Assembly: GCA_964016885.1 (NCBI GenBank)
Contig: CAXHJY010001514.1
Location: forward strand, 132,533 to 196,532
Length of the DNA: 64,000 nucleotides
Source: Eledone cirrhosa
Lineage: Eukaryota
Reading direction: 5' to 3'
The position numbers and the translations under genes are program-made. Positions 1 to 64,000 of the stretch are shown in pieces (within the stretch, counting starts at the first letter, position 1; each line of letters begins with the position of its first letter). The notes beneath the pieces are model-generated. The model made no database searches, was not told the origin of the DNA, and saw only the letters and a program-made list of their open reading frames with translations.

Positions 1-479
1 TATCTGTTATATATAAACATATTATGTCAAGTATATTTTACAGAAGTTATACAATGGTGGGAATATTTTGTTATCTGTTATATATAAACATATTATGTCA
101 ACTATATTTTACAGAATGGTGGGAAAGGTAAAAAAGGTCAGATCTGGTTGTTATAGGAAAGTAATGGAAAGGACTATAAATGCCATAAATGAGAAGAAAA
201 GGAGGGCAAGAGCAAGGACTATTAGGTAATGGAAGAAAGAGAGGGGGAAGAAAAGACGGCGACAGACTGTGTGCCTAGGTCAAGGTGGAGTTTCAGCTGT
301 GGCCCACAGACAAAACTCCAAAGGCATTTCCAATTGCCAGCGACACCCACAGCAACAGCCACCCCACCTTATAAGGCTCCTTCTAGAAGCTCTCAGATTC
401 CTATAGAAGAAAGAAAATTAAGACATTGAACTGGGGGAAGGGGGGGGCATGGTGTATAACATTATATTAAATACAAAAG

Positions 480-671
480 GGTGGTGGATTGGCAGTATCG
501 GTAGAGGGTAGGACGCCATGATTTGCAGCAAAGAGTTACACTCCTTTATGGTCTGAGTTCAAATCCCACCGAGGTTAACTTTGCCTTTCATCCTTACGGG
601 GTCGATAAAATAAAGTACCAGTAATACACTGGAATAATTGCTGCCCTTGTGCCAAAAGTAGAAACAATTAT
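480..671 (+). mobile_element. tRNA-derived SINE
   Basis: A-box-like TGGCAGTATCGG, B-box GTTCAAATCCC, core GCCTTTCATCCTTACGGGGTCGATAAAATAAAGTACCAG repeated at ~11530 and ~30365. Confidence 0.8.
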
Positions 672-1179
672 ATTAAATACAAACCAAAAGTATAATACAA
701 GAACTACTTACACATAATGCATCTCAAATGGGTTCAACAGAAGCAGTTCTTGTTACCTTATATTAAATCTATCTGTTCTGTTTGTTTTATCATCATACCA
801 GCAGAAAGACTTATTTTTCTGTTGCATGATCAAGCATTTTAAAATGGTACTCTCAAATCATGTGAAACCATTTTGCTGGTTTGAGAGCTAATGAGGGTGA
901 AGATGTGTAAACTTGTCTTATACATCACCTTTCTTTATTTCCTTCTTCCAGTCACTTCTGTGTACCAACACCCTTGTCCTCCTCCTCTTTCAATTTTTTC
1001 TATATTTAATCTACCTGTTACCCACCTTGTGGATTGTCTATGTTGACCACTGGCTGCTGGTCTGTCTTCTGAGGCAATTTTGCCCATTACTGCCTTTGAC
1101 AGTATTTGGTTGTTCTAGAGATGGGATTTCTCATTTTTTATTAAATCAAATATTAAATATTTTCATTTCTATATTTCAG

Positions 1180-1269
1180 TCAGTTGATGGATTTGCTTTT
1201 GCACTTGCAAGTGACGGACGATTCCTTTATGTATCGGAAACTGTATCTATCTATCTCGGATTGTCACAG
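1180..1269 (+). CDS. trh/NPAS3: bHLH-PAS factor trachealess/NPAS3-like, internal exon (start of PAS-A)
   Basis: tttcAG|...|GTaagg boundaries; 90 nt encoding [30 protein letters not shown], the PAS-A signature of Trh/NPAS1/3; phase 0/0. Confidence 0.95.
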
Positions 1270-1345
1270 GTAAGGCAGACAGTCAGCACTGGATTTTTAT
1301 AACAATTTTTCCTTCATTAGTATACCTGTCTTCCTTCTTCATGTT

Positions 1346-1441
<96 letters not shown>

Positions 1442-1998
1442 TGCATATATATATATATATACACACATGCATATGTATATGTATATAAATATACACACAC
1501 ACATATATTCACATGTATGTATGTATAGTTGAAGATTAAAAAAGATAAACACAGAGATACAATCACACAAAGTCTTATTAGTTTTAATAAAAAGATATAT
1601 TGATCTGACACTTCCTACCACGCTCCCATTATGTCTTCCTAATTTGGTCAGAATTGTTTAGTTTGGCTTTTACACAAACCTCGTTCTTCTGGATTACCTG
1701 CAGTCTGACTGAAACCAGTAAAAGGGTAAAAGAATATGTATCCAGTGTATTTGTTTTAGAATAGTTACACTGTATCCTTGTAAGACAGGCTAAAGGATTG
1801 TTATAGGGAACGGCATTCAGCTATAAAATATTGCCTCAAAAAGTCCTGTCGAACCCATGCCGGCACAGAAATATTGATGTAAAAATTTATGGTTATGGTG
1901 CTGATGATGATATATAATCTTTTTGCAACTGTTTTCCATGCTTGAATTATTTATTTGTGAAATTGGGGATAAACATTAGTTAAGTGTATACATCAATA

Positions 1999-2084
1999 TT
2001 TAATATAGAAATAGCTTCTACAGGACTGATGATTTCATATGAATGAAACAGCTCTAGTCCTGTAGAAACTATTTCTATATTAAA
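1999..2084 (+). ncRNA. degenerate hammerhead motif inside a 29-bp hairpin
   Basis: CTGATGA (2026) tttcatatgaat GAAA cagctc TA; flanks 1999-2027 and 2056-2084 are inverted repeats; stem I register is off by one nucleotide. Confidence 0.45.
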
Positions 2085-2147
2085 AAATGATATATTGTGT
2101 GTGTGAATACATATATCATCCTTTATCATCTATTTTCTCCTCTAGGG

Positions 2148-2190
<43 letters not shown>

Positions 2191-2735
2191 TTCCCCTGAA
2201 GAATATAATTGACTCTGTTAGAGAGATATTCCTGCAAGAGGAATTATCCTTTCCCTGCAAGGGGTAGAAAGAAAAATTGCCTTCAAATATATAATTTGAA
2301 CCCCTTTATTTTCGACATGTTTTATTTTTATTTTCCTCCCTTTTTTGCAAGTCCTTACTCTTTCCCTCCTTTTCTCCTCCATTTATGGTATTTATAGTTC
2401 CTCTCCTCTACAACCAGATCTGCCCTGCTTTACCCCTTCCCCTTTTTTTCATTATTTAATTTTGTTTTTATCTTTTTTCAATATTGTCCATCATTGTATA
2501 ACTTCTGTAAAATATTGTTTACATATCTGAAATAGACTGCAATTCCTGGAAATTGTATTCTGTCTATGGAACATGGGAAAATGTTTGATAAATAGTTTTC
2601 TAAGATATTGTAGTTGAAGATAATTGTTAAGGTCAGGTGTATCATCCTTAAAACTGGAATAGCGGGGCTGGATTCACACCATATATTACACGCACCAACT
2701 TAGATTGGGTAGAGGTAAAACAAATAATGCTTGAT

Positions 2736-2839
<104 letters not shown>

Positions 2840-2943
2840 CTCTCCCTATCTATCTATCTCTCCCTATCTCCCTATCTATCTCTATCTGAATCTCTACCTG
2901 TATATAAATATATATATATATATATATATCTGTCGTCTCTCTC

Positions 2944-2974
<31 letters not shown>

Positions 2975-3099
2975 ACATATATACATAGATTGATAGAGAG
3001 AGAGGGGTGGGAGAGAGTTAATTCCATAATAATTACCAAACCATACTTGAGAACATGTGTTTCACCCAAATAATTTGGGTATAACCTTCTAATTTTTCA

Positions 3100-3153
<54 letters not shown>

Positions 3154-3188
3154 GATACATATATATATATATATATATACATATATAG

Positions 3189-3245
<57 letters not shown>

Positions 3246-3368
3246 TACATAAATTATCTTTTGGTAGTGTGATTTCGTAAATCTATTAGTATATTTTACT
3301 CACAGTAGTAATTCTAGTTGAGTGTATATTTTAAAGATATGTGTGAATTTTTCTTTTAACTTCCCGAA

Positions 3369-6300
3369 ACAACACAACAAGGTTACAGTGACTTAGACAA
3401 CACAACAGTCACTGTAACTCTGTTGTGTTGTCTAAGTCACTGTAACACTGTTAGACAACACAACAGGGTTACAGTGACTTAGCAACACAACAGGGTTACA
3501 GTGACTTAGCAACACAACAGGGTTACAGTGACTTAGCAACACGACAGGGTTACAGTGACTTAGCAACACAACAGGGTTACAGTGACGTAGACAACACAAC
3601 AGGGTTACAGTGACTTAGATAACACAACAGAGTTACAGTGACTTAGACAACAGGGTTACAGTGACTTAGACAACAGAGTTACAGTGACTTAGATAACAGG
3701 GTTACAGTGACTTAGACAACAAGGTTACAGTGACTTAGACAACGGAGTTACAGTGACTTAGATAACACAACAGAGTTACAGTGACTTAGATAACAGGGTT
3801 ACAGTGACTTAGACAACAGGGTTACAGTGACTTAGACAACAAGGTTACAGTGACTTAGATAACAGGGTTACAGTGACTAAGATAACAGGGTTACAGTGAC
3901 TTAGACAACACAACAGGGTTACAGTGACTTAGACAACAGAGTTACAGTGACTAAGATAACAGGGTTACAGTGACTTAGACAACAGAGTTACAGTGACTTA
4001 GATAACAGAGTTACAGTGACTTAGACAACAGAGTTACAGTGACTTAGATAACAGGGTTACAGTGACTTAGACAACAGGGTTACAGTGACTTAGACAACAG
4101 AGTTACAGTGACTTAGATAACAGGGTTACAGTGACTTAGACAACAGGGTTACAGTGACTTAGATAACAGGGTTACAGTGACTTAGATAACAGGGTTACAG
4201 TGACTTAGATAACAAGGTTACAGTGACTTAGATAACAGAGTTACAGTGACTTAGATAACAGGGTTACAGTGACTTAGACAACAGGGTTACAGTAACTTAG
4301 ACAACAGAGTTACGGTGACTTAGATAACAAGGTTACAGTGACTTAGATAACAGGGTTACAGTGACTTAGGTAACAAGGTTACAGTGACTTAGACAACAGG
4401 GTTACAGTGACTTAGATAACAGGGTTACAGTGACTTAGATAACAGGGTTACAGTGACTTAGATAACAGGGTTACAGTGACTTAGACAACAGGGTTACAGT
4501 GACTTAGATAACAGGGTTACTGTGACTTAGATAACAGGGTTACAGTGACTTAGACAACAGGGTTACAGTGACTTAGACAACAGGGTTACAGTGACTTAGA
4601 CAACAGGGTTACAGTGACTTAGATAGCAAGGTTAGAGTGACTTAGACAACAGAGTTACAGTGACTTAGTCAACAGAGTTACAGTGACTTAGACAACAAGG
4701 TTACAGTGACTTAGATAACATGGTTACAGTAACTAAGATAACAGGGTTACAGTGACTTAGACAACAGAGTTACAGTGACTTAGATAACAGGGTTACAGTG
4801 ACTTAGACAACAGAGTTACAGTGACTTAGACAACAGAGTTACAGTGACTTAGATAACAAGGTTACAGTGACTTAGACAACAGGGTTACAGTGACTTAGAT
4901 AACAGGGTTACAGTGACTTAGACAACAGGGTTACAGTGACTTAGATAACAGGGTTACAGTGACTTAGACAACAGGGTTACAGTGACTTAGACAACAGGGT
5001 TACAGTGACTTAGATAACAGGGTTACAGTGACTTAGATAACAGGGTTACAGTGACTTAGACAACAGGGTTACAGTGACTTAGATAACAGGGTTACAGTGA
5101 CTTAGACAACAGGGTTACAGTGACTTAGATAACAGGGTTACAGTGACTTAGACAACAGGGTTACAGTGACTTAGACAACAGGGTTACAGTGACTTAGATA
5201 ACATGGTTACAGTAACTAAGATAACAGGGTTACAGTGACTTAGACAACAGAGTTACAGTGACTTAGACAACAGGGTTACAGTGACTTAGACAACAGAGTT
5301 ACAATGACTTAGATAACAGGGTTACAGTGACTTAGACAACAGAGTTACAGTGACTTAGATAACACAACAGAGTTACAGTGTCTTAGATAACACAACAGAG
5401 TTACAGTGACTTAGATAACAGGGTTACAGTGACTTAGACAACAGAGTTACAGTGACTTAGACAACAAGGTTACAGTGACTTAGACAACAGAGTTACAGTG
5501 ACTTAGATAACACAACAGAGTTACAGTGACTTAGATAACAGGGTTATAGGGACTTAGACAACAGGGTTACAGTGACTTAGATAACAGGGCTACAGTGGCT
5601 TAGACAACAGGGTTACAGTGACTTAGACAACAGAGTTACAGTGACTTAGATAACAAGGTTACAGTGTCTTAGACAACAGAGTGACAGTGACTTAGATAAT
5701 AGGGTTACAGTGACTTAGACAACAGGGTTACAGTGACTTAGACAACAGGGTTACAGTGACTTAGATAACAGGGTTACAGTGACTTAGAGAACAGGGTTAC
5801 AGTGACTTAGATAATAGGGTTACAGTGACTTAGACAACAGGGTTACAGTGACTTAGATAACAGGGTTACAGTGACTTAGACAACAGGGTTACAGTGACTT
5901 AGATAACAGGGTTACAGTGACTTAGACAACAGAGTGACAGTGACTTAGATAATAGTGTTACAGTGACTTAGACAACAGGGTTACAGTGACTTAGATAACA
6001 GGGTTACAGTGACTTAGACAACAGAGTTACAGTGACTTAGACAACAGGGTTACAGTGACTTAAATAACAGGGTTACAGTGACTTAGACAACAGAGTTACA
6101 GTGACTTAGATAACAAGGTTACAGTGACTTAGACAACAAGGTTACAGTGACTTAGATAACATGGTTACAGTGACTTAGATAACAGGGTTACAGTGACTTA
6201 GAAAACAGGGTTACAGTGACTTAGACAACAGGGTTACAGTGACTTAGATAACAGGGTTACAGTGACTTAGACAACAGGGTTACAGTGACTTAGAAAACAG

Positions 6301-8043
6301 GGTTACAGTGACTTAGATAACAGGGTTACAGTGACTTAGAGAACAGGGTTACAGTGACTTAGATAACAAGGTTAGAGTGACTTAGATAACACAACAGAGT
6401 TACAGTGACTTAGACAACAGGGTTGCAGTGACTTAGACAACAGGGTTACAGTGACTTAAACAACAGGGTCACAGTGACTAAGATAACAGGGTTACAGTGA
6501 CCTAGACAACAGGTTTACAGTGACTTAGACAACAGGGTTACAGTGACTTAGACAACATGGTTACAGTGACTTGTACAACATGGTTACAGTGACTTGTACA
6601 ACATGGTTACAGTGACTTATACTACATGGTTACAGTGCCTTAGACAACAGGGTTACAGTGACATAGACAACAGGGTTACAGCGACCTAGACAACACAACA
6701 GCGTTACAGTGACTTAGACAACACAACAGGGTTACAGTGACTTAGACAACAGGGTTACAGTGACTTAGACAACAGGGTTACAGTGACCTAGACAACACAA
6801 CAGGGTTACAGTGACTTAGACAACACAACAGGGTTACAGTGACTGAGACAAGTTACAGTGACTTAAATAACAGGGTTACAGTGACCTAGACAACACAACA
6901 GGGTTACAGTGACTTAGACAACAGGGTTACAGTGACTTAGGCAACAGGGTTACAGTGACTTAGATCACAAGGTTATAGTGACTTAGACAACATGGTTACA
7001 TTGACTTAGACAACAGGGTTACAGTGACTAAGATAACAGAGTTACAGTGACTTAGATAACAGGGTTACAGTGACTTAGATAACAAGGTTACAGTGACTTA
7101 GATAACAGAGTTACAGTGACTTAGATAACAGAGTTACAGTGACTTAGATAACAAGGTTACAGTGACTTAGATAACAAGGTTACAGTGACTTAGATAACAA
7201 GGTTACAGTGACTTAGACAACATGGTTACAGTGACTTAGACAACAAGGTTACAGTGACTTAAACAACAAGGTTACAGTGACTTGGACAACATGGTTACAG
7301 TGACTTAGACAACAGAGTTACAGTGACTTAGATAACACAACATAGTTACAGTGGCTTAGATAACACAACAGAGTTACAGTGACTTAGACAATAGGGTTAC
7401 AGTGACTTAGACAACAAGGTTACACTGACTTAGACAACAAGGTTACAGTGACTTAGACAACAGAGTTACAGTGACTTAGACAACAGGGTTACAGTGACTT
7501 AGATAACAGGGTTGCAGTGACTTAGACAACGGGGTTACAGTGACTTAGATAACAGGGTTGCGGTGACTTAGACAACGGGGTTACAGTGACTTAGACAACA
7601 GGGTTGCAGTGACTTGGACAACAGGGTTGCAGTGACTTAGACAACACAACAGGGTTACAGTGACTTAGACAACAGAGTTACAGTGACTTAAATAACAGGG
7701 TTACAGTGACCTAGACAACACAACAGGGTTACAGTGACTTAGACAACACAACAGAGTTACAGTGACTTAGACAACAGGGTTACAGCGACTTAGACAACAC
7801 AACAGAGTTACAGTGACTTAGACAACACAACAGGGTTACAGTGACTTAGACAACAGGGTTGCAGTGACTTAGACAATATGGTTACAGTGACTTAGACAAC
7901 ACAACCGAGTTATAGTGACTTAGACAACACAAGAGTGTTACAGTGACTTAGACAACGGGGTTACAGTGACTTAGACAATATGGTTACAGTGACTTAGACA
8001 ACACAACAGAGTTACAGTGACTTAGACAACACAACAAGGTTAC
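3369..8043. repeat. 23-bp minisatellite (cagggttacagtgacttagacaa) with 28-bp variants
   Basis: direct reading; ~4.7 kb; short inverted block at 3407-3450. Confidence 0.97.
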
Positions 8044-8167
8044 CCCAGTACCCCACACACCAGTACCACAGTTGTTTCTGTTGTTGAAATAAAATAATTG
8101 AAATATATTTCAGTTTCAACATAAATAATGAAGAAAAGATTAAAAAAAACAAATAAAATAAATTCTA

Positions 8168-8445
8168 GGGATGTAGATGTAGAGATGTAGAGGTAGATGT
8201 AGAGATATAGAGGTAGATGTAGAGGTGGATGTAGAGGTAGATGTAGAGATGTAGAGGTAAATGTAGAGGTAGATGTAGAGATGTAGAGGTAGATGTAGAG
8301 GTAGATGTAGAGATGTAGAGGTAGATGTAGAGATGCAGAGATTGAGAGGTAGATGGAGAGATGTTGAGGTAGATGTAGAGGTAGAGAGGTGGATGTAGAG
8401 GCAGAGATGTAGAGGTGTAGAGGTAGAGAGGTAGAAGTAGATGTA
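8168..8445. repeat. purine-rich (gatgta/gaggta)n repeat
   Basis: direct reading. Confidence 0.9.
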
Positions 8446-8553
8446 TGTCTGTCACATCCTGGATAAATACCTTAAGCAGCAGCAGCAGAGATGACAGTGT
8501 GGGGGGGGGGGGGGGGTATGTATATACATGCATATACAAACACACACACATAC

Positions 8554-8587
<34 letters not shown>

Positions 8588-8610
8588 TCATCATTTAACA
8601 TTTATTTTCC

Positions 8611-8695
<85 letters not shown>

Positions 8696-8973
8696 TTACA
8701 TTTTACACATCTATATACACCTTACACAGTGACGAGTTGTTTAACTTCAATTTGATTTCAAAGCCAAAAAAAATAATAAAAGATTATTCTTCTTTCAATT
8801 TCCACTCCCTCAAAAAAATCAATACATTTATATATTTCTTATTGATATGTTTTTCCTGTCATTTATTTTGATAGGATTTTTTTTTATATTTTTAAGTGAG
8901 GGGTGTATATTTTTTTTTCTTTCTAGCTTTTTATTTTTTAATAATATATCTAGTTCTGGGTAGTTTTCATCCC

Positions 8974-9016
<43 letters not shown>

Positions 9017-9223
9017 TATTCCTGTTTATTTTTCTCTTTTATTCCCACTGGCTAATATCAAACACTATTTGTGTAATGCAAATAATATAAATTTTTTTTA
9101 ATATAGATTTTCCAAATTTTGTAGAAATATTATTCCCCCCCCCCCTCCCTCCCGTTTTACATATATATATATGCTCTGTTCATTTTCCTGACATTTCTAC
9201 ATTACCCTATGTACTATACATAC

Positions 9224-11239
9224 ATAATAATAATAATGAAATTATAGTGTACAGTGCTCAGGTGCACTACAACTCGTCAAAGGTGTATGTATAGTACATA
9301 GAATAATATACAAATGTCAGGGAAGTGAACAGTGTATGAGTCATGATATACATGTGTATATGTGTATGGAGGGGGAACATTAGGTGTAGTGTTGGCGAAT
9401 CTCAGGAAGCATGGAGGTTTTAAAGGATGCAGTGTCTCGACAGCTAACAACTGATGCAGGTAGTTTGTTCCATGCTTCAGCAACTCTAAGCGTGAAAAAA
9501 TGTTTCCGAAAGTCATGGGAACTGTGCTGTTTTCTGACTTTGTGGGCATGACCATGTGTGTTAGACACATGGAAATCAAAAAGGTACTCAGGGTTGTTGT
9601 TGGCGAGATGGTTAACAATTTTGTGGGTGTTTACCAAGTCAGTTTCCAGACGTCAGAGCTTCAATGTATCCATGCCCAGAGAAGCAAGGCGTTCAGAGTA
9701 TGGTAGATGCCTGATGGAGGGTATTCGCTTGGTTGCACGTCTCTGAACAGTTTCCAGGCGGTCAATGTTCTGAGCAAGATAGGGGTTCCAGACTGGTGAT
9801 GCAAATTCTAAGTGTGGCCGCACCATAGCCATGTACAGCCTTAAATAGATAGCTGGAGAGCGGCTGACAAAGGTCTTGCTGAGTTATGCTAAGACACCCT
9901 TAGCCCTCTTGACAATTTTAGAGACGGGCTTCGTCCAACGCAAATCGCTGCTGACCGTAATGCCCAGGTCACGTTCACAAGAAGACTTCTTGATATTAGT
10001 GCTGCGGAGGGAGTATGTGGACGTTGGGTTTTTACTCCCAAAATGCATGGTGGTGCACTTGTCCACAGCTAGCTTGAGTTGCCAGTCTGAAATCCATTGT
10101 TGCATTGTGTCCAGGTCAGACTGCAAGCAAGATCTATAGTGTTCAGGATCTGTCCATTTTATCTCAAGGTACAGCTTGATGTCATCTGCGTACTTTAGTA
10201 CTGTGGCATTCTTTAAGTTGGCATCTATGTCATTAATATATGCCACAAACAAAAGGAGGCCAAGAACAGATCCCTGTGGTACACCAGATGACGTCTCATA
10301 TTGTGAGGAATGCTGTCCTAGAACCGTGACTACCTCTCTTCGACTGAGAATGAAGGACTTCAACCAGTTAAAAAGATCATCCTTCACACCCATTGCAGAG
10401 AGTTTTGCCATAAGCCTTTTGTGTGGCACAGAATTGAAAGCTTTCGCAAAGTCAAGGTCCACAACATCCACCCATGAGCCGCCATCAGTAATCCGGGTGA
10501 TGTCTTCAAGAAACTCGATAAGTTGATCACAGCAGCTGGAGTTGGGGATAAATCAAAATTGCGAGGGCCGGATAAGACTGTGAGAGTTCCAGAAGTTCCA
10601 AAGTGTTTCTCTGACACAGGATTCCATCATTTTGACACTGCAGCTAGTAAGACTGACTGGATGATAGTTCACAGGTGATGTGCGGTCACCCTTTTTGAAC
10701 AGAGGAAATACACTGGCAATTTTCCACTGTTCTGGAGTAGCACCATTGTTCAGACAGAATTGGAAGAAGCGTGATAGCGTGATAGTAGGAAGTACCCACC
10801 ACGTTTAAGAAGCAGGTATGTAACACCATCAAGACCAGGAGAGGCATGGTTGCATTTATTTTTTAGGTGACGTCGCAGCATTGCAGGTGTAAATTCCATG
10901 GTTGTAATAGAGTCCGGTGTCATAGGTGGTGGAGATGGTACACTCTGGTCTTCAATGCCTGCATAGCATTCAGCAATGAGCTCTGCGCATTGCTTGGGGT
11001 CATCAGTAACCTGGCTTGTGTGGGGATTGTGAAGAGGACCAACTGGAGAGTGAGGCCTCTGCTTTGAGTGAACATACTTCTAGAACACTTTACTGTCAGG
11101 GCTGGTTGCTATGCGCTGCTCAAATTGAAGCACTGCCTTTTTTGTCACCTGCTTGAGGTGGTTGGAGAATTTATTTCGCCTCTTCCTATTGATGTCTGAT
11201 TTGTGCAGTTTGTACTCACGTTCATCATTGCGACGTTCT
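9224..11239 (-). mobile_element. 5'-truncated, decayed CR1-group LINE (RT and 3' UTR with (ATT)n tail)
   Basis: ORF fragments LDFAKAFNSVPH, SGVPQGSVLG, YADD, HFFTLRVAEAWNKLP; frameshifts present. Confidence 0.92.
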
Positions 11240-11283
11240 TTTGATGAGTTGTAGTGCACCTGAGCACTGTACACAATATTTTC

Positions 11284-11315
<32 letters not shown>

Positions 11316-11398
11316 CATATATGACAAGTGGAGAGATGCTGTGCTGAATAGGACCCGTCCCACCTTGCAAGCAGGGAAAAGCGGACGTAAAATGATGA

Positions 11399-11435
<37 letters not shown>

Positions 11436-11491
11436 TATATATACATATATATATATATACATATATATATATCATATTATATATTACCGTC

Positions 11492-11619
11492 CCTTTACGG
11501 TCTGAGTTCAAATCCTGCCGAGGTTAACTTTGCCTTTCATCCTTACGGGGTCGATAAAATAAAGTACCAGTAATGCACTGGGTAATTGCTGGCCTTGTGC
11601 CTAACGTAGAAACAATTAT
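11492..11619 (+). mobile_element. 5'-truncated copy of the same SINE
   Basis: near-identical to 545-671. Confidence 0.8.
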
Positions 11620-11684
11620 AATATAATGATATATATATATATATATATACATATATATCATATCATATCATCTATTATATTATA

Positions 11685-11743
<59 letters not shown>

Positions 11744-11760
11744 TAGTATATTATATTATA

Positions 11761-11857
<97 letters not shown>

Positions 11858-12551
11858 TAGTATATTATATTATAATATAATATATATAAACAGATAATAA
11901 ATTGATGCCAATACGTGGCTGTTATAAGTTTGGGATGATCAGACAAACAGAAGTTATAGAAAGAAAGGAAGAAATTGGTCTACATTTCCTTCAACTGTCA
12001 TATCAGCTTCTGTCTGCTGTCACCTCCCCCACCACTGACACTTGCTGCCATCCACCACCTACACCACCACCACCATCCTCATGTCATCAAATCCTTGTCT
12101 TGTCTCTCTTCTCACACACACAGCCTACAAACACAGTCCCATACACACACATAGCCCCCCCCCCCCCCCACACACACACACACAGCCTACACACACAGTC
12201 CCACACACACATAGCCCCCCCCCCCTCACACACACGCACACAAACACACTCTCACACACACACACAGTTCCACACATCCCCCCACACACTCTCACACATA
12301 CACACACTTCCACACAGCTCCCCCCCCCCCAAACACACACATCTTCTGGGAGGGAACTTCCTAGTTAACGAGCAATGGAGAGTAATTTGCTGGACTTGTT
12401 TAATGACATGTCATGGCCAATTTATGGAGAATTAATTTGCAATTCATTGCAGATATTTGATTTAATTTAGCACTGAAAATGAATGGCATGTCTACTTTGG
12501 TAGCAAGTTATGAGTATCTCACATAGAACTACAGCAGAGAGCCAACATCAA

Positions 12552-12835
12552 CTATAATAATAGTGTGTATATTTATATATTACTGAGGAAGGGGTGGTGA
12601 TAAAACTATAGACCAGAGTTCTGTGTTACACCTGGGTGTGTATATGTGTAGTGAATTGGCAGCTATTATTGTGTGTGTGTGAATATATTTATACTTGTGT
12701 GAGTGTATGTGTGTATATATTTATATACTCATACATATAAATATATATATATACACACCAAGATATTATCTATGTTAGTTGCAGATAGTTAATCCATAAA
12801 AGTTTGTAATAAAAGAATTATTAAACTAAAAACTT
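12552..12835 (+). repeat. ~290-bp interspersed repeat, left arm of a long-range inverted pair
   Basis: reverse complement of 30056-30357 with long identical runs. Confidence 0.9.
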
Positions 12836-13006
12836 GTCCCTTTTTATACCTAAAATATTACAATTAGCCGTCATTTTTGATGGCACAAGGTCAGCTAGTT
12901 TCTAGATAACTCTCCTAAACATCTTATACTAATCTCATAGTGCAGCTGTTGAGAGGTGGACAAAGTCACAAAAGTCTGCAATATACTCTTTCTTTCTTGG
13001 CTCTTT

Positions 13007-13222
13007 CGTTGGCGGGCAGCTGAAGACCTGGGCAACAATGATCAAGGAGGACCTCTCTGAACTCTCAAGTCAGCAGGTGGTCGGCCTGCGCCAATGGAAC
13101 CGTGAGTGGCTCGCTATCTCCAGTGACCTGGCTCGGGACCGTCGTGCCATGGTTCGAGATGCCGTCAGGACAATGGGAAGAAGCCGGCTCAACCCGTCCA
13201 CAGTGAATGTCGACACAAGTAC
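13007..13222 (+). mobile_element. RTE-type LINE 3' end
   Basis: GGQLKTWATMIKEDL...DLARDR, typical RTE C-terminus; ends CAAGTAC. Confidence 0.7.
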
Positions 13223-13224
13223 GC

Positions 13225-16200
13225 TACACTACACTACACTACACTACACTACACTACACTATACTAAACTACATCACAATACACTGCTCTACACTACACC
13301 ACACTACACCACACTACATTACACTACACTATACTACACCACACCACACCACACCACACCACACTACACTACACTACACTACACTACACTACACTACACT
13401 ACACTACATTACACTACACCACACTACACCACAATATACTACACCACACTACACTACGCTACACCATACTACACTATGCTACACTACACTACACTACACA
13501 CCACACACCACACTACACTACACCACACCACACTACACTACACCACACTACACCACACTACACCACACTACACCACACTACACTACACCATACCACACCA
13601 CACTACACTACACCCCACCACACTACACCACACCACACTACACCACACAGCACACTACACTACACACCACACTACACTACACCACACAACACCACACTAC
13701 ACTACAGCACACTACACTACACCGCACTAAACCACACAACACCACACTACACCACACCACACTACACTACACCACACTACACCACACTACACTACACTAC
13801 ACTACACTACAGCACACTACACCACACTACACCACACTACACTACACTATGCTACACCGCACTACACTACACTACACTACACACCACACACCACACTACA
13901 CTACACCACACCACACTACACTACACTACACCACACGACACAACACCACACCACACTACACTACACTACACCACACTACACCACACTACACTACACCACA
14001 CTACACCACACTACACCACACTACACCACACTACACTACACTACACCACACTACACCACACTAGACTACACCACACTACACCACACTACACTACACCACA
14101 CTACACCACACTACACACCACACACCACCACACTACACACCACACACCACCACACTAACTACACTACACACCACACTACACACCACACACCACACTACAT
14201 CCCACACCACACTACACTACACCACACAACACCACACTACACTACACCACACTACACTACACCACACTACACCACACCACACTACACCACACTATGCCAC
14301 ACTACACACCTCACACCACACTACACTACACCACACTACACCACACACCACCACACATCACCCTACACTACACCACACCACATCATAATACATCACACTA
14401 CACACTACACTACACTACACCACACTACACTACACCACACTACACACCACAATACACTAAACAATACACTACACTACACACCACACTACACTACACCACA
14501 CCACACTACACTACACCACACGACACCACACTACAACACACTACACCACACTACACCACACTACCCAACACTACACCACACACCACACCACACACCACAC
14601 CACACCACACTACACCACACCACACCACACTACACCACACCACACTACACTACACCACACTACACCACAGCACACTACACCGCACTAAACCACACAACAC
14701 CACACTACACTACACCACACTACACTACACCACACTACACCACACTATGCCACACTACACACCTCACACCACACTACACTACACTACACCACACTACCCA
14801 CACACCACCCTACACTACACCACACCACATCATAATACATCACACTACACCACACTACACTACACTACACCACACTACACACCACAATACACCACACTAC
14901 ACACCACACCACACACTACACTACACCACACAACACTACACCATACAACACTACACCATACAACACTACACAACACAACACCACACTACACTACACCACA
15001 CTACACTACACCACACTACACCACACTACACACCACACAACACTACACTACACCACACACCACACTACACTACACACTACATTACACCACACAACACTAC
15101 ACCACACTACACCACACTACACTACACCACACTACACCACACTACACACCACACAACACTACACTACACCACACACCACACTACACTACACACCACATCA
15201 CACTACACCACACTACACCACACCACACTAAACCACACCACACCACACCACACTACACCACACCACACTACACCACACCACACTACACCACACCACACTA
15301 CACCACACCACACCACACTACACCACACCACACCACACCACACTACACCACACCACACCACACCACACTACACCACACTACACCACACTACACTACGCCA
15401 CACCACACCACACTACACCACACTACACCACACTACACTATGCCACACCACACACCACACTACACTACACACCACACCACACTTCACCACACCACACTGC
15501 ACCACACTACACCACACTACACTATGCCACACCACACCACACTACACCACACTACACCACACTACACTACGCCACACCACACACCACACTACACACCACA
15601 CCAACTACACCACACCACACTACACCACACTACACCACACCACACTACACCACACCACACTACACCACACCACACTACACCACACCACACTACACCACAC
15701 CACACCACACCACACTACACTACACTACACCACGCCACACTACACCACACTGCACTACACCACACTGCACTACACCACACTGCACTACACCGCACCACAC
15801 TACACTACACCACACTAAACCATAATACACTACCCCACACTACACTACACTACACTACACTACACTACCAGCACTCCACACCACACCACAAAACACTACA
15901 CCACACTTCACTACACCACACTAAACCACACTACACTACACTACACCACACTACACCACACTACACCACACCACACTACACTACACCACATTACAACACA
16001 CTACACCACACCACACCACACTACACCACACTACACCACATTACAACACACTACACCACACCACACCACACTACACCACACTACACCACACTACAACACA
16101 CTACAACACACCACACCACACTACACCACACTACACCACACTACAACACACTACAACACACCACACCACACTACACCACACTATACCACACTACACCACA

Positions 16201-19130
16201 CTACACTACACTACACACCACACACCACTACACCACACTACACTACACCACACTACACTACACTGCACCGCACTACACTACACCACACTACACACCACAA
16301 TACACCACACTACACACCACACCACACACCACACTACACCACACAACACTACACCATACAACACTACACAACACAACACCACACTACACTACACCACACT
16401 ACACTACACCACACTACACCACACTACACACCACACAACACTACACTACACCACACACCACACTACACTACACACTACATTACACCACACAACACTACAC
16501 CACACTACACCACACTACACTACACCACACTACACCACACTACACACCACACAACACTACACTACACCACACACCACACTACACTACACACCACATCACA
16601 CTACACCACACTACACCACACCACACTAAACCACACTACACTACACCACACCACACCACACTACACCACACCACACTACACCACACCACACTACACCACA
16701 CCACACCACACTACACCACACCACACTACACCACACCATACTACACCACACCACACCACACCACACTACACCACACCACACTACACTACACCACACTACA
16801 CCACACTACACTACACCACACTACACCACACTACACTACGCCACACCACACCACACTACACCACACTACACTACGCCACACCACACACCACACTACACTA
16901 CACACCACACCACACTACACCACACCACACCACACTACACCACACTACACCACACTACGCCACACCACACCACACTACACCACACTACACCACACTACAC
17001 TACGCCACACCACACACCACACTACACACCACACCAACTACACCACACCACACTACACCACACTACACCACACCACACTACACCACACCACACTACACCA
17101 CACCACACTACACTACACCACACTAAACCACACCACACTACAACACACTACACCACACTACACCACACCACACCACACCACACTGCACTACGCCACACCA
17201 CACCACACCACACCACACCACACTGCACCACACCACACCACACCATACCATACCACACTACACTACACTGCACTACACTACACTACACTACACTACACCA
17301 CACCTCACCACACCACACTACACTACACCACACTACACCACACCACACTACACCATACCACACTACACCATACCACACTACACTACACTACACTACACCA
17401 CACCACACCACACCACACTACACTACACTACACTACACCACACTACACCACACCACACTACAACACACTACACCACACCACACTAAACCACACTACACTA
17501 CACCACACCACACCACACCACACCACACCACACCACACTACACTACACCACACCACACCACACTACACCACACCACACCACACCACACCACACCACACCA
17601 CACCACACTACACCACACCACACTACACCACACCATACCACACTACACCATACCACAGTACACTACACTACACACACTACACCACACCACACCACACTAC
17701 ACCACACTACACCACACCACACCACACCACAGCACACCACACCACACCACACTACACCACACCACACTACACCACACTATACCACACCACACTACACTAC
17801 ACCACACTACACTACACCACACTACACCACACCACACTACACCACACCACACTATATTACACTATACTACCCCACACCACACCACACTACACTACACCAT
17901 ACCATACCACACTACACTACACCACACCGCACTACACTACACCACACTACACCACACCACACTACACCACACTACACCACACCAAACTACACCACACTAC
18001 ACTACACCACACTACACTACACCACACCACACTGCACCACTCCGCACTACACTACACTACACCACACTACACTACACTACACCACAATACACTACACTAC
18101 ACCACACCATACCATACCACACCACACCACACGACACTACACCACACCACACCAAACGACACTACACCACACCACACGACACTACACCACACCACACCAC
18201 ACTACACCACACCACACCAAACTACACCACACTACACCACACTACACCACACCACACTACACCACACCACACTACACCACACCACACTACACTACACTTC
18301 ACCACACTACACTACACCACACCACACTACACCACACTACACCACACTACACCACACCACACTACACCACACCACATCACACTACACCACACTACACCAC
18401 ATCACACTACACCACACTACACCACATCACACTACACCACACTACACCACACCACACTACACTACACCACACCACACTACACTACACTACACCACACTAC
18501 ACCACACCACACTACACCACACCACATCACACTACACCACACTACACCACATCACACTACACCACACTACACCACACTACACCACACCACACTACACCAC
18601 ACTACACCACACCACACTACACCACACTACACTACACTACACTACAGCACACCACACTACACTACACTACACCACACTACACTACACTACAGCACACCAC
18701 ACCACACTACACCACACCACACTACACCACACTACACCACACCACACTACACCACACTACACCACGCTACACCACACTACACCACACCACACTACACCAC
18801 ACTACACCACACTACACTACACTACACCACACTACACTACACTACAGCACACCACACCACACTATACCACACCACACTACACTACAGCACACCGCACCAC
18901 ACCACACTACACTACACTACACCACACTACACTACAGCACACCACACCGCACCACACTACACTACACCGCACTACACCACACAACACCGCACTACACCAC
19001 ACTACACCGCACTACACTACACCGCACTACACCACACTACACCGCACCACACAACACTACACCGCACTACACTACACCGCACTACACTACACCGCACTAC
19101 ACCGCACTACACTACACCACACCACATCAC
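13225..19130. repeat. (CACTA/CACCA)n pentanucleotide satellite, ~5.9 kb
   Basis: direct reading; source of the spurious His/Thr/Tyr ORFs. Confidence 0.97.
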
Positions 19131-19664
19131 AATTCCGCTACAGCCAGACAGGTACAGCCCGCCCCCCCCCCCCCCCCCCCCTACAGCCAGAGAGGTACCA
19201 ACTCCCACATCCGACCTCCATGACGATGGAATTTACTTTCAGCTAATTTCAATAGAATGCACAAAGGGAGACAACCTCTACTCGCCTTATCGTCCATCTC
19301 ATCAGTAGTCTGTTGGCGTAAGTTGCTGAATTGATACCCATAGTGAGATAAATGGAGACATTTATTACCTGCCTCATGGGAGAACTGGAATGAAATTGCT
19401 GCTACCAGCCTCTCATTAGTTTATCATTTAAGGGTGACGAATTGTTAGCTCGTACATAGTTACATTGTCCACTGAGGCAAAAGGAAAAAAATCATTACAC
19501 ACAAAAATGTGTATCTATGTATGTATATACACACCACATTCATTCATACATACATTCAAATAATACATACATATATATATTCAAATAGTGGCTACATACA
19601 CATGTATATATGTATACACATATATATTGAAATAATACCTACATACACATGTATATAGACACAT

Positions 19665-19713
<49 letters not shown>

Positions 19714-19829
19714 TACATGTGTGTATATACCTTAGGATGAAATTAACTAAATTGAAATGAGCAAGAAGAGTTACATTTCATCACCTACTGCATACAAAAC
19801 AGAATATGTATAAAGCTAGTTTGCAGCTG

Positions 19830-20515
19830 CATAGTTGCACATATGCACTGCTGTGCAGCTACACAGTTGCACTGTTACACATCTGTACAGCTATAAATCT
19901 ACACATTTGCATAGCTACACAGCTACCCAGATACACAGCTACTTGGCTACCTAGCTATAAATCTACCCTGCTACACAGCTATAAAGTTATACAGCTACAC
20001 ATTTATAAAGCTACACACCTATAAAGCTACCCGCTACACAGATATACAGATACCCAGATATACAGCTACTCAGATACCCAGCTACCCAGCTACCCAGAAA
20101 TACAGCTATCCAGCTACCCAGATATACAGCTACACAGCTACCCAGATATACAGCTACACAGCTACCCAGCTGCACAGCTACCCAGATACCCAGCTACCCA
20201 GATATACAGCTACCCAGATATACAGCTACTCAGATACCCAGATACCCAGATACCCAACTACCCAGATATACAGCTACACAGCTACCCAGCTGCACAGCTA
20301 CCCAGCTGCACAGCTACCCAGCTACCCATATATACAGCTACTCAGATACCCAGATAGCCAGCTACCCATATATACAGCTACTCAGCTACCCAAATACCCA
20401 GACACCCAGATATACAGCTACTCAGATACCCAGATATACAGCTACTCAGTTACACACCTATAAATCTACCCAGCTACCCGGCTATCCTGATACCCAGCTA
20501 CACAGCTACACAGAT
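19830..20515. repeat. degenerate 9-bp (cagctaccc/cagatatac) repeat
   Basis: direct reading. Confidence 0.85.
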
Positions 20516-20852
20516 AGTAAAGGAGCGTAACTGTAAAACATGTGCGACGCTCCACCAATTCTACCAATCCGCTCACATCTTGTGTAAACTGACATTTACA
20601 TATCCATATAATTGATTTTCATATATAATATAAATAAAATACAAGATAATCGTCTGCCTAAAAGTGTATCGTCTCTGTAGTAGGGTGAGAGTGAGATATT
20701 TTGTATTCAGGTGTTGACTTGGAACAATTGAAGTTTTTAGTGAAAGGGAGGTAATTATTGTTGGCTTAGGCATGTTTAGGGTAACTATTGAGCAATGTTA
20801 AAAATGGCATTCAAAATAATATATAGTAATGGCATTTTGTGCATTGGTGTGT

Positions 20853-20952
20853 AATATCATATATAGCAGCATATTAGATAATATAATATCATATATAGCA
20901 GCATATTAGATAATATAATATCATATATAGCAGCATATTAGATAATATAATA
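20853..20952. repeat. 3 x 32-bp tandem repeat
   Basis: atatcatatatagcagcatattagataatata at 20854, 20886, 20918. Confidence 0.9.
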
Positions 20953-20958
20953 TTTTAT

Positions 20959-21244
20959 TATAAAAACAAATAACGAAACGAAATTAAATTTCGCTTCGTT
21001 TGTAACTCACTTTTGTATGACTGACGCTTAAACAATTAAGTTAAAAATGTACATCCACATATGTATACTGAAATACTAGTATGCATATGAATACACACAC
21101 GTGTACATATGTAGATGTACCGAGCACAGTAAAGTGTCCAGTGAAAAACTCGGTACATCTACATATGTACACGTGTGTGTATTCATATGCATACTAGTAT
21201 TTCAGTATACATATGTGGATGTACATTTTTAACTTAATTGTTTA
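20959..21244. mobile_element. palindromic remnant related to the 477-bp ribozyme repeat family
   Basis: perfect 96-bp arms 21029-21124 and 21149-21244, 24-nt spacer; patchy similarity to the end of the 60634-63037 unit. Confidence 0.65.
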
Positions 21245-21264
21245 TTTTATTATATATATATATA

Positions 21265-21567
21265 TAAGCTTAAAAATGGAATGAAAATAAGAAGAAAGCA
21301 AGAATGAGGAGTTTTCTTCATCAGTTGCCTACTGGAGGTCTCGGATATTTCCACGCAACAACAACAACAATATTGAACTAAACGAACCAGACATTTTTTT
21401 TCCAATTGATGCTTTCATAAATATTTATTACCTGCCAAAATAGACAAAAAGCGTTGAAATATCCAAGAGACCCCCCCCCCCCCCCCAGTAGGTAACTGAT
21501 GAGAAAACTCCCCCCCCCCCACCCCCGTTTTTGCTTTCTTCTTACTCTCATTCCATTTTTAAGCTTA
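21265..21567. mobile_element. MITE-like foldback element with ~90-bp imperfect terminal inverted repeats
   Basis: taagcttaaaaatggaatga... / ...tcattccatttttaagctta; TA at both ends. Confidence 0.7.
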
Positions 21568-21610
21568 ACTTAATTAGCAATTATACAGCCATATTCTCCA
21601 TATATTTTAT

Positions 21611-21643
<33 letters not shown>

Positions 21644-21644
21644 A

Positions 21645-21927
21645 GCAGAAGGGATATACAATTTGTTGGTAATTCAACAAATATAAATGTTTATAACTGA
21701 TTCAGAGCACTCGACAAGTTTTCTGGAGTATAATATTCAATGATATTAAATAAATGGAAACTATATTTATTAAACCATATTTATTCTATTATATATATAT
21801 TTCAAGGGTACCAAATTTTGGTACGCTCTCATCAGATAAAATACGAAGTGTGTTTTATAAATTTTGACATAACCAAGGAAAATATACCTTAACGGTTCAA
21901 GTTTTCCTTAGGAAAACTTGAACCGTT

Positions 21928-21936
<9 letters not shown>
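21645..21936 (-). mobile_element. PLE terminal (pLTR) fragment with hammerhead and 27-bp inverted 5' end
   Basis: same family as 46404-46864; terminal palindrome 21882-21936; flanked by (TA)n. Confidence 0.8.
21783..21842 (-). ncRNA. minimal type I hammerhead ribozyme
   Basis: attttat CTGATGA gagcgtaccaaa a tttggtaccctt GAAA tatatata TA atagaat. Confidence 0.8.
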
Positions 21937-21985
<49 letters not shown>

Positions 21986-22104
21986 AGGTGAGTTTTATTG
22001 TAGTACAATAAAGCAAGGCAAATATCGGATAAGTAGCACTCAACAGTTTATAGGACTGGTGTATAAATAATATAAGATCAAAAGATGGTTAAAAGAGTTC
22101 CATG

Positions 22105-22175
22105 TATTTTATTATGTGCATTTCAAAAACAAATATCATCATGGGATGTTATTTGCGTTCTCATCAGATAAAATA
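22105..22175 (-). ncRNA. type I hammerhead ribozyme (mirror copy)
   Basis: reverse complement of 22265-22335 with one substitution. Confidence 0.8.
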
Positions 22176-22264
22176 GGGAGACATGATATGAAGCTTAAAA
22201 AACACTTGCGATTTAACACTTCACTGCTCGCAAGTGTTTTTTTAAGCTTCATATCATGTCTCCC

Positions 22265-22335
22265 TATTTTATCTGATGAGAACGCAAATATCATCCCATG
22301 ATGATATTTGTTTTTGAAATGCACATAATAAAATA
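22265..22335 (+). ncRNA. type I hammerhead ribozyme
   Basis: tattttat CTGATGA gaacgcaaatatcatc ccat gatgatatttgttttt GAAA tgcaca TA ataaaata; perfect 8-bp stem I. Confidence 0.85.
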
Positions 22336-22387
22336 CATGGAACTCTTTTAACCATCTTTTGATTTTATATTATATATATATATATAT

Positions 22388-22897
22388 CATCATCATCATC
22401 ATCATCAACGTTTAACGTCCGTGTTCCACGCTTGCATGGGTTTGGACGGGGGTAGTCCCACTTGAGGCAAGAGTGATTGTCTTGCTCGCATAGGACTGTC
22501 TGGCAGGTTTTCTACAGTTGGATGCCCTTCCTAACACCAACCACATTTACAGTGTGGGTCTGGGAGGTTTTTACCGTGTTGCCTACACGGCCACATTACA
22601 GCGTGGACTGTGTGTTTTTTTTGTCGTGACACCTACACGATCTCATTTGTTTCGGCCTGGATGGTGTGGCACCAACACAACTTTACATAGAACGGGGTGG
22701 CGTGGATAGGGTGGGGGTGGTGGGACGGGGGGTGTATTTTGTTAGAGATGCCTACTGGTTGTAGTAGGTTTTACTATGTATTTAGGTAAGGCGGGTCTTC
22801 TCTGTTACTGAGTACCGCCAAAGGTCTCGGTCCAGTGACATTGTCTTGGAGAGGTGTAAGTGTGTGAGGTCAGAGTTTATCAGCTCGTCCCAGGTTT
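22388..22897 (-). mobile_element. RTE-type LINE 3' end and UTR with (ATG)n tail
   Basis: minus strand reads KTWDELINSDL...DRDLWR; UTR matches 46221-46403 in inverse orientation. Confidence 0.75.
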
Positions 22898-23024
22898 ATA
22901 TATATATGTAGGAGGTGAGTTTTATTGTAGTACAATAAAGCAATGCAGATATCGGATAAGAAGCACTCTACAGTTTGTAGGACTGGAGTATACATAATAT
23001 GGAGTATACATAATATAAGATCAA

Positions 23025-25097
23025 AACCTAAATTCCTCAAAAAATGTTTTAGTCCACTCTGACAAAACCAATAACTTATATGGTATTTCCAAGGATAATT
23101 ATAACAACCTTATCCTAAAGGAACTTAGAAAAAAGTATCGTAAAACCAACCATGAAAATTTAGAATACATAAACCTTGAAGCCTCTGAGATTATGTCAAA
23201 ACTTGGCATTGAAAAAAAGACCGAACCATTCCTCCCAAGAACTCCGAGGATAAATCTCAAGGATCACAAAAACAATTTTCGCAAGGAACTACCTGTTAGA
23301 TTAATCGCCCCCTCTAAATCTGATCTGGGGGTTGTTAGTAAAGCCATCTTGGATAGAATTATCCCACAGGTTAGTTCTAATTGCTCTTCTTTGAACCTAA
23401 ATTTATGGTTTGGTACTTCTGAAGTGATTGGCTGGTTCAACAAATTGGATAATAAAAACAAACTAAAATTTATTCAATTTGATATTGCCAGCTACTATTC
23501 CTCCATTTCGCCTTCACTTCTCAATAATGCTCTATCTTTCGCACTTAAATATTCTGACATCACCACAGATGAACTTCACATCATCCTCACCGCACGTAAA
23601 ACCATCCTAGAGTTCAACAACGAATATTGGACCAGAGCCGATACCTCTAACAACTTCGACATCACAATGGGAGCATCCGATTCATCCCAATTGACTGATT
23701 TAATTGGTATCTTTATTTTGAACTCTTTGAGTCGGAAAATTCCTCAACTTCGCGGTGGAATTTATCGTGACGATGGACTCTTTACTATCTTAAATTGCAA
23801 TATAGTTTACCTTAATATTATTAAGAACAATATACGTAATCTCTTTAACCAACATAACCTAAAAATTGAATTTGATAATAGTATCAAACTAGCTAATTTC
23901 TTGGATGTATCTCTTAATCTTGACACTGGCCTATATTACCCTTACCATAAAAACAATGAGAACCTAAATTATGTTAACTTTAAATCTAACCATCCTACCA
24001 ATATCAAGAATGCTATAGTTAGTAATATTGGAAAAAGAATATCTAACATATCTTCTAATAAAAACATCTTTGATGCTAACGCCAATTACTATAATAACGC
24101 ACTTTCTAAAGCTGGCTATCCAGATAAAATCAAATATAGTAAAGAAACAAATTCTAGAAAAACTTACAGTAGAATAATTAATCATGATCATTCCAATAAT
24201 TTTAATAAAAGACCTAGATACAAAAACATAATCTGGTATAATGCTCCTTTCTCCATCTCTATTAATAACAATATTCCTAAATTATTTTTTAGTGCCTTAA
24301 ATAAATGCTTCCCTCCCTCACATATCTATAGTAAAATATTTAACAAACACACCATCAAATTTTCGTATTCTACATCCTCCAATATTTCCAACATCATCTC
24401 TAAACACAACAATAAAATACTAAATACTAAATCTCTTCCTTCCAACATTGAATTTCATAATAACAGTAATAGTACTCCCGACGTCATTGTAAACCCTAGG
24501 CTAACTTCTGTAAACCCAAATACAACGTCAAACACAACTTCGCTAAATGTTCATAATCCAACTCTAAATCAAGAAACTATTATTCCTATTATTCATATCG
24601 CAAACAACTTCTCCAATCCAATTCCTTCTATAGATAACACTAGGTCACTCATTAATAATCTCTCTAATTACAACTGCCGCATTAAAAATAAATGTCCTCT
24701 CAACAACCATTGTCTTGATAAAAACTTAATTTATGAATGTAAAGTTATAACTAGCACCAATTCCTTCACCTATTTTGGCTCCACTTCCACCTCTTTTAAA
24801 GCTCGTCTCTATAATCACCATTCATCTTTCAAATACAAACTTAAAAGAACCAACACGGCTCTCTCAGAACTCATATGGTCCTTGAAAGACAAAAACATTA
24901 AATATACCATCTTTTGGAAGAAGGTTTCTTCTGCATCCTCATACTTGAACAGCTCTCTATCTAAAATCTGTAATCTCTGCCTAAATGAAAAATTTACCAT
25001 TATCTCTAATCTAGATTCTATAATAAATAGACGTACAGATTTGTTTTCTATCTGCCTGCATAAATTCCATAGGACTTTTCACAAAGTATACAGTTAA
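23025..25097 (+). CDS. PLE reverse transcriptase plus GIY-YIG endonuclease (N-truncated, no internal stops; first ATG 23193)
   Basis: SDKTNNLY, FDIASYYSSI, TMGAS, YRDDG, NFLDV; NCR..CPL..CL, LIY...YFG, FKARLYNH, CNLCLNEK, CLH. Confidence 0.92.
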   Translation, partial: NLNSSKNVLVHSDKTNNLYGISKDNYNNLILKELRKKYRKTNHENLEYINLEASEIMSKLGIEKKTEPFLPRTPRINLKDHKNNFRKELPVRLIAPSKSDLGVVSKAILDRIIPQVSSNCSSLNLNLWFGTSEVIGWFNKLDNKNKLKFIQFDIASYYSSISPSLLNNALSFALKYSDITTDELHIILTARKTILEFNNEYWTRADTSNNFDITMGASDSSQLTDLIGIFILNSLSRKIPQLRGGIYRDDGLFTILNCNIVYLNIIKNNIRNLFNQHNLKIEFDNSIKLANFLDVSLNLDTGLYYPYHKNNENLNYVNFKSNHPTNIKNAIVSNIGKRISNISSNKNIFDANANYYNNALSKAGYPDKIKYSKETNSRKTYSRIINHDHSNNFNKRPRYKNIIWYNAPFSISINNNIPKLFFSALNKCFPPSHIYSKIFNKHTIKFSYSTSSNISNIISKHNNKILNTKSLPSNIEFHNNSNSTPDVIVNPRLTSVNPNTTSNTTSLNVHNPTLNQETIIPIIHIANNFSNPIPSIDNTRSLINNLSNYNCRIKNKCPLNNHCLDKNLIYECKVITSTNSFTYFGSTSTSFKARLYNHHSSFKYKLKRTNTALSELIWSLKDKNIKYTIFWKKVSSASSYLNSSLSKICNLCLNEKFTIISNLDSIINRRTDLFSICLHKFHRTFHKVYS

Positions 25098-26177
25098 TAT
25101 TCAATTCTTTATCAATTTAGAATCTTTTCTCAAAGGCACATATACATACACCTCTTTAAAATATACCCATCTTCCTACCTTACTTTAAAGGGCATTATAC
25201 ACTCTATAATACTTGTTTACTCATTACCCTCTTTCTATCTTCACCTTGTAAAATCCTTCATAATATATACATTTGTTTTTTTGACGTTAGAATATTCATC
25301 CGCAATTATTATTATTTTTTCTCTCTATCATTAAAACTTTTTAATCTCAATTTCATCCTTAATTTATTATTTTTTTCTCCCCATCAACGAACTCATTCTT
25401 AATACATATTAACTCGTTCTTCGCACATATTATCAATTCCTTCAATATACAAACTTTAACTTCACATTATTTTTCTCAAATCCTTCTACACACAAACCTT
25501 AATAATTTTTTTTCTCTTCGTTAATTTTGAAATTGCCACAATACTTATCAACATACACCTTTTTCACGTTAGAATATTCATCCACAATTATTATTTTTTT
25601 CTCTCTATCTTCATACATAAACTCCCTCTCTTTCCTCGCAAATATTTTTCCCTTCGCTAATTTTCAAATTCTTTTAATTTATACATTATCTTCCAACGGT
25701 TCTCAACCTCTCTATGTTAAAACAATATATCTTTTCTCAGTTATAAAAACTATCTCTTTCTCTCTATCACCCATCTCTCCCTCTCCACCTTCACTCTCAT
25801 CTCCTCCCCCCTTTTTTCATCCTTTCCACCCCACCCCCCTCCCTAAATAAAATATTTTTTCCTCGTACATATCTTTCCCTTCGCTAATTTTCAAATTCTT
25901 TTAATTTATACATTATCTTCCAACGGTTTTCAACCTCTCTATGTAAAACAATATATCTTCTCTCAGTTATAAAAACTATCTCTTTCTCTCTATCACCCAT
26001 CTCTTTCTCTCTATCACCCATCTCTCCCTCTCATCTCCTTCCCTTTTTCATCCTTCCCCCCCTCTCTAAATAAAATATTTTTCCCAATATCACACATCAA
26101 TCTAAAACCACTTTTCACATGTTGATTTAAAACTGCACTATCCACAAGTGTTTTTTAGCCTTCATATCATGTTCTCC

Positions 26178-26248
26178 TGTTTTATCTGATGAAAACACAA
26201 ATATTATTGCATGATGATGTTTGTTTTTGAAATGCGCATAATAAAATA
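26178..26248 (+). ncRNA. type I hammerhead ribozyme of the PLE 3' end
   Basis: tgttttat CTGATGA aaacacaaatattat...atgatgtttgttttt GAAA tgcgca TA ataaaata; palindromic stem III ATGCGCAT. Confidence 0.88.
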
Positions 26249-26278
26249 CATGGAACTCCTTTAACCATCTTTTGATCT

Positions 26279-26355
<77 letters not shown>

Positions 26356-26377
26356 ATTCTATGATTGTTTATTAAAG

Positions 26378-26486
26378 GTTGAAATGACAGGCAGCAGCAT
26401 CTTTGACTATATTCACCAACAGGATCATGGAGAATTGTCAGACCAATTAGGACTTTGTATTCCACAGAACAACTGTACAACAAACA
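26378..26486 (+). CDS. trh/NPAS3: trachealess/NPAS3-like exon (PAS-A)
   Basis: taaAG|GTT GAA ATG...; VEMTGSSIFDYIHQQDHGELSDQLG continues the previous exon; donor GTatgt at 26487; 109 nt, phase 0/1. Confidence 0.93.
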
Positions 26487-26539
26487 GTATGTACACCTCC
26501 TCCTTCTTCTGCTGCTTCACTCCTCCTGCTCCTTCTGCT

Positions 26540-26705
26540 GCTACTACCACCACTACTGCTACTATTACTACTACCACCACTACTACCACCACTGCTACTA
26601 CTACTACTACTACTACTGCTGCTACTACTACTACTACCACCACTACTGTTGCTACTACTACTACCACCACTACTGCTACTACTACTACTACCACCACTAC
26701 TGTTG

Positions 26706-26736
<31 letters not shown>

Positions 26737-26818
26737 AACTACCACCACTACTACTACTACCACCACTACTGCTACTACTGCTACTGCTACTACTACCACT
26801 ACTACTACTGTTGCTGCA

Positions 26819-26850
<32 letters not shown>

Positions 26851-26978
26851 CACTACTACTACCACTACTACTACTACTTCTACTGCTACTACCACCACGA
26901 CCGCCACTACTACTACTACTAACTACTACCACCACGACTACTACCACCACCACCACCACTACTGCTATTACCACCACC

Positions 26979-27019
<41 letters not shown>

Positions 27020-27314
27020 CATCACTACTACTACTACTATTACCACTACTACTACGACTACTACCACCACCACCACCACCACTACTACTACCACTACTGC
27101 TACTACCACTACCACCACCACTACCACTACTACCACCACCACCACCACCACTACTACTACCACTACTGCTACTACCACCACCACCACCACTACTGCTACT
27201 ACCACCACCACCACCACTACTGCTACTACCACCACCACCACCACTACTGCTACTACCACCACCACCACCACTACTACTACCACCACCACCACCACTACTA
27301 CTACTACTACCACC

Positions 27315-27350
<36 letters not shown>

Positions 27351-27453
27351 GCTACTGCCACCACCACTACTACTACTGCTACCACCACCACCACCACTAC
27401 TACTACTGCTACTACCACTACTACTACTGTTACTACTGTTGCTACTGCTGCTA
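26540..27453. repeat. (CTA/CCA)n trinucleotide tract
   Basis: direct reading. Confidence 0.95.
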
Positions 27454-27649
27454 CTCATTTTTCAGCTTAGTTGACTGGAGAAATATAAAATGAAGAACTT
27501 TGCTCAAGGACACAACGTACTACACAGTCAGGAGATCAAACCAATGACCTGGAATATTGTGCTGCCAAGAATCAAACTTAAGGCCTTAAGGTTGAGGGGC
27601 AGAAAGTAACAAATAAGCCAGCATACTCCTTCACTGAGCTCACCAGAGC

Positions 27650-28992
27650 TATGATCATAGTCACACTCTGAGCTACCCTGACTTATGATCATAGTCACAC
27701 TCTGAGCTACCCTGACTTATGATCATAGTCACACTCTGAGCTACCCTGACTTATGACCATAGTCACACTCTGAGCTACCCTGACTTATGATCATAGTCAC
27801 ACTCTGAGCTACCCTGACTTATGACCATAGTCACACTCTGAGCTACCCTGACTTATGACCATAGTCACACTCTGAGCTACTTTGACTTATGATCATAGTC
27901 ACACTCTGAGCTACCCTGACTTATGATCATAGTCACACTCTGAGCTACCCTGACTTATGATCATAGTCACACTCTGAGCTACCCTGACTTATGATCATAG
28001 TCACACTCTGAGCTACCCTGACTTATGATCATAGTCACACTTTGAGCTACCCTGACTTATGATCATAGTCACACTCTGAGCTACCCTGACTTATGACCAT
28101 AGTCACACTCTGAGCTACCCTGACTTATGACCATAGTCACACTCTGAGCTACCCTGACTTATGACCATAGTCACACTCTGAGCTACCCTGACTTATGATC
28201 ATAGTCACACTCTGAGCTACTTTGACTTATGATCATAGTCACACTCTGAGCTACCCTGACTTATGACCATAGTCACACTCTGAGCTACTTTGACTTATGA
28301 TCATAGTCACACTCTGAGCTACTTTGACTTATGATCATAGTCACACTCTGAGCTACTTTGACTTATGATCATAGTCACTCTCTGAGCTACCCTGACTTAT
28401 GATCATAGTCACACTCTGAGCTACTTTGAATTATGATTATAGTCACACTCTGAGCTACCCTGACTTATGATCATAGTCACACTCTGAGCTACCCTGACTT
28501 ATGACCATAGTCACACTCTGAGCTACCCTGACTTATGACCATAGTCACACTCTGAGCTACCCTGACTTATGACCATAGTCACACTCTGAGCTACTTTGAC
28601 TTATGATCATAGTCACTCTCTGAGCTACCCTGACTTATGATCATAGTCACACTCTGAGCTACTTTGACTTATGATCATAGTCACACTCTGAGCTACTTTG
28701 ACTTATGATCAAAGTCACACTCTGAGCTACTTTGACTTATGATCATAGTCACACTCTGAGCTACTTTGACTTATGATCATAGTCACACTCTGAGCTACTT
28801 TGACTTATGATCATAGTCACACTCTGAGCTACTTTGACTTATGATCATAGTCACACTCTGAGCTACTTTGACTTATGATCATAGTCACACTCTGAGCTAC
28901 CCTGACTTATGATCATAGTCACACTCTGAGCTACCCTGACTTATGATCATAGTCACACTCCTTCACACTTAGTTAACCTGACTTATGATCAA
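27650..28992. repeat. 34-bp minisatellite (atgatcatagtcacactctgagctaccctgactt)
   Basis: direct reading, ~39 units. Confidence 0.97.
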
Positions 28993-29045
28993 AAGCATTC
29001 CAACCATGACCATCTCATCCTTTTTATTATTTATTATTTTTGCAG

Positions 29046-29135
29046 GTGGGGGTGTACCATCACCTGGCTCTAACTCTGATGAGGGTTCAAGTACAAATCA
29101 TTCCCGATCAATGACACCGCCTCTTGGAGAACGCT
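29046..29135 (+). CDS. trh/NPAS3: trachealess/NPAS3-like exon (PAS-A loop)
   Basis: tttttgcAG|...|GTgagt; 90 nt, phase 1/1; (S)GGVPSPGSNSDEGSSTNHSRSMTPPLGER; not in the ORF track. Confidence 0.85.
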
Positions 29136-29244
29136 GTGAGTAAATTATCAAATGATGTCCCAAACCTAAACTATTTTCTATCTTCTAACGAAAAATAATG
29201 GACACACTTTAGATTGACATCACATAAGTCTTTATAAAAATTAC

Positions 29245-29835
29245 GGGCTGGCCCTATGTGACTCTGTGTGACCCTGGCTTGCTCTATGTGACCCTATGTG
29301 GTCCTGGCTGGCCCTATGTGACCATATGTTGTCCTGGCTGGCCCTGTGTGGCCTTGGCTTGCTCTATGTGACCCTGTGTGGCCCTGGATGGCCCTGTGTG
29401 GCCCGGTGTGACCCTGTGTGGCTTTATGTGGCCCTGTGTGGATCGGTGTGACCCTGTGTGGCCCTATGTGGCCCTGTGTGGATCGGTGTGACCCTGGCTG
29501 GCCCTATGCGACTCTGTGTGGCCCTGTGTGACTCTGGATGGTCCTATGTGACCCTGTGTGACTCTGGCTGGCCCTATGTGACCCTGTGTGGCTCTATGTG
29601 ACCCTGTGTGGCCCTGTGTGAGCTGGCTGGCCCTATGTGACCCTGTGTGGCCCTGGCTGGCCCTATGTGATCCTGTGTGGCCCTATGTGACCCTGTGTGG
29701 CCGTGTGACCCTGGCTGGCTCTATGTGACCCTGTGTGGCCATGTGACCCTGGCTGGCCTTATATGACCCTGGCTGGCCCTATGTGGCCCTGTGTGACCCT
29801 GGCTGGCCCTATATGATTCTGTGTGGCTCTATGTC
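29245..29835. repeat. 10-bp degenerate repeat (gaccctgtgt/ggccctatgt)
   Basis: direct reading. Confidence 0.9.
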
Positions 29836-30055
29836 ATTGTTAAAAATGGCAGCTAATTGTAGTATTTGATGTTCTTTATTATGATTATATTATCTATGTA
29901 TTGAGTGAAGTAGACACTGGTCAGCAGGTGTTGAGTGCTCCCCATTCAAGTTAGTTCCTCTAGATGATGGCCAGAAGGTCTGAAAGACTGCCATCAGTAG
30001 CTCTGTTGTTTGGTGCTGCTTCAATATACTAGTTTATAAAAAAAAGTACAAAACT

Positions 30056-30357
30056 AAGTTTTTAGTTTAATAATTTCTTTATTACAAAATGTTTTGTGGA
30101 TTAAATATCTGCAACTAACATAGATAATATCTTGGTGTGTATATATATATTTATATGTATGAGTATATAAATATATACACACATACACTCACACAAGTAT
30201 AAATATATTCACGCACGCACACACACACAATAATAACCACCAATTCACTACACATATACACACCCAGGTGTAACACAGAACTCTGGTCTATAGTTTTATC
30301 ATCACCCCTTCCTTCCTCAGTAATATATAAATATACACACATTTACTATTATTATAG
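30056..30357 (-). repeat. right arm of the long-range inverted pair
   Basis: reverse complement of 12552-12835. Confidence 0.9.
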
Positions 30358-30454
30358 CTTAACTTTGCCTTTCATCCTTACGGGGTCGATAAAATAAAGT
30401 ACCAGTAATGCACTGGTTAAGTGCTGGCCTTGTGCCAATAGTAGAAACAATTAT
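30358..30454 (+). mobile_element. 3' fragment of the same SINE
   Basis: near-identical to ~576-671. Confidence 0.75.
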
Positions 30455-30722
30455 TAAAGGTGATCAGAATACATTTTTAGTTGAACTTCAATCTGGCCTC
30501 TACATATTTTCATTTAACCAGTTTCATTCTTTTAATGGTTTCATTTGACTGTGCCCATACTGGAGCACCATTGTTATATCAGACCTTTCCCAAAGGGTTT
30601 ATGACCTCTTAGGAAAGGTCTGAATTACATCAACTGTAGTACTTTCATTTTAAACATTTTTATTTTATATGTTTGTGTGTGTTTTTTTTATATGTTATTT
30701 TTTCTAAACTGTTATTTCTTAG

Positions 30723-30832
30723 GTCAAGTTATGAACCCATCACCAAGTAAAGGGGTTACTAGGACATTTTGTGTCCGAATGAAGTCAACACTGACCAAAA
30801 GAGGGGTACACGTAAAATGTTCAGGCTACCGA
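30723..30832 (+). CDS. trh/NPAS3: trachealess/NPAS3-like exon (end of PAS-A)
   Basis: ttcttAG|...|GTaagt; RTFCVRMKSTLTKRGVHVKCSGYR motif; 110 nt, phase 1/0. Confidence 0.95.
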
Positions 30833-30843
30833 GTAAGTCTTCT

Positions 30844-31178
30844 CCTTCTTCTTCTTCTACCTGAGAGGGTCGTGGGGTCAGAGTCCTCAAACATTCCTTC
30901 CAGTAGGTCCTGTCAGAAGCAACCGTCTCCAACTGATCTGGCTGGATCCCCAAGCGTGACCAGCTAAGTTCATGTATGTTATCCAACCATCTTGTTCAGG
31001 GTCTACCCCTGGGTCTCTTGCCGATTGCTTTTACCCATAAAATCTGTCCAGCAATTCTTTCCTGAGACATTCTAACTACATGTCCATAGTATCAGAGCTG
31101 TAATCTCGCAATTCGGAGAAGTAGCAGCTCTACCTGGAGTGACTCTCTTACCGCCGAGCTACACACTCTATCTTTATA
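30844..31178 (-). mobile_element. RTE-type LINE 3' end with (GAA)n tail
   Basis: minus strand reads YYGHVVRM...GKRPRGRP*TRWLDNI...ASDRTYW. Confidence 0.85.
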
Positions 31179-31179
31179 G

Positions 31180-31452
31180 GCTGGTGAAGGTAGTTAGCAG
31201 AATCATTAGAGAGTTAGATAAAATACTTTATGGTATTTGTTCCAGCTTTTTACATTCTGAGTTCAATTCGCACCGAAGTCAATTTTACGTCTCATCTTCT
31301 CAGAGTCGAGGTCAATAGAATAAAGTTGGTGGATTGGCAGAATCAGTAGAGCTCTGGTATTTGGTGACAACTTTCTACAGTTCAATTCCTGCCAAAGTCA
31401 ACTTTGTTATTCGTTCTTCTAAAATTAAGTATATTTTGCCTAAATTAGAAAC
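31180..31452 (+). mobile_element. two diverged tandem SINE copies
   Basis: TAGCAGAATCATTAG...GAGTTCAATTC and TGGCAGAATCAGTAG...AGTTCAATTCC; A/B-box-like heads resembling the 480 copy. Confidence 0.55.
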
Positions 31453-31975
31453 TCGCATCGTTGGAATCACCCCCACCCCCTTTTTAAGAAAAGAAGCTGA
31501 AAAAGAAGGGAAACAGTAAAGAAACTAGAAGTTTCTCTTGTTGAATCTTTTTGTAATCTCCGTCTACTAAAAGATTTTGGTAGATCTTTTACAATATATC
31601 TCCGATGTTGGTAGTTTTTTAATAATTGGCTTCAAGATGTCCTCTCTTTCAGACTGCTAGTTTCTACATTGGAACAAATAGGACAAAAGAGTTTCTCAAA
31701 AGTCTGTGTTTGGAACATAACTTAACAAAACATCTTACTTAAAATTATAATTTGAAAACATTATAATTTGAAAACAAACTGTTTTGTATCATAGAACCAG
31801 GAGTGTTTGGAACATAACTTAACAAAGATTCTTAGATGAAATTATGATGGAAACTTTTTAGATAAAACAAACTGTTTTGTATCATAAAACCAGGAGCTGT
31901 TTTGAGGGAGTTAGTACTAAAAGAGTCAGGTAAATAAACTATTTAAATATTTATTTGTATAAATTTTGATTTTAG

Positions 31976-32169
31976 GTTGTTCATATAATGGCATCTCTTC
32001 GTAGCCATATGAGTTTTCCAATGGGCCGCAAACATCCCCCTTCACTGTTGGGCTTAGTTGGCATGGCGATAGCCCTACCACCACCTACAATTACCGAGCT
32101 ACGGATTGATAGTGATATTTTTATCACACGACTAAGTCCTGACTTTACAATTCTCTATTGTGAACCAAT
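31976..32169 (+). CDS. trh/NPAS3: trachealess/NPAS3-like exon (linker, start of PAS-B)
   Basis: ttttAG|GTT GTT CAT...|GTaagt; LGLVGMAIALPPPTITELRIDSDIFITRL...YCEP; 194 nt, phase 0/2. Confidence 0.95.
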
Positions 32170-32211
32170 GTAAGTATTCCTTCTTTTGTCATTTTTACTT
32201 CCTCTCTCTCC

Positions 32212-32285
<74 letters not shown>

Positions 32286-32489
32286 TGTGTTGAGACCTGG
32301 AGAAAAGAGGGGCTCCTCCAGGTTTTAAAAACTCCCCCAAAACACACTATATGTCACAGTCAAACCCTTACAACTCCATCCAAGGATAAAGAGTCCAGAC
32401 ATACATACATTGCAATAAATAATATATTGTCTTCTTAACCACATAATCTAACAATTGTGTTGAGTCTATTGCAGTAGATAATAAATGAG

Positions 32490-32809
32490 TACGAGGGTAA
32501 ACTGAAAAGTTTATAGACTGACCAAGATACTCTCATGGAATCACCAAATGAGGTTATTGCATCATTCTTAGTGACCCAAGGTCTTGACACTTTATTTAGA
32601 TATAAGAGGGTAGGCTGAAAATTTGATAGGTTGACTGTGAAGGAGTGATTCTATGAAAGACTGTGGAATTTTGCATGCATTAATTTTAACTCTAATAATT
32701 AATAACTGCATTGTTTCTTTCCAGGGACTGTGTTGAAAAATAAACCTCATTTGGTCGTTCCATGAGAGTATCTTGGTCAGCTTATGAACTTTTCAGCCTA
32801 CCCTCATTA
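32490..32809. mobile_element. mariner-type MITE
   Basis: begins TACGAGGG; ~65-bp imperfect terminal inverted repeats (gaccaagatactctcatggaa / ttccatgagagtatcttggtc). Confidence 0.75.
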
Positions 32810-32870
32810 TGTTTAAATATGTTGCAGTAGATAATGTGGAGTATATTATATATTGTCTTCTATATTGTAG

Positions 32871-32977
32871 CATCTCTGACATGATGGATCTTACAGCTGA
32901 AGACATGACAAACAAAGTGTTGTATGAATTCTGTCATGCTGGAGACTTACAGAAGTTACGGAAATCTCATGTAGATA
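32871..32977 (+). CDS. trh/NPAS3: trachealess/NPAS3-like exon (PAS-B)
   Basis: ttgtAG|...|GTaagt; ISDMMDLTAEDMTNKVLYEFCHAGDLQKLRKSHVD; 107 nt, phase 2/1; not in the ORF track. Confidence 0.93.
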
Positions 32978-33504
32978 GTAAGTAACACAATTTCTACTTT
33001 TTTATAAACATCATCTATGTACTAAAGAGCTAATAAGAGATTATGTGTAGTGTAAATTGTTGGTCATGCTATGGAAAGGGGATGGTAAAAGTGTGAGAGA
33101 GAGAGTAACTAATTACTTTTTAAAACTTTGATCACACTGTGATATTTCGTATTTGATAATGACAGATCCTCTATTGGTTTCAACAGTATTTAGTTGTCCA
33201 ACTGAACATCCAACTTATAAACAAACATATAAGTGGTTGAGTATTCCACTGACAAGTAGACCCATGACATAATTCTCAGGCAGAATCAGAAAAAGAAGTT
33301 ACCATCAGCTGCCAATAGCAACTTCTTTTTCCATCTTTTAAGGGTGTTCACTCTATTTTATAACCTATCTTTATAGCATTTCATACATTCTCAGCGCTTC
33401 AAAAGCCAAAAATTCAGCCATTCATCACCTGAAATCCAAAACTATTTTTCCCCATAGGAAATGTTGAGAGAGAAATACAATGTTTGAGAGACTGTGTGAA
33501 AGAC

Positions 33505-35525
33505 AGAGAGTATGGGAGTTTCAGGGCATCCTTTTTCCAAAACTTATCCTCATTCAACAGTATATTATTCATCTCTGCCCATTGGATAACAGCCAGTAGG
33601 TCTGACTGAAGGCAAGTCCGGTCACCCACCTCATTGATGACCCTTTGGAGCTTGGAATCATCTGCGAAGATTCTGATGTTACTGTGCTTGATAATGTCAG
33701 TAATATAATTAATGTAGATGATGAAAAGAAGTGGGCCCAACACAGTGCCTTGTGGGATGCCACTGTGGACTTTGGCAGGGCTTGATTCTACTCCTTCGAC
33801 TACAACATGCTGGGTTCTGCCTGTCAGGAAACATTTGATCCACTGTAGTAACCTTCCAGAGACACCAACATTGGATAGTTTTTTCAGTAGAATCTTATGA
33901 TCAACCCTGTCGAAGGCCTTGCTGAAATCAAGGTAGATGACATCAGTGTTGGAGCCCTCTCCCAAGGCTCTCCAAACATCGTCAAAGTGATGCAGGAGCT
34001 GCGTTAGGCAGTCCCTTCCATTACAGAACCCATGTTGGTTGGAGTTCAGCAGGCCGTTGCTTTCTAGAAAGTGGGTTATTCGTGATCTCACCACCCTCTC
34101 AAATACCTTGATAATATGAGAGGTGAGCGAGATTGGACGGTAGTTCACTGCAAGGGACTTATTTCCCTTTTTGAAGACTGGGACAGAAAGTTTTCAGGAA
34201 TATAGCCAGTATCCAGTGAGTTCCTCCACAGATTAGCAAGAGGAGTTGCAAGTTGGTGTCAACACACCTTCAGGACACAAGCAGGGAACCTATCGGGGCC
34301 TACTGCTGAATTGTGTTTAATTTCGTTTATTGCCGCTAAGACATCATGGGTGCCAAACGTTATGTCTGATATAGTGTGTTGGGGATTAACATCACTGATA
34401 CAGCCCAGATCGGCCATATCAGGATTGCTGAAAACAGAGCAGTATTGTTTCTGCAGTATCTCACCCGTGATTTTGGCATTGTCCTGGAGTGTGCCATTTT
34501 CATCAACTAGGGGGCCAACAGTGGAGACAGTGACCTTGTGTTTTTTAACAAATGAAAAAAACACTTTGGGGTTGAGTTTGATTTTCTCAATGGCCCACTT
34601 CTCTTCAGATGTTCTTTGATTATTGATAATGGTTTTTATGTTATATTTATTTGACTCAAGCAGGGCGATAGCCATTGAATGTGTGTGTTGCTGTTGGCAG
34701 TATTTTAGTGTGTTAATTTTTTTGTTTGTTCTTTTTATTTTTCTGATAATAGTTTTTCTGTTTTGGGGGATACTGCACTTAGTTTTGTTCACAGGTTTTG
34801 GTGGGGTGTGTTTTGCACATATATTTGTGACAGTGTCTACAAAGATCTGCCAAGATGTTTTAATGTTGGTGGAAATGAGTGCGTGTGTAAAAGACCAGTC
34901 GACATGTGATAGCTCGTTCATGATTGCATCCCAGTTGGCATTGTGGAGATCCATGTTATCAAATGGGTGGGCTGGAAAGAGGTCCCTGTGATTATCTTAC
35001 GGCTGGTGGAATCTCAGGTTACAAAGAACCATGTCATGGTCTGAGAGAAGGGTCTTTTTCTACTGTGATATTATGTATAGTGTTAGTGTGGTTACTAAAC
35101 ACTAGATCCAGAATGTTCTTCTGATACCTTGTCGGTGCAAGGACAAGTTAGGACAAGAAAAATTCATTCATAAAGTCAAGAAGCGACTAAACTGCTTCTT
35201 TGTCAGTGGTTGAGGCTGTGGAGCCTGGTTTCAAACTACATGCAGACCAATCGACACAGGGTAGATTAAAGTCTCCATCAAAAGTATATTACTAGAATGG
35301 CACTGTTGAATACAGCACTTAATGCTGTTGAGGCATTCTTTGAAGCACATGATGGGTGTTTGGGGTGGCCTATAGAGCCCAACTAATATCAGGTCATTGG
35401 CTTTGTTGTGCACTGTGACTGATTCACAGTAGCCATTGGAGAATGTTGTGTTACCATCTGCTGTAAAGGAATCATGCAGGAAAATGGCAGTTCCACCCTT
35501 CCTTCTGTCAACACGATCCGCACGG
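33505..35525 (-). mobile_element. decayed CR1/Jockey-group LINE fragment (APE endonuclease plus RT)
   Basis: LVGLYRPP, NYRPISLTS, YLDFSKAFDRVDH, SGIPQGTVLGP, FADD; frameshifted, truncated at both ends. Confidence 0.92.
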
Positions 35526-35544
35526 ATGGTTGTGAAATTGTCAT

Positions 35545-35935
35545 GACACCTACACTTTTTGTCGTGACAACTACTTTACAGTGTGGACTGGGTGTTTTTT
35601 CTTGTGACACCTACACAACCACTTTACAGTGTGGACTGGGTGCTTTTTGTCGTGACACCTACACAACCACTTTACAGTGTGGACTGGGTGTTTTTTTCTT
35701 GTGTCACCAACACAAAAACTTTACAGTGTGGACTGGGTGCTTTTTGTCGTGACACCTACACAACCACTTTACAGTGTGGACTGGGTGTTTTTTTCTTGTG
35801 TCACCAACACAAAAACTTTACAGTGTGGACTGGGTGCTTTTTGTCATGACACCTACACAACCACTTTACAGTGTGGACTGGGTGCTTTTTGTCATGACAC
35901 CTACACAACTACTCTACTGGGTGCTTTTTGTCATG
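35545..35935. repeat. ~48-bp minisatellite (ctttacagtgtggactgggtg...gacacctacacaacca)
   Basis: direct reading; similar to 22540-22640. Confidence 0.88.
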
Positions 35936-35979
35936 TTGCCATCACGACATATATATATTGTCTGCGATGAGAGACATTC

Positions 35980-36386
35980 ATGAACCAAGGTAGCACTGTA
36001 TATATGTGTTCATGATGATAAGTGTTTGTGAACCAAGGTAGCACTGTATATATGTGTTCATGATGATGTGTTTGTGAACCAAGGTAGCACTGTATATATG
36101 TGTTCATGATGATAAGTGTTTGTGAAACAAGGTAGCACTGTATATATTTGTTCATGATGATAAGTGTTTGTGAACCAAGGTAGCACTGTATATATTTGTT
36201 CATGATGATAAGTGTTTGTGAAACAAGGTAGCACTGTATATATGTGTTCATGATGATAAGTGTTTGTGAAACAAGGTAGCACTGTATATATGTGTTCATG
36301 ATGATAAGTGTTTGTGGAACAAGGTAGCACTGTATATATTTGTTCATGATGATAAGTGTTTGTGGAACAAGGTAGCACTGTATATT
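35980..36386. repeat. 48-bp minisatellite (tgaaccaaggtagcactgtatatatgtgttcatgatgataagtgtttg)
   Basis: direct reading, ~8.5 units. Confidence 0.95.
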
Positions 36387-36423
36387 TGAGATATCCATTC
36401 TCAGTTGTTTGTTTATTGTTTAG

Positions 36424-36571
36424 TTTTATCAAAAGGTCAAGTATGTACTGACTACTACCGACTAATGAATAAACATGGAGGTTATTGTTGGATCCAGACT
36501 TGTGCTACGACCATCTGTAATGCTAAGAACCTGGATGATCAGAACATTATAGCTATCAACTATGTAATAAG
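36424..36571 (+). CDS. trh/NPAS3: trachealess/NPAS3-like exon (PAS-B/PAC)
   Basis: gtttAG|...|GTttgt; LSKGQVCTDYYRLMNKHGGYCWIQTCATTICNAKN...INYVI; 148 nt, phase 1/2. Confidence 0.95.
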
Positions 36572-36781
36572 GTTTGTAATTTACTTCATGTAACTCATAC
36601 TTATTTCTTTTACTGGTTTTAATCATTAGACACTGGCCATGATGGGGCATTACCTTAACAGGATTTAGTTGATTATATTGACACCCAAGAATTTACTGGT
36701 ACTTTTTTTTATTGATTGTTTTTTTTTGTTCAGACATAGACACACACAAATGTAAATACATATTATATATATATATATACG

Positions 36782-39700
36782 ACTATACTAAGATAGTCAA
36801 CTGTCAGGTGTTATACTATAGTAAGGTAGTCAACTGTCAGGTGTTATACTATACTAAGGTAATCAACTGTCAGGTGTTATACTATAGTAAGGTAGTCAAC
36901 TGTCAGGTGTTATACTATACTAAGGTAGTCAACTGTCAGGTGTTATACTATACTAAGATAGTCAACTGTCAGGTGTTATACTATAGTAAGGTAATCAACT
37001 GTCAGGTGTTACACTATACTAAGGTAATCAACTGTCAGGTGTTATACTATAGTAAGGTAGTCAACTGTCAGGTGTTATACTATACTAAGATAGTCAACTG
37101 TCAGGTGTTATACTATACTAAGATAGTCAACTGTCAGGTGTTATACTATAGTAAGGTAGTCAACTGTCAGGTGTTATACTATAGTAAGGTAGTCAACTGT
37201 CAGGTGTTATACTATACTAAGGTAGTCAACTGTCAGGTGTTATACTATACTAAGGTAGTCAACTGTCAGGTGTTATACTATAGTAAGGTAGTCAACTGTC
37301 AGGTGTTATACTATACTAAGGTAGTCAACTGTCAGGTGTTATACTATACTAAGGTAATCAACTGTCAGGTGTTATACTATAGTAAGGTAGTCAACTGTCA
37401 GGTGTTATACTATACTAAGGTAGTCAACTGTTAGGTGTTATACTATACTAAGGTAGTCAACTGTCAGGTGTTATACTATAGTAAGGTAGTCAACTGTCAG
37501 GTGTTATACTATACTAAGGTAGTCAACTGTCAGGTGTTATACTATACTAAGGTAGTCAACTGTCAGGTGTTATACTATAGTAAGGTAGTCAACTGTCAGG
37601 TGTTATACTATACTAAGGTAGTCAACTGTCAGGTGTTATACTATACTAAGGTAATCAACTGTCAGGTGTTATACTATAGTAAGGTAGTCAACTGTCAGGT
37701 GTTATACTATACTAAGGTAGTCAACTGTTAGGTGTTATACTATACTAAGGTAGTCAACTGTCAGGTGTTATACTATAGTAAGGTAGTCAACTGTCAGGTG
37801 TTATACTATACTAAGGTAGTCAACTGTCAGGTGTTATACTATACTAAGGTAGTCAACTGTCAGGTGTTATACTATACTAAGGTAATCAACTGTCAGGTGT
37901 TATACTATAGTAAGGTAGTCAACTGTCAGGTGTTATACTATACTAAGATAGTCAACTGTCAGGTGTTATACTATAGTAAGGTAATCAACTGTCAGGTGTT
38001 ACACTATACTAAGGTAGTCAACTGTTAGGTGTTATACTATACTAAGGTAGTCAACTGTCAGGTGTTATACTATACTAAGGTAATCAACTGTCAGGTGTTA
38101 TACTATACTAAGGTAGTCAACTGTCAGGTGTTATACTATAGTAAGGTAGTCAACTGTCAGGTGTTATACTATACTAAGGTAGTCAACTGTCAGGTGTTAT
38201 ACTATAGTAAGGTAATCAACTGTCAGGTGTTATACTATACTAAGGTAGTCAACTGTTAGGTGTTATACTATACTAAGGTAGTCAACTGTCAGGTGTTATA
38301 CTATAGTAAGGTAATCAACTGTCAGGTGTTATACTATACTAAGGTAGTCAACTGTCAGGTGTTATACTATACTAAGGTAATCAACTGTCAGGTGTTATAC
38401 TATAGTAAGGTAGTCAACTGTCAGGTGTTATACTATACTAAGGTAGTCAACTGTCAGGTGTTATACTATAGTAAGGTAGTTAACTGTCAGGTGTTATACT
38501 ATAGTAAGGTAATCAACTGTCAGGTGTTATACTATACTAAGGTAGTCAACTGTCAGGTGTTATACTATACTAAGGTAGTCAACTGTCAGGTGTTATACTA
38601 TACTAAGGTAGTCAACTGTCAGTTGTTATACTATACTAAGGTAGTCAACTGTCAGGTGTTATACTATAGTAAGGTAGTCAACTGTCAGGTGTTATACTAT
38701 ACTAAGGTAGTCAACTGTCAGGTGTTATACTATACTAAGGTAGTCAACTGTCAGGTGTTACACTATACTAAGGTAGTCAACTGTCAGGTGTTACACTATA
38801 CTAAGGTAGTCAACTGTCAGGTGTTATACTATACTAAGGTAGTCAACTGTCAGGTGTTATACTATACTAAGGTAATCAACTGTCAGGTGTTATACTATAC
38901 TAAGGTAATCAACTGTCAGGTGTTATACTATACTAAGGTAGTCAACTGTCAGGTGTTATACTATACTAAGGTAGTCAACTGTCAGGTGTTATACTATACT
39001 AAGGTAATCAACTGTCAGGTGTTATACTATACTAAGGTAGTCAACTGTCAGGTGTTATACTATACTAAGGTAGTCAACTGTCAGGTGTTACACTATACTA
39101 AGGTAGTCAACTGTCAGGTGTTACACTATACTAAGGTAGTCAACTGTCAGGTGTTACACTATACTAAGGTAGTCAACTGTCAGATGTTATACTATACTAA
39201 GGTAGTCAACTGTCAGGTGTTATACTATAGTAAGGTAGTCAACTGTCAGGTGTTATACTATACTAAGGTAGTCAACTGTCAGGTGTTATACTATACTAAG
39301 GTAGTCAACTGTCAGGTGTTATACTATACTAAGGTAATCAACTGTCAGGTGTTATACTATAGTAAGGTAGTCAACTGTCAGGTGTTATACTATACTAAGG
39401 TAGTCAACTGTCAGGTGTTATACTATACTAAGGTAGTCAACTGTCAGGTGTTATACTATACTAAGGTAGTCAACTGTCAGGTGTTATACTATACTAAGGT
39501 AGTCAACTGTCAGGTGTTATACTATACTAAGGTAGTCAACTGTCAGGTGTTATACTATAGTAAGGTAGTCAACTGTCAGGTGTTATACTATAGTAAGGTA
39601 ATCAACTGTCAGGTGTTATACTATACTAAGGTAGTCAACTGTCAGGTGTTATACTATAGTAAGGTAGTCAACTGTCAGGTGTTATACTATACTAAGGTAG

Positions 39701-41587
39701 TCAACTGTCAGTTGTTATACTATACTAAGGTAGTCAACTGTCAGGTGTTATACTATACTAAGGTTGTCAACTGTCAGGTGTTACACTATACTAAGGTAGT
39801 CAACTGTCAGGTGTTATACTATACTAAGGTAGTCAACTGTTAGGTGTTACACTATACTAAGGTAGTCAACTGTCAGGTGTTACACTATACTAAGGTAGTC
39901 AACTGTCAGGTGTTATACTATACTAAGATAGTCAACTGTCAGGTGTTATACTATACTAAGGTAGTCAACTGTCAGGTGTTATACTATACTAAGGTAGTCA
40001 ACTGTCAGGTGTTACACTATACTAAGGTAGTCAACTGTCAGGTGTTATACTATACTAAGATAGTCAACTGTCAGGTGTTACACTATACTAAGGTAGTCAA
40101 CTGTCAGGTGTTATACTATACTAAGATAGTCAACTGTCAGGTGTTATACTATACTAAGGTTGTCGTCTGTCAGGTGTTATACTATACTAAGGTTGTCGTC
40201 TGTCAGGTGTTATACTATACTAAGATAGTCAACTGTCAGGTGTTATACTATACTAAGATAGTCAACTGTCAGGTGTTATACTATACTAAGGTAGTCAACT
40301 GTCAGGTGTTACACTATACTAAGATAGTCAACTGTCAGGTGTTATACTATACTAAGATAGTCAACTGTCAGGTGTTATACTATACTAAGGTAGTCAACTC
40401 TCAGGTGTTACACTATACTAAGATAGTTAACTGTCAGGTGTTATACTATACTAAGGTAGTCAACTGTCAGGTGTTATACTATACTAAGATAGTCAACTGT
40501 CAGGTGTTATACTATACTAAGGTTGTCGTCTGTCAGGTGTTATACTATACTAAGGTTGTCGTCTGTCAGGTGTTATACTATACTAAGATAGTCAACTGTC
40601 AAGTGTTATACTATACTAAGATAGTCAACTGTCAGGTGTTATACTATACTAAGATAGTCAACTGTCATGTGTTATACTATACTAAGGTAGTCAACTGTCA
40701 GGTGTTATACTATAGTAAGGTAGTCAACTGTCAGGTGTTATACTATACTAAGGTAGTCAACTGTCAAGTGTTACACTATACTAAGGTAGTCAACTGTCAG
40801 GTGTTACACTATACTAAGGTAGTCAACTGTCAGGTGTTATACTATACTAAGATAGTCAACTGTCAGGTGTTATACTATACTAAGGTAGTCAACTGTCAGG
40901 TGTTATACTATACTAAGGTAGTCAACTGTCAGGTGTTATACTATAGTAAGATAGTCAACTGTCAGGTGTTACACTATACTAAGGTAGTCAACTGTCAGGT
41001 GTTACACTATACTAAGGTAGTCAACTGTCAGGTGTTATACTATACTAAGGTAGTCAACTGTCAGGTGTTATACTATACTAAGGTAGTCAACTGTCAGGTG
41101 TTATACTAAATAAGGTAGTCAACTGTCAGGTGTTATACTATACTAAGGTTGTCAACTGTCAGGTGTTACACTATACTAAGGTAGTCAACTGTCAGGTGTT
41201 ATACTATACTAAGGTAGTCATCTGTCAGGTGTTACACTATACTAAGGTAGTCAACTGTCAGGTGTTATACTATACTAAGGTAGTCAACTGTTAGGTGTTA
41301 CACTATACTAAGGTAGTCAACTGTCAGGTGTTATACTATACTAAGGTAGTCAACTGTCAGGTGTTACACTATACTAAGGTAGTCAACTGTCAGGTGTTAC
41401 ACTATACTAAGGTAGTCAACTGTCAGGTGTTATACTATACTAAGGTAGTCAACTGTCAGGTGTTACACTATACTAAGGTAGTCAACTGTCAGGTGTTACA
41501 CTATACTAAGGTAGTCAACTGTCAGGTGTTATACTATACTAAGATAGTCAACTGTCAGGTGTTATACTATAGTAAGGTAGTCAATTC
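36782..41587. repeat. 33-bp minisatellite (actatactaaggtagtcaactgtcaggtgttat), ~145 units
   Basis: direct reading; source of the (YYTKVVNCQVL)n ORFs. Confidence 0.98.
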
Positions 41588-41931
41588 TCGCAATCAGCTT
41601 TGCAACATTTCTTCCAGTTTTTTACCTTCTAAGTTTCAATTTTGTCATGGTCGTCTTTTTCATCTTTCTGAGGTTGATAGAATAAATTACCAGTCAAGTA
41701 CGCTCAGGTAATAAATTACCTTCAAGTACTCTGAGGTCCTAAATTATGGTGAGGGGGGGATAAGTGAGGGTTTTCTGAAAACTAAATAAGCAGGGGGCCA
41801 ATTATTGGAGACCTGAAAGTATTAGTATCAAGTTAACTTTCTCTCCCCCTCCCTTTAGAAACCCTTATATTTCTCTCCCCCTCCTTTTAAAAACCATTAC
41901 ATTTCTCTCTCCCTCCCTTTCTCTTTTGCAG

Positions 41932-42044
41932 TGGTTTGGAATGTGGTAATTGTGTGTTTGACACAAGCCAGTTAAAGAATGTAACAGGTATCAGTTCCAA
42001 CTGTAGTATTCTCAAAGACCAAATTGAACAAGACACAGATATAG
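41932..42044 (+). CDS. trh/NPAS3: trachealess/NPAS3-like exon (end of PAC)
   Basis: long polypyrimidine tract then gcAG; (S)GLECGNCVFDTSQLKNV...; donor GTgggt at 42045; 113 nt, phase 2/1. Confidence 0.85.
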
Positions 42045-42367
42045 GTGGGTAAATATTTTATACCTTTTCTCTTTTTAGAAATCTTTTTGGCTTTGTTTTT
42101 TGGTTGGGGTTTATTTTATTTTATTTTGTTTGATAAATTCAAAGTTGATTGGGAAAGTATAAGAAGAATTTGAAGCATGAATAGAACTTGATCCTTAAGC
42201 ATTTAAACCAGCTATAACTGGCCATTCATACTGATGTTAAGGTATTGTTCTCAAAATAAATAATATCAAAATCTCATAGATTCGATATTATGTGAGGTAA
42301 AGCCTTTACCATGAAACTACAATAGTATATATAGAGTAATGTAAATGCTAAAGGGTTAAAGTTGGTG

Positions 42368-42589
42368 CAACTACAGTTTATAAGACTTGCTGTGAAAATC
42401 TAAACAAATGTGAAAAACATTCTGTTATTTTCTTTACACACAGAAAAATATAAACAATTGCTTTTTTCTATTTACTTGTCTTCTGATGAACAACCAATCA
42501 GCTGTGAAACATGTAAAGACAGTCTCTAGTATTTTTTCTGTGTACAAAAAAAAATGCTTTTCTTGTGTAAGACTTATAAATTATAGTTG
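42368..42589. mobile_element. old foldback element centred on a hammerhead
   Basis: caactacagtttataagactt / aagacttataaattatagttg and acacagaaaaata / tattttttctgtgt inverted arms. Confidence 0.6.
42477..42521 (+). ncRNA. minimal type I hammerhead ribozyme in the last intron
   Basis: tgtctt CTGATGA acaaccaatcagctgt GAAA catg TA aagaca; palindromic stem III ACATGT. Confidence 0.85.
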
Positions 42590-42805
42590 ACTACTTTAGA
42601 ATTGTCTTAGATTTTACGTGGTGGTGGTGTTATATAAAATTGCTATTGTAGTTGTTTTACCTGTTCCAGCCAATGGGATGTGGCCATGCTGCAGTACCAT
42701 TATTAAGATTAACATGAGGAATGGTTTATACTGTCTATTTGAGTTTTTTAAGTATCTATTTGTTTATTTATTTGTTTAATTATTTGTTTGTTTATTTATT
42801 GGCAG

Positions 42806-44247
42806 ACTGTCGAAAAACGAAAGACAAAGGTCATAAAAATGAGAACCCAGGTGGAATGAACTCACAATCCATGAAACCCTCTTCTACAATGTCTGGTAAC
42901 AACCAGAATAATCTAGAAGGTCACCATTATGATAAGCAGACAGTGAATCAAGAATCTGAGGCTCTCTTTACAGGGGTACAATCCAAATTATCCAACAATA
43001 ACAGCGACCAGAGCGAGGTCAGTGACAACTGTGCCATGTTTCTAGAGAAGGGCAATGAATCAATGAAACTCGATAACAAAAACTCAAGGCGTAAAGCAGA
43101 AAAACCAAGAAAGCGTCGGCGAGAGAACGAAACCATTGAAGAGAATTATATGGAAGATGAATTTCTGAGTGAACATAAAGACATGGACAGCAAGATCACA
43201 CGCCTCATCAGTAGCATTGATGATAACAAAAATAATTCAGGGGAGATAAATCATATAAAATCCAATGTAGCTATGTCAATAAGGAACCAAGATAAACTAA
43301 CAACCAATATATCTTCTATACCTGAAGATTTATCAACAAAGTCAGTAACTATAGTCCATTCTCCAGGTCAGACTTCACACTTACCAAATTCAACATCTAA
43401 TAGAGATTGTACATCAGACTGGGCTGTTGAAAGTAACTCTCATGACTTCTCACATCAACACACGTCAGTGAAAGACTTGGAAGATGTAATGAACCGACAC
43501 TTACCAACAATTACAGAGAATCCTGATTCCAACATGAATGGAGAGATGAACAGTCGGTACCAGTCACGTCATAAACCAACTATACAGTGGATTGGATCCC
43601 ATCAGAATGCATCAGATTCTCTTCCAGCTTCAAATCTTCTCAGATCAATTTTTGCTAATCGAGAATCCGTCATTCGAAGCAGCCGTCCTCAGTGTTATAA
43701 TGACATTCCTGTAAGTATGCTAACGCCACCTAGTGGTGATGGAGGTTACAAAGATCCAACAAATGCATCAATGTCATCAATGACAAATGGAAGCAAGGCA
43801 TCTATCAACCATGATACACAATATGTCGCTTCTACATATGCCTCCACTCCACTAACCGTTTCTATGTCATGTAACGCCATGTCGGACTCTTACACTATTA
43901 CTCCCCCATCTTCTGTATCGCCTCAAGATAAACTACACTCACCTTTCACCGATGTCAGCTATGTGGATAGTACAACACAGTGTACAAATCTCCCAGCTGA
44001 CAACCCTGCTATCCAGCGTATACCTGTCAAACCACAAGCTGGATATACATTAACTGTCACCTCACCTCAAAACCTTGACTACGATCATACAAAATCAACA
44101 GGATTCCAAGCTTCTACTCCATACAACCCAACATCCTCAGAGTACAGCCATTATAGTCACATGAACAATGCTAATAATACTCCTTCTTACGACCACAATA
44201 ACCATAGATCTACTGGGCCATGGTACTCTACAGCATACACAAATTAA
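42806..44247 (+). CDS. trh/NPAS3: trachealess/NPAS3-like terminal exon (basic NLS-like patch, C-terminal region)
   Basis: ggcAG acceptor in phase 1 joins ORF 42721-44247; [55 protein letters not shown] resemble invertebrate Trachealess C-terminal motifs; the nine exons sum to 2403 nt (801 codons). Confidence 0.92.
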
Positions 44248-44330
44248 CACCACTCAAACAATACACACGTTTCTTTAACGCTGAATGCAGTACTCTGTTG
44301 ATGAGCTTCCAACTAACATTTCATTATTTT

Positions 44331-44336
44331 AATAAA
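44331..44336 (+). promoter_or_regulatory. candidate polyadenylation signal
   Basis: first AATAAA, 84 nt after the stop codon; AT-rich context makes it weak. Confidence 0.3.
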
Positions 44337-44808
44337 TATGCAATCATATATATATATATACATATATATAAATATACATATATAAATATATACATGTGTA
44401 TATATATATACATGTATATATATATATATATACATGTATACATATATACATGTATATATATATACATGTATACATATATATATATATACATGTATACATA
44501 TATACATGTATAAATATATGCATGTTTAAATGTATACATGTATATATATATACATACAACAACACAAGTACATATTCACATCTATGAGTTTAAACAGATA
44601 TATGTATATCTATGAAGATGTATATGTATCTATATATACGTATATATTTAGACAAACACACACATGGGTATGTGTGTGTGTGTATATATATATATATGTG
44701 TGTTTGTGAGTGTATATAAATAGTTATATATGTATATATAGATAGATATATGTATATTTGTATATATATATATGTGTGTGTATATATATTTGTATATATA
44801 TATATATA

Positions 44809-44915
<107 letters not shown>

Positions 44916-45110
44916 CTCAGTTTTAGAGTAGGTACATTGAGAGGCAAGAGAAAGAATTGGAATCAGGAAGAGTATCCAGTCATAGAACACAATCTTAAGT
45001 TCTCCTAACCAATGATGGAATATATATATATATATATATATAGTGTAGGTAGTACAGTGAAAAACTGGTGTTAGTACCAAATCAACCACTCTATGCACAG
45101 GCAGAGTGTA

Positions 45111-45221
45111 TATAATATAAAAAACAAGAAAGTTTAATTTACATATGAAAAATATTTATTGTGTATCGCGCGTTTCGCAATAAATAGTTTTCATATGTAA
45201 ACAAAACTTTCTCGTCTTTTC

Positions 45222-45228
<7 letters not shown>
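45111..45228. repeat. ~52-bp imperfect inverted repeat
   Basis: tttacatatgaaaaatatttattg / caataaatagttttcatatgtaaa around tatcgcgcgttt. Confidence 0.75.
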
Positions 45229-45272
<44 letters not shown>

Positions 45273-45571
45273 TGTGTGTGTGTGCATGTGTGTGTGTTAC
45301 AAATGTTAAGACAGATGTTTCATAATCACGTTTATTGGATATGTATTTCAGTGACAGCAGTATAGGGCTGTTATGTAATCATTACAGCAGTCTGGACTGG
45401 TGTGACATCATCAGATGTTAACCATTATACGAAGGAGTTGATGTGTTGCAGGCAAACGCTTCCATGTTTGCCAAAGTCCAATATATATATATATATATAC
45501 ACACACTCATATATATACATGCCTGTATATTTGTATATATATTTAAATATATATACCTATATATATACATT

Positions 45572-45617
<46 letters not shown>

Positions 45618-45651
45618 CATTATATATATACATAGATAGATAGAAATACAT

Positions 45652-45694
<43 letters not shown>

Positions 45695-45779
45695 GGGGAT
45701 ACATTATATATATATATATACATTATATTTATATATATATAATATGTATTATATTATATATATATATTATATATAAATG

Positions 45780-45824
<45 letters not shown>

Positions 45825-45856
45825 ATTATATATATATATATTATATATATATATTA

Positions 45857-45937
<81 letters not shown>

Positions 45938-46198
45938 AAATACATTATATATATATATATAAAAATACATTATATTTATATATATTATATATATGTACAT
46001 TATATTTATATATATTATATATATGTATACATTATATTTATATATATTATATATATGTATACATTATATTTATATATATTATATATATGTATACATTATA
46101 TTTATATATATTATATATATGTATACATTATATTTATATATATTATATATATGTATACATTATATTTATATATATTATATATATGTATACATTATATT

Positions 46199-46220
<22 letters not shown>

Positions 46221-46230
<10 letters not shown>

Positions 46231-46372
46231 ATAATATATATTGGTGTTAGGAAGGGCATCCAGCTGTAGAAAACCCGCCAGACAGTCCTATGCGAGCAAG
46301 ATAACCACTCTTGCCTCAAGTGGGAAAACCCTCAGTCCAAACCCATGCAAGCGTGGAACACGGACGTTAAAC

Positions 46373-46403
<31 letters not shown>
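46221..46403 (+). mobile_element. RTE-family 3' UTR fragment with (GAT)n tail
   Basis: matches the reverse complement of 22388-22540. Confidence 0.8.
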
Positions 46404-46448
46404 TACAATATATTAACAAATGGAAACTATATTTATAAAACCATATTT

Positions 46449-46511
46449 ATTTCATTATACATATTTCAAGGACACCATAGCAAATTATGGTGTGCTTTCA
46501 TCAGATAAAAT
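46449..46511 (-). ncRNA. type I hammerhead ribozyme (mirror copy)
   Basis: reverse complement of 46669-46731. Confidence 0.82.
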
Positions 46512-46668
46512 ATAATATAGATCAGTTTTATAAACAAATATTAACATACCCTTAAAGAATGCAACCATTACTGTTGGAAGCTCCCGGACTATCCAGGAGC
46601 TTCCAACAGTAATGGTTGCATTCTTTAAGGGTATGTCAATATTTGTTTATAAAACTGATCTATATTAT

Positions 46669-46731
46669 ATTTTATCTGATGAAAGCACACCATAATTTGC
46701 TATGGTGTCCTTGAAATATGTATAATGAAAT
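46669..46731 (+). ncRNA. type I hammerhead ribozyme
   Basis: attttat CTGATGA aagcacaccata atttgc tatggtgtcctt GAAA tatgta TA atgaaat. Confidence 0.85.
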
Positions 46732-47099
46732 AAATATGGTTTTATAAATATAGTTTCCATTTGTTAATATATTGTATTTTTACTCCAAAAATTTGTTGAG
46801 TGCTTTATATCAGTTATAAAAATATTTGCTTCTTGTATCCCAACAAATTAAATATAACTTCTACATATATATATATATATATTATATATATATGATATGT
46901 AATGTATATATATGTATATATATGATATATATATATAAATGATGATGATGATATCATATATATGTTATATATCATATATCATATATATTATATATATATA
47001 TATTTTATATTATATATATATATTATATATATATATATTATATATATATTATATATATATATAACCCATGGGAGATAGAAGTTAAACGATGATGATGAG

Positions 47100-47130
<31 letters not shown>

Positions 47131-47267
47131 GAGAGAGAGAGAGAGACAGAGAAAAGAGTCAGGACCCTGACGGTTGAGCTCCGTTTCGACAGCTAGATCT
47201 TTGTTATATATATATATTATATATATATATATATATATATTAATATATATATATATATTATATATAT

Positions 47268-47482
47268 GCAGTATTTCCATAGAAAGAGTAAAGGAAGGGA
47301 GAGTGCTCTATGTATACTACAGAGCTATTTAATTATGTAATAAACCATACAATACAATTATTCCATTTACCAAAGGTTTCAAGAAGACAGGTGAGCTCAA
47401 TAGAGAAGTCGGAAATATTTCATCAGAAAGGAAAATTTAATATGGATAACAATATTAAATTTTCTTCTTTATTACATAATTA
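47268..47482 (-). mobile_element. PLE pLTR fragment with hammerhead (47361-47433), related to the 54388 element end
   Basis: ttccttt CTGATGA...GAAA cctttgg TA aatggaa; shares gagtgctctatgt...atacaat.caatta with 54430-54490; 14-nt inverted end 47469-47482. Confidence 0.7.
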
Positions 47483-47808
47483 GATATATATATATATATA
47501 GATATATATATAGATATATATATGGATATATGGATTTATATATCTATATATATATATATATATAGATAGATATATAGTGAGAGAGAGAGAGAGATTTATA
47601 TAGATATATAGATATATATAGATATATATAGATATATATATAGATATATAGTATTAAGGATACTATTTATGGTTATGTATATACTAAAACCTTTTATAGT
47701 TATATATATTTTCAACCCTAAACAGTGAAGGTCAGTAATTTATTACTACCTTATTACCAGTAAGATAAATAGCTCAATGTAATAACATCAGTTGTTCTAC
47801 AGAGCAGT

Positions 47809-48266
47809 TATATAGAATTCACATGAATCAAAGTTCTGTTCAAAGCATTTATTAGCTTACAATTGTTTCATCCAAACCGAGGCTTGGAGTCTTCGGGGCA
47901 TTTTTCAATGTTTGTACACATAATTGACCTCCTTTCCAACACAAGAGACATACAGATACATATGTATATATTGATGCACAGTGGGGTGACATATATTATA
48001 TTATTTTTGAATGGCAATTTAAAAATTAAAATCATATTAAAACAGAATCAAAGCAAAATTAAAATTAAAATACGACATCGGCAGTTAACGTAGATAATGC
48101 AAGAGGATAGTTTGTTAGTCAGTTGTAGTAGTTATTGTATGTGTTAGTTACACGTGGGGCATGCACATGAATAATCATATATAAACAAGACACACGTGCA
48201 TGGATGAAACAATTGTAAGCTAATAAATGGTTTGAACATAACTTTGATTCCTGTGAATTCTATATA
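47809..48266. mobile_element. element with 66-bp inverted ends containing a hammerhead half (probable PLE derivative)
   Basis: arms 47809-47874 and 48201-48266; minus strand CCGAAGA ctccaag...tttggat GAAA caattg TA. Confidence 0.65.
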
Positions 48267-48491
48267 GATATATGTATAGATATATGTATAGATATATAGA
48301 TAGATAGATATAGATATATATATAGATATATATATATAGATATATATATAGATATATATAGATAGATATATATAAATATATATAGATATATATATAGATA
48401 TCTGTATATATATATATATAGAGAGAGAGAGAGATTTATATATATATATATTGATTTATATATATAGAGAGAGATTTATATATATATATAA

Positions 48492-48545
<54 letters not shown>

Positions 48546-49179
48546 TGCAATTTATAAAACCGGTATTTATATCTATATATCTATATATAGATATATATAT
48601 ATATTTATATATATAGATATATATATAGAGAGAGAGAGAGATAATAGTTGTATTGAATGTGAAATGCAGAAACAAATATGAAACCTTAAGTATCTGTTAA
48701 ATCTTAACATCCTGTACCACATGAAGCAGCATTAGCATGACATTCTTGAAGAAAAATAATAATAATAATAAAAAACTCCTCTATGATTGCATTCAAAATG
48801 AAAGTCTTTACTGTAATGTTGTAAATTCCACAATGATCTGTCCACTAGTAGAGATACTCTAAGCATTTAAATTAAGAAATATATTTCTGAAAAGATATTT
48901 TAAACCATTACAGGATGTTCATGGGTGGGGGTTGTTAGGGGATAATAGTGATTATGATGGACAGGTTCAATGTTTAATTTGAGATAAAAGTGGGGGATAT
49001 GGTTTGGGGCTGGGAATAATATGTGGGAGTTAAGGGGTAACTGCATGAAGGTGGCTGGAGAGATGGTGACAAAGATGTACAAGAAAATATAAATTAAGAA
49101 ATAAATTTTCTGAGGGAGTCCTTTATTGTGTCATTGTTTTTATTTTTCCTCCTACAAACAAGATCATTTATATGTATCG

Positions 49180-49217
49180 AAAGAATCGCTGCTTTCACCC
49201 TTCACATTTATTATTAC

Positions 49218-49254
<37 letters not shown>

Positions 49255-49295
49255 CTAGTAATAATAAATGTGAAGGGTGAAAGCAGCGATTCTTT
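49180..49295. repeat. perfect 40-bp inverted repeat enclosing (TA)n
   Basis: 49180-49219 versus 49256-49295. Confidence 0.9.
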
Positions 49296-49320
49296 GCTTG
49301 AAATTTAATCTTTTATTTTA

Positions 49321-49355
<35 letters not shown>

Positions 49356-49554
49356 ATTTAAGTATTGAGAGAGAGCAGAATAGATAAGTGATACATATAG
49401 TTAGTTGCCAATAGCTTGTGCAAATATGCTCAATACTTGTGCCTACAGGGTTAAATATTAGAAGCGTTAATATTTAGCGGGCGAGAAGATAAGCAGAGCG
49501 TTACAAGTGAAATGATTACAAAGGAGAATATACTGTTAAAACATGTTTATATAA

Positions 49555-49597
49555 AAGCACCTACGTACGTTTCGCCCGAAAAGGGCTTCTCAAGGGC
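49555..49597 (-). ncRNA. variant hammerhead (mirror copy)
   Basis: reverse complement of 51222-51264. Confidence 0.7.
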
Positions 49598-51219
49598 ATA
49601 AAAAACTAAAAATTGTTCAGTACATGACCCGAGAGGACTTTTAAGGTTATAATTACATCAATTACATGAGTGATGGCGTAGAAAACCTTCCGCACAATAA
49701 AGGTCACAATACTGGTAACGGTAGCTGCTGTAGTCTACTAGAATTATTCCCTAACTATAAGATTAGCGATGGCCTATTACCAACGCCCTCCAACCGGTGT
49801 TTAGCTACACATAAATGTAACAGATGGAAGGCTCGTGCACCCGAACATAAAGCGAAGGGGACGCATAACTGGCTACAGCACAGTAACAACCATAAGAACG
49901 GTCACCTAGGAAGCACAACCCGTAACAAACACACAGATACGCGGAAATGCCACCATAATGTTCTATGGTTCCATCCTCCCTACTCTCGGAGTGTGGCTTC
50001 CGACCTACCCAGGATATTCTTCGAAGCCTTAGAGAAGAACTTCCTACCCAACCATAAATACAGGAAAATCCTCAATAAGAACAATATTAAAATATCCTTC
50101 TCTACTACTCCTAATCTAGCAGACATCATAGGAACAACTAATCACAGTAAGATCACCAAAACACGGCACCTTAGCACCGATACGTCTAGACCCAACAGCA
50201 GCCCTAATAGCCTTAATGTCTCCCTAGCAGCACCCAATAGTGTTGGCGGCAGCCCCAACAGATGTAACCGACATAACCGAGGCAAGACTGGAGAGTAAGC
50301 TGGTGAACCATACAGGTCACCCACCAGCAACAGAAGGCGCTGCAGCGTGCGGAGTGATAATGGTACTACCCCGCACGCCATAGGATATAATAGTACTAAC
50401 GACCAAGATAGAGACGTAGATAACAACATAGGTAGCAATAGTAAAAGCTTACTTCAGGAACTAGGAGCAACCGCGACCAAAAATGCAACTGTCACAACGG
50501 GGGAAGCTGCCCTCTCAGGGGAAATTGCCTGATTGATAATGTTATATATAGGTGCACCATAACTAGCCATAATAGAGTTAAACATTATATAGGGGCCACC
50601 TCTGGCCAGTTCAAAACTAAATTTCGAACACATCTCCACTCTTTTAGAAACAAAAAACTAAGACAGTCCACGTCACTTGCCAATTACATCACAACATTAA
50701 AAAACGCCAATATCAGCTACTCCACGCACTAGGAAATTGTCGGCAGGGCAGCACCATACAATTTCAAGAGGAAGTGCGAGCTTTTCCTCATGGAACTTTA
50801 CTATATCATAAGAGCACCCCTCATAAACAGCAGAGCAGAATCGGTGATAAAATGCAGGCACTGAATACAGGTGTTTTACTTCGGATGGAAATCAGCTGAG
50901 GCATGAAAACCATAAACTAGGTCCCCCTGCACCAAATCATAACACTCCGGTGGGCAGGCGGCGCAAATAAAAATTGTGAACCAACTATGCATCCGCGACC
51001 ATGCTTAAATCGACAATAGTAAAGCAGCACCCAACAAATAGTAATGGGAAAACACCATCAGGTGAACGGGTAATAAGCAGTTTGGGGACGATTATTCAAA
51101 CACGGCCAGAGTTAATCCCCTTGCTCTGTGGTAAAAACAACACGTGTGTTTGAAGGAAGAATGAACTTTGATGAAATTATAACCTTAAAACCCTTTACGG
51201 GTCATTTTTTTAGTTTTCT

Positions 51220-51264
51220 AGGCCCTTGAGAAGCCCTTTTCGGGCGAAACGTACGTAGGTGCTT
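51220..51264 (+). ncRNA. variant hammerhead with U3:A8 core
   Basis: aggccc TTGAGAA gccc ttttc gggc GAAA cgtacg TA ggtgctt. Confidence 0.72.
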
Positions 51265-51403
51265 TTATATAAACATGTTTTAACGGTATATTCTCCTTTG
51301 TAATCATTTCACGTATATATATATATATATATGTGTGTACATATATATATGTATATATATATATGTATATATATGTATGTATATATATATGTATATATAT
51401 ATG

Positions 51404-51434
<31 letters not shown>

Positions 51435-51444
51435 GTATATATAT

Positions 51445-51980
51445 ATAAACGGAAAAAAATGAAACTAAATTTCATTTCTCACTCTTAGTACGGCTATTAC
51501 TTAAATATAAGTATGTATACGTACATACATATATGTATACAGACGTACAGTTGTATGTATATATATATATATACATACATGCATACATATATATATGTAC
51601 GTATGGATTCACCAAACATTTATTATAATGCTCGGTGTGTTTGTAAACAAACATCCCGAATTAAGCCGTACAGTGTCTAGCAACCATCGTTGCTCGTTTG
51701 TTCAACACTAACAAAGGAACGCTGTACTAGTTTCAAGCTTATTAGCTATCATCAGCAACATTTACCTTCCTGCCAGATGGTTGAATGTCTGAAAGTATAT
51801 ACTTTCCTTATGCATATTAACGGCTGAGCAGCCTAATTTGCATATCGAGTGAGTTAATTGGCCGGGGTACCCAAAACGATAAACGGAAACAATGAAACGA
51901 AATTTCATTTCTCACTCTTAGTACGGCTGTTCGGTGAGTAAATGTTCGGAGAATCCATACGTACATATATATATGTGTGC

Positions 51981-52011
<31 letters not shown>

Positions 52012-52126
52012 CTACTGTACATCTGTATACATATATGTATGTACGTGTACATACTTATATTTAAGTAACAGCCGTACAAAGAGTGAGAAATGAAATTTTG
52101 TTTCATTTTTTCCTTTTATCGTTTTC
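51445..52126 (-). mobile_element. diverged retrozyme-family copy: one 434-bp unit, a partial second unit and an inverted end
   Basis: ataaacggaaa..atgaaac repeats at 51445 and 51879; 51939-52126 is the inverse of 51445-51621; homologous to the 60634-63037 units. Confidence 0.85.
51718..51762 (-). ncRNA. minimal type I hammerhead ribozyme
   Basis: aatgttg CTGATGA tagctaataagctt GAAA ctag TA cagcgtt. Confidence 0.82.
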
Positions 52127-52269
52127 TCTTTATTTGATAGTTTGTAACTAACCTTACATAGATCAATTACTGAGTATAGATACAATGTATTATCATCATC
52201 TAGAAACGATCGTAATGCAGTGAAGTATATCTTTAATGACTTTTTTTCTATTTCATTGTTTTAACTCAT

Positions 52270-54387
<2,118 letters not shown>

Positions 54388-56252
54388 TTGAAATTTCAGT
54401 TAGAAACAGAAAAGGTCATAGAAATGAAGAGTGCTCTATGTCAGTATCAAAGCAAAATTTAATGTATAAAATCAATACAATATAATTACCACATTACCAG
54501 ACGTTTCCCGAACGAGGCGAATACGAAATAAACGACTTCATTCGTTCGTCAGACGAGGCAATATAAAACATCGGTAAATACTTAGAAAAACACATCAAGA
54601 AAATCAAAAAAATATATAGATAAATGAAATAGAAATTGAAATATATAAAAATCTATCAAGAAAAATAGTTAGGTGTGTGTATGTGTATGTATATACGCTC
54701 ACAGATGTGCATATATGTATATGTGCACATGTAAATGTATAGTTAGAAAGTGTGCGTAATTATAAAAATTTAGGGCAAGTGTATCTATATGTCTGTATTA
54801 TACAGACAGAAATGGTTACATCGTAAATATAAGAATATAAAGTCGCGCGCATAAAAACGCCTGGACACTCGTACACTTAGATGCGGAAAGAAAGGAGGTA
54901 AAGAGTGTATAATAATTAAAAGAAAAGTATCGGTCTTACTATATTTATAAAAATATAGTAACGATAAATTAGAAAGAAAAGATAGAAAGAAAAAATTAAA
55001 GAAAACAAAAAGGGGGGGGGGGGGTACATACATACACAGACACGCGTGTCTCACAAAAGAAATGTAAAAATAATTATGCTTATATACACACGCGCAATTA
55101 CACTTCCATACGTTCGATACGTACATACACACACACACACACACATACTTATACTAGCGCATATAAACCTATTTGCATGCCCACGTAAGAAACTGAGTAA
55201 GTAACAAAAGAGGGAAGGGGGGGGAGAAGAAAAAAGGAACAAAAACATAAAAACGAAAAGTCAAAAACACGGATATAAAGACAACTACACATACGCATAA
55301 TATATACATACACACACACACAAACACCTATACACACACACATACATACGCGCACATATATATATATATATATATATACACATACATACACGCACGCGCG
55401 CGCACATACGTAGTCACTCATGTACATATATAAAAAGTATACACGCATTAAGGGCGTTCAGCCATATTGAAATGTGGATAAATAAGTACAAGTATAAAAT
55501 TGTAAGATAGGCTGCGCAAAAATAAAATAAAAATAAAAATGAAAAATATATCTGGATTGAAAAACACAAAAGACAAGTGTAATCAGTTAGTGGAGGAAAA
55601 GGGAAGTAAAAGAAGGGGAAGTAAAAAATAGAAAATAGGGAGTGGATCGGAGAATAAAGGGGGGGGGGGGGGTAAAAATAAATAAAAGTGAAAATAAATG
55701 AAATTATTGACAAGGATAAGAATGAAAGTAAGTCAGAAAGGGTAATTAAAAGAGAATAATAAGAGTTTATGGAGGATAAGTATCTGAAAGTGTGTTAAGT
55801 CTATATGAGCTGGAAAGCAGGTGTGATTTCATGTGTGGGCAACTGGTAAAAACCTCCGTCTTTGTGTTCAGGCAGGTCTTTGGTGATTTAAGATTTTGCA
55901 ATATCCAAAATTTTTCGTTTATGCAGAGCGTGCATTTTCTTGTTCCTCTAGCATATTTTTTAGATTGGTTCAAATTGACCAATCTAGTTTATATTGGATG
56001 CCTTGGTCTTTCAAATCCAGATTCCGCTAGCCAGAGCCACTGTAAATCTTCCTCTGGATGTCGAAAGGATGCGACATGTGAGTAATAACGCGTTTTGAAT
56101 CTGTCTTGCGTCATACTCACATATCGTTCACTGGTGACTGGATGGTTGTTGCTGATGGTTGTCACTTTAGCTGCATATACAATGGCTTTGGTGTTGCATT
56201 TACCTTGTAATGGGCATTCACTTTTGATTCTACAGGAGCAAGTTTGATTTTC
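54388..56252 (-). mobile_element. 5'-truncated Penelope-like element (GIY-YIG plus long 3' UTR with degenerate hammerhead 54487-54560)
   Basis: minus strand reads [23 protein letters not shown]...FKTRYYSH...KCTLCINEK...CPH; tgcctcgt CTGACGA...GAAA cgtctgg TA atgtggta. Confidence 0.85.
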
Positions 56253-56465
56253 TATATGTATGTATATAAATATATATGTATATATATATATATATGTATT
56301 TATATATATATATGTATATATATATATATGTATGTATATATATATATATGTAAATATATATGTATATATATATGTATATGTATATATATGTATATATATA
56401 TATATGTATATATATGTATGTATATATATGTATATATATATGTATATATATATATATGTATATAA

Positions 56466-56499
<34 letters not shown>

Positions 56500-56659
56500 T
56501 TCGTTTCTGAATTTGTTTAGCAAGATTCTTTATCTGAAATCGTGTGTTGAAACCGATATTGTTATACTTTGGGTGGGTCATGTTGCCATGTTTCTTTGGG
56601 AGGGTCATGTTGCCATGTTTCTTATTGTCAACATGACCCTCCCAAGGTATAACAATATA

Positions 56660-56841
56660 TATGGGAGCCCCTACATGGACACACTAGAAGAGGAAGACCA
56701 AGGTTAACATATGTTGATGCCCTAAGGACAGACGCTGGTCTGTTGGAGATGCAGGATATGGCAGCGATAATGAGGGACAGAGACCGCTGGAGAGAACTCG
56801 TCCATGGATCTCGGGAATTTTACCCGCCTTAGATAGATAGA
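56660..56841 (+). mobile_element. RTE-type LINE 3' end with (TAGA)n tail
   Basis: [21 protein letters not shown]...[11 protein letters not shown]. Confidence 0.8.
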
Positions 56842-60633
<3,792 letters not shown>

Positions 60634-60781
60634 AAATTTCGTTTTCATTTTGTTTCAATTTATCGTTTTCGGTATGCCTAACCGATTTAACTCACTCAAT
60701 ATGCAAATTAGGCTGCTCAGCCGTTAATTTTCATAAGGAAAGTATATACTTTCGAACGTTCAACTATCTGGCAGATGGGTA

Positions 60782-60826
60782 AACGGTGCTGATGATAGCT
60801 AACAAGCTTGAAACTAGTACATCGTT
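60782..60826 (+). ncRNA. minimal type I hammerhead, unit 1
   Basis: aacggtg CTGATGA tagctaacaagctt GAAA ctag TA catcgtt. Confidence 0.87.
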
Positions 60827-60980
60827 CCTGTGTCAGTGTTGAACAAAAAGGTGACGTGGTTGCCTTAACACCGTATGGCATAAATTTAGGCTGTTCAGTT
60901 TGTTTACAAACGAACAAAGCGACGTTAGCGCCGCTAAACTGATACGTGCATATATGTATGTGTACCTGTATGCATATGTA

Positions 60981-61017
<37 letters not shown>

Positions 61018-61246
61018 GTGCATGCTACTGTACGTCTGTATACATATATGTATGTACGTATACATGCATACTTACATTTAAGTAAGTGCCATACTAAGAG
61101 TGAGAAATGAAATTTTGTTTCAATTTATCGTTTTCGGTATGCCTAACCGATTTAACTCACTCAATATGCAAATTAGGCTGCTCAGCCGTTAATTTTCATA
61201 AGGAAAGTATATACTTTCGAACGTTCAACTATCTGGCAGATGGGTA

Positions 61247-61291
61247 AACGGTGCTGATGATAGCTAACAAGCTTGAAACTAGTACATCGTT
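61247..61291 (+). ncRNA. minimal type I hammerhead, unit 2
   Basis: identical to unit 1. Confidence 0.87.
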
Positions 61292-61445
61292 CCTGTGTCA
61301 GTGTTGAACAAAAAGGTGACGTGGTTGCCTTAACACCGTATGGCATAAATTCAGGCTGTTCAGTTTGTTTACAAACGAACAAAGCGACGTTAGCGCCGCT
61401 AAACTGATACGTGCATATATGTATGTGTACCTGTATGCATATGTA

Positions 61446-61487
<42 letters not shown>

Positions 61488-61724
61488 CATGCTACTGTAC
61501 GTCTGTATACATATATGTATGTACGTATACATGCATACTTACATTTAAGTAAGTGCCATACTAAGAGTGAGAAATGAAATTTCGTTTTCATTTTGTTTCA
61601 ATTTATCGTTTTCGGTATGCCTAACCGATTTAACTCACTCAATATGCAAATTAGGCTGCTCAGCCGTTAATTTTCATAAGGAAAGTATATACTTTCGAAC
61701 GTTCAACTATCTGGCAGATGGGTA

Positions 61725-61769
61725 AACGGTGCTGATGATAGCTAACAAGCTTGAAACTAGTACATCGTT
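61725..61769 (+). ncRNA. minimal type I hammerhead, unit 3
   Basis: identical to unit 1. Confidence 0.87.
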
Positions 61770-61923
61770 CCTGTGTCAGTGTTGAACAAAAAGGTGACGT
61801 GGTTGCCTTAACACCGTATGGCATAAATTCAGGCTGTTCAGTTTGTTTACAAACGAACAAAGCGACGTTAGCGCCGCTAAACTGATACGTGCATATATGT
61901 ATGTGTACCTGTATGCATATGTA

Positions 61924-61960
<37 letters not shown>

Positions 61961-62201
61961 GTGCATGCTACTGTACGTCTGTATACATATATGTATGTAC
62001 GTATACATGCATACTTACATTTAAGTAAGTGCCATACTAAGAGTGAGAAATGAAATTTCGTTTTCATTTTGTTTCAATTTATCGTTTTCGGTATGCCTAA
62101 CCGATTTAACTCACTCAATATGCAAATTAGGCTGCTCAGCCGTTAATTTTCATAAGGAAAGTATATACTTTCGAACGTTCAACTATCTGGCAGATGGGGT
62201 A

Positions 62202-62246
62202 AACGGTGCTGATGATAGCTAACAAGCTTGAAACTAGTACATCGTT
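62202..62246 (+). ncRNA. minimal type I hammerhead, unit 4
   Basis: identical to unit 1. Confidence 0.87.
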
Positions 62247-62400
62247 CCTGTGTCAGTGTTGAACAAAAAGGTGACGTGGTTGCCTTAACACCGTATGGCA
62301 TAAATTCAGGCTGTTCAGTTTGTTTACAAACGAACAAAGCGACGTTAGCGCCGCTAAACTGATACGTGCATATATGTATGTGTACCTGTATGCATATGTA

Positions 62401-62437
<37 letters not shown>

Positions 62438-62677
62438 GTGCATGCTACTGTACGTCTGTATACATATATGTATGTACGTATACATGCATACTTACATTTA
62501 AGTAAGTGCCATACTAAGAGTGAGAAATGAAATTTCGTTTTCATTTTGTTTCAATTTATCGTTTTCGGTATGCCTAACCGATTTAACTCACTCAATATGC
62601 AAATTAGGCTGCTCAGCCGTTAATTTTCATAAGGAAAGTATATACTTTCGAACGTTCAACTATCTGGCAGATGGGTA

Positions 62678-62722
62678 AACGGTGCTGATGATAGCTAACA
62701 AGCTTGAAACTAGTACATCGTT
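62678..62722 (+). ncRNA. minimal type I hammerhead, unit 5
   Basis: identical to unit 1. Confidence 0.87.
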
Positions 62723-62876
62723 CCTGTGTCAGTGTTGAACAAAAAGGTGACGTGGTTGCCTTAACACCGTATGGCATAAATTCAGGCTGTTCAGTTTGTT
62801 TACAAACGAACAAAGCGACGTTAGCGCCGCTAAACTGATACGTGCATATATGTATGTGTACCTGTATGCATATGTA

Positions 62877-62918
<42 letters not shown>

Positions 62919-63037
62919 CATGCTACTGTACGTCTGTATACATATATGTATGTACGTATACATGCATACTTACATTTAAGTAAGTGCCATACTAAGAGTG
63001 AGAAATGAAATTTCGTTTTCATTTTGTTTCAATTTAT

Positions 63038-63938
<901 letters not shown>

Positions 63939-64000
63939 TTTCGTTTCTGAATTTGTTTAGCAAGATTCTTTATCTGAAATCGTGTGTTGAAACCGATATT

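Follow-up and report, generated by a model that had tools for sequence, protein, structure and literature searches.

The window, by which we mean the whole 64-kb stretch of Eledone cirrhosa DNA that was analysed, carries near its end a tandem array (60634-63037; period 478, 5.1 copies, 98% match) of five head-to-tail units of 465-478 bp (about 476 bp), set inside (TA)n tracts that run from about 56833 to 60634 and from about 63035 to 63939. The first-pass annotation of this DNA had described five near-identical units with no credible ORF, and both points hold. The units differ from one another by one substitution and an 11-bp tail deletion in unit 1, one extra G in unit 4, and (TA)13 versus (TA)14. 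The GC content is low (0.27 over 60001-62000, flank included), and the only ORFs over the array are minus-strand stop-to-stop frames of 118-137 aa; the two overlapping frames that were scanned gave no Pfam match. The reverse transcriptase (RT)/GIY-YIG endonuclease ORF of an autonomous Penelope-like element (PLE) is absent from the array, and no LTR structure was seen in the 46 loci inspected. Rfam microRNA matches were rejected as low-complexity noise, and the ORF at 42718-44247, elsewhere in the window, had no usable Protein Atlas match. The features of the insertion are the following:

56833..60633, no strand: upstream compound (TA)n target tract
60634..63037, + strand: the complete insertion, a 30-nt lead-in followed by five units, with a fixed 3′ end and a truncated 5′ end; the window copy lacks an inverted arm
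60634..60663, + strand: 30-nt lead-in, equal to the last 30 nt of a further unit; 5′ truncation point at unit position 447 of 476; neither an LTR nor a target-site duplication
60664..61128, + strand: unit 1, 465 bp, with one substitution and the 11-bp tail deletion
61129..61606, + strand: unit 2, 478 bp
61607..62082, + strand: unit 3, 476 bp, the reference for 'u' numbering
62083..62559, + strand: unit 4, 477 bp, with one extra G
62560..63037, + strand: unit 5, 478 bp, terminating at site A
60782..60826, + strand: type I hammerhead 1, predicted cut after 60819
61247..61291, + strand: type I hammerhead 2, predicted cut after 61284
61725..61769, + strand: type I hammerhead 3, predicted cut after 61762; its stem I has 6 bp and then the invariant U1.7, helix II has 4 bp, 10.1 and 11.1 are mismatched, and the palindromic helix III depends on a partner ribozyme
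62202..62246, + strand: type I hammerhead 4, predicted cut after 62239
62678..62722, + strand: type I hammerhead 5, predicted cut after 62715
61644..61651 (also 60701, 61166, 62120 and 62597), + strand: octamer motif 88 nt upstream of the hammerhead core, a candidate internal promoter element
61883..62006, + strand: alternating purine-pyrimidine tract with internal (TA)13-14, a predicted long hairpin, one per unit; locus-specific haplotype marker
62969..62978 (unit positions about 408-417), + strand: site B, the point from which sister insertions start their inverted arms, lying within or next to a small predicted hairpin; unused as an end in the window copy
62976..63037, + strand: PLE-type 'tail' of about 60 nt, from B to A; site A itself, where the fixed 3′ end abuts (TA)n, is 63037
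63038..63939, no strand: downstream compound (TA)n target tract

Identical hammerhead cores were found in all five units (at 60789, 61254, 61732, 62209 and 62685), with the core elements CUGANGA, GAAA and NUH in that order and helix I closing. The putative GUA cut sites fall where the first-pass annotation had placed them, with the same spacings of 465, 478, 477 and 476. Rfam yielded only a sub-threshold match, to Hammerhead_HH9 (18.5 bits, E 0.042, where the gathering score is 52), so that the ribozyme call is made because of the core letters and the covariation described below, and not because of Rfam. The same annotation had spoken of a minimal type I hammerhead with a palindromic stem III and a 7-bp stem I. 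The type I assignment, the palindrome and six pairs of stem I stand; the seventh pair, which is A-U in just 2 of the 28 family copies aligned, does not, and stem I is better described as 6 bp plus an invariant U. The word minimal has to be dropped as well, since the min-HHRs of PLEs are without helix III and have a long helix II (7-8 bp) and a short helix I (PMC4209133), whereas the window ribozyme has a 4-bp helix II, a 6-bp helix I and a palindromic helix III. In its short palindromic helix III the predicted ribozyme is like the canonical metazoan type I motifs.

A further correction concerns positions 10.1 and 11.1, which form a U-U mismatch in the young family and were paired in none of 34 distinct copies (they are C-A, C-U and U-A in older subfamilies, and A-A in families 2 and 3). 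A missing canonical G10.1-C11.1 pair may slow hammerhead cleavage. Among public contigs, where run X1 may be the source sample, variants at a frequency of at least 5% within the 31-nt core were confined to N7, 10.1 and loop II. The predicted fold of the monomer would sequester the ribozyme. Exact or near-exact pieces of 74-208 nt were also seen in X5 and X6, two of the four public contig runs compared, which have other organism codes; a single 35-nt piece from run X3, less than 90% alike, was set aside.

The array has relatives throughout the genome, where at least 922 insertions share the exact 3′ A-end/(TA)n junction (controls, 0), forward-strand B-end junctions number 573, and the wider family amounts to 12,098 hammerhead cores. 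These dispersed loci with fixed A and B ends exclude a single-locus satellite and, as unit numbers differ between loci, support the expected mobile element, a small and recently active one, with dispersed arrays of variable unit number. In 32 of the 39 assessable A-anchored loci (30 found by pattern, plus L068 and L046), an inverted second arm starts from site B, about 60 nt upstream of A, and none of the 32 has A at both ends. Arrays that had not been selected on A showed the same A/B pairing in five cases out of six. The arms meet head to head with 0-5 nt of microhomology, and 88 of 91 non-continuing tails finish in TA repeats; the A ends were themselves selected on TA, and the unselected B ends agree. 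No mirror relation between the left and right (TA)n flanks is apparent, nor is a target-site duplication readable there. A one-sided tail with an inverted 5′-truncated copy is the 'tail' signature of PLE insertions, and together with the dispersal of the arrays this two-site pattern supports the earlier suggestion of a non-LTR retrozyme using PLE enzymes.

Arm lengths are random and follow one smooth distribution (exponential fit, p 0.95 and 0.46); they were transcribed by hand, with small corrections, and L046, L070 and L072 (the last retrieved from the wrong side) are left out of the direct-arm lengths, as are L046, L062 and L065 out of the inverted-arm lengths. Among the direct arms 23 of 37 run through one or more cut sites, among the inverted arms 16 of 29, and the sequence across the cut is exact in 260 of 265 copies, one copy having a deletion. 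Only one of the 23 long arms ends within 5 nt of a cut, and the insertion ends are not set by the ribozyme cut. The truncation phases of these arms are uniform around the unit (KS p 0.89). The 30-nt string at both 60634 and 63008, formerly taken for a structural terminal redundancy, also recurs inside the array (61577, 62053 and 62530) and is thus an ordinary part of each unit, its position at the left edge marking a chance 5′ truncation point.

When the two arms of an insertion were compared, the microsatellite haplotype had the same shape in both at 21 of the 26 loci with two arms (mean under permutation 3.9; 0 of 20,000) and the same shape and length at 17 (mean under permutation 2.0), the permutation being uncontrolled for subfamily relatedness. 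The non-repeat cores of L033-L036 are identical, yet each of these loci has its own haplotype in both arms. Point variants are likewise fixed in every covering unit of L071 and L042 (both arms in each), L051 and L116, the last with two private variants, each in 12 of 12 units. Single-unit variants numbered 103 in 35 loci (235 units), a small sample of about 1000 loci; five recur at a second locus and no pair of loci shares two. A haplotype combining a deletion at 60 with 76G is common to 15 loci on 11 contigs (99 matches), and the double variant of L057 belongs to this sublineage and was rejected as a one-off private event. The 188G>T change gave 92 matches, the inspected loci being six (L071 and L105-L109), with three other two-hit loci outside the inspection.

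Unequal crossing-over has later reshaped some arrays. Dimer or trimer periodicity occurs in L046, L107, L110 and L113 and higher-order repeats in the old arrays L105, L106 and L108, such periodic single-unit patterns being found in arrays with accumulated mutations; L111 combines two haplotypes as a mosaic, and L048 shows an alternation. The youngest arrays hold up to 16 identical units (L115), old arrays diverge and are not homogenised, and older families are mostly short. Periodic matches on C14 and C4 were considered as autonomous elements and rejected, as they are old higher-order arrays.

Two distant sister families (2 and 3) keep the hammerhead fold, including the palindromic helix III, through compensatory change, and the centre of the palindrome is altered on both sides between families. 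In a cross-family alignment of 18 rows from two families, chosen from 64 by leaving out junction-truncated and redundant rows, pairing was 95.2% against 83.0% after shuffling and covariation was 0.344 against 0.136, with 0 of 500 shuffles as high. The both-sided changes come mostly from one lineage split, and their count (6 pairs) was reached by 126 of 500 shuffles. Covariation is weak within family 1 alone (28 of 58 rows, chosen in the same way). The search pattern behind the old family 1 rows already specifies most of the core, so that these rows are uninformative on core conservation; the family 2 rows of the cross-family alignment were found through the tail. The cross-family alignment suggests that the ribozyme is under selection. 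The octamer is exact in 26 of 27, 13 of 18, 14 of 21 and 19 of 24 loci in four groups of relatives and may be an internal promoter element. An octamer is known as a distal element of snRNA promoters.

The fetched loci, about 1 Mb in all, yielded no autonomous PLE (pLTR) that has sequence in common with the unit. The genome does hold a young Neptune-type PLE with intact 784-aa RT/GIY-YIG frames, which targets (TA)n and has a tail of about 41 nt; inside it no hammerhead with a stem I of at least 5 bp was seen, nor is it significantly similar to the unit. In L034 this PLE adjoins an old retrozyme copy, a junction that was rejected as a co-insertion because the partners differ in age, and a 150-bp piece next to an old relative within the window is part of another PLE-type family. 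A tblastn search with three PLE proteins against 57 family 2 and 3 loci gave eight scattered matches and no consistent ORF-pLTR junction, the candidate in L189 having been rejected since the same UTR continues otherwise in L100.

Random arm lengths, unscarred cut sites and a locus haplotype common to both arms favour repeated copying of one monomer, most simply a circle. We consider it probable that this is a non-autonomous retrozyme that a PLE protein mobilises, the template being a circular monomer, and the one-template haplotypes (21 of 26 loci against 3.9 expected) support, as the favoured reading, the earlier proposal that the multimer was written from circular RNA. The array would be transcribed from an internal promoter, probably via the conserved octamer, and two neighbouring hammerheads, whose structure is indicated by covariation, would pair by their palindromic helix III and cut the multimer into monomers of about 476 nt. 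A host ligase would circularise the monomer, in which the lone ribozyme would be mostly folded off, as is known for other retrozymes. The PLE endonuclease/reverse transcriptase would nick both (TA)n strands, and cDNA would start internally at A and B, 60 nt apart, in keeping with the observed ends and with a purified PLE that in vitro initiates internally at two sites and nicks and extends both strands (PMC11167929). Each cDNA would roll round the same circle for a random distance, as the shared haplotypes suggest, and the two cDNAs would be joined head to head by microhomology, giving the observed inverted arm from B and direct arm from A. The window copy would be an A-only product of 5.06 units.

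Several observations count against this model. In that PLE, the one element of its kind studied in vitro, unprocessed RNA was the main substrate and the hammerhead was dispensable (PMC11167929), one of nine predicted retrozyme dimers was cleaved in a recent in vitro test (bioRxiv 10.64898/2026.07.22.740005), and hammerhead-less non-autonomous PLE derivatives in Chlamys also give multicopy head-to-tail insertions (PMC8557442); to these we add the absent 10.1-11.1 pair, local amplification, the arrangements in L111 and L048, and the lack of a sequence-sharing PLE among the fetched loci. The most serious competitor, which we regard as unlikely, keeps the same element and PLE machinery and takes as template a multimeric read-through transcript, left uncleaved, from a source array that is young and homogeneous, with the hammerhead only trimming some transcripts. 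Such a template agrees with the use of unprocessed RNA by the purified PLE, would likewise yield arms that cross cuts without scars, and could account for the L111 mosaic, and the haplotype found in 15 loci on 11 contigs indicates that source arrays can be variant-fixed. However, it should transmit mosaics, and single-unit variants hardly recur in our small sample (5 of 103, with no loci sharing two); arrays repeatedly fixed for new private variants (L116 and L071) need a one-unit bottleneck, old arrays diverge, and the ribozyme fold has been kept across three families.

It is less likely still that the PLE machinery inserts short pLTR-like monomers or dimers and that the arrays expand in place later by unequal crossing-over, a route discussed in a 2026 preprint (bioRxiv 10.64898/2026.07.22.740005). 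The periodic single-unit variants, the higher-order repeats and the shortness of most older families are what such expansion would leave, but both arms would have to grow independently, the arm lengths follow a single smooth exponential in which one unit marks no step, and the youngest arrays already reach 16 identical units, the periodicity lying in mutated ones. A linear ribozyme-cut monomer on which the RT jumps repeatedly from end to end, with no circle, would also give a one-unit bottleneck, and both the inverted junctions and L111 show evident template switching, yet end jumping would be expected to make 5′ ends accumulate at the cut (1 of 23 lies within 5 nt) and to leave scars at the cut junction (1 deletion in 265). 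We rate this the least probable reading, and a very improbable one.

Returning to the circular monomer, a fuller reading is that the arrays record PLE-type RT priming twice, at A and B on both nicked (TA)n strands, on one hammerhead-made circle and rolling from both primers, and that they belong to an old superfamily of at least three retrozyme families with an octamer promoter of their own, parasitising PLEs with which they share no detectable sequence. This we hold tentatively, at a little under an even chance. The circles and enzymes of retrozymes are under debate: a 2020 paper proposed circles and named PLEs as candidates (PMC7229834), and the 2026 preprint argued for a PLE origin of retrozymes (bioRxiv 10.64898/2026.07.22.740005). 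If double priming on a circle is correct, it would provide the missing evidence for a circular intermediate of retrozymes and PLEs, and would explain the head-to-head arms and one-sided tails of PLEs in one model. A young family with about a thousand insertions, two fixed ends and a built-in haplotype marker allows rival templates to give different predictions that can be counted in sequence already at hand, and its 476-nt unit, with start sites mapped, could serve as substrate in a reconstituted PLE reaction.

We found no prior description of the Eledone family, or of such an end signature in any retrozyme, in the open-access literature, and we regard it as a new non-LTR retrozyme family with unusually informative insertion footprints. 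It resembles the metazoan non-LTR retrozymes of Cervera and de la Pena (2020, PMC7229834) in its tandem units, which are non-coding, low in GC and each provided with a type I hammerhead, and in forming dimers to large multimers. For those elements RNA and cleavage were shown, and a circular RNA intermediate and a PLE helper were proposed. Their units span 150-450 bp, whereas those of Eledone (465-478 bp) lie above that range; their PLE link is only proposed, while the Eledone family has fixed PLE-like insertion ends, as read from the DNA; and their ribozyme is described as free to fold in most circles, in contrast to the predicted sequestering fold of the Eledone unit. The words 'inverted' and 'microsatellite' do not occur in the main text of that paper. 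The preprint by Li, Clavereau and Pollet (bioRxiv 10.64898/2026.07.22.740005) describes similar PLE-tied tandem hammerhead repeats of 51-972 bp, a range that includes the Eledone units, with most families having at most 7 units. As presented there, the PLE link rests on co-occurrence and on pLTR homology in Xenopus, the 35 genomes covered include no mollusc, and local tandem amplification is discussed; in the Eledone family, by contrast, no homologous pLTR was found, and it is the end signature and the arm haplotypes that bear on mechanism.

With the EN+ PLEs of the Neptune, Naiad and Hydra clades (Craig et al. 2021, PMC8557442; Arkhipova et al. 2013, PMC3846280; Frangieh et al. 2024, PMC11167929) the family shares 5′ truncation, an inverted 5′-truncated copy, a tail at one end, (TA)n targeting and two internal RT start sites, but it has no ORF, its tail is about 60 nt (about 45 in family 2) against 30-40, and both its arms can span many units. 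Non-autonomous Chlamys elements such as MRC1 (PMC8557442) are also PLE-type, multicopy head-to-tail insertions; as described, they are without canonical hammerheads and resemble the 3′ end of their helper, neither of which holds for the Eledone family. Finally, newt satellite 2 and Schistosoma Sm-alpha (PMC2220036, PMC6765202), likened here by description, are tandem hammerhead repeats with an internal promoter and dimeric cleavage via a short helix III, and the snRNA-type promoter of newt satellite 2 may parallel the octamer that is the candidate promoter element in Eledone.

The array at 60634-63037 has a period of 478, 5.1 copies and a 98% match in a tandem-repeat analysis of the window, and is bordered on both sides by long compound (TA)n tracts. 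When array and core were re-derived in the window, the five units, the same hammerhead core in each and the predicted cuts after 60819, 61284, 61762, 62239 and 62715 agreed with the first-pass annotation, as did the lack of a credible ORF, none being found in a frame and domain scan of the array. Small differences between the units (a single substitution, a deletion of 11 bp, an additional G and (TA)13 or (TA)14) show that the array is not one sequence pasted five times. Five is the count as assembled; the assembly comprises 3.0 Gb, and the window forms the end of one of its contigs, of 196 kb. In the neighbouring tract (56833-60633), G-interrupted and C-interrupted (TA)n blocks alternate, that is, lie in opposite orientations, which may come from repeated nicking and fold-back at the target.

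A 306-bp piece of the array gave 497 first-look candidates; 40 of these were scored, and all were 100% identical and are spread over six distinct arrays of a single chromosome-scale contig. The exact junction of site A (the fixed 3′ end, 63037) with the TA repeat occurs 922 times genome-wide, against none for the reversed control, and this recurrence indicates that the element is mobile; the dispersed copies for which a genome-wide search had been proposed were thus found. Junctions at the second fixed site, B, number 573 on the forward strand, which makes them about as frequent as those at A, and the ribozyme-core pattern of the wider family has 12,098 matches. A single-locus satellite is ruled out by the A-end junctions and core matches. 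Some old retrozyme arrays (L105 at G000:C14:25.07-25.39 Mb, L106 and L108) have turned into higher-order satellites with periods of ~4.7 kb and ~3.1 kb, one with a small internal inversion. The window also holds an older subfamily member (51444-52120, direct arm on the minus strand, core at 51755), with an inverted arm and a stem I pair that is U-G in place of G-U. Contigs under two other organism codes (sequence runs X5 and X6) contain stretches of 74-208 nt that match the young unit exactly or nearly so; these contigs may come from the same species or one close to it.

The insertion ends match those known from Penelope-like elements (PLEs). Among 39 A-anchored loci, taken from the first 41 A-end loci listed on contig C1, 32 carry a second, inverted arm, head-to-head with the first, and the outer end of this arm is at B, which precedes A by about 60 nt within the unit. 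Of these 32, 30 were recognised by pattern and L068 and L046 individually; the other seven loci have the A arm only, as in the window copy. The arms meet at random points, with an overlap of 0-5 nt or a few extra bases, and the A/B pairing was also found in 5 of 6 arrays chosen independently of the A end. Truncation points are spread evenly around the unit (KS p 0.89, 23 arms); the 30-nt terminal redundancy that had been taken for a structural feature is the truncation point of the window copy, 30 nt upstream of A. Small hairpins are predicted at A and B. An inverted 5′-truncated copy, a one-sided tail and (TA)n targeting have been described for PLEs (PMC8557442; PMC3846280), and with purified PLE protein in vitro both strands are nicked and extended, reverse transcription starting internally at two sites flanking the tail (PMC11167929). 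Two distant sister families bear the same A/B insertion signature: family 2 (L149-L181), of ~63% identity, and family 3 (L182-L205), which has several octamer-like repeats and lacks the alternating tract.

Arm lengths, transcribed by hand from locus annotations, follow an exponential distribution (direct p 0.95, 30 arms above tail length; inverted p 0.46, 29 arms), and 7 of the 37 direct arms are the tail alone. At least one cut site is crossed by 23/37 direct and 16/29 inverted arms. Among 23 long arms, only one comes to an end 5 nt or less from a cut, and the cut-site sequence is exact in 260 of 265 copies (four have a substitution, one a deletion). Almost all copies run through the cut unscarred and arms rarely stop there, and therefore the enzyme met no RNA end at the cut; the template was either circular or a multimer left uncut.

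Between the two, unit variants are informative. Microsatellite shape is the modal shape of the locus in 251 of 275 units, and the two arms share it in 21 of 26 two-arm loci, where 3.9 are expected under a permutation that ignores subfamily structure (0/20,000); shape and length together are shared in 17 of the 26 versus 2.0 expected. Loci L033-L036 have cores identical to those of the window, yet each has its own haplotype in both arms. Point variants have repeatedly become fixed throughout single arrays: 188G>T occupies both arms of L071, 166T>C does so in L042, and L116 has two variants in 12/12 units. The 92 genome-wide matches to 188G>T are mostly single by spacing, and among six inspected loci only L071 carries it throughout. 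Single-unit variants (103 in 35 loci) recur in five cases and never two together, so they are not inherited as sets. Fixed variants, shared haplotypes and unshared sets therefore argue for a repeated one-unit bottleneck, most simply a circle. However, one tested variant turned out to mark a sublineage shared by 15 loci and not a private event (fixed in 7 of 8 examined, L111 being mosaic), in several arrays two or three units have been duplicated locally, higher-order repeats occur in old arrays, and the PLE studied in vitro used uncut RNA (PMC11167929). On balance we lean towards a full circle mechanism for the copying. The footprints of the element connect the spread of retrozymes with PLE chemistry, and they allow the question of a circular template to be addressed by counting.

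The Rfam hammerhead search remained sub-threshold (18.5 bits), and the putative hammerhead is called on comparative evidence. Older subfamilies (~80% identical, units of ~434-450 bp) vary at N7, in loop II, at 10.1/11.1, in the cut triplet, which is either GUA or GUU, and in one pair of stem I, found as G-U, A-U, U-G or G-C; covariation within the family alone is weak (0.072 vs 0.051; 8/500 shuffles). Family 2, which was found via the tail and has 157 exact cores, is 63% identical outside the microsatellite and shows swaps on both sides of two helix I pairs, two helix II pairs and the helix III palindrome centre. In a cross-family alignment of 18 chosen rows, whose signal is mostly one lineage split, pairing was 95.2% vs 83.0% and covariation 0.344 vs 0.136 (0/500 shuffles). 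Family 3 (2,022 candidates, ~443-bp unit, same A/B architecture) has a longer helix III that is still near-palindromic. Two copies of the helix III palindrome are predicted to pair with each other at -4.8 kcal/mol, a partner being needed because the 2-nt loop cannot close this helix in a monomer; dimeric cleavage via a short helix III is known for such motifs (PMC4209133; PMC6765202). In the fold predicted for the monomer or circle, pairing between core and cut site leaves the three inner pairs of stem I a probability of 0.18-0.28, and this fold is plausibly an off state. Of 28 aligned copies, 2 keep the seventh pair of stem I, and U1.7, presumably the tertiary-contact position of the hammerhead, is invariant. 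On such contacts, a hammerhead review gives just a conserved reverse Hoogsteen pair. Activity is uncertain, since 10.1-11.1, canonically G-C, is mostly mismatched in all three families.

An octamer motif lies 87-93 nt upstream of the core, exact in 26/27, 13/18, 14/21 and 19/24 copies of four groups, and is followed by a TATA-like stretch. By analogy with newt satellite 2, which has an internal snRNA-type promoter (second-hand via PMC2220036, PMC6765202), the octamer may serve as such a promoter in the element. The cut-to-cut monomer is predicted to be highly structured (-163 kcal/mol, z -8.8), much of this from the alternating tract. Still more distant octamer-bearing relatives occur at L038:6120-6330 (minus strand, E 9e-4), with a hammerhead-like motif and adjoining a PLE reverse transcriptase fragment, and at L086:3020-3100 (minus strand, E 6e-5).

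The genome holds several (TA)n-targeting PLEs, among them a Neptune-type family that is very young and has numerous open frames of 784 aa. No hammerhead was detected in this family (L123-L127), and no sequence shared between the retrozyme unit and any PLE in the fetched loci. These and other features are:

L123-L127, e.g. G000:C5:17087000-17096999: Neptune-type PLE, 18,517 first-look candidates, overlapping 455-aa upstream frame in another phase, ~41-nt tail
23019-25097, plus strand: Hydra-type PLE with DKT and CxCx5C-like motifs; hammerheads at 22273 (plus), ~22167 (minus) and 26186 (plus)
46330-46860 and ~21780-21930: second Hydra-type terminal repeat, head-to-head palindromic pairs; hammerheads at 46676 (plus) and its mirror, one more (minus) near 21835
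49500-51310: truncated PLE palindromic pair; frame 49645-50298 resembles Hydra-type protein, variant hammerhead-like motif in the repeat
42718-44247, plus strand: 509-aa open frame, serine/asparagine-rich, resembling a host last exon; no Pfam match, best Atlas score 0.78
9884-10552 and 33414-34193, both minus strand: LINE-type reverse transcriptase fragments (PF00078, E ~1e-26)

At 52118-52268 the inverted arm of the old window copy is joined directly to a member of another PLE-type family (1,090 candidates), at the 3′ end of that member, which has no tail. A template switch during co-insertion could explain this one case and would then indicate the helper; it could also be a later insertion with a deletion.

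We found no prior account of the element's family, or of its end signature in retrozymes, in the literature searched, and supplements of a 2026 preprint or repeat databases may list it. It is not an autonomous PLE, and its ribozyme is not a minimal PLE hammerhead (min-HHR). In its mode of working and in its testable features the sequence agrees with metazoan non-LTR retrozymes as described in PMC7229834 and bioRxiv 10.64898/2026.07.22.740005, among which it would be placed. It almost certainly belongs to the PLE-mobilised kind of retrozyme; the kind is known, and the element is thus a new member of it.
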